NCBI RefSeq assembly: GCF_036321535.1 | Contig: NC_087436.1 | Location: forward strand, 42,348,001 to 42,412,000 | Length of the DNA: 64,000 nt | Direction of reading: 5' to 3' | Origin: Camelus dromedarius | Taxonomy: Eukaryota | Shown here: positions 1 to 64,000 of the stretch, in pieces | Position numbering within the stretch: position 1 is the stretch's first letter | How the letters are laid out: each line of letters starts with the position of its first letter | The notes under the pieces: model-generated | Told to the model about the DNA's origin: nothing | The model's database searches: none | The model's input: the letters and a program-made list of their open reading frames with translations, nothing else | Position numbers and translations under genes: made by a program

Positions 1-1764
1 CCTCAAACCAAAAATTTAACCTCCAAGGGCCTTAGATTCTTCATTTATAAAATGTTTGTAAACAAGAGAGACAATCTTATTGCTGACGTTCCATTTCTAC
101 AATATTATTGTTTTGTGACCAGAGTCCAACATTATTTGGGCCAGCAGGGAAACTAGTGTAGGTTTTGCTATCTCCTCTTGTGCTCCTCTCATGGGGGAGC
201 ATTTTGATTTCATTCAGAAAAAAAAAGAGAATTGTGTTCCATAGAAACATTTCTTAAGTATAGTCACAATGAGAATGTTTATATTTAAATTGTATTAACT
301 TCAGTACTTAGAAGTGAGTTACTACTTCTTTTGGTGCAGCCAATGCTGCTGGAAGTTTTGGCATAAATCAGTCAGACCCCCATGTCAGCGTTCCGGGTGG
401 TGCTTTGATGTGATGGTGAGCTGGAGTCTACAGAATAATGGACCTGGGTGGGGGTTAGTTAGAGAACCCTGTCGCAGATGACTGATACTGCCAGCCCTGG
501 GAATCTCAGGCATGCCACATAACATCTCTGAACTTCAGTTGTATCATTTGTAAAATGAAGAAATTAGAATGGGGGGTGTGTCTTAGGGTCCCTTAAATTT
601 TAACAATGAATGATCTTCCTCCATCTTAAATCCTTGGTTGTAATAAAACATGGTGACCAAATATATAATGAAAGAGTAAGTTTATTAAATTCCTAGGTAG
701 AAAGAAAGCTGAGTACTTTAAGCAGAATCATTTGGAAAATTATGTTCATTAAACAATTGCAGTGTATAGTTTTTAGATGTTAACTTTTTTGTTTTTCCCT
801 CCATAGATCTAGTCTTTCTAGATGTTAACGTTATGTAACACACCATCAAATGGTAGTCACGTAATGCCCTCTTCTGGCTAAAGATACAAGCACATCCTTT
901 CTCTGGGCTATGGCAGTATCTGAAAATTTGTATGTTCTTAGTTCTTTCCTAAACATTTACCTGTCAGTATATGTTTCAACAATATTTAGTCTGTTTAGTC
1001 CTTAGTAACTCTAAAATAAATGTATTTTATTAATGCCATAGGCATTCACTTGTTTAACAACTCAATTTAATAAACATAGGTGACCTAAAATAATTTAAAA
1101 AAATTTTTGGAATGGAATCTGTCTAGTTGGGGCATTTCTTACTGATAAAATTTACCAACTTACCAGATCCACATTTTCCATTGCATTTATAAAGGATATA
1201 GTGATAAGTTCTAAAACAATCTTGTATTATTATAATTAATTTTTTCAATACATTTGTATTTCTGCCTCCAGACATGTGTAGGAGCTAGCTACACGATTTG
1301 TGCTGCTCCCTAATCAAGACAAACTCTTTGTGATATTATTTTACCATTACTGTTCTTACAGTTTTTACTGTCTAAAAAAGTGATTATCAACCCTTAGGGC
1401 CATATCAGAGTCACTAAGAGGTATGTTCAGAAGACTACATTTTCTCTAACAATGAAACGTGTGGTATTGTTCAGATGTGTTGAGACACTCTGATAGTCTT
1501 CTATATTTAATTTATTATTAAAATCTGGATATTTTTGAGGGCAAAAGAATCATTATCAACAATTACACAGGCTATTGGCCTATTGTAGTGAAGCAGAAGT
1601 TGGGTCATTGTATTTGTATTTTGAAATGTATCAGTAGGACTAATAGGGAGCTGAGGATCATTGCTGAAACTCTGTTTTTACTTTTATTTTCAATGCTGTC
1701 TCTCAACTTTAATTTATAATTTTTGTTGTATGGCAAATAGAAAACTTGTTAAACATTATATTCT

Positions 1765-1955
1765 CTTTGGAGCCAGATAACTTGGATTCAAATCCTGACA
1801 AATTACTTAATTTTTCTGTGCCTCTTTTTCCTCATCTGTATGATGGGAATAATAATAGTACTTAACTTACAGGGCTGTTACAAGGATCAGAGAGTTGACA
1901 ATGAGTTAATATGTGGTTAACATTTAGAACAGTACCTGGAGCATAGTAGACCCTA
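1765..1955 (+). mobile_element. MIR SINE
   Basis: MIR motifs ggagccaga..tggattcaaatcctg, ctgtgcctc..tttcctcatctgta..atgggaataataatagtac, ttagaacagtacctgg..catagta. Confidence 0.85.
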
Positions 1956-2061
1956 TTATTAATAGTAAAATTATTAGTGTCTGTGAGTGGATGATAACCT
2001 ATTTGAATTTTTGCAATGTATGGGCATTTTGGAAGTTAACATTTATGTCAAGAAAGCACTT

Positions 2062-2395
2062 GTTGTGGGCAGCCTCTAAGATGCCCTCAGTGATCCCCGT
2101 CCCCTGGTGTCCATGCTGTAGTGCAGTCCCCTCCCCTTGAGTGGGCTGGATCCACTTCTCACGAGTAGAAAAAACAGCAAAAGTGGTGGGATGTCACTTC
2201 TGAGATTAAGCCACAAAAAAGCTGTGACTTGCATTTTGCCCTCGCTCCCTCACTCTTTCTTCTCCTCTATTGGACCTGTTGCTCTAAGAGAGAAGCAAGA
2301 TGGCATGTTCTGAGCATCCATATGGGGGCCCACGTGGTAAGGAACTGTCTCTGGCCAACAGTCAGCGAGGACTGGAGGCCTGACAGCAACCATTC
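2062..2395 (+). mobile_element. MaLR LTR, MLT1F-like, 3' truncated
   Basis: Starts tgttgtgggcagcctctaagatg..tgatcccc..ccctccccttgagtgggctgga..gggatgtcacttctgagatta, matching the recalled MLT1F 5' end. Confidence 0.8.
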
Positions 2396-3218
2396 CAGTA
2401 GCAAATGGTAACTTATAGATTATTAAGGAATCCAAATGAATACTAGAAAAATGTGATTTCTTCAGTTTCCATGCCAAAGAAAAAAATCCAAATATTTCAT
2501 CTCTGTCCATAAATAAAATCCTTAGATGTTCCAAATGAAAAATGGCTCAGGTTGTGTTTTGAAATGAGGATATGTTTAATCATAAATACAGCCCTGATAG
2601 GAATTCTAGTATGGAAATTAAACTGAATGCATTTTGAGACTAAGAATGTAACACTACAGTTTCATGCCAATTTTACCACTTGATGGAGCTATAATGCCAG
2701 ATAATGTTCTAAAAACTACAATGTTTACATGGAAGTGCTCTTTTTGAGAAATGTAGATAGAATGTATAATCCTAATCATCAGTTGCAAGTGTTCATTCTA
2801 GTGATTACTCTCCACCCTGGCCAAGCAATTTCCATAACACGTCAAAGAGAAAACTTCATGTAATCTTGGGCTGTTAGTGGGGGATAATTTTATTTTCACC
2901 TTAGAAAATTTGAGGAGACTATCCCTTGGGAAATACTTCTGTATTTGTACCAGGAAAGATATAATCTAATACAAATTTAAGGATGAACATTAGGTCTTCT
3001 AGAAGTCACTGTTTGGAGATTATGAAGAGGAAAAGTGAACCTTCTTGGAGAGCAAGGCCTAGGAAAGATTCCCGAGTCCAAAGGTAGAGGAAGACTGATT
3101 TTTGCAAAGAGGAAAGAGGGCAAGGGGTGGAAGTGTCAGTCACAGGCCAACATAAAAGATTCATAGCCTAATCCTCATGACCTCTTTTCCCTATTCAATC
3201 TATTTTATGCGGTAAACA

Positions 3219-3335
3219 CAGGTCCCCAGTCCCTTATCTGAAAACTTTATGGCTGACTATACTTTTGAATTCAAAACTTTTTAGATTTTAAGGAAAGGAA
3301 CACAGTATTTATACCATATAGTACATGACAATAAG
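3219..3335. mobile_element. Ancient DNA transposon fragment (Tigger-like MITE terminus)
   Basis: caggtccccagtcccttatctgaaaac..gaattcaaaactttttagatttta resembles TcMar-Tigger MITE ends; family not determined. Confidence 0.4.
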
Positions 3336-3424
3336 AGGTAGCACTCTTACATAAACATGCTGTCTCAGGCTAGGTTCCACAAGAATCAGGCTTTGAGCCA
3401 GAGGGTTGGGGAAGAACGTTTATC

Positions 3425-5075
3425 ATTCCTGTGGCATGACCCAGAACACCATTCCAGAGGTTTCTGAGCCCCAGGTCACCAAACTGTTCTCAGGAGAAGA
3501 TGATGGAACTTTTCCACTGAACTTTTCCATTGACCACCAAAATTTGTCAAGGAGGCATCAAGAGGTACCCCAATGATTATGTGAATATCAAACATATTGC
3601 TCTTTTCCCCCTTTGTATTACTTTTACTGGTGAAAACGAGCAATTGCTCCTACCAATGTGCAGACTCACTCACATTCTGGTCATGTGCAAGAGGAACATG
3701 AACTATCTAGGAGGCAAACCTTAGCTGATAGTTCAATAGGTCTCTTGCTGTGTCCTGGTGGACATGTGCCCTTTTGGAGGGAAGAGTGCCTGGAGTGGCA
3801 GGGATGGGAAGCATACATTTGCCAGGTGAGTCACTGAGAGCGATGATAAGCAGGGGTAATCCTGCTTCTACATCTTGGTTCCTGGACTTACATATTCTGC
3901 TTCCTGGAGACACTGCACCATACAAAGGCCTATGAATTACAGTGGACACTGTGTCCTGAAGGAATAGCGTCACTGTAAAGCACCTCCTCTGAACCTGTAC
4001 TTCAGCTTCCACAGCCTCCAGCAGGCTATTCCACTGCTCTACCTGGCCAGCAGCTTCTGGATCGCACTGTATGTAATATCACTAGTGGAGCACGTATTAT
4101 GCACCATCTACAAACCCCCTTTTCTATGCAGTGAGTCATCTGATCTGACATAATATTAACACGGAGTCTTGTCAGGATGAATCATATGTTTTATAGACTG
4201 TAGGACAAAGGTGCTGGCTGGGGCTTCATGGGTAGGAAAAACAACTCCATAACTGTAATATGTCAAATGAATCACTTATCAAAATGAATCACTGTCCTTT
4301 CCAAGGTGGAAGGAGTCCAGTGCATTCCGCAGGCCTCCAAGTGACCAGTTGTGCCATATGGACAGCCCAGCAATGTTCTCTATGGCAGGCAGGCTGGACA
4401 TTTCATGGCTTTGGCAAGAAGGGCCCATAGTGTTGGCCCAAGCTTAGCCTCCATTTCTGTCATCACAAACACTTCTTTTTACGTGTCCATTGTGTCAGCA
4501 CTGAGGACTGCTGACAGAGGCTGGCTTGTGTAAACTGGCCAGCTCAATTTTATTTACCGGAGTGTTTAGTGCCGCTTTCACGGTGGAGTTCTCTAGTGAG
4601 CATTAACATGGGACGTGGCTATCTCCACTGTGTGTAGCCATTCTCGTATGTCCACTGCCATGTCTCTAACCAGAACTCTTTGAATGTCATCTTTCAACAT
4701 TTCTCTTTCCAGTGCCCTGATCAGCCAAGCCATTTCCCACTGCCCATTATTCCATATACATTCTAAACTTGGGCCACATCTTTATCCACACAAAATGGAT
4801 GAGCAGGGCACTAGCTGAACTGCTGCTCATTGAGATGACTGCATGTCATCACTGTCTTACCCTGAGTGGTGCTGTAGTGCAGTTGTCATCTATTTCTGTC
4901 TTGTACTCACATCCCCAGCTCACCTATTCATGAACCCAAAACCCTCCATCAGCTGCTTATAAAGGATCTTTGATGCAGCGATAGGTGTGAGGCGAGGGAG
5001 AGGCACAGGTGCGACAGTGATGGATGACATGAGGGCCGTTATGATCTGTTGCACCCGCCAGTCTTCTGATGGTTA
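3425..5075 (-). mobile_element. ERVL / MaLR internal region with degenerate pol (RNase H to integrase)
   Basis: Minus strand gives disrupted ERVL pol motifs (WPKFRMY..WAVGNGLA..WKE, SHVNAH, TALQHHSG) with many stops and frameshifts. Confidence 0.75.
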
Positions 5076-5534
5076 TGCAATGCCGCTGGCCTTTATTGTT
5101 AGGGGGTTTTATTCACTTCTGCTATTACTAGTGAGCGCAGTCTTACAGTACCTTGTCCTGCCTCAGCCTGCAGAAGAGAGCCACCAACATGCTCAGTAAG
5201 GTTGGTGCTCTTCTCACCAACGTAAGCCTCACTTCACGTGATTGGAAAAATCATGGGATATCTGGGCTCTTTCATTTACTGGCTTTATTAATAATAATTA
5301 AAACTATAAATGTTACCATGTCAGTTCACATAAATTTCTGCTGCAAAATGAATTTGCAAAAAGAAAAATAATTATCAGATGTCAGAGATTGAAGATGTGG
5401 TAGAAAAAAATTCTAAGAACTCTTCAGTGTTCATATTTGTAGACTGCTGTCACTTTAAAATCAAAGAAAACAAACTGAGAAAAACAATGGTGCAGCATGG
5501 CAACATTTATGTTTCTAGCACTGGTACATCTTTC

Positions 5535-5770
5535 TTAGTCTCAAACTTTGGAATCATCTGTGACTCTTAGATCTATTTAGATCCCACATTGAACCAATTT
5601 CTGTAATTCTTCCCTTAAAAGGCATTCAACACTTATGTTTTGTTTCCATCTCCAGCTTTTGACTGCAAACCCTTGTCTCACTTTTTGATTATGGACTAAT
5701 ATCCTAATTGAGCTTTCCCTGTCTAAATAAGCCTGCCTACCACTGCTAGATTAGTTTTTCTGAACATCTA
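5535..5770 (+). mobile_element. L2 fragment
   Basis: aaactttggaatcatctgtgactc..cccacattgaacc..ccactgctagattagtttttctgaa resembles the 3' part of L2 ORF2. Confidence 0.55.
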
Positions 5771-5809
5771 TTTTTGGTACCCTATTTTTGGCTAAAAAAT
5801 ATAAAAAAA

Positions 5810-6074
5810 AATCAATAAAAGTTGCTTGTTAAATACACTTAAACAATTTTAAAAAGAAAGCCCCCAATCTGAGAAAGTTTATTAGCAACACGTTTGAAGG
5901 ATTAGTATTTAAACTAGGTACTACATAAGGGATGCTTCCAACTTAGCAAATGACAAAGTCTCCATAGAAAATGGGAAAACATCATGATAATTCACAAATG
6001 AAGAAATATAAACAGACAATACATCTGAAAAATGTGCAGGTTGATAATAATAAAAATGCAAATCAAAATACAAC
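5810..6074 (+). mobile_element. Old L1 (L1M) ORF2 3' region, left part; interrupted by the RPSA retrocopy
   Basis: aaaaatgcaaatcaaaatacaac is the L1 ORF2 'MQIKT' motif; L1 sequence resumes after 7090. Confidence 0.65.
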
Positions 6075-6077
6075 TTA

Positions 6078-7090
6078 CCCCTCTGCGCTACCCAGCCACA
6101 CAGCCTTGATCTGGGGTTCCCATCGTAATTTAAGGGAAATTTTCACAATGTCCAGAGTCCTTGATGTTCTGCAAGTGAGGGAGGAAGACGTTCGCAAATT
6201 CCTTGCAGCAGGAACCCACTTAGGTGGCACCAAACGTGACCTCCAAATGGAACAGTACATCTGCCAAAAAAAAAAGAAGAAGAAGAAGCAGTGGCATCTA
6301 TATCATAAATCTGAAGAGGACCTGGAAGAAGCTTAGATTTTGTTGGCAGTTTGTGCCACTGAAAACTCAGCTGATACCAGTGTCACATCCTCCAGGAATA
6401 CTGGCTGTTGAGCTGTGCTGAAGTTTGCTGTTGCCACTGGAGTCATTCCTGTTGCTGGCCACTTAACTCCTGAAATCTTCACCAACCAGACTCAGGCAGC
6501 TTTCTGGGAGCCACGATTTCTGGTGGTTACTGATCCCAGGGCTGACCACCGCCTCTCACAGAGGCATCTTACGTTAAATGCCTACAATCTCTCAGTACAA
6601 CACAGACTCTCCTCTTCATTATGTGGATGTTGCCACCCCCAGCAATCACAAGGGAGCTGATGTGGTGGATGCTGGCCCAGGAGGTTCTGCACACGCGTGG
6701 CACCATCTCCTATGAACACGCATGGGACCATGCCTCATCTCTACTTCTTCAGAATTCCTAACGAGCTTGAAAAGGAAGATCAGGCTGCTGCTTAAGAGGA
6801 TGTGACCGAGGAGGAATTTCGGGATGGGTGGACTGCTCCAGCTCCCAAGTTTACTGCTACTCAACTCCAGGTCACAGGCTGGTCTGAAGGTTGGCAGGCG
6901 CCCTCGGTGCCTATCCAGCAGCCCCCTTCTGAAGAATGGAGCGCTCAGCCGGCCACTGGAAGACTAGTCTGCAGCTCCCACTGCTCGGGCCACTGAATGA
7001 GTAAGAACAGCACTGAGTGATCTTAAGGTGTTCTACAGTCTCTTAAACAGAAAATGGAAATAAGGATGATGGAAAATAAACAGTTAAAAA
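6078..7090 (+). pseudogene. RPSA: Full-length processed pseudogene of RPSA (40S ribosomal protein SA / laminin receptor 1)
   Basis: 5'UTR ..gggaaattttcacaATG (ATG at 6148). Peptides [94 protein letters not shown] across shifted frames. No introns; frameshifts and small deletions. Stop at about 7024-7026, AATAAA 7075-7080, short A tail. Confidence 0.97.
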
Positions 7091-7745
7091 ATCTCATTAT
7101 TTGTCTCTCAATTTGGTTAAGATTAAAAAGAATGATAATATCCATTACCAGTAAAGTGTGGGGAAACAGAACTTCTCACAAACACTGATGGATTGAATGT
7201 AAATTGATGTAAACTTTTTTAGAGAAAAGCTTTTAAAATTCAAAGTTATATATGCTCTTTGACCGAAGATTTACACTTTCAGGAATTTATCCTAAGAAAA
7301 TTGTGCATTTGCCCAAATATTTATTCATAAAAATGCTTGACTCAAAAATTTTTATGTCTGAAATATGAGATAGGAGAGAAAAATAAACAAATAAAAAACT
7401 TGTTTAAAATGTTGTATAATCTTCAGTTGGTATAATACTATATGCAATCATCAAAATGATATAGCAGAATAATGTTGTAGACTGGGATATATATTTGAGA
7501 TACAGTGTTAGGTAACAAAAATAAATTAACAACTAATATGTATGGTATGAAATCATTTTTAAAGGAAATTAATGTACAGAAAGAGAGAAAAAAGTCTCAA
7601 AATACATAGCTCAAAATACTAACAGTGTTTTTCTCTAGGTGGTAGAATTATAAGTGATCTTTCTTTTTTAATTAAAAAAAATTCCAAAATACAGAATATT
7701 TTGTATAAAATAAATGAGTTGGCAATTGTAAAAATAAATGACTAT
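7091..7745 (+). mobile_element. Old L1 (L1ME/L1MC-like) ORF2 end and 3'UTR, right part
   Basis: aagattaaaaagaatgataata..gtgtggggaaacagaacttctca..tgtaaattg..tttgacc..ttacactttcaggaatttatcctaag are L1 3' motifs. Confidence 0.7.
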
Positions 7746-8107
7746 TACTTTCATGGTAAAGGGTATACTTGAAGACCACAGACCCCACAGACCCCAAACA
7801 TGTTAGCCTGTATTCCTGTCATGTCTTCCCACTTCCCTTCCCTCCCACACAACCAACCCGGGTTACAGAATCAACACAACACACTCAGTGTGAAGGCTGT
7901 TGCAAAAAGGACAGATACCCTGGCTGCATAATAGTTCTTCATTATCTGGGTCCACAACCCTCTTCAAAATGCAACTTCAGAGAAGAGATACACAATGTCA
8001 ACCAGATAAGCCACATGCCAAATCTATCTAGGTGATTAACAGGTGACAGATTTTGGAGTTAGATTTCCCTCATATTCAACTGAAGCAGTTATATTTAAGA
8101 ATAGCAA

Positions 8108-9827
8108 TTTTTTTGCTGTTCAAATGAAAGTATTTATTTTTATAATTGTTTTCTTCAGTCAGTTCATCTCTAAGTGCACTTAAGAGACAGAACAAAGACC
8201 CTTATTTAATCTTGTACCAAGTTTAAAAGAATAACCAGTAGCTTCCATTTCTTGTTTTAGATGTTATTACTATTAACTTATATTCTCTTGGTATAAAAAT
8301 ATTTTTTAAAAGAATCCCAAACTAACACATAAACGAGCAACAAGCCTATCAACATATACTTATAAACACAAATGTAGCTAGTACATACATGTTAGGTAAA
8401 ACAGGAATGGTATTTCTGGGTGGTTTAATCATGAATGGCATTAGGTATTGCAAGAAAAGAAGTTTCCAGAGTGTGATCAATCTTTGTTTTTAGCACAGGG
8501 TAACTTTTCATTTCATGGTACATATATTACTATATTAAAAAAAAAAAAAACAACCTGGTTTACTTGATTAAAACCAGGGAAGAATGACCGTGTTTGTGAG
8601 GAGCAATAACTTACAAAAAGCTCCTTGGGGGCGATGCGCTGACCGCCTGGGGGGTGGGGTCCAATTTCAAAGTCTGACCCATAAGGCATAGGGACAAGCT
8701 GTCAAATTTTTAACTCTGTAGATGTATCTTGAATTCACACAAAATGGTAAAAATGTGTATTCTCCTGTCTGTGTTTAATGTGCTCTAACGATGATCAATT
8801 TGGGGGAGAAGTGCTCCTTCCAAACCACAAGTAGGATCGTTTCCAAATTTAAAGAAATGGTCATCCTTTTCTGTGCCTTCAGGTGTGGAACCAGAAAGTA
8901 TTTTCCTCTCTTGTTGGTGCAGCTTCTTGGCCTCCTGTTACTTCTGCTGTCCCTCTTTTTTTTTTTTTTTTTTTTCGCTTCAAGTTTCAAACAATCTTCA
9001 AAGGTTTTATTCATCAACTTCTGCTATGTGGCAGAATCCTTGAAGCCTCCGAGTTCTTCTCCAGCTTTGATCGCCTGAAACTGGGGCTTGAGGACCATCT
9101 GCAGGTTCTCCTTGAGTCGTTCCTGCTGCTTCACTTTTTTCCTCCTGGAGAATTTTGCACTGTTTCCAGACCCCTTCAACTCAGTATTTTTCAACATCTG
9201 AACTGAAAAATTTCTGCACTACTTGGTTGTCCCTCCAGTTTTTTCTCTTCTCCTTTTTCATGAAATTCTCATTGCTCTAAGAATTTTAGTTTCTTCTTTT
9301 TTCACTAATTTCGAAACCAATGAATTCAAAAGCCTCAATTCTTCATTCTCTTTGTCTACTTAAAAGTCAGGGTTCTCAAACATAACTTTAAAACAATCAC
9401 TGGTGAGAAAGAATATTAGGAAGGCTCCTAACTTTCTTCTTCCATGTAGGTTTTTGCTTCTCTTCCTCTTCCTCAATTAAAGTGCTAGTAGCACTGTTAA
9501 CTTTTGTCAGTTTCTTGAATTGGACTCTGTGCACGTGTTTCTTCTGTCGTTTGTCATATCTTATCTTTCCTATATACTTCAAAAGCAAATTGATTTACCA
9601 TGAATATCATGAGTTTTATGATAGATAGAGTCTTTTATCCGTGAAAAATCCATGCCTATATGCACAGAGAAAAAGTGATCCAGAAAGACAAGTGAGCCCT
9701 AAATTTTCAAGGGCTTTCTTGGTAACAAGTTTGTAATCATTATAAGCTCTGCTTTCTGTATCCTTCCCCAATTCTTCTGTCAGGATGTCTAAGAAGGAAC
9801 ACATTACCCGGGAGCAGAACCCAAAGC
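8108..9827 (-). pseudogene. NOL10: Processed pseudogene of NOL10 (C-terminal half plus 3'UTR)
   Basis: Minus-strand peptides CSFLDILTEEL..YNDYKLVTKKALENLGLT..AYRHGFF, LIEEEEEKQKPTWKKKVRSLPNIL, DCFKVMFENPDF*VDKENEELRLLN (NUC153 region), MNKTFEDCLKLEAK match recalled NOL10. Intronless, with stops and frameshifts. Stop at 8849-8851, AATAAA at 8133-8138, poly(A) remnant at 8108-8114. Confidence 0.95.
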
Positions 9828-9982
9828 TGGATTACTGGTTTGTTACAAAGGAATACAATTCAGGAACAGCCAGATGGAAGAGAGGCATAGGTTGAGGTAA
9901 GGGGAAAGGGCGTGGAGCTTCCATGCCCTCTCATCCAGCACCCCTTTCCCTGAATCTCCATGTTCGCCAACCCAGAAGCTCT
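9828..9982 (-). mobile_element. MER21-type LTR segment fused to the 5' end of the NOL10 retrocopy
   Basis: attactggtttgttacaaaggaatacaattcaggaacagccagatggaagagaggcatagg..gcgtggagcttccatgccctctc..ccaacccagaagctct closely matches recalled MER21; LTR sense is co-directional with NOL10. Confidence 0.88.
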
Positions 9983-10850
9983 AAGGATAGTGTATTTTTG
10001 TGAAACAAAACATGAAACATAGATGTCATACATAAAAGAATACTTACGGGCAAGTGAAACAGCATATTTTAAATTGGAGTTGCCCCTGGTAACCTGGGAC
10101 AAATGATTGGCTTAGAGGCATCTTCAGAAAGTGGTGGAAAAATTGCTTTTCTTCTTATGCTCATTACCACTCCCAGGCTTTCAGAGACAATGAGAAAAAT
10201 CAGGGTAAGCAATTCTTAAGAATTTGAGGACATCATGCCAAAAAATCAACAATAAAGTACTTCTTAAAAGTAGCAAATGTATCAACATTTTCATAATGAA
10301 ACCATAGAACTAAAAAAGGATGTGACTTTTAAAATGCATTCCATATGCTAGGTACCTTCTTATACACTAACTTCTTGAAGCCTATATATCCATTCCACAG
10401 GATATATATATATAGAAAAGGGTTTAGTCTAACTACTTTAGCAGAAATACTAAAGGAAATTAAATACCTCCTATAATCTCGAGGAGAGCTGGAGGAGAAC
10501 CAGACTTGAACACTGCACTGACAGGAATAGTACAGGAAGGAAAAATTCCCAAATAGACCTTAGATATGAAAATTATTCTGAGAAGTTAAAAAACATAAAG
10601 GAAATTATTACTAATGGCATCATGAGAAACTGTAAGTACATTAGAAAACATACTCAATATCTTCTCTCAACTTTGATATGATCTTCATATGATTAACCTT
10701 CATCTAATTTCATGGCCATTGTAGGTACTCGAAAGCAGCATGTGTCCATCACATTCAATTACATTAACTTTAATTCTAGTGATGTGAAAAGTAAACTTTA
10801 CAGACTACAAGACACTCAGCAAAGTGATTTAGTTATCAGTTGATAGGCTA

Positions 10851-11273
10851 GAGTAGATGTATTATTTGCTCACAATTATCGGTCTCCTCCCCACCCCTGT
10901 CATGCTTCCCCATTGGTAGAGAATATGTCCTCCTGCCCCACTGACATTGGCTTCACCGCGTAACTTGCTTGGGTCAATGGAGTGTGAGCAGATATGACAC
11001 ACACCCGTCCAAGTAGAAGCTTTAAATGCCTTGCCTGGGTTGGTTCTGTCCTATTTAAGCAGTTGTCCTCTGCCATGAGAACACCATGTCTCAGATGGCG
11101 GCCCTTCCTTCAGAAATGGATACAGGCCTGACAGGACTCCTGGAGCTGAGCTGAGGCCAATGAAGCCCAGCGAAGAACTGCTTTCCAGTCACATCCACAA
11201 CAGTTAAAAATGAGTATTGAGGAGCCCCTGCAATTTTGAGTTTGCTGCCACTGACAAAAGTTGGATGACATAC
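10851..11273 (+). mobile_element. MaLR LTR, MLT1I-like solo LTR
   Basis: taacttgcttgggtcaatggagtgtgagcagatatgaca..agaagctttaaatg..ctctgccatgagaac; ends ..gacataca. Confidence 0.75.
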
Positions 11274-12484
11274 AGGTAAATATAATTTTTTAATGTAGGG
11301 TCAAATTTAGGCATTACTACATTTAAAGAGAAAATCCCTAAGATTAAGGTTGAATTAATTTTGCTTCCAGATATCATCCTAGTAATTTACTTCTCCCAGC
11401 AAGAAAGACCTTACACAGAAAAAGTATATTCCACAGGGGCCTCAGTCTAGTAAAAGAGAGTGTGTAGGATGTATATTACTTTTATATAATATCTAAACAC
11501 CTTTTAGAGAATTTCCTAAATCGTAATTTTTAAAATCAGAATCAGTTTCAGATACAAATACAAATAAAATTGAATATAGAATTCGGAAGTCATGATAATT
11601 AGCATAAATTTGCTTTAAAACAATGGTAAAATTTCTATGAACTAAATCTTAATATTACTGCTGGGCATAATCAAATATAAGCCAATTTTTTTTTCTCCTA
11701 AAACATTAACCCTCAGATAAAAGGATATAGTTACTTGATATCCAAGGTCTTAAAATTCTACTTATTGCTGTTCCTCTCTCAATTTACTAAATTTTGACTA
11801 ATCAAATACTGTTTGCAGACATTAGTCTTAAACCATGTATGTCAATACTAGTGTTAAAGGAGTAACTGAATAAATTGGTGAGAAAACAAGAAAAAACTTC
11901 ATACACATTTCTTCATTACTCTCACTGACGTGACATCATAATTAAAAGTTTTTGATTTTAAACAAGATTTCTAAAGTTTACTTAAAAAGCAAAGCAGAAA
12001 GTGTGGTTATGTTGGGGAGATTATAAACACATGTACATAGGATAATATAAAATAATGTTTAATGTTTTGTGATTGTATATTCTCAGGATAAATTTTCCAG
12101 TGAGAATAACATATATTGATCCAAAATGTGTTCTGTCTCAAAAAATGTGGACCAACAAAATTTTGTTCTGTCAACAAAAAGGATTCAACAAGTAACTCTG
12201 ATGGTGATGAGACTACTTTTGTAAGATACATATGAAGATGTTGAATAAAATATTTTTAAGAAATGTGAAAAGGTATATTTCTATATTAATAAGGTAATTA
12301 TATAAGTGATTTTGAATATATTTTATAACTTATTTAATAAATTAGATATTTAAAATTACTGTTATAATTGTATATTTCTAATTAAATATTAATATGATAT
12401 TGTTATTTTCGGTAATATGGTATAGTTAGTAAAAAACCCACAAACCTTTTGGATCTTGGGAAGATGGGAGATGGCTTTTTTTCA

Positions 12485-12675
12485 ATGTGTGTCTGCTGCC
12501 AGGAGCTAGTTTACCAGCCTGTGACAACAGATTGCCTCCACAATGTCTGTAAAGATTGCTTACAGCGCGCCTTTAAGGCCCAAGTGTTCTCCTGCCCTGC
12601 TTGCTGGCATGATCTTGGCCAGAATTACATCATGACTCCCAGTGAGATTCTGCAGAGTTTACTTTACCTTTTCTT
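12485..12675 (+). pseudogene. UHRF2: Processed fragment of UHRF2 encoding the C-terminal C3HC4 RING finger
   Basis: [63 protein letters not shown] is near-identical to the recalled UHRF2 C-terminus. It ends before the native ..FPGYSKGR stop; no UTR or poly(A). Confidence 0.92.
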
Positions 12676-13124
12676 AATTCTCCCAGAATAGCATTTAGTG
12701 GGACTATCAAAGTTGTATCAGAAGTTTAAACCCATGTCCTCTCCAGGAGAACATGGCAGAAATATGATAATACAATGATTCTCTTGGAGCCTATCTGCAA
12801 AAATTTAATTTTGACCCCTTCAGGCAAGCTCAGTCCAATATTTTGATTTAAAAGACTAGTCTTTTTTTAAAAAGTGCTATGTTTTTGGACGATTAGATCT
12901 AAAAATGTTATAAAAATTGAATATATTTGTAAAATTTTTTGGTTTCTACTCCCACTTCTGATCTCTTTTCCTGCGTAACCAATTCTTATGCCAAACTAGT
13001 TATCCCCAGCTAACCCCTTGTTTCTTCACATCTGTGGAAGATGTTATCATATATGCCTGGCAAATATGCCCTAGACCTTTGCTCTCTGAAGCACGGTCTA
13101 TGGTCACATATGGCTCACAGAAGA

Positions 13125-13610
13125 GCCGACTAGAAGTGCAGGCTCTCAGGTTGCACCCCAGACCTATTGTATCAGAATCTGCACTTTTAAAGAGTAACAT
13201 TAGATGGTTGGTTTGCACTTTAAAGTTTGAGGAACGCTCCTCTTGGGATTTCTTTGTCATTACTCTTCAGAACAACAGTTCTCAGCCCTAGTTGCACATC
13301 AGAATCACCTGTGGAACTTCCAAAATTCCCAGTCCTGATGCCCAGGCCACACACTTGTCTACAGCAGAATCACTAGAGGGGTCCAGGCATTAGTATATTT
13401 TAGACATGCCCAGATGAAGTACAATCAAAACTGAAACCCTTTAGAGTGAATCAGAATCACCTGGTGATATTCTCAAAGCACAGATTCCGGCCCTTAAATA
13501 CCCAGAATTCCTGATTTTGGTAAGGGATAGAATCTAAGATGTTGTGTCCTGAGAAAGTTCCAAACTGCTGTTGCTGCTGCACAGGTGGCCATGCTTTGAG
13601 AAATACTTAG
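13125..13610. mobile_element. Cluster of about three MER5A/MER5B (hAT-Charlie) fragments
   Basis: Repeated motifs atcagaatcacctg, caccccagaccta..atcagaatctgca, aaagtttgagga, ctttgagaaa. Confidence 0.75.
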
Positions 13611-13799
13611 AGGATGTGACTCCAAGGTGGAAATTTCAAAAATCATTGCCTAGGAAAAATATTACTCTATCTCCAGCCTGTCTCCTGCTATTTACCTTAT
13701 AAATAAATTGATGAATCCAATATTGATGAGCCTTCCGACAGACACCCTGAACTTCCTTACTCTGAAACCCGTATCTCTACTATTCGTCAGAAACCCAAT

Positions 13800-14735
13800 C
13801 ACGGAGTCACATCATGGCATTTTCAGCACCCAGAACAGTTCCACTTAAAAAAGGTCAAACTCCATACTAGATAGATACACTTGAGCACAAGAACCACTGA
13901 CAACATACTCCTCTTTCTGGATTTCTCATCCCAATAAATGACATCTCCATTTACTTCAGCTATGTGATCTATTATGTCCTAGAGTCACCTTTGATTATTT
14001 TTTTCTCTTTTACTTTATGTCCAGTATGCCAAGTTGTACTGATCATTTCCCTGAAACATCCTTAATTGTATCTTCTTTCTCTATTAGCCAAGAGCAGTCA
14101 GCTTAGTCTGTCTCTGCACAGATGATTGCATCTTTCCCTATCCTCATCCAGTGAGGCACTGACTGAATTGTGAAAATATAAACTGCTTGTCACACACAAA
14201 TCTTGCTTCCATAATTCAGAAGTGCCAATATTTCTCCATTACACATACAATAAAATCTAAAATAAATAGGGCACTCAGAATTCTTCCACAATCTTATCTT
14301 CTCCCTCAGTATACCTTTCCAATCTATCCCCCACAACTTTTTTTTCGTAAGCCTGCTAAATTTCCAAACCCACTGAATCCCTCATGATTCCATAAACATG
14401 CTACTTATTCCCAAACTTTTGCATATATCTGTATATGTATATATATATATGCAACTAGAATATATAATATATATTCTATGTTGTTCTATATAATTCCATA
14501 ATATATAACTAGAAATCCTCTTTTCATTGTTCTCCTTTTAAAATACAATTCAATTGTTAAGACTCAGAGCTCATTCCTTCAGTGCAGTCCTCTTCAGTAC
14601 CCTCAAGAGGAATTAGTATCTTATTCACTTAGCATTTTCCTTCTGATAGTTTTGCATCAATATGTCTGTCTTTATTCATAATAGTATCTCTCACAGCATT
14701 TAGAAATACCTGGCTCTCAAAAACTTGTTGAATTA
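13800..14735 (+). mobile_element. Degraded L2
   Basis: Pyrimidine-rich, with cctagagtcacctttga, ttaagactcag and a 3' end tggctctcaaaaacttgttgaat. Confidence 0.55.
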
Positions 14736-16954
14736 TTATTACATAAACAGCAGAATTATCATCAAATAGTAATTCTCTGTCTTTTAATATTGTTACTATG
14801 CCCTACTTCAAACATATACAAAAAAGAGAGAATCAGGGAAAAATTCTCTCTCTAGTGTAGGTGGGGAATCCTTTTCCATTAGTTTCTATGGATTAGACAA
14901 TCCTGATTATGCCATTAGCAGTTACTGCAGTATTCCTCTAAAAGAATAAGTTCCAAGTCATCAACCAGGATTCCAAAGCCATATTTCAGCCCATTTCTGT
15001 AATGAGAAAAGAACTGGGGTGCGAAAATAATGGGGAAAACTTTTTTTTCTCATTAGGTAACAGCTATGTTCCTCTGACTATCGAAAATAATAAATCTGAT
15101 CATCTCTTTTCTGCCAATTTCAAATACAGCTCTTTCACATATATTTTTACACCAACATCTAAATTAAGGGAGAAAATTTTCCTTTTTTTCCAGCTGAGCA
15201 AACTGAGACACAGATAAACTAAATAATTTTCACGTCGGATAATTAAGTATAAGTTCTAGCTAGCAGTCTGCTTTTTAACACACCAGGAGACTTTACAGAC
15301 GATAGCTGCTTTCCATTTCAGTTATGTGTGTAGTCTAGAGAAGGCTGAGAGAGTGGTAAGTGATACGATGTTTATTATACTACTGAAGCCCAGAACTGGA
15401 GGACTCAACTGCAGAATTAAACTAAAACCAACTTGATAGATATTAACCTAGCAAAAATTTACAAATTACTAATAGAAATTTAGTCATTGAATTATGTAAG
15501 TGTTTAGTATTACTAAATAGTAATTTAGCAGACAAATGTATTTCAAGAAAAATAAGTGAATCTTACTTCTTAAAAGGATCATTTGTTATACTCCCTGACT
15601 GAATGTCAGCATGAGGCAGAGTAAGAAAAAACATTATAACTAGTTCAGAGGTTACTCAGCTAATATTATGATATAATCACATAAGTTAATTCAGAAACAA
15701 TCAAATTATTCAGAATTTAGGTGAGAGGTAGAATATAAAATATATATGAACAGCTTCATAAAGTTTATTATGTTGTTCCCTGCCTTAATAAAGACAGTAG
15801 ATTGAATGTATTTAAGCATTTACTTGGTGACTCAGGGTAATTACTTTATATCAATTCTGTATTATAATACAGAAACATTTCTCCCCCTATCCTTGACTTG
15901 ATACTTTGTGTAAGCCATATCTTGCTTTTTGCCAAAAATTCTGGCAGACATCTTCGCTGTTCTAATTGCTCCTATGTCTTCTTCTCTATGACCTGTCACT
16001 TGTTACTGCTGCCAGACTTTTTTTGTTTCTTCGTTATCCCATGGCTCATTTCTCTAGGTGTAAATTAGGATGGATTTGAGGATTATCAGGAGATTTCAGA
16101 AACCAAACCATAAAAACTATCAGAAAAATGCTGTCAAATACAGAGAGTTGCTCTTTTCATTGAGAAACTAGTGTGTTGGGGGGAAACCCAGTAAAAGAAC
16201 AGAATCTGTCCCAGCAAAAGAAGGAAGAGCTATCACACTGGAGATGAAATCACAAAGGGACTCTGATTGGCATACCAAAAGCATCCTGGATTATTCTGAG
16301 TATCTTGGACACAGGGAAATAAATGTGACCTTGTAAGTTACTGAGACCTGCGTGTTGCCCTATTGAGGAAAGAAAACAGACTTTAGAGCCTGAGACCATC
16401 TCTGAGTTTAGAGGTGAAGTTTTAAAGGAGCCACTTTCTCTGAAAGAATGAGATTAGGATTGTACTACAGATGAAACAAGGCTAGCAAGACAGCACATGC
16501 AGGAGTTTTAGAGATTATAACACACTTTCTTGAACATTAGCAACCAGTCTTAGGTTTCCTGTCCATCTCCCAAACCATGATTTCAGATTAAAATTCCCTC
16601 TGGTTATCATGAAATCTTTACTGAGTCTGTAACCTTTATTCTAGGTGCAGGTATAAGAAATCCTGGGAGAGGGCAGTAAAGAGAAGTCAGACTTTCCCTG
16701 TATGACAATCACAGCATGAAAACGAGAGGATGGTGGCACTGGTGTTCTGGAGGGTTGTAAGCAGCTTTTGGCAGTTAAGTGCTCTTTGCAGAAAAGAGCT
16801 CTCTGCAGGAGGGCCCTTTTGTTTTGTCACTTCAGCAAAGCTATATTTTAACTAACCTCTGGCCCAAGCACACCCTTCAAATTTTTTGATCACATAATAC
16901 TTTGCCTAACCTGCTGGTGCCTTCCTAGATCAAAGAAGTAAAAATGAAGAATAA

Positions 16955-17310
16955 GTAATGAACAGATGACCAGAACTTTCCCCCAGCTTCTCCTTCAGTA
17001 ATCTCGCAGAACAAACTGTGAATGAGACAGCATCTAAAGACAGATCACAAGGAGTAGACCAGCCTGCATGCAATGGGAGATGGCCACAAGTCTGACCCCC
17101 ATCTCAATGACTAACTGAGATCACTTCCCCTTTTTTCCTTTAAAAACTTTCATGGCTGAGCAGAATCTTCGGAGTTGGTTTTGGGACACAAGCCTGCCTT
17201 CTCCCAAGAATGCCAGCTTTCTGATTAAAGCAAACATTCTGTTTAACCCAGCACTTGCCTCTTGAGTACTGACTTTCCAGCAGCCAGCAGCCAAACCTAA
17301 GTTTAGCAAC
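16955..17310 (+). mobile_element. ERV1-class solo LTR
   Basis: TATA-like cctttaaaaac, ggagttggttttgggacac, poly(A) signal attaaa, terminus ..ttagcaaca; 5' boundary uncertain. Confidence 0.65.
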
Positions 17311-17778
17311 AGAGTTAACCATAGTGAAGTACCCCAGGCAGCCCTGAGAGTGGCAGGGAGAAGAAGGCAGTGTGGAGAAGCATCTGCCACTTGGTTTGAC
17401 TGAAGGCATGTACGAAATATACCTTTTTTACTGCTTACTATACCGTAGAAAGGTGACCCTTAACAGGAGAGGTCACAAGTTACAATTTGAATTATAATAA
17501 ACAGACTTTATAACTACTATAACTAAACAGACTTTATTTCATTAATTTAACTTACAGTGTTTTCTTGATTTGTTCAAGATCATTTCAGAAGTCAGAGGTT
17601 GCTGTAAAGCTCTTGTTTGTTTAGTGGTCACTTTAAGCACCAATACAGTCATACAGGTTTGCCAAAGCTAGTTAAAGATAAAAATCTGGGGCGCTCTAGA
17701 AAGTGAGTGTCTGTTGCCCTGGAGCCACACAGTAATTAACCACGAACGCACGCACGCACAAATACACAGGTGAAAGAT

Positions 17779-17865
17779 AAAGAAAGAAAAAAGAAAGAGA
17801 GAAAGAAAGAAAGGAAGGAAGGAAGGAAGGAAGGAAGGAAGGAAGGAAGGAAGGAAGGAAGAAAG

Positions 17866-17936
<71 letters not shown>

Positions 17937-17980
17937 AAAGAAAAGAAAAGAAAAGAAAAGAAAAGAAAAGAAAAGAAAGA
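17779..17980 (+). repeat. Compound microsatellite (GGAA)n-(GAAA)n-(GAAAA)n, 202-bp pure purine tract
   Basis: Directly visible; no pyrimidine on the + strand between 17779 and 17980. Confidence 0.98.
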
Positions 17981-18402
17981 CAATGCAGTCTGCACTGTAA
18001 ATCATTTCCCTATTTTTATAATGTGCACATTTAGACATTTTGCTGGTCTAAATTATCCTTATCTGTTAAAGGCATACATCATGTTCTTCCCAAGCAAACT
18101 GATGTAATTAATATTTAAATGTCTAAGGTGGATTACAGTACATTAGAGGTACATTTTAAGATCGTATTATTTCTCTTTGGGAGATTTTACACTCTGTTAG
18201 GGAAGTATAGTTTGTTATTAATCATTAACTAGAATGAATTGAAGAACCATATTGAAATTGCAACACAAGGATTACTTTGCTACTGGGAATTAGAAGATAG
18301 AGTAAGAGTTTGGAATTAATCAAGCCCAAAGTTTTGGTATCTTTGAATGTGTATCTTTCTGAACCAAATTTTAGAATGGAGTGTTGATGTTTTTGTGTCA
18401 AT

Positions 18403-18626
18403 CGCTATGCTGTCTAATATGGTAGCCATTAACCCTATTTGAATATAAGTTTAATTACAGTTAAATAAAATTAAAATTTTATTTTTCAGTCACACTAACT
18501 GTATTTCAAATGCCTAACAGCCACATGTGGCTAGTGGCTACCATATTGAACAATACAGATACAGAACATTTCCATCATCTCAGGAATAAAGAGATTTCCA
18601 TCATCTCTTTATTTAATAGTGCTGCT
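18403..18626. mobile_element. MER3/MER33 (hAT-Charlie) MITE
   Basis: gctgtctaatatggtagcca..agccacatgtggctagtggctaccatattgaaca..agaacatttccatcatc. Confidence 0.85.
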
Positions 18627-20956
18627 GTATAGGATTATTTTCCTTTTCCTTTTTTCCTTCTACATTGCCTAGGTATACATTAAAATGTAAGCCATTATTT
18701 CAACATTTGAGAATGGCATATCCCAATACTCTGACTAGCAAAAGAAAGACAGTTTAGTGATACAAACACATTTTCCCCTGCTCCCCTTTTCTTTCTTGGA
18801 CTTAAGACACAATAAAGTTCAAATGCTTTCAGAACTCATTCAGTCCTCATGTTTAGCTAGGTTATGACCATGCCCCTGAGAAAAGGTAATGCAGTTGTTT
18901 ATCCTACCTGCGTGCTGGGGTATTACTTTTTGAATTCAGTCTTGGGGAATGACAACATACAATTTGGCAATTAACACACAATTAAAGAAAAATGCATTCC
19001 CCTTCCCTGCCAGGTAACAGGAGAGCACAGAAACATATACTTGCTCATGGAAACATCAAATAATGCCATGAATTAAAGATCCCTGCACCAAATTCATATC
19101 TCTTCTGTGAATTCCCAATGAGTATTAAATTTAAATACCTCTCAGTTTCTCACCATACAGCCATCAGGACAAACATAAGGTATTTATTGGTATTATTTAC
19201 TTTCTCTTTTCCCAGATAATTGTGTTTTGAAAATGTAATCAAGACTAGGAATTGCCTTCATTCAGGCAGAGATGTGATTTAGTTAAATAGGAACCTTTAT
19301 TTTTAGTATAACCAATTAAGAAATGCTCTATGTGTCTGAAGATGAGACATCTACTAACTGGTCTGAGGCATCTCATTAATGTACTTAGACAGTGGACAGA
19401 GAGGTTCTAGTTTGAATGCCAGTCTATAATAGCCACAAAGATGTTTGAAAAATTTTTGGCATCCCAGAGCAAGTGATAAACACCAAGACTTCGCAGGTTT
19501 CTAGGGAGCTGTTGGAAAAAAAAAATACACCAGAGGTTTAGCTGTGGATTAGTTGTGCCTTGAGCACTCAGCAATTAGGATTTCTATCAAGATTTGAAAG
19601 CAATGCCATCTGATAGTCATTAACTTGAATTATCAGAATGCCTTAGAAGCTACTGAACTTTCTAAAGACTGTGTCCTTTATCCAGTCCTCTGCCTCTATA
19701 TACACTTTCTCATTGGTCAGAGTATGTTTCCTTAACTGTTTCAGAAGTCTGGTCGACCCAAATATACAACTGTAATGTCTCAAATAAAGAATATAGGACT
19801 ATCATTTACTGAGTGTCATGTTGCACTCAACTCGAATACTATGCAGTTAAGATTTGACATATAGTTAATATGGTTTGCTTGGATGAGTTACTTGAATATT
19901 GTCAAGAATATACAAGGAACCCATTTATACAAACCACAATTACTGTCCCTGATGATGGATTTTGGCGATGAAAATGAAAGGATAGCTTAGCGAAGACACC
20001 TCCGGTAAAACTGTGGCAAAAACCTGCCTCAAATGGCCTCTCTATTAGCCTGTCTCACATATTCACATCACGTCATGATGATGCTTGAGATGTTACCAAG
20101 TTGAACTTTACCAAGTCAAAAAACCTTTTCTCTTTTATAATAGGAAATCTTGTCAGAAGGGTAAAATGACCAGTACAATAAGCTAGTAAAAATTACTTCA
20201 ACCAGATTGTTCTCAGTATACTAAGACCTTGCTCGTACCATCTAAACCATGGGAGAAATGGGATGTTGAACATAAAGGTGGGAAATTAGTTGGAAAACTA
20301 ATATGTAGCAGGAGCATCTTATTTATCTGTAGTTAAGAATAGGGAGGTTCAGGGGTATAACTTAGGAGGTAGTGACCAGGAGTTGTAGGATTGCTCTGTG
20401 TCTAACCATACCTGTGATTTAGAAGACCCAGTGACCCTGTAAGTTAGCTCAGGGAATCAAGGAATAGCAGAGAACAGATAGTCTTGATCCTTCATAACAG
20501 CCCCACGTGTGCTAACATTAGTAAGCTTCTTAATTACTTTGCATCAAAAAAAGGGAGAGATCGATTTATTGGGAGAGACCCTTATATACCATATATATAT
20601 GGCCAGTCCATATACCATATATTTAAACATGTTAAAGTTATAAATCAGAATAATAAACTGTTATATCATATAGTCCCCTCTAGACAAATATATATTCATA
20701 ATTAAAAAATTAAAAATAGAAGTAAAATCATTGTTTTTAAGTATTGAAAGTTGGCACAAGAGAAATCAGTCTTAAATCTGCTGTTGCCCACCTTTTGATG
20801 TTCTATTGATGCGCTGAAAATGTTTGAGTAATAAATGAAATATTGATAATTTATAAATGATTTTATATTTATCTCATAAGATTTATTTCTTATTTTATAC
20901 ACAGCAAAATCACTCTTCTGTAATAATCAAGATATTCACATAACTTTTTTCCCTCA

Positions 20957-21445
20957 TGGCAGACAGAATTCTAAGATGACCCCTCAAAGTATCCTAAACC
21001 CTAGTGTACCAGGGGCTCCCATTTATTGCCTTCAACCAAGGACTAGTCTAGAAATTGCTGTGAAGGGATTTTGCAAATATAATTAAGATCTAAAATCTGT
21101 TGACCTTAAAACAGAGAGATTATTTGGGTGGGCATGACCTAATCACATGAGCCCTTTAAAAGCTGAGGTCAAAGAGAAAGTCAGGGACTCAAAGCATGAG
21201 AAGATTCATTGTACTGTTTCTGGCTTCTAGATGGACAAAGCTACATGACAAGGAATGCAGGCTATCTCTGAAGCTAAGAGCAAACCTCAGTCCAGCCAAC
21301 ATCTTAGTATCAGCCCTGTGCTATCCTGAGCATGAACTCAACCACAGTGTACTGGACTTCTAACCCACAGAACTGTATGCAAAAATGAGTGTTATTTTAA
21401 GCCACCAAGTGATAATTTGTTGTGTATCAATAGAAAACTAATACA
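20957..21445 (+). mobile_element. MaLR LTR, MLT1E-like solo LTR
   Basis: ggcagacagaattctaagatgacccc..gtgaagggattttgcaaatataattaag..gacctaatcacatgagccctttaaaag..ttttaagccac..aatagaaaactaataca. Confidence 0.85.
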
Positions 21446-23854
21446 CTTTCATTAAAAAGTTATATTAATGACATTTTTAGGGCAATGTAATTGAATGTCA
21501 CTTTACTTTTTAAATCTTGGTTCAAAATTTTGTCATATAAAGGTTAGAAGATCTGATTGAGGTTATTCTGATACTTGGCTTTCTTCACTGTAGCTAATAA
21601 AGATCTCACAATGATGTATCAGTCTTGACTGAACTTACTAAATAATGATAATTAGTTTTTTTATTGCTCTCCATTCATTATACAAAGCCTTCTGCTGAAA
21701 TTCAAGAAGCAAATGTTTTATTTCCTAATGTTTGTTAATCAGTTATTCTGGAAACTAATCAGAAGATATTATATTTTTGTATTTGTAATAAATGTGTTCA
21801 AACTTAACTAAAATTCTTTTTAAAGTAGCAGCTAGAGACTCAAGCCAGGCAGATAATATTCTTCCCTCTTAATGTTTCATTTTATACAATTTAGTAGGAT
21901 TCCTTGACGTTTAAAATCTCAATCTTGTTACTGAAAATAATTTAATACAGTTGTTTAAAGCAAAGTTTTTGAAATCAGACCTTTATTCAAATCTTAATCC
22001 TACTGCTTATCAGGACATTGTGAGGAGGCTCCTAATTGTTTACATGTGAAAATGATTCTCTGTCTAACCTCATGTAAATAAAAAAATACCAAATCCGTCT
22101 AGAGTGATTCTAATAATGTTACTCAGTTAAAGTGGCAATCAGGAAAGTGAATTCAGAGTGTGCTACGAATTAGTAAAAATTTCTCAAATATATAAGCAAA
22201 GTAATGATATAATTATAGGAAACCATACAGCATTCCTGTTTCCAATTGAAATCTTATACAGCTCTGCTTAGATAAATTCCTGATAAAGATGAGATGGCAA
22301 GGATATAGGCATTTCTCTCATGATTGTAACTTAAATAGAGATTTTTCCAAGACTATTTTCTTGTGGGTCTCAAAAGAATTTTTGAAATATATATATCTAC
22401 TAGATATATAAATTTATGTATATTCCTGGGTGGTAAACAATGGGGTATTCATAGTCTTTAGGAAACAATGGAATTTCATTGAATGCAAAATCATGTTAAA
22501 TTTGTGTCTATCTGATTCAGCAGATGTCTGTGTTTGCATTTCAGGAGCACATGGTGATATTTATATAAAGTGTTTACGTTTATAACATGTTGGGAGGCTT
22601 GCTTCTTTGGGCAGAGGATGAGTTACATATTTTATCCATAAGTACAAATTTATTCCTAGTTAGTGCTAACTTGCTTTCTAAATATTTTCCTCAAGATAAA
22701 TTACAGGCAGTTCTAAAATGAAATATATGCAAGCATGAATGAAAGACACACTAACAGACGATTGCTTACATTAGTGTCTGTAGCTAAACAAGTATTGGCA
22801 ATTGCACTGGACTATTCAGGGGAAAATATTCATATCAGGAAGAAAGATGGCTCATTTTTCTCTGTATTGATTTCTGTGGTTGCTAAAGGAGCAAGGCTTG
22901 CTCATAACTTTCACAGGCAATTCACGTAATTCATTCTACGTGTTAAAGTTTTTTTTTAAATATCCATTCTTAATCCATCTAAACCTATTTTCTAACCCTA
23001 TCTCCAAAAAGAACTCTTCATTTAAAGAAGATTGTGTTTCCATGTTCTTGGCCCTTTCTGACATACCTGTTTATTTGTGCGGAGGGCCAGCAACTCGATA
23101 TTCCTCTCTTAAATTTCTTTTCCTTTTCAGTAGCAAAGAAATCTCAGGGATATCCCCATAATTATTTTACCATGTTTCTTTAAAGGAAAAAATTGGTATC
23201 CCTTTACTACAAATAGTACTCAATAGAACTTTGGAGACACTTCCCTGGTAGTTCTAACACTAGGTTCTTTCAAGTTTAAAAGAAACATATTTTCCTTTAA
23301 TTGCCCTCAGTTGAATTTTGTAGAGCTATCTGACTTCCTGGAAATTTTCAGGTAAAATGCTATACATGTTCCCAAAAAGGGGGATAATTTCTGACTTGGA
23401 GGTTTATTTTGGTTTATGCACTATTTGCTTATAAAGCAGCATATTCACTTATGTAAGCTTTTTTTAAATAAAAAGTCAGAAAAGCTATTTCAAGGAAAGA
23501 CAAGAATTCTTTATTTTTATTTTCTTAAGTTGAGATAATAATTACATAAAAATGTAAAAATTAACCTCCATAGTTTTTGGAGGTTAATTTTAACATTTTT
23601 AAAAAATTTTTACATTTTTGATACAGGTTTCTCTTAGAAGTCCTGGGGTTCTTTTCATAGAGAAAAGCTAAGTTCAATTTTATTTGAGTATTTTGAAGAT
23701 ATAAGGAATTAAGGGACTTATTTGAGTACTTAACTATTTAATTTTATCATATATTTTAATTGCATTGTGATATTTCTGAATTTTCTACCATGTATTTTTT
23801 CTTTTTCCTTCCAAAATAGATGGCAAACATGTGACAATGTCTTCTACATTATTG

Positions 23855-24860
23855 CTATTTAATTCCTGCTCTGTATCTCATCGTCTACTCAAAATGTCTT
23901 CCTGAATGTTTAATAAGCATCTCAAACCTGATAATCTCAAATATGAACTCTTTGATCCCTAATTCCACCTCTAAAGCCCCATCCTCCTTTCCTATTTTAG
24001 TGAAAAGTCTACTTCTTTCTTCCAGTTTTTAGGCAAAAAAATCTCAGACGCATCCTTAACGTTCTCTGTCTCTCACATCCCATATTTAATCTATCAGTGT
24101 ATCCTATTAGCTCACCCTTCAATATTTATCCAATATTTCACCACCTCTACTGCTACAACTACGCATGAACACTTCACCATTGTCCCTTTCCTGGACAGTT
24201 GCAACTCTCCTCCACGGCTTTTTCACTTTCATCTTTGTACAACTACAGTTTCTTCTCAACACAACAATTACAGCAATCCTTTAAAGAAGTAGTAGATCTC
24301 ATCACTCTCCTGTGCAAAACCAGCCAGTGCTTATCATTTCATGCACAGTAAAACCCAAGGCTCCTGCAAAGGCCTGCACATTCCTTCTGGATCTGTCCAC
24401 ACCTCCGCACCTCCTGGAACTCACCCTCCGTACTGCACCCCTCTTACTCCTTACTGCCACACTGAATTCCTTACTGCTTCTCCAACGGGTCAGGGATGCT
24501 CTATCTCAGGATTTTTGCATTTTCTCTTCTCCTGTCTGCAATGTTCTACCCCAAATTGGCTCACTTCGTCACTTCCTTTGGTCTGTTTTCAAATGTCATC
24601 TTATCAGAGAAATCTTCCCAGATCACTCTATATAAAATAGCACCATCTTATCATGACCTATCTCTAATCCCTTATCCTGTTATATTTTTCTTTGGACTGC
24701 ACTTAGTACCAACTGACCTGTTGTGTATTTCTTAGAATTTGTTTTGAGTTTTTCTCTACCTCCATTATATTATAAACTCCATGAAACTGGGACTTTGTTT
24801 GGTTTTCTTTGTGTCCCAGTGCCTGGTAAACAGACTCCCCACAAGCATTAACTGGAAGGG
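23855..24860 (+). mobile_element. L2a 3' portion
   Basis: ctgtatctcatcgtctactc..aagcatctcaaac..ctcacatcccatatttaatc..tcaaatgtcatcttatcagaga..taaactccatga..cccagtgcctgg. Confidence 0.85.
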
Positions 24861-27680
24861 TGTATGGGTGAATCACACTGTTCCCTGCTCCATGAACACC
24901 CATTGGCATTACAACACACATTCTGGGTTGAAATAGTCATGTAAAAAGTATTAACCACAGCCTTGTCTGTATTTAGAATAATCCCATTTTCACAGGGCAT
25001 TTTAATGAAACTTGGGTACATGTGGAATCACCAAACTCTTGGTTAAATAGTTCTTACTTTAATTTCAAAAACAAACAAAAAACCTGTGTTAATCATTATT
25101 CTGCTAAAACGGTTTGTTTCCTATCAGATTCCCCTTCAACTAATATTTATTGTTCACCTGCTATGTTTCAATTCTAGTTTGTCATTATTTCTTGAGTAGC
25201 TTACACCTTGTTTCTAGAGAAGTGACAGCTGGAAGATTAAAAGATAAAGAAAATGTATACCTAATACATGTAACGTTCAGGACTATTGCTAGTTACTATT
25301 ATTTTATTGGTTCAGAACAGACTCTGAAATATTTCTGGGGGAGTTGTGTCACCTACCAGCATGTCACTCCTTATGCTTTTAATAGTTCTCCATCTCAATA
25401 ACTGACTGTTCATTGCTTATTAATTTCCAGGGACTAGGACTGTAGTTAAGAAATATGTTGAACACTTGATTGTCGATCAACCTAATGACAGTGTAGAGCC
25501 ACACAATATGATGATTAATTGAAAAAACCCTCTGCTTTATTTTTGACATTAAAAGCACTGTTTTATTACTTGTTTTAATTTTTCTCTTGGCTTCTGCTGT
25601 TAGTATGTTCTAGTTTCTAGTCACATCACACTTGATCCTTTTTAAGCCCTTAGCATTCTGACTGCTCAAATATTTAATCTTATGATAATAATCTAAAATT
25701 CAAAGATTTACATGAAGACTTACAAAATAACAGTGTTTTAAAATTTTTTTCTGTTTTTCATTTCCCAGGTTGTCCAAATTGGGCCAAGTGGTTTCTGTAC
25801 TTAACACTGTGCCTATAAGTGCCTGGTTTCCACTCAACCTAATAAAAAGCTATGCTTAAAAGTGTAGTTCACCATAATAATATAGGTAAAATAATGAGAC
25901 TAAAAATCTGTTAGCAACAGCCAAATGAGTTATTTACAATAAAGCAACTGATAGGCCTGTTTAATTTTCTCTTTGTATTTTGCCTCCAAACTACCTCTTC
26001 AACATTTATGTTTAAATATCTTATCTAGGAATGAATTTTATGAACCAAAATAATTTTGTCTTCCATAAACTTCAGGTTTCTATAAAACTTCTTCATTAAA
26101 AAAAAAGCACACATGAGAGAATATGCCATCACAAGCAATATACTTCATTGCCTGGTGTAAGATATTTCTTACTTGGTAAGTGTATATAAAATATCTACTT
26201 TTTGTACTATAATGATTTCAAACACACTAGCACAGCTTTAATTCCCAAACACAGAAGACCATTTCATTTACTACATCTGTTACTTGTATGATTATAAAAT
26301 AACATTGGAATTTGGCATGTTAAGAGCAGGTACTCTTCTTTATGTATAATTATTTTTACTCAGAACAGTCTAATTGGGTCTATAATTTTTCATTTACAAA
26401 TGAGATTTTTAGGATCCATTTACAAAGTGATTTGTCAGTACCTGGCAATATTTGACACTGAACTTTGTTCTTACTGGTATTGTATGATCTGTTCCAAAGC
26501 TAGAAATAAATGTATTTATGATGCATTTTAAAGTCTAAAGTTGCCTGAAGAAGGGAAAGGAATACTTTTTAAATGACTGAGTGCTTTCTAATATTGCAGA
26601 GCATAAACAGTTTTCTACCCTTAAGTCCCTCAGATCATCAAACACTAAGAACTTTTATTCCTCTGGCTCAGCTGTGCATCAGTTCACCAAAGGATTAATG
26701 ACTATTTTTTAAAAATGGTCTTTTGAGATCAGTCTAGGCTGAAGAAAAATATTTTACTAAACCTTCTCTGCCTTGGTAAATAGTCAGAGGCCACTAGAGA
26801 ACACATACCTGGGAGTCAGGACATGTGATTCGCATCAGCAAGCCCTTTGGGATGAATTTTGAACAAGTTGGGACCTTGACCTACAGGTCAGTTCCATTAC
26901 TTTCACATTCTGTAGGTGAAAAACAACCTGTTCTCAATTTTTCAAATGGTGCTTTGAGACCTAATTAGAATTTGGAATTAAATAAGAATGTGTTTGTGAC
27001 CACTTATGGTACTCAGACTTAGTTGTAGTAGAGGCTTGAGAATGATGTGGAGAAAAGTGAACTGACTGAACATTTCAACTTCTGTGAGAAGTAGTGTGAT
27101 GTGAAAAACCAAGAGCTTTGGGGACAGACAAGGAAGCGTCTGACCTTGAACATTCAGCAGCAAGCCACGTATTATCACCACCATATCACTACTATCACTA
27201 CAAGTGCAGCTGTACTTCAGGTAACCTGCTCAGTCACAGACACTGAAAAAAATAACTTCTTTATGTCTCAGGGTTTTTCTTGTTTTTATTGTTTTCCCAA
27301 CTGAGAACCTACCTTTTGCATTGCTGTAAGAATTAGAATTAATTTCTATAAAGATGTTGGCATTTAGTGGGATGTCAAAAATTGAGTGCTTTTCTACTGT
27401 TCATGGTTCGTGTAAGGACACCTATGGATAGTTCTTAAATCTAAACTTACTGAATTTAGCCCATATTTAATTGTAATAGTGGCAGACAGCAAGAATTTCT
27501 TTTTTTTAACTCTTAACATTTTCTGAAATCTAGAGTTTAAGGCTACTTTGATTATAATCCATTTTCCTAAAGATTATCAAATGGAGCCATGTGTACACCC
27601 TTGACTCACAATATCTACTTGTTGAAAAGAATTTATTGACTCTATACATATAAGTAAAAATTCTGAAGACTTTGATACCC

Positions 27681-28244
27681 ATTTTTTTCACTAAAAGTAT
27701 AGTCAGCTGACAATATTATATTAGTTTCAGGTGTATAACATAGTAATTTGATATTCTGATATAACTCTATTTGATATAACTCTATACAAAATTATTATAA
27801 AATGCTGAATATATTCCCTGTGTTATATATTACACCCTTGGAACTTATTTATTTTATACCTAGTGGTTTTTACCTCTTAATCCCCTTCACCTATTCTGCC
27901 CCTCTCACCTTCCACTCTGGTAACCACTAGTTTGTTTTTTGTATCTGTGAATCTGTGTCTGTTTTATAATAATTAGTAATTTGTCTTATTTTTTAGATTC
28001 CACATATAAATGAAAATATACAGTATCTGTCTTACTCTGTCTGACATTATTTCACTTGGCATTATGCCCTCCGGGTCCATTCATGTTGTTGCAAATAGTA
28101 AAACTTCATTTTTTTTTTGACTGAGTAATACTCAATTGTAAATCTTGACGAGGATGTGGAGAAAAGGGAACCCTTGCGTACTGTTGGTGGGAATGTAAAA
28201 TGGTGCAGCCACTATGGAGAAAGTATGGAGTTTCCTTAAAAAAC
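27681..28244 (-). mobile_element. 5'-truncated L1 with 5' inversion (L1MA9 / artiodactyl-like 3' end)
   Basis: Minus-strand L1 3' end at 27681-28140, then a plus-strand L1 piece gaggatgtggagaaaagggaaccctt..gtgggaatgtaaaatggtgcagccactatgga. TSD tgatacccatttttt (27673) / tgatatctatttttt (28245). Confidence 0.88.
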
Positions 28245-29624
28245 TGATATCTATTTTTTAATGAACATATTGAATTTGTAAAGATGTACCTGAAACTTTG
28301 ATCTGTAAAATCTACTAGAAAAAAGGAACAAGTTTGGGAAAGAAGAAAATGTTGTTTATTGTGTACTTTTATGCCCCAGGTAACCAATCAAGCACTTGAG
28401 TAGAACCTAGGCCAATACATAAACATAAAATGGCTTTATTTATTTATATTTTTTACCACCTGCACAGAGCGTGCTCTGTCGAGCTGTCAATCCATCCATG
28501 GTTGACAGGAAATGTTCCCTGAACATTTCCAGGAAACACATTAACCTTGTAGTCCTCTCCCATGACTTTATCTCAATCCACTTGTACAATTCATTTTCAG
28601 TAACTTTCTATTACTTGACTACTACTATAATTTTTCTACTAAGCCTGTGCCTAGGAGGTTAAACTTTAGTGGCTTAGAGATTTAGCAGTGTATGTGTGTG
28701 GAGGATACTCCGGTTCCCAAATCTCTATCTCACACTCCCCCTAATGCCTTTCTAGAAAAGTTAGAGTTAAGTGGAGGGGAGGGGAGGCAGTCTCCCTGGA
28801 TAACACCCATGAAAAAACTATGGTCCACTCTTTAATTGGTATGAACTCCTCAATTTGCTCATTGTCCGTGGGCTTGGTGTTGACATATGGGGCCCTGTAG
28901 GTGAAAGGCTTACTCCCATGCAGCTCACTTGGGCATTGGTGATCTCTTATAAATTTAAGCCACATACTTTCATCCTCCTGGCAGCCTCATATTTCATTCC
29001 TCTGAAAAGCACATGCCTTTGATCCACACTCCTACGGTCTCCTGTTCAACTACGGCTCCATGTGTTATCTGGTCTCCTGGTGAGTTCTCAGACCAGAGAC
29101 ACTTGTGAGATCAGACACTGAGATGACACTGTTTTTCTCTCTTTCTTCTCTCAGATTGGAAATCCCAGCAAACCGTCATCTCTCATGTTTTTTTAAACCC
29201 ATGCTTTGGTAGCACAAAAAGCAGGAAGTCTGATGGCTAAATAGATATCCCATCAGAAAGCAAAATGTAGGTCCCTCATTTTATAGGTATCTCTAACTTA
29301 AAAGGGATTCTCTTTGGGCTTCCCACATGGGTTTTCAAAAGTAAAAGCATGCTGCCTACCCAAACGAGAGATGGACAGATGAAATGACTCCTTTACATAA
29401 CATTTCCCAGCATTTTCTGCTTTTAATCTTCATCTATGTCAACAGGGAGTTATAGTGGTTATAGTATCAAGAAGTGGGTGGCCTTAACAGTTGAAGATTC
29501 TCTGAATTTAGGACCTACATTTCTGAGCTGTGGGTCTTACTCATTAACTTTGATGCATATTCTATCACCCTGATAAATTTTCACAAGTTTAGTACTCACA
29601 ATTCAGTATATTTCAAAAGAAAAA

Positions 29625-29850
29625 AAATACATGGTTTTGTAGTTAAATTGGACCCAAATTTCAATCTATACTCTACCATCTATTAGCTGTATTAATCTTG
29701 GGCAAGCTTATTAATCATTCTGAGCTTCAATTTCCACAGTTGTAAGAGGTGAATAATAAATTCCTCATAGATTGTCAAAATAATTAGACAATGTATGTCT
29801 TATATAAATAACTTAGGATGATGTATGGCAAATAAAGACATCGAATAAAG
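29625..29850 (+). mobile_element. MIR SINE
   Basis: tattagctgt..tcttgggcaag..ttaatcattctgagcttcaatttcc..tgtaa. Confidence 0.7.
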
Positions 29851-32096
29851 TTATGTCCTCCATTTAGGAAGGAAACTCTATAAGGAAACCAATGCCTCCT
29901 AGAGATTACCTAACTTTGTCAAGATTATTAAAAGTAGCGGAGACAGTATTTGAACTCCGATCTATCTGATGCTAGGTATTTTCCGCTGCTACATGCCAAC
30001 ACTATATTTGGTATTTAGTAAGAAAAATTAATCAGTTGACTTATTTTCCTTACATGTACAAAAGCAACTTATAATTTAAAATAAATTTTTTTATCCCTAA
30101 GGACTTAGTATACTGTTCAACTATACATTGCTAGAATGTAAACTAGAAGTAGTGAGAAAACTATGGCAAAGGTCAAACAATGATCAGTGTAAAATGGAGT
30201 CAACAAGGAGACAAATACATAAAATAAATGCTATGAAGGCCTCTCTTCTTCATAATGGTGGGTTGCTGAGAAAACTTCCTGAAAAATCACATTCAATTAC
30301 ACAATTCAGAATCAAAAAGATAAACACCAATTGTTTAGGGGAAGCACAATAAGCTCCTTAGTTCAGGAAATACCCCCTTCAAGGGTATTTATGAAAAGGA
30401 TGCTGAGCAAAGGATTACAATGTACCTACATGCATTCTGCCAGTGATAAAGAGAATCTCTCAACATAGGCTAATGACCTTACACCAGCTGGAAATTATGA
30501 GGAGCCAAAATGTGCATGCACAGTGCTGATAGATACATCTGAAAGTGCCTCAGGCAAGAGGAATCCTTACCCTAAATTCTTGGACCAACCTTACGTTTCA
30601 AAGCAGGTCTATGAGCCTCTGAAATTATGTGCAGTATTTTTATGTGAATGCTTATGTGTGTTCAAAATGTGTCCATGGGTATTTAAAGTGTTTTTACGAG
30701 AAAATTAAAATGAAAACAAAACAATAAAAAAATTCCGTAGTAATCCTTTGTTCCATAGCATTGGGTGATTATTCTATGAGAAATTCTCCTGTAAAGTCTC
30801 TTTTTCTTCACCGTGATGTAGATATGGTGCAGCACTGACTCTGAGATTAAGAAGTCTGCAAAATACTTAGAGAACAACTCTTTTTATGCTGTGAATTAAA
30901 CGCAGACCTTTGTGGCGAAACAGGCATAAGGACTTGGGCTAGCACCCTTTCCAAGGCGGTGTGGCTCCTGGAAGACTGCCTCACCTCAGCTTGCAGCTAA
31001 ATGCAACTACAATTATCTACCAGAATTTGAATAAATTCTCACAACAGGAGTTGGCATCATCTATAAAACCTAGATCTATGCACACTAATTTGATCATTAT
31101 CTGTCATTACATATTTGAGGGCACAGATCCAAGGCTCAGGGCCAAAAACTTTGCCAAAGTAGCTTGCACCACAAACCTAATTGCACAGAAAAGTTGAAAA
31201 AGTCTTCAACAATTGTTCATCATCATCATTAATAGCCTCATCTGAAAAAATTTAGTTTTGTGTTTAAAAGCTTCGTTTTAAAAAAGCTAAGCTTTAAAAT
31301 CTTAAAAATTTTTGAATGGCAAAAGCTTTAAAATGTGTACGTGTACGTTAAAAGAATCTAATTATCATAGAGACTATCATTCTGCTTATGTATTTCACTA
31401 TTTAATCCAAGACTCATTTACACATACCAATTTATTTACTGCATAAATCAAATTTCATCTACAATACAGTAGATGTATAGTATTTGATTTAAAAAAAAAG
31501 AACTATCAAAAGACATTTTCAGCCTAGCTCAATCTTATAATGCTATTCTTTTCTTAATAATCTAGGATAATTAAAGACTTTTTTGAGCTAATAGCTTCAA
31601 AAATGAATATAGCTCCCCAAAACACCAGAACTTACTCGAACTTTCTTAAATTCAGCCTGCTTCCTTTGATTTGTTTTGGTACTATATCAGATGTAAAGTA
31701 TTGCTTAAACTCACTTTAAAGGAGTAGCCAGCTACGCTAATCATCTCTAAAGAAAAATACATTAAAAGCTGTAATCTGCCAACATTTTAAATTTTGAAAA
31801 AAAAAGCAATAGAATCTATACTTCATCAATGAGAGACATATAACTCAATACTAATATTGTAAAGACGAGGAGAAAGATGCAAATCTTACTGAAATCAATA
31901 TATTGACTAAATTATTACCTATCATAGAAGTGGTGGAGTATTTCTGATAAACCATTGTAAGTAATGATTATATATTAGGAGTTGACCTTTTGTTGTGTGA
32001 TCCTGTCTTCATCCATTGGTGATGCAAAAGTTGAAAATAACGTGAGCACTGGATTAGCATCCGATCTGACATTAGTCTGTCCTGATAGTTGCATGA

Positions 32097-32279
32097 CTTT
32101 TTAAAAATTGAAGTACATTTGATTTACACTGTAGTATTAGTTTGTGATGTACAGCATAGTGATTAAGTTATACACATATATTCTTTTTCATTATAAGGTT
32201 TTACAAGTTATTCAATATAGTTCCCTGTGCTACACAGTAGGACCTTGTTGTTTATTCTGTAAATAGCAGTTTGTATCTT
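32097..32279 (-). mobile_element. Short L1 3' end inserted in a MIR
   Basis: aattgaagta..tgatttaca..tgtacagcatagtgat..aatatagttccctgtgctacacagtaggaccttgttgtttat, flanked by MIR halves (about 32045-32095 and 32290-32390). Confidence 0.8.
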
Positions 32280-33179
32280 TTAAAATTCTACTTCATTTCC
32301 TTGAGTCTTAGTTTTCTTATTGTACTTGAGAAGTCTTATAAGGAGCAAATGAGATGGCATGAATGAAACACTCTGTAAGTGTTGAAATCATTGTTTTGTG
32401 AATTATGGAACACTATGTGTCCTTGCACAGTGTGTAGTTTGTATATATACACAGCACTAAGGGAACTCAGTCAGGACACATGCTCTGATGCACCCCAGGG
32501 ACTTGGAAAGACAGCACCAGGGTTTGTACCTAGTCCATCAGCCTTGGTCCCACTCCCAGCAGTTATGGTCACTACTCCAGAATGGCTCAGGAGAAAACTC
32601 TTCAACAAGACAAGAAAGAGATGGAGAATCTTTACCCTAGGTTAGAATTTAGCCAAAGATAATTAAGAATTATCTTATCCTGTGGTCTTTCTAGAATCTG
32701 GAAAGCCTGGAACCTACTTTTCCCAAGATCACTCTTGAGCAGGGTACTAGTTTAAGTTTCTCTGTTGAAAGGCACCACATAATAGTTGGGAGATGAAAGA
32801 GAATCAGAGACATTTTGCGCTGACAGCAGTAGGTCAGTATATGACCAAAAGATACATGTGATGCTTTTCCAGTGGCTTCAGGGTTCTGTAAATCACCTGT
32901 GTCAGTGCTACAGGCAGATGATAGTTCTGATCATTTTCTTTGCCACTGGTGGGACTTCCAGAAATCCTGAAAGTCTGTGATGCCTTTCCTGACCTTTGTT
33001 TTTCTAGCTCTTCTAATGTTTTTTTGCAGGCACATAATTTATTGTATTAAACCTCTTCTTGTTTTCTTTACAAAACTCTGACAGAAACAGTATCCCATTT
33101 ACCTAGATATTTATGAGAATTTCTTTATCAATTACCTAATTACTGCACAACATAAACTTAGTGGCTTAAAGCAACATCA

Positions 33180-34266
33180 ATGCAGTTAAACTAGAAATCA
33201 GTTAAAGAAAGATGCCTAGAAAATCTATAAACATTTGGAAACTAAAACACTCTTAAATGACCTCCTGAGTCATAGAATAAATTGAAACAGAAACTAGAGA
33301 GTATTTTCATCTAGACGAAAATGAGAACACAACATCTGTGCCAAAGTAGTCAAATTTGTGAGATGCAGATAAAACACTGCTTACAGAGAAATCAATAGAA
33401 ATAAGTGCCTGCATTAGAAGAGAAGGAATATTTGAAATCAATGACTTTGACTTCTATCTTAAAACATTAGAAAAAGAAGAGCGAATTAAATCCAAAGTAA
33501 GGAGGAGAGTAAATAAAAAGCTAAGAACAGAAATCAATAAAATGAAAAACACACACACAAAGAGAAAAAAAATCAATGAAACAAAAAGCTGGTTCTTTGA
33601 GAAGATCAGCAAAATTGATAAATGTCTAGCCAGACTGATCAGGAAAAAAAGGAAAAAAGGCACAATTTAGCAACATCAGGAATATTAGAGGATGTAACTA
33701 CCTTATACACATAACTACCTTATACACGCAGGCCTTATACATATTTAAATAATAATAAAGAAACTTTATGAGCAACTTAATGATAATAGATTTGACAACC
33801 TAGATGAAATTCATTGGCAGACACGAACTACCAAAGCTCATCAGGAAGAAATTGTTAAACAGAATAGCTGTACATTTATTACAGATGTTGATTTGTAGTT
33901 AAACACTGTCCCCAAAGGAAACTTGGGACCTGAATGGTTTTACTGATGAATTTGACCAAATATTTAAGAAAGAAATAACAACAATTTTACATAAATTCCT
34001 CCAAAAAATTTAGGAACAGAGATATTCTACAAATCACCCCATGAACTCAGAATTTTTCTGATATCTAAGACAGCACAAGAATAGAAAACCACAGACCCAC
34101 ATACCTCACAAAAAGACGTGTAAAATTTCATAACTTTTTAGCAAATCTATTCCAATGATTTATAAGAAGAATAAAACATGATGATAAAATGGGAGTTATT
34201 ATAGAGAAATACAAGTTTTGTTTAATATTTAAGATTAGTCACTGCAATTCACCTGTCCACAGAGTA

Positions 34267-34304
<38 letters not shown>

Positions 34305-35480
34305 GCACACACACATATATATGATTATCTCATTAGATGCAGAAAAAAGTGTTTGACAAATTTATCAGCAAATGGGAAATAGAAGGAACTTCCTTGATCT
34401 TAATGAGGAAAGATTGAATACTTTCCCCCCAGATGTCAGGAACAAGGCAAAAATATCCACTCTTATGATTTCTATTCAACATTGACTGGAGATACTATTC
34501 AGTGCAATAGGCAACAAAAATATATGAAAGTATTCAGATTATAAGTAAATAAGTACAACTATATTTATAGACCATCTGTGTATGTAGAAAACAGTAAAGA
34601 ATTTATAAAAATAATAGGGAGTTTAAAAAAATAGGGAGTTAAGCAAGGTTGCATACTACAAGACCAACATAAAGAAATCAGTTGTTTTTCATATACTAAT
34701 AACAAGCAATCTGAAATTGAAATTTAAGATACCATTTAAAATAGCATCCAATTATGAAATTTTGGGGGATAAACTTGTCAAAAAATATGTAAGATCTGTC
34801 AAATGAATACCACTGAAACATTACTGTAACAGAGTTTTAAAAAAACTGAATAAATGGAGAAATGTACTGTGTTCATAAATGGAAAGCTCAGTATTATTAA
34901 GATTTCAGTTTCTCCCACCATTGAGTCTATAATTTCATTCTCTGCCCACCATCAAAAAAATCTGATTATCTTTTTGTATAAATTCATATGCTGATTGTAA
35001 AATTCATACAAATGAATCTTATCTATAAAATCCATAATTATTTTTGAAAAAGAACAAATGTTTAGACTTAAAAGCTAACTTCAAAATTTTTATAAGGTAA
35101 CAGCAGTTAAGTCTGTGTGCTATTGGCATGGGAGATACATAAATAAATCAATGGAACCAAAATGAAATTTCAGAAGTAGACCTACAAGTATATGGCCATT
35201 TGATTTTTTTTTTTTTTTTGGTCAATTTATTTTTCACAAAGGTGACAAGGGGAAAGAATAGCCTTTTCAATGAATGGTGCTAGGACAATTGGTTAGCCAT
35301 GCAAAAATATGAACTTTGATCCATACCTTACAACATACAAAAATTTACTCAAGATGTATCATTGACCTACATGTGAATTTTTTTCTATAAAATTTCTAGA
35401 AGAACACATAGGAAATATTTGTGACCTGGGACTAGACAATTTTTTTTATATCCAGCAGTAAAAGCATAATTCCTACATTG
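33180..35480 (+). mobile_element. L1M ORF2 fragment (degenerate)
   Basis: aatcaatgaaacaaaaagctggttctttgagaagatcagcaaaattgataaa (INETKSWFFEKI..ID), atgattatctcattagatgcagaaaa (MIISLDAEK), ttttcaatgaatggtgctaggacaa. Confidence 0.9.
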
Positions 35481-35829
35481 GTATGCATTTGGATGATAAA
35501 TGGTTGAAAATTGGCACAAGAGGCCACTGACAGTAATGGTGAGAAAAAAATTTAAGGAAAATCTTTATAAAATTTTGCTTTTTATTTTCCCCTGTTATCT
35601 TTGGATAATTGTTGCTTGCTCTTTATTACTGGAAATTGGCAGCAACACCCCAGACTGCTGACGTTGATTCTGATGGAACAACCAGGGAGGGAAAAATCCC
35701 TGCTGAGGTGATGGAAACATGTCTAGGCATTTGCTCCTTTCCTACTTCCATTTCCACACCTCAGAGTTGTAGTTTATTTCTTCGTAAGGGTTTACTTGTG
35801 ATGAAACTGTGATCAGAAAATCTGCCTGA

Positions 35830-38490
35830 CACTGAGCAAAAATCAAATATGGTAATGTGAGACTATCAGATTGCATTCAGAAACAGAATGCACTAATGTG
35901 TTCTCTATAAGAAATCTACTGAAAAACACCAAACAGGGTGAAAATAAAAGGATGGAGATATATAGATATATATAGATATATACCTATATATATACATGGT
36001 AAATAAAACTAAGAAGAAAACTGGGGAAACAATATCAATATCTGATAAAACAGATTTTAATGTAAAAAGATATGATAAGTGTATTATTCTTATAAAAATA
36101 CAATAGGGCAAGATGATATATCTATCATAAACAGATCTCCATCTAATTGTATGGACTCCAAATAGCTCAAAGCTACAACTAAATGGCAAAAAGGCATATA
36201 TAAACCACCAATTATAGTTGTTTGTTTCATAGAAATTGATAGAACAGGTAAAACAAAAACAAACATAAATATTGAAGACTTGAAGAATACAATGAAAAAT
36301 CTTGAGCTGGTATATCCATCTATCCTGCTTTACTCAACAGACATTAAATACAGATTCTTTTCCAGAACATATAGAACATTAAAATAACAGATTACGTATT
36401 AGGTCATAAGTGACTAAATTCCAAAGGATTAGTATTTTTTTCTTCTACCAAAATGAACTGAAATTAGAAATAAAAAAGAACAGCTAAGAAAAACTCATAT
36501 GTTTTTAAATTAAATAACATATTTCTAAATAATCTTTGGCAAACAAGAAAATTATAAGAAAATGTAAAGATAGTTACAACTTAGTAATAAGATAGATATA
36601 TAAATACTTGGATATAGGTATAGATACACAATAGTTATATATTTATATTATATGTTAATATATTGCATAACATAATAGTTATATATATATAACTATATAT
36701 ATAGCAGCATTAGTTTGGAACAGCTAAAGTCATACTTGGAGGAATATTGATAGCTTTACATACTTTTATCAGGAGTTAAGAAAGACTAATAAACTCAATA
36801 GTCAACTCAAGAAGCTAGAAACAGAACAAGAAATTTAACTCAAAGAAGGTAGGAAGTAAAGACAAGGGCAGAAACAAACAAAATAAAGAATGAATAGAGT
36901 ATTAACAAATTCAAAATAACATTAATTAAAAAGATTAAGGCTGGCAAATTTGATTAAGAGAGAGAAAAAAGAGAGGAGGTAAAAAGGGAAAAGATGCAAA
37001 TAAACAAAATGCATAATGAAAATACAAAACTACTACTGAGACACAAAGATTAAAAGTAAAGCAAAGGACAATTAAAATCACTATTCACCAACAAATCTGA
37101 AAACTTGATCACATGAATAAATTTCTAGAAAAATAAATAATATCAAAAATTAGGTCAAGAAAAGTATGGAATTCAAATAGACAGTATGTAGTAAACAACT
37201 GCAATGTTCATAAAAAATATTCCCCTTTTAGGAAAAATTAGACCCATTTGGTTTATAAATTAATTCAGCCAAGCTGTAGATAACTACTTAATTACTGTCT
37301 TATAAAAGTTTTGGAAAATTAAAAACCATGAAAGCTATACAGCTCATTTTATTGGTAGTGATTTCATATGGTCCCATCTAATATTACATTTGTGAATATT
37401 GATTCAAAGTTACATAAATAATACAATAAAATATAATTTTAGGTCTATTACACTATGAACCTAGAACAAAATGTAGTAATAGGTCATCAAATCCAAAATG
37501 TTATTTTAAAAATACTTTAACATGATCAAGTAATGTTAATTTCAATATTCAAGGATTTTCAACATTAGACAGTTTGTCCCTATAACTTACCACACTAATA
37601 ATCTAAAGTAGGGATTGATAAACTGCAGCCCATGGGTCAAATCCAGCTTGTTTTTATATGATCATTGAGAATGGTTTTTACATTTTTAAAGGATTCTAAA
37701 CAATCAAATAAACAACACAACAAATATGTGACAGAAACTGTATGTGGTCTGCAATCTAAAATATTTACCATCTGGTCCTTTGCAGAAAAAGCTTGTCAAT
37801 TCTTGGTCTAAATAATAAAACTAATGAATAGCTCAATGAATATAAAAAATACATTTGATATTTATGATGAAAATTCTTGGTAACCAGGAAGAGAAGGATA
37901 CTTTTTTAACTTACAAAATTTTTATACCATAACACCTATGGCAAATGTTAAACACAATAGAGGAAATAAATGGTGCACTCCTTTTAAATTCAGGAGCTGT
38001 AGAAAAAAGGCTATTGTCACTGCCTTAATTCAACATAAAACTGGAATTCTAGGTACAAGCCATAATGAAAGAAAAAGAAAGAAGAAGTTTAAGTATTAGA
38101 AGGAAAGAAGATAATTTCTTATTTACAGATTATATGATTATCTACCAGGAAAAAAACAACAGAATAAATAGATTATTTGAAGAAGCAAGAGCTCAACAAA
38201 CTTTCTGGATATAAATGTTTTGATATCAGCATAATCACTGAAAAAATAATTTAAAAATAAGGCACTACATGTACAAATAACATAAAATAGAAAAACTAAG
38301 AAGTATCTTAAGAATCATCTAAGTCAAACATATGTAAGACATCATAGAGAAAAGTTTTAATTTAGAGGCTTTTATGTCCTTGGATGAGATGAGTTAGTAT
38401 TATAAAAAATGTCAACTATTCATAAATTAATGTATATAGTCAATGTTTTCTAAGTTGAAATCCTAGTAGACTTTTTTGAGGAAATCAGTA
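35830..38490 (+). mobile_element. Second, older L1 (L1ME-like) ORF2 fragment
   Basis: Endonuclease-like region aatatcaatatctgataaaacagattttaa, caactcaagaagctagaaa, ttatttacagattatatgattatctacc (LFxDxMIIY). Confidence 0.8.
37609..37805. mobile_element. MER58A (hAT-Charlie) inserted in L1
   Basis: aaactgcagcccatgggtcaaatccagc..ctaaaatatttaccatctggtcctttgcagaaaaag; 8-bp TSD atctaaag / gtctaaat. Confidence 0.88.
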
Positions 38491-39729
38491 ACTTTTCTCT
38501 GTATTTGTCATCTTAAGGAAGTTCTCATTTTGAGCCATAGGTGACACATTAGAGGTCATTCTTTGCAGCACTGTTTGTGGAGATGAAGAATTGGAGGCAC
38601 TCTGGTCTCATCACTAGGGAAGTTGAAGGTAAAGCGGGAGGAATACACCCCATGGAGTCTCACGCAGGAGACAGAGCAATGAAGACACATAGCCACATTC
38701 ATGGCTGACTTTAAAGAAATGATGCTGAGCGGAAAATAAGAGATAAAGACAACAGAAGAAAAAAGGAAATATGTGAAACAACACCATTCTCATAATTTAC
38801 ACAAAATACACCCAAATTTTGCATCAACACGATGAAACAAAAGTAAACACATTGAGTTGATTAAAATAGTTGCCTTTGGAGGGCTGGAGATGAGGGAATT
38901 GGGAACGGGGGCGTGAGGTCAGAGGAAATAGAAATGTAAGTCATTAAAATAAGAGCAGGACGTCACACAGATACAGACACAGTGATGATGGTGCTGTAGC
39001 AAGACCTGAGGATTTCAATTCATGCAACAATCTGAGCCCAGACTCAAGGGAGATTAATATAAACAGCCAAAGAAAAACACAGGCAAGAAGGTACTGTTTA
39101 GAAACCAATAACTAGTTTCCTTTGTTCCATAAATCTATGGAACAAAAAGTGACTGATATTTTTTCCTCCTTATCTGTTTAATCTTCAGGCTCTTTCTTTC
39201 CTCACTCTTTCATCTGAACTTACATTTATTCAATTTTCTTAAATTGTAAAATAAAATAATATAATAACTCTTCCTTGACCCTTTACCACCCAGGTCTATT
39301 CTCTTCTTTTCAAAGATTCTTAGAAAAGCAGCTTATGCCCAATGCTTTGTTCCCACACCTCTCATTTACTGTAAGTGAGCCACCAATCCTCTGACGTACA
39401 CATGACATATTTTAATGTTTGCATATTTAATATCTATTTCATCTATTTAATTTAGTGTGTTTTAAATATATTAATATCACATTTAATGTATTTTTTCCTA
39501 TATGAGATAAGAAGTTTCTTCAGGCCACCCTAGGTATAATTCATCTTTCCATCCATTCACACGTCTTAGCACAGTGCCTTGCAATGTTAGGTATCTCAAA
39601 ATAGTAAATGAATAAACAGAGTTTTGACTTAGTAAAGGTAAAAAAGTCCAGTTATAGACGAAAGTGGGAAGTTGGTACATTTTGTTTTTAGAGTCCCAAT
39701 TTACCTTTTTTTTTGTCTTTTGTCACAGT

Positions 39730-39940
39730 CACAGTCTGGGTTTAGATGTTGCCAGATCACTCAGTGCCTACTTATGTTGAGATGTACATCGGGAAGGACA
39801 TTTAGCCACTCCAAGCTTCCATTTCCTCATCTGTAAAATAACAAAGGCAGAGTATCTATCACACAGGGCTGTTATGAAAATTTAATAAAATAAGGTTTTA
39901 CGTAGTTGCCTATTCCACAATCTGTAAGAGCTCAAAAATA
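39730..39940 (+). mobile_element. MIR SINE
   Basis: tttcctcatctgtaaaata..tatctatcacacagggctgttatgaaaattta. Confidence 0.7.
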
Positions 39941-40489
39941 ATCACAAGTACTGTAGTTACTTAGCAGTCCCTCAAATCCTCTTCCTACCTTCTTTTCTCT
40001 TGTTTTCTGCTTATTCCCTATCAAATTGGAGATTATCAGATCTCAGTTATTTAAGTCATGAGACAAAGTTATCAATCTTCATCCTGGCTCCCTTGAAATG
40101 TCAGTACTGGAGTCTAGATTGTGATCTGACAGACCAGACTGGGGACAGCAAGGATTAAAGCCAGAAATGATCTATCAATCAAGAAAGCCAATAAACTGGC
40201 TTTGCAGAGTAAGGGAGGTTAGATCTTGGGGTAAAGATGCTTTTGGCAGAAAACAGGCAGACATTTCCCCAGGCAGTAGAGCATAGCATTGAAAGAATGT
40301 GAAGTAGAAGGCACACTGAAATTTAGACACAGTAATCACTTACATTGGAATCTTGGGGATTGATTTAAAGTCTCTCAAGAACTGGTTATGCACAAAGGTG
40401 CAGGATTGGGCAAATCCATCCTAGAGAGAGACAGAGACTTACGCATTGTAGAGGACACGCCAATATAGATTCTTCCTTCCCCTTTACCA

Positions 40490-41490
40490 CCAATAACACA
40501 ATATAAGAATGTATCTTTCTGCACAAAGTCCATGTTCTTCACATGAAGTTGACCCACTCCTAGTTCCAGGAGAAGGGCTGACTGGCTAAAAGTGGTCCAT
40601 TTCCTTTTACGTTGTTTGGTGAATACGAAGCAATACATGATACTTTCCTGACCTAGTGTAAGGGTCTGGCTCAGTAATTGACTTAAGAGTCTCTCTGTGC
40701 TAATAAGAGGCAAATGAAGACACGCTGGGGGTTTGGGGAAAGAGGTTTTCTCATTCTCATTCGATTTGTTGCCAAAAACTGGTCCACTCTACAGTTTGGA
40801 ATGATGTGGTATGAGACTTAATCCCAGAAATGCTACAGCCATTTTTCCTTTCTGTTGGGAAGTCCATCATAGCAAAGAATGCTATATGATCACCAAAACC
40901 AGTTTTCTTTTCCTCCCTGGGGCTATGAGAGTTTCTGTGCCCTATGCACTTAGGGATACCCTATATCCAAGTGACTAAATTCTGGTGCCCGCAGTGTAAA
41001 CTGAAATGTTTGTGTCACTTCTGAGCAAAGTGGTAATAAGGAGGTATGCTCCCCCATGCTCTCTTTTGCCCAACTGTAGAAAACTCTGAGGACTCAGAAG
41101 AGAGTGGAACCACACATTGGGAGGAACCTGGGTCCCTAAATAACAACACAGAAGGCTGATCAATCGCAAACATTCGTATCAGCTGATGATATGACCAGGA
41201 AGTTAATCTCTACTGTGTAAAGTCTCTAAGAATTCAGGACTTACCTATTGCAGTGGCAAACTAAACTATTTGCCTTAGAATTAAGCTGAGGCAAGGAAGA
41301 CAGAGTAGAAGTGGAAAAGCAAGCAGGTCTCTGATGACACATTTGAGCTGCTGAATCAAACAATCCCTGAAACTCAAACTATCTTGAATCTTCCAGTAAT
41401 GGGAAAAAATAAATCGTCATTACTATTTAAATAGTGTGCATTGGGTTTTCTGTTACTTTCAGCTGAAAGTTAATTTTGTGAAGACTGACA
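40490..41490 (+). mobile_element. Nested MaLR LTRs (MLT1J-like inside MLT1K-like)
   Basis: Outer: ctacagccattttt..ctgatgacacatttgagctgctgaatcaa..ttgggttttctgttacttt. Inner (about 40870-41270): gtgactaaattctgg..gtgtcacttctgagc..ggaggaacctgggtccct. Confidence 0.65.
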
Positions 41491-44167
41491 CAAAAACCAA
41501 TCAGGGGATGAGGTTATAAGGCTAAGCCAAGCCACAAAGAACACGGCAAAGAGATGCTGAACAGAATAGGATGCAAGACGAGTAGGTTTCTAGCAATAAA
41601 GTATTAGAGCCAATTTGATGCTGAACTGCAAGCTATGAATCCATGGATCTTTGTATTATTTTTATGCCCTTGAGCCAAAATTATCCACTAGGTTGGGTTA
41701 GAGCTAAGACTGTATGTAGGTGAAGGCCTAGTAGCCCCAGGTATAGGGAGGTGTACAAGCAGGAAACCTGCTTCCCATTACACCAGAAACATAAATCAGG
41801 AACTGGCTGGCCTGCAGCTGATGGAAGTCTACTCCAAGTGGCTGATAAGGACAGAACATCCTTTTTAGTGTCTGTTCTGCACTAGTGAAGAACTAACCTA
41901 TCGATCCCTGCCAGTCCAGCCACTTTATCTCTTCTGTTTATCCTTTATATAGTCTTTCCTATATTGGTAATTGTGAATATTTCACTCTCTCTGATACTCT
42001 GTACATATTTTCTGATACATTTGATTTTTCTCATTAGTACAGTTCATATTTTAATATTTAAGTCCCTTGTATTATATACTGGTGTGTATATCCCTGCTTC
42101 CTCTATCATTTTGGCCTCTAATAATACTACTTATGAGAAACTATGTCCCTGTGATACATACTTTGCATTATTAAAAATGTAATGTTAATATTATAGTAGT
42201 ATCTTTCTTTACCAATGAAAAACCCTTGATTATTTCAAGCAGCCTGTAATGATAATGCTTTTTGCATATTCAAGGAAAATAGGTTAACAGTAATGAAGAT
42301 CTTTGTTCAATAAGCAACATAATTTATCTGAGAGAATTAGATCACATTTTAAATCTTTCCCTAAAATCTAATAGAAAAGTTTATCTTCCCCTTGGGTCTA
42401 TTGTTTTCCCTGTAAATTATGATAACTTTTAGGGTTGTTAAATTTTTCTTTAATTGTGTTATCTGAGATTCCAGAGACAGCGTAGCTTTATAACTGCAGC
42501 TGCAAGTGACCAAGTTAATAGCACTCAACTGTGGTCCTGAGGAAGGACTGGACAGGAGCCTAGTTTAAACTTTTCCGTAGTTAATCATGAAGAGAATGAG
42601 GAGATAAAATCACAACTAAATCAGGAAAATATCTGAAGCTCAGTAAGGCAGGATTTCACACACAGTCATTTGAATTTGTTCAATACAAATGTAGAAATAA
42701 AAATATAATTCAAACAATAGCCCAGACTACCTTTCAGTAAGTCAAGGAATATATTTTGAGGATCTTTCAGTGAATAGTTCTGTTCTTGGACCTCTAGTAA
42801 ACTAGCAGATATTAGATGCAGTCTCTTCCCTCAGGCAACTTAAAACTCAATAACTTTATTCAGGATTTAGTGTTCCTATTGGGGAAAAAAACCCTACAAT
42901 GTAATAAAATGAAAAATTACACCAAACATAAAAGAAATGAATTGTTTTAGACAAAGCACAGACTCTCTAAGAGCCTGAGGGGCTCATTTTTCATATAAGA
43001 ATTACATGTTTTTCTGCACCTGCAGAATCTGGACGCTGTGAGTTCAGCAGGTTACTACGAATCAGATAACCATTCCAGCTGCTACACATGCAAAGAGCTT
43101 AACTAAAATGAAAAAATTTTAACACACTGAAATTATTACATGATGGTCGGCAGAATTTTCCAAATTCTATTACTGAATAGACAATTGTCTAAGGAATCCT
43201 TTGTATTGCTTTTGCATACAAGAGCAAAGAATATTTCATTCACTTTTTTTTTTTTAAGATTGAAGGACTAAAATCCCAGATGGATGTTTAAATAAATTTT
43301 CAGTGGAAGAACCATTTATTCTGGTATACCATAATGGATTTGAGCAACCTGAATGTGACCTTGGTTAAAAGCTGTTAAAATAAAGAGATTGTGGTGGAAA
43401 TCTTAAAATCAGTTTTAAGTAACAAATAATAGTTCATTATTCAGCTCAACCAAATACAGGAAAATGCTATTTTATTTTTTATCATTCTCAAATTTTTAGT
43501 TGAAGGTTTTAAAAACTGAAATGAAAGTTTTTAGAACACTTTCCAAGTATCAGCCTGATAAATGGAATTCAGACAGCAAAAACCTTAAGCTAAATAAAAA
43601 TCTTGATCTACATTGATTCATGAGCTTGTCTTCAACTAGTACAAAAAGCAGAAAGCATTGTAAATCATACTGTTTGTGGTGAAAATGATTTCACCATTGA
43701 AGTTTCCCAATTTTCCCATACATAAATGGACAAGTTAGATTTAAAAAAATAAACTGCAACATTTTAAGTTCCACAAAGATTCTGGGGTATTTGTATATCA
43801 CATTACTGAGTTCACATTTCCTTAATGGGACAGAGTAGTTTACATTTTGCAGAAGAGCTCTGTTATCTATTATTTTTCTAAGACAGCGTCTTATTTCTTG
43901 TGAACGTTGCCTGGTTTAAGGAATAGAAAAGGGTGAATGTAAGGGTATTGGTTCAGAACTGGAGGAATTTTGCTTTCTGAAGGAAAGGGCTGTTGAATAC
44001 TTGGTTAACTTGAAATCATGATAGCCCTTTTCTCATTCTGAAGCAAGACATTTACTTTCTCATACCTTTAGCTGAAGAAAGAGCAAACTCTAGCATTTTT
44101 CTTAGAAAGAAGTAGTAATTATTCTTATTTCTATTCTTGTTATACTCCATCCTTTGAAGGAAGGTAA

Positions 44168-44320
44168 AATGGATTGAATGCTTGAGTCCCTCAAAAATTC
44201 ATGTGTTGAAGCTCTAGTCCCAATATGATGGTATTTGGAAGTGAGGTCTTTGAGAGGTATTAACCTTGTTTATAAACCGCCAGTTTGCAGGATTTTGTTT
44301 TAACAGCAAGAGCTGACTTA
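44168..44320 (+). mobile_element. Internally deleted MLT1A-like LTR
   Basis: atggattgaatg..aaaattcatgtgttgaagc..cccaatatgatggtatttggaagtg joined directly to the 3' end ttgtttataaacc..acagcaagagctgact. Confidence 0.7.
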
Positions 44321-44836
44321 GAAAGAGCATACCCAGAACTGACCCGGTACTCACACTGAGGCCATGATGTTCTTCTGTTGAACATAATCCCACAACCAAC
44401 ATCAGAGAAGGCTACTCTGTGACCATGGTGAATTGTGACAAAACCAGTACTAGTTCTAAATCATGTTTGAGCACAGATATACACTAGATCAGTATGAAAA
44501 CACCAAAAAGACCAAACACCTCCTTCTCCCAGCTGACATGAGTGACTGTGACTTTTTAAACGTTAAACCAATTACGGCTTTAGCCTCACTCTTCTAGCTT
44601 CCGAGATAAAATTTATTGATATTCAATCATAGAATTATTCCTTCTTTCTGACAGCTTCCTTGAACCCTCCGCCAAATTATCTATCACAAGCTCAAATCCT
44701 ATAATGAGTTCCTTCTACTACCTTCTTACTGAGGTTCCCCCATTCCCCATGGTACAAGGTGTCTGCAACAAATACCATTAAACCCGTTTGTTTGACTACA
44801 GATGTGTTCTTTGGTGGTCTTTGACTAATGGGCACC
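44321..44836 (+). mobile_element. ERV1-class solo LTR (MER90/MER110-like)
   Basis: gaccaaaca..atgagtgactg..ccaattacggctttagcctc..caatcatagaatt..cttccttgaaccctcc..caaatcctataat..ggtggtctttg. Confidence 0.7.
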
Positions 44837-45144
44837 AACTTTATGCCTTAGTAATGTAGTACATTTCATTTGTCAGGACAACTTTGTCTTTGATTAACCA
44901 CATACAATCTAAAGTGTTTGAAACCCAGGTTCTACATGCAGATTCAAGAAGCCCAAACTTCAAAGGCTGTAATTATCTGGTTTACTTTTCCAGCCAGCAT
45001 TACTTATCTCTGCCCTGTTATAGATAAACTGTTCTCTTTGAGCCATCAATAGACAGCCCTCTCTCTGAGCATTAGACAATGAAATAGGAAAAAACAAAAA
45101 AAAAACCTTCTTAAAAAGATGTATTTGTTATGCACAAGGTAATA

Positions 45145-45295
45145 CTTTGTGGAGATAGAAGTGATGTTTATGTTGATTGTGGTGATAATGGTCGATTGTG
45201 GTGATAATGACTGTAAGAATTGTTTAAAATTCATAGAACTCTACACTAGAAGAATGGATTTTAATATATTTAAAGTGGACATCAATAAACCTGAC
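45145..45295 (+). mobile_element. L1M 3' terminal fragment
   Basis: ttgattgtggtgat..aaaattcatagaactctacact..atggatttta..tcaataaacctgac. Confidence 0.65.
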
Positions 45296-46250
45296 CCTCA
45301 CCAAAAAGGTGCATTTGTGATTTGCATTAACAAATAAGGCATAGATGCAAGACAAATGAAAATAATCAAGGAACCCACTCACTGTGTCATTTAAAAATAT
45401 TCATATACTCAAGTGTAAGAACTACTTTAGGATATTTTATGTATTCAGCTAGGGCCCATAGTCTGATGATCAATGAATGCAACTGCTCACATGTTGTAAA
45501 TGTGTAATAAAGTCCTGATTAATGTAAGGCAAGTTAATAACAGAAATCAAGTGATGTTTTCATACCATTTGATGGCATTAACTCTGAACAACATAAAGAG
45601 CCCAAATGCTGCCCTGCCAAATCACTCACGCTCAATCTTACTTGGTTTCCAAGTAGTTATACACAAAGAACACAAGCTGAATAGAGATCAAATGGTCTTT
45701 AACTTCATACCTGAACAGGAATCAATGCAGATTTCTGGTAAAGGATTAGTTGATACATAGAAAACACACAGAGTCTAAGCTTAAAGCTTGAGGGAACTGC
45801 TGCATTACTCTTAAATATTAGTATTGGGAGCAATATGTCCAGTTGTGTCTTAGAGGTGGAAAAAAATGAGACAAAGAGATGGGGGGAGGGGAAAGATGGA
45901 GACAGAGAGAGAGGTTGGATTAATTAAATTCCAAATCTCATGTTATCCCATTTTTTGAATATCTGAATGTTTAACAGAAACTAAAAGACTATCTCAAAAC
46001 TAGTTCTCTACAAAAAAAAATCATTAAAAAAATGCAAGTTCTTAAAAGAAGCTATTTCAAACAAAATGATGGTATTAGCCAGGAATTCAACTCTACTGAC
46101 TTATATAAAAATACAAAATGTAATGTCGCTTATGGCAGAATGAGCTATGATGCTTCTGGATCTAGGGGCTCAAACTGTGTCATCAAGCCTCTCTCTTCCC
46201 TTTTCCATCTCCTGGGCTCTCAATTCTTCCAAGTAGGATTCATTACGTAA

Positions 46251-46300
46251 AATAATAATAATAATAATAACAACAACAACAACAATAACAGTAATAATAA
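46251..46300 (+). repeat. (AAT)n-(AAC)n microsatellite
   Basis: Directly visible. Confidence 0.9.
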
Positions 46301-46304
46301 AACC

Positions 46305-46613
46305 CAGAAACTTCAATTAGAGTTGAGAGGCCAGTAGCGGGAGCCCTCACACTCCGGGAGGATAACAGAGCCTAACAGGAAGAAGACTTTTTTCTTTTCT
46401 GGCAAGGGCTCAACCAATGAAAAGCCATGGACCCTTTGTTGACTTTAGTCCCCCCAGCTTCCTTTTTTCTTTCTGCAAAAGCATTCTCCTTTCTTTGCCT
46501 GGAGACTTGCACATGTCTTACCATGGTTGTGGACCTTGAACTGCAATTCTATGATAATCCTGAATAAAGCCATATTTGCCAGTGAAGTACCTGACAGTCT
46601 ATTTAAGTCAACA
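46305..46613 (+). mobile_element. ERV1-class solo LTR (MER34-like)
   Basis: CCAAT box (caaccaatgaaaag), gaactgcaattct..tgaataaa poly(A) signal, terminus gtcaaca. Confidence 0.65.
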
Positions 46614-48534
46614 ATTCACAAGCAGGCCATTCAACATGGTGGCCCTCAGCAGCTTCAAGTTTACAAAATTCTTCAAGGTAGTATTTCCAGCAGAAAGAGA
46701 TGCGCTCTTCCAAAGAGTTACAGACACAAAAACTGAAGATTTAGCCTCATTGAACTGATATATCACATGCTCATCAAAGATCAGAGCAGAGACGTGATAT
46801 TTTCCGGGAAAATAGGGATGGAGAAAAGATAAAAGAAAATCTTGGTTTAACATTATCCAGAATATCAGTTTGGGAATACTAGTTGTCCAGAATTCATAAC
46901 AAACTCATTTAAGGGAAAATTCTATTAAATAATTAATTTTATTGCCAGATGTTTTCACTATGTAGAATCCAAAATTCTGTGCTTTTGCTGTTGAATCTTC
47001 ATAATCTCTGCCTCCAGTGCCTCAGTGAGAATTAATGTGGCCTCTGCCATGAACTTTGTTCCCAAATCTTATGGTAGCCAAAGCCCTTGCTAACTGTTGG
47101 CATTTCTTAATTTCCCATAATGTTAGAAGGTATATTTGAAGCAATGACCTCTACCCTATGTTAGTCCTCAAACATTGCTTTTCTTCTTCTTTTTATGAAC
47201 TTATTCCTGAGGTATCATAAAGTCCTTTCTCCCTCCTTATTTCTGGCTATAGTAAGACCTGACTTTCAACAAAGAAATTTTCTTAGCCTCAAGAAATGGA
47301 AAGGAGGAGAAAAGACAAAAAAATGAAAAAGAAACTCACATATAAACACTGAAAATAAAATAAAATCTTCTGATTCTAAGGCTTCCAATCTCATGTCACA
47401 TAGCAATTCTAGGAATTAACAATAAAGATGCCAAAAATCTTTTTACCCCTAATCTCTGTTAGAGATTTCTCTGCACCAGATAATCTTGTTTAAGAAAAAA
47501 GCTTTTTATAAAGTGTTTTATGGTGAGTTTAATCAGTCACTAGTAAGAACCTTTCCTTCTTATCTACAGAGTTTCTAAAGAAGAGCAAGAAAATAAATAT
47601 TTATATCTGGTCAACTTGGGATCCCTTTTCTCACTTCAAGGTCTCAAATAACCCTGCTCTGCAGCCCAGGTGAATCACTCTTCTTGCAAACCACAAACAC
47701 CAGCTGTTATATTTCCCTGACGTCTTTGACCTCCTCATAGAGTATCTTACTCCAAAATGCTGGCCTCTCTGTAGCTCCATATTTGGGATTGAGAAAGTAG
47801 CAACGAGGATTCATTTGGATGTTAATTTGATGGTATTAGAATGTTCAAATCATGAGCACGGTGTTTTGTGCAAGTGACAGGTGCTTCTGTGTGATTGTAG
47901 CTTGGAGGGTGACCAGTATGAGAATGTTGAGTCTGAAAAGACATGTTAAGGCTGCATTTATGTTACTTGGGCCATGCTACCTAGGTTTTACTCTATAGGC
48001 AATGGGGAGATTCCCAAAGTAAAAGATACGATGTTTGTATTAAATTCAGCATTAAAAAGAAATATATTTCAATTTTATTAAAGATTTATGTCCCTAATTG
48101 GCATTGTAATCAGTTTAAAAGAGTATATGAGTAATATAAGAGCATGCTTTCAGAGTTAGCTTTTTACATTTAATATCAAAGCCAATTAGAGATAGGAAAT
48201 TACTTTCATTTGGGCTACTTTGTTATATTATGAAAGTCTCTCAATATCTTATTGGTAATATTTTTAGACAAATACTGAGAATGTTACTTAACTCCAGGAG
48301 TTAATCCCTAAGAAAGTATCACCAAATTTTGCTGATATTCAAACAATTAAACTATGATTTAAGCCACTGAAGAGGATCTTTTAATCACTGTATCAACAAC
48401 ATAGATCCAGAGTATCTTTTTGAAATGACCCTGCATTCACAGGCTCCATTAGATCAGTCTGCAAAGTGCATCACCAAGAGTCATATGAAGTTCCTCTGAT
48501 GGCAAGAAATAGAAATCCATTCAAATAAACAATG

Positions 48535-48909
48535 TTCTGGTCCACTTGGGCCTCTATAACAAAATACCGTAGCCTGTGGCTTATAAACAACAGAAATTTG
48601 TTTCTTAATAATTACGGAGGATGGAAGCCCAAGATCAGGGTGCCGGTATTGGCAGTGAGGGCCCTCTGCTGAGCCTCAGGCTTCTTGTTGTATCCTCACT
48701 GGCAGAAGGGGAAGAGGGATCTCTCTGGAGCATCTTTTACAAGGGCACTTACCCCATTCAGGAGGGCTCTGCCCTCATGACCTAATCACCTCCCCAGAGC
48801 TTACCCTTCTAATGCTATCACTTGGTGGGGCAGGGCAGGGGGAGAGGGTGTCACATCTTCAGCATGTGTTTGGAAGGGACTGGGAGACACAAACATTCAG
48901 ACCACAGCA
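48535..48909 (-). mobile_element. MLT1A-like solo LTR
   Basis: ctataacaaaatacc..ggcttataaacaacagaaatt..ccaagatcagggtgcc..gccctcatgacctaatcacctccc..acacaaacattcagaccacagca. Confidence 0.88.
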
Positions 48910-50099
48910 AAGAGGAAATTTACTGAAGGGATATGGGGGAAAAGCACAAGGAATCTTGTAAAAGTGAGTCATGGACTGTGAAACCTTCAGGGCCTGCGGC
49001 AGCCATTCTTCCCATTTCTCTGGAGTCACATTTTTCCTCATCACTCCTGTTTTGGCATGTCTCTTACTTCTTGCTACAAACTGACCTAGTATTACTCACA
49101 AAACCCCACATGGCTTACAACGGCCACTGTGGCTCTGAATCATATTTTCTGGATGCCTTGTTTCAAACTGGTATGAAAGAATTCTGATTGGTCACTGGTC
49201 ATTCGTTGCCTTGTTATTCTTGGATTCTCCGACTTCCTGGCCACATGCTCCTCACAAAGCTGACTAGAGTCCACTGTACACAGACAGAGCTGGTGTGGAA
49301 AGTTCCTAATGAAGGGGAAGAGGGTGGGGAGTAGTCTCCTAAAGTGGTTGACAACCTTTTGTTTAAATAAATGATAACAATGAATAGGCTATAATGGTTA
49401 TTTTAGTTTTGATCTAACCTAGTGCTAGACTTTATACTCCAGTTAAGATTAATAAACGAAACCTTGAATTAGTCACATTTTTTTCTCCTTCCATAAGTCC
49501 AAATCCAAGTACAATGGCTGAAATCAAGAGGAAGAGAGTCACTTAAAGAATAAATCATTAGACTTAAAAGTTTTAATGACTTTTACCTTGGAGTTATATA
49601 ATTTTTATCTCATTATTTGGAATAATTATTTTGTTAAAACTAGATTTTTAAATTTAGAAAAATGTTATGAAATAAATTTATAAAGAAATGAGGTTATGCA
49701 GAAGAGCAAAAATAGACATCACCATGGTAACTAGATTTTTACACATGCACTAATTGTGCTTCTGTGATAAACAACAAACAAATATTTAGTGGAAAAGAAA
49801 AACTCATATTTTGAATAAGACAGGTAACTCTAGTTATTGTTTTCAGTGTGACTAAAAAAACCCTCAAATGCGACAGTCACAAAAAATATTTTTTCTCTCT
49901 TTTCTGCCCTTTGATTCATGTCCATTTAAATAATCAGACAGTTGAAGTCAGGAATACACTTTTATAATAAAGCAAAATGACAAGATTCTGTCATGCTTGA
50001 TTGCCGCCTTCTCCTTATTCCCCCTCAGGTATAAAAGTAGAACATGAACAAATATAAATAAGAAATTCTTAACAGAATTAGGCTGATTTTTAAATAAAA

Positions 50100-50270
50100 T
50101 CACTCCTAGAATTTTGAGAACTTACGTTGCTTCAGGCAACATGCCAAATGCTTTACATACATGATCACGGTTCATTTAAAAACAACCCTGTGGTTGGAAG
50201 TTCTATTATTACACTTTACATTTCTACAAACGAGGAAACTGAGGCTCACAGAGATGAATTAACAGATACT
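50100..50270 (-). mobile_element. MIR SINE
   Basis: tgctttacatac..acaaccctgtg..tacaaacgaggaaactgaggctcacagag. Confidence 0.75.
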
Positions 50271-51850
50271 AAACTGTGGAGCCTGGAGAAGAGAGTGAAG
50301 AAAGAAGGAAAATGTCAAGGGTGACTGGGAGGAGAGTATTCTGAAGGCAGTGGTTGCATGGAGAGAAGCTCTTGGCTAGAGTGACCATTTGTAAATAAAT
50401 GATCTCGTTAAATCAGGTATGGCTTGGTAGAAATTTCCCACACTTAGTCTTGAGGAACAAGCTTTAGGAAATGTTAATGACCGGGTTTACCACTCAACCC
50501 CCTAAATGTTGAAATACACTTCAGATGGAACAAGTTATGTAATTGTTTATTTGGCAGGCAAACTGCTCAAGCAGCATGACAATCCCATAAAACCTACTTG
50601 TACAATCTTGGGCAAATCACTCGAACTATCTAATTATCAGTCTATTTATCTGAAAACTAAGTTTCTAAGGGAACTGTAAGTTCTAATATTCCATAGTTTT
50701 ATGAGAATTTTTTTGGTTTGTCTCAACTCCTTTAACCTCCATTTATTTTCCTAAGAAGTCTGTTCATAAGTCTGTTTATGCAATCACACATTTGGCTTTG
50801 TACCAATCTTTTCACTTTTATTCATAGTTAAATAATTGAGACAGAGAGTGCAACGGTTATGAAACTAAAACATATAAAACTATTTACATTTTTTCTGCTT
50901 TAAAAAGTAAATATGTCAGTCTGAATTTTCTTCTCTCAAAAGCAGCTGTGGAAACGTAGCAAAACCATGTCATCTGTATAATATTCTTTCCCAAGAAAAT
51001 GAAGGTCACTTTGAACAAACAAATGATATTCTGTGGCAGGTGGGAGTATTCTGAGTCATTAAAACCACAGTAAATTTGAAGCACTTTAAACGTAAAAGGA
51101 TTGGGAAACAAACATGGCAAGAGAAAAATCCACAGAATTTAGAATTTACCACAGATCTTCAGAAATACTTCATCAAATAACGATTTAAAAAAGAGAAATG
51201 CAGTTAGTATTCCTAGTTGGTATTCCTAGTCATAATGAAGACCTACTAGACTACTGTCTAGGAGGCAGTTGGGTTTGATTCTAAAAGAAATTTTTACATG
51301 CATTCTCCATCTCCATTTACCATAAAACCACCATCATTGTGAATTTAGTCATGATAGGCTTTTGTGAGATGATCAGTAAAATACTTACCAGCAAAGCCTT
51401 AATTTATCGTAAAAGTTCAGACTGAAGTAGAGGTTCTTCCTAGAACTGGTTTACCCTTGTCCTAAAATGTAGCTCAAAGCCCACTTAATTATACATGGAG
51501 ATCTAATTAAATCAGAAATGCTGTTCTTGTCTCCCTGATACTTCATACCCCTAGTCACAACTGAGCAAAAGGTTTATGGACAATCAGTCAAGAATTACTA
51601 AAAATATTCCAAATGTTTAATTTTTGGTCATTCTATCTTTTTGATTAGATCAGCATTATTCCAACATGTTTTGGAGGAAAATATATTTCCCTCCTGCAGT
51701 TTTCAGATATTATCAGTGACCATTTACTAAGGTCCAAAATATTTTAATTAAACTGTTTGTTTTTAGGTTATTTGGTGAAAATTCATTGCACAGTACCTTA
51801 TGCTGTTTGGTAGATACATTTTCCCTGATATAAGAAAAGAATTTGATTTA

Positions 51851-52199
51851 CCCAAGACAAAAACAGACTCATAGATACAGAGAACAAATGGGTGGTTTCC
51901 ACAGGGGAGGGTGAGGTAGGGATGGGTGAAATAGGTGAAGGGAATTAAAAGGCACAAACCTTCAGTAATAAAATAAATAAGCTATGGGGATGTAACCTAC
52001 AGCATAAGAAATATGGTCAATAATATTACAATAACTTTGTATGGGGACAGAAGGTTACTAGACTTACCATGGTGATCATTTCATAATGTAAGCAAACGTC
52101 AAATCAGTATATTGTACATCTGAAACTAACATAACAGTGTACATCAACTATATTTCAATAAAAGTAAAAACAATGCAAGAAACAACAACAACAACAACA
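51851..52199 (+). mobile_element. 5'-truncated L1 3'UTR (L1MA9-like) with (AAC)n tail
   Basis: aacagactcatagatacagagaacaaa..ggtgaaataggtgaaggg..tgaaactaacata..aactatatttcaataaaa; 16-bp TSD aaaagaatttgattta (51835-51850) / aaaagtatttggttta (52200-52215). Confidence 0.92.
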
Positions 52200-52510
52200 A
52201 AAAGTATTTGGTTTATAGTAATTAAATATAAATTTTTTGAGAGCTCCTCCTATTTTCGAGAGAAAAGTTATTGGCACTCTACAGAACTAACGTCCTTAGG
52301 ATCATATTTTTTAAAATGCTAGGCAAGAGTTATAAGATTAAAAGATCCTTAAAATTCTATAAAAGATCCACCAATGATTTATTTTCATCTCTTTCCACGC
52401 TCTCATCATGTCCTACATTAACAGCAACACAGCCCCTGAGATGTTCCTTTCTATATTTTATAGACATGAAGAGCTGATCTGGGGTCATTCTCTGTTTCTC
52501 TGTTCATTTG

Positions 52511-52875
52511 TGTATCAGTTTGCTAGGGCTGCCATAACAAAATACCACAGGCTGGGTGGCTTAAACAAAAGTAATTTATTTTTCACAGTTCTAGAGATTG
52601 GAAGCCCAAGATTCAGGTGTAGGCAGGTTGGCTTGCAGGGAGCTACCTTCTCACTGTGTCCTTGCGTGGTCTTTCTTCTGCAGGTGTGCCCCTTATGTCT
52701 CTGAGTCCAGATTTCCTCTTCTTATAAAGACACCAATCAGATTGCATTAGAGCCCACCTATGCGACCCCGTTTAACTTGATTACCTCTTTAAAGGCCCTA
52801 ACTTCTAAAACAGTCACGTTCTAAGGTTAGGACTATAACATGAATTCAAATAGGGAACACATTCAGGCCATAACA
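52511..52875 (-). mobile_element. MLT1B-like solo LTR
   Basis: tgtatcagtttgctagggctgccataacaaaataccacaggctgggtggcttaaacaa..tttcctcttcttataaagacacc..attcaggccataaca. Confidence 0.88.
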
Positions 52876-52879
52876 ACGT

Positions 52880-54205
52880 GTAATGTGCTCTTTCCCCAAC
52901 TCCACTCGATGGCTCCTTTTATATTTTCTCCTTATCACTAGTTTTCAGAATTTTGCATGATGGGCTTTGGTGTGATTTTCCTTGTGTTTACCCTGCTTGG
53001 GCTTTATTGTGTTTCTTGGATCTGTGGGTTTATACTTTTTATTAAATTCAGAAAACTTTTGACCATTTTTTTCTTCAAATATATTTTAGGTTCTCCCTTT
53101 ACTTCTGGATATTTATTTACACATACTATTTTGTATCTCAGTGAACTAGTTGAGTCTTGTGCCCTCCTTTCTACTGTTTTTATTTAGCCTGTTTAACACC
53201 AATTTTTAAAAGTTTATTTGTAAACATTGTTAGTTCCTTTTCTATGGATTGGTATACTGGATTTATTTCCTTTCAGTTTATCATTTGTCTTTTGAATTTT
53301 TTTGTCGTAGTTGGTTGTTTGGAATTTTGGAGGGCATGCAGAAGTGTTTTTTAAAAAGTTAATTGAATTTACCCATCTTTTTTTCTTGTTTCTGATTTTG
53401 GATAGTAGTTAGAAAGATATTCCCTATGTCTAGAATAAGGGATTTGCATGTTTTTTTCTAGTACTTCTATGTTATTTTTTATATTTAATTTTCTGATTTA
53501 TTTGGAGTTCATTTTTTACATGTTGCAAAGTATAGTTTCAAGTTTAATTTTTTTCACTATTATTTGTTCCAACATCTTTTATTAAAATACTACCTTTCTG
53601 CAATTGCCTAGATATTCCACATTTATCATATACTAAATTTCCATGTGGATGTGAGTCTATTTCTGACTTTGCTATTCTTTTCCTTTAGTCTTCTGTTAAA
53701 GTGTCAGTATCACACTATTTTAAATATGGAAGCTTTACAGCACATTTTAATAACTATTAAACTAATGACCTGCAATTAATATTCTACTTCAAGATTTTAC
53801 AAGCAAATATTGTATCTTGATTATTCAACATGAACTTTAGAGACAACTTGCTTAGCTCCAGGAAAAAAAAATAATTTGGTGGTATTTTAAATAAGCTCAC
53901 ATTAAATTTATAAGTTATCTAAAATATAATTATGCATGACAACTTTATATTGTTGAATTAAAACAACAAATGTATTTTCATTTGATGAAGCCTACTTTTG
54001 TGTTTTTCATATGTATTTTAAAGTTTTCCTTATACAGGTTTTACATATTTCTTAAGTTTATTCTTAAGTAACATCTCATATTGTAGCTATTGTAAATGGT
54101 TTTCTTTTCCATTATATTGTCTCATAATTGTTTGTGTATTCGTGGACTACTGATTTTGTGTGCTAACTTTGTTTTCTGCTATGTAATTAATTTATTGTTT
54201 GAGTT
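52880..54205 (-). mobile_element. Old L1 (L1ME-like) fragments
   Basis: T-rich antisense L1: tcttggatctgtgggtttat..tttcttcaaatat, catttatcatatactaaatttccat, gtagctattgtaaatgg. Confidence 0.75.
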
Positions 54206-57200
54206 CACAGTTTCATTGGCAGGTATTAGGAGTGTAACTTGATGGAATATTCTGGGAGCTGGGAAGCACAGAAAGCATCCTGTTAGAAGACAATAGAATA
54301 GATAACTGATCTTCTCCTTCTGGATCTGGTACCAGATGGCAGGTCTAGAATCACAAGAGATTAGCTGAGATGAACATCACCTGTGCAAGCAGGGTGGGCT
54401 GAACTGCAAGTGCAGGACAGTTACTGTGCCTCTCCCTCCTAAGATTTTAGATATTCTCTGCCTACAAGGAGAGACATTTCTGGAAGAATTCTTATTGTCT
54501 TGCCTTGTCAGGGACATTACCTTTGTAGAGATCCATGAGGCCTCCAGTTACTATCAGATTATTATGAGTACTCATTTATACTCATTTCAGTCTTCAGTGA
54601 ATGAGGGCAGCTGGACAGAGACTTCTTTTAGAAATGCAAATAACTCTGGGGAAGATGCAGGTAATACTATAAACACAATATGATAAGCAATGAGCCTAAA
54701 ACAGTCAGCCAAAAGACAGGAATCCTTCCAAGATGATGTTCCACCACAACCACCCTTCAGTTCAGTCTAGAGTAGAGAGGGGAAAACAAGGAGAGGATAT
54801 TGCCTTGGTTTGTTTTGTTGTTGTTGTTGTTTTGTTCTGTTTTGTTTTAGGTATCTAAGTTAACTGGAGGGGGATATCTAAGTGCAAGGCAATTGTGCTG
54901 TTGGCAGGCACCTCTCCACCCTCTTGACTGCTGGGTCACTAACCAATAGCTGAGAGAAGATGAGTCTTTGGGGATGGTTATCCTCAGGGCACGTACAGGG
55001 TTAGGTAAGCAGTCCACCCCATCGGCCAGTGAGTGGTGATGAACTTTGGCTGATACAATAGTATTTGTTTCCACTTTTCTATTTCTCCATTGTCCAGCAG
55101 GTAGAATAGTAGTGAATCACATGTGACTTACATCCTACCAATACAGGTTCAGTGATTGGCAGATTAACTCTTGGAAAAATGAGATGACAGCCAAAGTCAA
55201 GAGTACTGCAATGCATTTTTGCCCTATTTTCTATTCTCAGTTTCAGGTGCTTTATCCTACCAAATAGTAGACATGGGAAAGTGGAGAGGTAGGAAACAAG
55301 AAGGAAAGAGTGAAAAAAAAAAAAAAGATCAGATCAATGGCTAACTCCTGGAACTGACATCGCTGACATTTCACCTGCAAGACCACTGAGTTTCATTTGT
55401 AAAAAAAATTAATGAATTAATTAAGTATATGAATGAATAAGGAGCTCAATGCATAGGTTATAGATACAAAGCAAAGATGATGTGTTGTATTTAAGTCAGT
55501 AAGACATTAATGGAATATTCTCATTTTCATAGTCTTCTCAACACATTCTTATTTACCCCAGAAACAAAAGAGCCCATTATGCTAAGCTTCTCTGAACCAA
55601 TGTTTAACTCTCAAGATGATGATGTTTAAAGCAACCTTACTGTAAAACTGTTAAACTTAATATTTAACTGTTAAACTTAATATTCCTTATTTTCTAACAC
55701 ATACCTTTTTGAAAATGAGTAACAGCTTAAGAATTTCAGAAACATGATTCTTCATGATTCAGAGTCAGGAACCCCTCTAAATGTGTGTGGTTTTGATATA
55801 CAGTCACATCTATTTACATATACAGCTTAAGTCAGGTATTTCCTAATCACATTGTACTTGCCTACTTAGCTTGGTTTTATGCTTGATATACAAACATATT
55901 TTAAAATCAATACTTTATAAAACTCTAAGATGCAATTCTAATTAATGATTTGGTACAAATTCTAGTATATTTTCTGCCTAAGTCCTACCAATAAACATCA
56001 ACTTAAGAGTGAAATTATTTTCACACACATCATTCTACAAAACAATTTCTTCTGGTTATAACAGCATGCTACCCCAAGAAAGTGTTTAGCACAACACTGT
56101 GGAACGACCTTCCCATAAGGTCTATCAGAAACAACTAGCCATCCTGACTCCCAGTATAAGCCTTCTATTGAGGCAATGTAAATTCTCCACAGATTGCAGA
56201 AGGAAGTGGAGGGAGAAGGCAAACCCTTGTAAACAAGATAAGCAACATTTAGTGCAATATTATTTAAAATTCAAATTATTTTTAAAAACATGATGAACAA
56301 AATATTAAAATTTTAAATAAAGACAAGATTTGATTTTGCACTTACAGGATCCTATCTCACTTAATTCACCCTACTCTAAGCTCTGGTTCCAATAAAACTT
56401 TATTTACAAAAGTAGGTGGATAGGCCATAGGTATGGCACGTCAATTTAAATGTTTAAAAATATTGTTTATCTTAATAACTGTGAGTTTTGTACTCCCTTG
56501 AATAATGCTTCATCTCACTCTGATTTCCATCCTGGTGGCATATATATCAAACTCTATTAAACTGCTCACTTTAAATAGCTTCACTTGGTTTTACATCAAT
56601 TATAACTCAATGAAGCTGTTAAAAATGAAAAAAACTCTTCATGTATAATGCTACAGAGACTCTTACTTACTTTCACTCTCATATCTCACTAATATATTCA
56701 TAGGGCATTAAATTCTACTGGCTTGTATTTGAGGATAATTTGTCTATTTTATTTCCGTGTTCTTGTCTGGAAAGATGTAGATTGTGGCTGGGTACAAGAA
56801 GGGACTGATGATTATTTTCTGACAACATAGTTGTGTGCTAGTTGGAATTAGGCTTATCTGTCAGTGACAGAAAAATAGCAGCACTTGAACCAAAGTAAAG
56901 CTTGTTTCCTTTTCTCTTTTCTTTCTGGGCTACAACCTTCATTCTTTTGGCCTAAATGGGTGAACTCCAAGCTCCTACAGCAGAATGAGGAGAAAATAAA
57001 AAAGAGGGCAAAGGGAACATTCCAGTTGTCCCTTTGGGAAGGTTCCTGGAAACTATCAAAATGTACTTCTGTTTTCATTCCTTCTATAGATTTTAGTTAC
57101 AAGGATACATACCTTGGACACAAAGAGCTTAGCTTCAAGGAGACTGGGAGATTACTGTGGGTGGCCATATGCACATGTAAACATTGTACCATCATGATTG

Positions 57201-57726
57201 GGACTTAACCTTCCCCATTTCTCAAAAGAGGGGATTTACTTCATGACACTGATGTTTTCCTGAGATTTAAGATTTTGTATTTTAATCAAAAACAAAGCTG
57301 GATCTAATTTGGGGGCTGCTAGAAGTAAAAAGGGGTAATAGTAATAAAAATATACCTGACTAAAAATGGGCTCTCTGCTTGAATGCAATAATGCAGAAGA
57401 AAGTACAATTTCAAAGAGAAAGAGTTACACTGAGTGGTTAAAATATCCATTTTAAGATCCATATTTATAAATTCTAAACTGGATTAAAAAAACTGAGGGA
57501 GCTATTTTAATAATACTTGTCACTTACATTTGAAAATCTGTTTATTTCTCCCATAAATAAAGGCGTACTATTCTGTTCTTTCTCTCTTGATTAAAACTCT
57601 TTCAAGCTGACTAAAATTTGCATGTTCAATCTGACATTTGTTTGTCTTTGGGGGAGATTTAGTGACAATGACTAACCTGTTCAACTATCATATTGTAAGA
57701 CAGTGATCAGCTTTTAAGGATGTAAC

Positions 57727-58953
57727 TGGGGAGGAGATCAAGACGGTGGAGTAGGAGAATGCTGAGTTCACCTCCCCACAAGAATACATCAAAAATGCAT
57801 CTACATGTGAAGCAGTTCTTACTGAAAACAATACTGGAGACTGGCAGAAAGTCTCTTATACAACCAGGGCTCTAAGAAAGATCCACATGGAGTCGGGTAA
57901 GAAGGAAAGAGAAGTGATCAGGTCAGGACCTGTTACATAGGCTCAGAGATCCTCCTTGGGGAGTGAATGGTTCAAACCACACATTGGGTGGCCTAGCCCT
58001 GGGGTATGACACCAGGAAGACAAGTCCATTTGGCTGGTTTGAAGACCAATAGGGCTGTGAGGGAGTCCACTCATGAAAAGTGTACACACAGGCTTGCTTG
58101 CTCCAAAAACAAAGTGGAGGAAGATGACTGAGACTGGCTGAGACCTTGGACGGTTTCCTGAAATTGCCCTAAGGCATGCCCTAACCCATGCTAAATGCCC
58201 ACTCTGGCACCTCTTGCTCTGTGGCACAGCTCCCTAGCAGGACAAAGGCTGCCAGTGCTGAGGAGAGTGTGCAGTTAGGGGGATGGAACCGGCTCAGACT
58301 CAGCACTACATCTCAATGGGGTCGGGGTGGTTATTGCCGGTGCTCTTAGAAGCAGCAGATTGGGAGCCATCTGGAACCCTGACTGGTGTGCCGGGACTAC
58401 CCAAATGTGCACGTGCTCCACGCCTTCTTGCTCCAGTGCATTCTCCCCTGGGATAAAGGTGTCAATGCTGGGATGGAGGAGAGCACACATTTAGAGGGAC
58501 TGGAACCAGCTAAGATCCCACCTTCAGGGTTTTTGCTCTAGTGTCTTGAGACTCTACCCTGCCCCCAATAGCATGCTGTTGGCCACTGAGTGTAGGAAGA
58601 GCCTCAGCATACCTGGCTTTGGCTCTTGCCCCTCCATATCCAGCCCCACCTCCCATCAAAGTGATAGCTGCCAGCACACCCCGAGAAAGATATGACTCAT
58701 GATCATTTCAAATCCAGCTCTTCCAACAAAGGCAGTGGGCATACAGATGCAGCCACACAAGGACACCCCTTCAAGACTGGGATAGAAAACTATTTTACCT
58801 AAATTCATAGAGACAGAGAAAGTTAATAAGCAAAATGAGAAGATAGAGGAATTTGTTTCAAATGAAAGAACAAGAAAAATACCTTGAAAAAGCAACAAAC
58901 TAAATAAATAATTTACCACATAGAGTTCAAAGTATTAGAAATAAGAATGCTAG
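57727..58953 (+). mobile_element. L1 5'UTR plus start of ORF1, 3' truncated (cetartiodactyl-type L1)
   Basis: Starts ggggaggagatcaagacggtggagtagg (variant of the L1 AAGATGGCGG start). GC-richer UTR. ORF1-like ATG at 58835 (MRR*RNLFQMKEQEK), ending abruptly at about 58953. Confidence 0.8.
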
Positions 58954-59149
58954 GTCTGTTTGAATCCTATGTTTATATATATGTGTATATATATATTTGG
59001 CTAAATTTGGCTGATTTATGTTTCTAGATATGACTTATTTGGAATCAAATGGAAAAGTAGCTGTATTAAATTTACTTCTCAGGAAAAACCTATTAATCAC
59101 AGCAAGGAAAAGCTCTTGGTATAAGCACTTTATAAAAAGCTTAGCAATA

Positions 59150-59315
59150 GGGGGGAGGGTATAGCTCAAATTGTAGAATGCCTGCTCAGCATGCACTAGG
59201 TCCTAGGTTCAATCCCCAGTACCTCCACTGAAAAAGTAAAAAAATAAATAAACCTAATTACCTCCCCCCTGCAAAACAAAAAATTATAAAATAAATAAAT
59301 AAAACTCTTTTTAAA
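59150..59315 (+). mobile_element. Camelid tRNA-derived SINE (Vic-1 type)
   Basis: gggggagggtatagctcaa..gtaga..agcatgca..ggtcctaggttcaatccccagtacctcca with A/B boxes and an A-rich tail; 15-bp TSD aaaaagcttagcaat (59134-59148) / aaaaagcttagaaat (59316-59330). Confidence 0.9.
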
Positions 59316-61875
59316 AAAAAGCTTAGAAATGACCTCACAATAGTAGCAGGAGTTGGCAGACACAAGCCAGTGAGCCTTCTCAGGCCAAACAGTACAGTTT
59401 CTTGGCATACATAGAAAAAATTCTAAAAATGGCATTTTCCATGTACAAGGCAATGAGAATGGAATGTCTTTTTTGTTACCACCATTTATGGAAGGAATCC
59501 AGAGTTTCTTACAAACATATAAATTTTGTTGTAGTAGCTAGACACAATACCAACATGTGGTAGACAGAGAAGCAGACATTTAGAATTATATTACATAACA
59601 TAATTTTAAAAAACCACTTCCATTAGCAGTCATGCTGGGAGAAGTGTGACTGTATTTCAGTTCATGACCATACATAAACAATTAAATAAGGAAATGGCAC
59701 CATATCCAGGTACAGCTGCTGTTCTCATCTGTGCTTTTATCTATGAGGTCACTGTTGATTTGTTGAATTAGCCAAAACTTGACATTTTTCTGTAAAAAGT
59801 GGACAGGATGCCAGAGTCTACTTCACTTTAAAATGATTCTTTCTGTGTCTTCCAAGCCTGTGTAAAATTTACCCATTCCTTACACTTACCGAGTCTTCAT
59901 TCAGATTTTCTACCTTACCTGAAATCTTTGAGCAGTCTGGTCAATAAACCAGTGAAATAAGTCTAGGACATATCGTACAGAACTTGCTCAGTTTTGAGGA
60001 AACATTCATCAACCTATTTGAGAATGACCCAGAATTTTATTACTCTATTATGCTTTGCCATTAATGGTATGTGAATTGTTCTGTTGCTGACTCTAGACCT
60101 GGAATTTCCCTTACTACTTCTAATGGAGAAACTTTTGGGCTTGGAAATGTGTTAAACTTTAAATATGAGTCATAAATGAACATATATATATATATAATAT
60201 ATATATATATATAAAATTTATATGTATGATTGTGAATTTTAGCATCAATCATAGTTTGATTTGTATTATAATTAGTTGTGCATTTTTGTATTTTTCTTAT
60301 GACACTGGGCTTCATGGATAAAAGGTGTGGTATATCAACTTTTATTTACCAAAAATACAGAATTATTCTTGGAAGAAGATAGCGAGCACTCAAGATATCT
60401 TTTTTTTAAATTGAGTTGAGTTGAAGTGAATTTCATTTTCAAAGCTTTATTATACAGATATTTTGTGGACAACATTCTGCTTGGATGATGCCCTACATTG
60501 CTTAAGCAGAGCAGTACAGTTAATTATAGTAGTTTTAAATTGATTTTTGGTGAATTCTAGGCAAGTCAAAATGCATTTTCAGAGATATTGCTGTTTCTTT
60601 TCATCTTTTGTTACCACAATGTTATTTCAGAATCTTAAATAACAAAAAAAAATTTATAGCTAAGCATATGTTACTTTTCCTTTCAGCCCTCAAAATTATC
60701 CCACCAAACACAGAATAGTACTAAAGAACCTGGGTTTGTGCCTAGTATTTGTTGCTAATTAGTATTTGACTTTAAGTTGGCTTCTTAAGGCTTAAAAATC
60801 ACACTAAATTTTTAAGAAGGGAAAATTGGTCTAGATATCTTGTGTCTCCTGAAATCTAAAATTCCTTTATTTTCTAAAGTCATTTTGTGTTTACAAAGTC
60901 CACTAAGACATGGGGAAGAGAAGATAGGCAAGCCTTCACTTCTGTCCTCAGCTTAAGAAAAAGAAAATACTATTTAGGTATCATTATTTACCATTGAACT
61001 TTTCCATGCATTAGATGAAGGCAAGGTACTAAGATCCCTCTTCCTCAAGGAGACAAATGGAAACAGAGACAGCAGAAAACTGAAACAAGCTCATTTAATC
61101 AATGGAAAAAATATGATTAGATTAGGTCTCCTGAGTCCACATCCTTTATTTGACAAATGACTTATTTTCACAAAACAGCCCAATTTTTTCTCAGTACTCT
61201 ACTAGATAGTTTGCTTCCACTCTGTCGACATATTTTCATCCTCTTTCGTAACGCATCCCTCCCTATATTCTTTATCTTCCTTTCTCTCTCTTTAGATTCC
61301 TTCCTATGTTTTAGAAAACTTTTTCCATTTCTTTCTTTCCATGAGAGAAATCCTAGAAGCAATTGTCTAATTATTTCACCCTTTTAACAGTAATTGTAAC
61401 AGTGAAAGCTAAAGTAAATACACATCTGATGCCATATTTAACAGCATGCTATAAAGTTTACATTTCAATGGACCTTGAACTACATGAAAATACATAAATC
61501 CTTTTCCTTTCTTTGTCCTATGTCAACTCCTTCTATCAACCCCCTCTATCAAATTCTACTTGGAATCACTTAATCAGGGCTGAGTTGAGACTTTTTTAAA
61601 GTAACTGAATGCTAATTACTGTTCTCCAATTAGACATAATTTTAACTTTAAGGTAAGAATTCAAGCTGAGTGCTTAAATTAGTTGTACTCAACTTTTAGC
61701 AGTGGCCACATGTAATGGAATGAGAAACATATATTACTGAAATAACAGAGAATATTAAAGATATAAAAGGAAAGAAAGGAGCAGAATTCAGGTTAAAAAA
61801 CAGTTTGACATAACACTGTTACGCCTTTATTCTTTGGGGTACGTGGTGATTGTTTTCTTTTGAATCCCTGTAAGA

Positions 61876-62038
61876 GGGTTCTCAAATTTTAGAGAAGCAG
61901 AATCCCCTGGAGGGTTTATTAAAATACATATTGCTAGGCCCCACCCCCAAGGTTTCTGATTCTGTAGGTCTGGAGCGAGGCCTCAGAACCTGCATTTTTA
62001 ATTGGCTCCCAGGAGATGCTGATGCTGTTAGTATGGGC
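61876..62038. mobile_element. MER5A (hAT-Charlie)
   Basis: ggttctcaaa..cagaatcccctggaggg..ggccccaccccca..tttctgattctgtaggtctgg..tgcatttttaa..tcccaggagatgctgatgctg. Confidence 0.88.
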
Positions 62039-62639
62039 TGTATAGTTGTTTCTATCTTAAGAGAAGATATTTCTAAAACCAGTTCATGTTTTGCTTTCAA
62101 AACTATGCAACCTCTTTTTTTTTCTGGACTTAGATTATATGCGCTCTCTTTTTAGATGCATTTCATTAACACTCACTGTTTTTAGTGAGATCTTAAAGCA
62201 AGGGTCAAAATTTTCTTTAAATTCTGGCTTAATAAAGTAACAAAAGCAGGCTGGCTGGAAACATGTATACAAATAGAATTTGCAATCACTATAAATATGA
62301 AATAAGTATCTGCGATATGTAAGCAGAGCACCCAGAGAAAAGGTATGCTGCTTTCACAAACCTTAAATCATTCCAGACTCTTCAAAAGACCAGCAGAGCA
62401 TCATAAAAATTATATAACACAGCACACAGACATACACATTATAACACTTACCATGATTTTGAAAATTCTCCAAGAATATGTGATATGAAAATCATAACGG
62501 TATAGAAGTGAAATCATGCAGATTGTTGAAATGTTGAAATACATATTCATTTTATACAATGTCACTGGGGAATAATTCATTACACTAATAAAAAGAAAAG
62601 ATTTACTTATATAATAATTCTATGACTCTATGAATATTA

Positions 62640-63625
62640 TCAAAATTCCTTAAAGAGATGAAAATGTTAAGAACAAAAAACAAAAAGAAATTCTAGAGAT
62701 CAAAAACATTGTAACAAAAATGAAGAATCCTTTGAGGGGCTTATTAATAGGCTGAACACAGCTGAGGAAAGAATTTCTGACCTTCAGGATAAGTCAGCAG
62801 ACAATTCCAAAACAGAAAAGCAAAGAGAAAAAGGGCTGAAAAAAAAAATGGAACAGAACATCCAAGAACTGTGGAACAAATACAAAAGGTGTAACATATG
62901 CATAATGGGAATACCAGAAGGAGAAGAAAGAGAAAAGAAATATTTGAAGCAATAATGGCTGAGAATTTCCCCAAATAGTCAGATACCAAATCACAGATCC
63001 AGGAAATTCAGAACACTAAGCAGGATAAATAGCAAACAAAAAAATAAACAAAAAATTGCAAGTAGACATATCATAGTCAAACTGCAGAGATCAAAGATAA
63101 AAAAATCTTGAAAGAGCCAGAGGGCAAAAACATATTCCCTAGAGGATCAAAGATAAATATTACATCCAACTTCTCCTCAGAAACCATGCAAACAAGAAGA
63201 GAGTGGAGTGAAATATTTAAAACGTTGAGAGAAAAACTCACTAACCTAGAATTCTGTATGCTGTGAAATATTCTTCAAAACTGAAGGTGAAATAAAGATC
63301 TTCTCAGACAAGCTAAAATTGAGAGAACTTGTTGCCAGTAAACCTCCCTTGCAAGAAATGTTAAAAGAAATTCTTCAGAGAGAAGGAAAGTAATGTAGGT
63401 CAAAAACTCGGAATTATGTAAAGAAAGAGCATTGCGGAAGTAATAAGTGAAGGTAAAATAAAAACTTATTTTTCTTATTGATTCAACACCTAAAAGTTTG
63501 TCTCAAATATTAATAGCAACAATGTATTTGATTATGTATGCTTATATGTGGCTTATGTGTGCTTATGAATAAGTGAAACAAATGACAGCAATGTCACAAG
63601 GGACTAGAGAGAGGAATTATAATAA
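62640..63625 (+). mobile_element. L1MC/L1MD-like ORF1 region
   Basis: gaaattctagagatcaaaaaca..aaatgaagaat..ctgaggaaagaat..catccaagaactgtgg..acttctcctcagaaaccatgcaa..aacctagaattctgtat. Confidence 0.88.
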
Positions 63626-63685
63626 TTACTGTTTTTCAAATTGAGATACAATTGACATTAATTTGAGAAATTAGAATTATTCCTA

Positions 63686-64000
63686 TTTTTTAACTGAGGT
63701 ATAACTGACATTAATTTCAGGTATACAACACAATGATTTGACATTTGTATACACTGCAAAATGATCACCCAATAAGTCTGGTTAACATCAATCATCACAT
63801 AGAGTTACAATTTTTTTTCTTGTGAGAGAAACCATTGAAAAAAATTTTTAGTTTTAAAAAATAAGCACTGAAGAATTCACTGCATGTATAATTCTTGTTG
63901 TAATGAGAATTTTTAAAGCTACTCCCTTAGCAACCTGCAAATATACAATAAAGTATTATTACCTATAGTCATCATGCTGTACATTACATCATCCCTAGGA
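63686..64000 (-). mobile_element. L1 3'UTR (L1MA9-like), continuing beyond the window
   Basis: ttttttaactgaggtataactgacat..tttcaggtatacaaca..atgatttgacatttgtata..ctatagtcatcatgctgtacattacatc. Confidence 0.85.

Follow-up and report, generated by a model that had tools for sequence, protein, structure and literature searches.

The NOL10 retrocopy described here raises the question of how a piece of a long terminal repeat (LTR) came to stand, like a first exon, in front of the spliced exons of a gene that at present carries no such LTR. The window, i.e., the whole stretch of 64,000 nt of Camelus dromedarius DNA that was analysed, contains on the minus strand at 9999-8096 an L1-type processed pseudogene in which NOL10 exons 14-21 follow a 155-nt LTR-like leader, and L1 is presumably the enzyme behind its insertion. 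The parts of the insert, from its 5' end, are the following.

9982-9999, minus strand: degenerate 5' copy of the target site duplication (TSD), matching 8096-8112 at 14 of 18 columns
9828-9982, minus strand: 155-nt LTR-derived leader, a predicted exon, with 77-86% identity to genomic copies
9839-9844, minus strand: poly(A) hexamer of the LTR in the variant form AACAAA, placed by comparison of the copies
9699-9827, minus strand: NOL10 exon 14, from amino acid 343 (VLGPAPRW) onwards; parent at C15:57413178-57413304
8950-9698, minus strand: NOL10 exons 15-20, intronless and frameshifted, by alignment to the parent
8115-8949, minus strand: NOL10 exon 21, last codons and 3'UTR, by alignment to C15:57439512-57440324
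8096-8114, minus strand: vestigial A tail (8114-8108) and 3' copy of the TSD (8112-8096)

This is the arrangement given in the initial annotation, namely, an LTR piece and NOL10 with one degenerate TSD outside both, and the sequence reads as described there. The parent introns were removed precisely and exons 14-21 are contiguous in the insert. The AATAAA and the A tail that had been reported at the 3' end are both present, with two corrections: the signal lies at 8138-8133, NOL10 homology stopping 18 nt beyond it at 8115, and the tail consists of 7 A only, of which 5 are also counted in the TSD. The TSD is 17-18 nt long and encloses both the LTR piece and the NOL10 part, the last A of its 5' copy being shared with the LTR piece as its first base; an equal score is reached by 6 of the 502 sites in the window that start with A5. 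The 5' boundary is likely rather than certain, because in one of 25 LTR copies the upstream sequence fits the 5' duplicate just as closely (score 10 vs 9), the median copy scoring about -1. The site motif of the L1 endonuclease is TT/AAAA, and the flank of this old insertion site reads AC/AAAAA at 10001-9995. The position inside the TSD is the evidence that the LTR piece was copied along with the RNA, as had been proposed. The LTR as a landing site or as a later insertion is excluded by this position together with the flanks in the window, which hold no further U3 or U5 part, LTR matches being confined to 9827-10003; an LTR was found at the 5' side of the mRNA copy and not on both sides.

The parent is a single intact gene of 21 exons, G000:C15:57354622-57440326(+), with an intact coding sequence and 674 of 688 amino acids identical to P0066; no second NOL10 copy was found in the genome by DNA and protein searches, save one match with E=0.066. 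In aligned columns the insert is 79-88% identical to the parent in exons 14-20 and 76% in exon 21, the BLAST identity of the latter being 69%. Its coding part contains 16 indels, 15 of them frame-shifting, the exon 14 part has a 2-nt insertion near 9805, and an internal A23 run (8978-8956) replaces about half of exon 20. The distance to the parent is 0.154 at non-degenerate sites versus 0.19-0.22 at 4-fold sites, where changes on the branch of the parent are counted as well. The insert is a dead non-coding pseudogene that decayed neutrally, with no open frame under purifying selection. The A23 run (8956-8978) has grown from A-rich codons of exon 20, and about 50 nt of the exon are gone beside it. 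In the alignment, the proximal 3'UTR of the parent (G000:C15:57439620-57440326) looks more GC-rich than that of the retrocopy (8850-8115), in which an older, AT-rich state may have been preserved.

About 1 kb off, on the opposite strand (6146-7040, plus), lies another decayed processed pseudogene, which contains an internal A-rich run; its translation looks like RPSA/40S SA, an assignment that Pfam did not confirm. The decayed RING-finger fragment at 12416-12700 on the plus strand (Pfam zf-C3HC4_2, E=1.3e-06), which presumably resembles the C-terminus of UHRF1/2, probably represents a third retrocopy within these 7 kb, truncated at its 5' end. The window also includes a long AAAG microsatellite of 49 copies (17779-17980) and an L1 ORF1 fragment (62671-63007).

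The leader belongs to a family which we take to be MER21, presumably of ERV1 type rather than MaLR. The genome-wide search with the leader as query gave 1171 first-look candidates, 40 of which were scored, and the 25 best-scoring copies, a set biased toward the query, were used for comparison. The fuller copies share a span of about 750-830 nt, many begin with TGT, and TATA-like and AATAAA motifs follow within them in that order. The 5' end of the leader falls 27-29 nt downstream of the TATA-like motif in 16 of the 25 copies, the distance at which a start site is expected in TATA-driven transcription. GT follows exactly at the junction position in 20/25 copies, extended to GTAAGT in 13 of these, and a further copy has it displaced by 1 nt. 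When the 19-38 GT sites of a copy are ranked by a simple count of matches to the consensus, this donor comes first, alone or tied, in 16/25 copies. The hexamer reads AATAAA in 15/25 copies and AACAA(A/G) in 5. On this comparison both start site and donor are predicted to lie inside the LTR, the RNA was probably LTR-initiated, and the anatomy looks like a full-length RNA whose first exon came from an LTR; thus the promotion of the RNA by the LTR, as suggested initially, is probable, and the claim that the LTR consensus runs on as GTAAGT where the match stops agrees with the copies. MER21C is 938 nt long (PMC12129452), and MER21 is listed in the HEPSI rows of Repbase (PMC5753468).

An AACAAA subfamily was unsupported: U3+U5 distances averaged 0.252 inside the group of 5 AACAA copies and 0.245 inside a group of 13 other copies, against 0.251 from one group to the other, and the excess of AACAA among the top matches may reflect selection by the query. 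Tracing the source through identity was impossible with K of 0.216 between insert and copies versus 0.222 between copies and a best match of 82%. Two copies (L016 and L028) are broken right at the predicted start site, and a third (L020) has a deletion at the donor.

On the NOL10 side the junction is likewise exact: the NOL10 part opens at base 9827 with the very first nucleotide of exon 14, which in the parent follows ...ctgcag, and the proposal that the junction lies at a donor and an exon boundary proved correct. Splicing of the LTR donor to the start of exon 14 would account for it. The other part of the initial proposal, a MER21 LTR in sense orientation in the NOL10 intron upstream of the VLGPAPRW exon, failed in this genome. 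BLAST and nhmmer searches with the insert and the copies revealed no LTR in intron 13 (the longest of the gene, 31,850 of 82,934 nt of total intron length, 38%), in the remaining NOL10 gene, or in 31.6 kb upstream, and when the whole elements of 13 of the 25 copies were searched against the 120 kb of gene and upstream sequence, the sole matches were two short ones in antisense (22 and 38 nt; E=0.038), both upstream of the gene. As a sensitivity control, pieces of 60, 80, and 120 nt taken from five further copies were planted, and the search detected 30 of 30. NOL10 isoforms with an LTR-derived N-terminus were absent among the 120 listed of 1263 proteins.

The age of the event bears directly on this absence. 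The K2P distance of the retrocopy to its parent is 0.154 (487 non-degenerate sites at residues conserved across five other mammals), and LTR copies differ from each other outside the matched part by 0.29-0.30 (14 of the 25 copies, 91 pairs), or about 0.145 each; to judge from these distances, the retrocopy formed about when the LTR family spread. Such matching ages, about 0.15 each, make a young and unfixed source plausible. In protein search with the open stretch of the retrocopy both of two candidates were contig ORFs, P0121 and P0122 (clusters of 4 and 6 members), which possess the same junction, 14-15 of 20 LTR-derived residues, the identical frameshift of 2 nt, and the variant hexamer AACAAA (VTN), which is accordingly old. 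Among 58 NOL10 residues 5 changes are common to the window copy, P0121, and P0122, 7 are found in the window copy only and 4 in P0121/P0122 only, while 5 further sites are unlike the parent in all three with no agreement among them. The same junction and frameshift in these ORFs indicate that the insertion predates a deep lineage split and that decay had already begun. Profile and library-wide searches yielded P0131 as the only further copy of the retrocopy, and the DNA of orthologous copies was not found in two scans of metagenome_contigs. The Boreoeutherian-wide distribution of MER21C given in PMC12129452 would fit this insertion age. The old age of the copy leaves room for later loss of the source LTR, and with an event of such age it is plausible that the source was deleted in one lineage or was an allele that never became fixed. 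Two other ORFs (P0138 and P0218) resemble independent decayed NOL10 retrocopies of other organisms, without the diagnostic residues of the window copy, and the database protein P0005, with a GyrB-like N-terminus (PF02518) fused to NOL10 at a short shared motif, is probably an assembly chimera.

The leader contains 4 ATGs, all out of frame with ORFs of 18-33 codons, and no in-frame ATG; among 11 LTR copies, none has an in-frame ATG from which the frame stays open as far as the junction. Two further upstream ATGs lie in exon 14, and in-frame translation could begin no earlier than M399, for a product of 290 aa (399-688) that retains NUC153 (482-508) but lacks the beta-propeller (1-364) as well as most of the second domain (369-417). 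A protein product of the truncated isoform initially proposed is doubtful because of the upstream ATGs before M399, and would be at best weakly translated. Such poor translation makes an aberrant or non-coding transcript more likely than a selected isoform. The NOL10 WD40 region is described as sufficient for AATF/NGDN binding (PMC5175352), and since a truncated NOL10 would lack it, loss of the source allele may be explained by a deleterious effect. The words of the insert occur all in 14 DNA or unclassed runs of the 24 listed and at fractions of 0.07-0.43 in six RNA or possible-RNA runs, and give no evidence either way on expression.

The best reading of these data, to which about an even chance is given, is cis-splicing from an intronic LTR that was since lost or never fixed. 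A young copy of the LTR family would have lain within NOL10 intron 13, in the same orientation as the gene, where transcription would have begun about 28 nt downstream of its TATA-like box, and its donor, 11 nt past the weakened poly(A) hexamer, would have been joined to the acceptor of exon 14, producing a full-length polyadenylated RNA of LTR leader and exons 14-21. This RNA would then have been copied by L1 machinery into the site in a germ-line or early-embryo cell, with neutral decay after; it is heritability that points to expression in germ line or embryo. The source LTR would never have become fixed or would have been deleted later, at least in this lineage. The three exact ends, the 38% share of intron 13, the matching ages, and the TSD around both parts speak for this reading, and LTRs that carry start site and donor as first exons are established for ERVL/MaLR (PMC5538554); the GPR1-AS first exon is overlapped by a MER21C (PMC12129452). 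Against it are the lack of any LTR trace in 120 kb, the NOL10-like C at -2 of the junction, the fact that of all junctions in the gene that between exons 13 and 14 comes closest to the LTR, and the genome-wide depletion of sense intronic LTRs (PMC5538554). Between a lost cis allele and trans-splicing the data themselves do not decide.

Trans-splicing, the rival that survives best, is rather unlikely. Here a short RNA of a solo LTR located elsewhere in the genome, capped and with a strong donor and no nearby acceptor, would have been joined to the exon-14 acceptor and then retroposed. This accounts for all exact ends and for the LTR absence from NOL10 with no loss needed; the LTR family was abundant and coeval, and the acceptor closes the longest, 32-kb intron, as in a spliced-leader-like reaction. 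There is also a mirror precedent in PMC11838501, where 15/17 human mRNA/LINE-1 chimeric insertions have no L1 in the gene, 6 chimeras end at donors, and long introns are enriched; its authors propose trans-splicing and allow for a lost ancestral variant, thus conceding that an unfixed cis allele leaves an identical fossil. However, trans-splicing in mammals is rare and debated (PMC13690279), a rare RNA is an unlikely retroposition template, and the C at -2 is left unexplained. Cis is favoured over trans since a cis promoter yields far more RNA and the family was young. Taken further, as a doubtful possibility only, the insert would document natural trans-splicing in the germ line of an ancient mammal, where short capped RNAs of an abundant LTR family, each ending in a free splice donor, would have served as spliced leaders for acceptors downstream of long introns.

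Microhomology template switch is improbable: the L1 reverse transcriptase on a normal NOL10 mRNA would have jumped at the exon 13/14 junction to an LTR RNA and continued to the 5' end of the latter, in which case, with the same low probability, no LTR-driven isoform ever existed. The initial annotation had named this alternative from the likeness of the NOL10 upstream codons to the LTR end, and both the likeness and the alternative are real: exon 13 ends ATTCCA/GTAAGT, closely resembling the LTR donor. The exon-13 donor context (G000:C15:57381318-57381339) agrees with that of the LTR at 9.6 of 12 positions on average, with 9.5 for junction 19/20, and junction 13/14 is the most LTR-like of 20 NOL10 junctions, nearly tied with two others. 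The base at -2 in the insert is C as in NOL10 exon 13, with T in 22/25 copies and C in 1, and a crossover at -4/-3 requires no mutation; T>C changes on the retrocopy branch number 9/97, and in the P0121/P0122 ORFs the -2 base occupies the third position of its codon. A switch also dispenses with any LTR in the gene. On the other side, the homology is limited to 2 exact plus 5/6 nt, with about 1,600 equally good pairs per copy. Equal-microhomology pairs of mRNA and LTR whose donor is in register with any exon start number 14/17,886, or 14/46,852 for longer LTR RNA, 11 of the 14 being at exon 14 (from 11 of the 25 copies used), and the fraction of compatible pairs in register with any exon start is 0.0002-0.0008. 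The landing of a switch at this junction is thus put at about 0.0002-0.0006 versus about 0.02 for splicing, an author's estimate from about 0.5 for donor use, 0.38 for intron share, and 0.1 for T>C. Splicing would then be preferred about 30-80-fold, a rough estimate in which both figures are post hoc, and for this reason the switch, though judged less likely than splicing, is still kept as a minor candidate.

A two-step origin is quite improbable. In it, the retroposed RNA would have come from an LTR-driven intermediate that is now lost, either a previous NOL10 retrocopy or a partial genomic duplicate of intron 13-exon 21, possibly joined at the shared donor-like motif. LTR recycling of pseudogenes is common in mouse (78/842 loci, PMC5538554), the exon-13 and LTR donor contexts agree, and the changes common with P0121/P0122 could stem from a decayed intermediate, but the genome contains no second NOL10 copy, so that a loss is needed here too, and the cryptic CAG acceptor in a processed copy is 1 nt off and requires an extra insertion.

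In either of the two leading readings, cis-splicing from a lost LTR or trans-splicing, the insert keeps a transcript that the present genome cannot make, with three exact ends, and an LTR family is shown supplying an exon from start to donor about the time of its spread. Retrocopies with an LTR leader but an LTR-less parent would lead either to purged alleles of essential genes or to real trans-splicing, which is an open question in mammals and to which the insert gives a testable link: if it occurred, the same 155-nt leader is expected on retrocopies of unrelated LTR-less genes, and a genomic record would be free of the reverse transcription artefacts that cloud RNA-seq claims. No paper that combines NOL10 with an LTR or a retrocopy was found among the matches listed, in a search outside of which most subscription journals lay.

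Several known systems are comparable. L1-made processed pseudogenes, some of which record lost splice forms, are alike in intronless exons, poly(A) signal, A tail, TSD, and neutral decay; in the insert, however, the 5' end is a putative repeat-derived first exon and not a truncation, and the present parent cannot supply it. LTR first exons, as reported for MT/ORR1/MLT in oocytes (PMC5538554), MER21C at GPR1-AS (PMC12129452), and MER21A at CYP19A1 (PMC4419796, PMC13690279), are alike in that one LTR holds both start and donor, the latter close to the poly(A) signal and joined by splicing to a host exon further downstream, but the known cases are living transcripts with the LTR in cis, whereas the insert is a DNA fossil only. 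The mRNA/LINE-1 5' chimeras (PMC11838501), attributed to trans-splicing or lost cis alleles, share a retroposed chimera, an end at a donor, a source absent in cis, and a long intron; the insert has the mirror layout, in which the mobile element would be the first exon, the host provides acceptor and body, and no L1 sequence is present. Retrocopies made by template switch of LTR retrotransposons (PMC5131818, PMC5470649) likewise fuse an LTR to a partial mRNA copy, but they are flanked by LTRs on both sides, while the insert has an LTR at its 5' side only, an A tail, and a TSD of the length given above.
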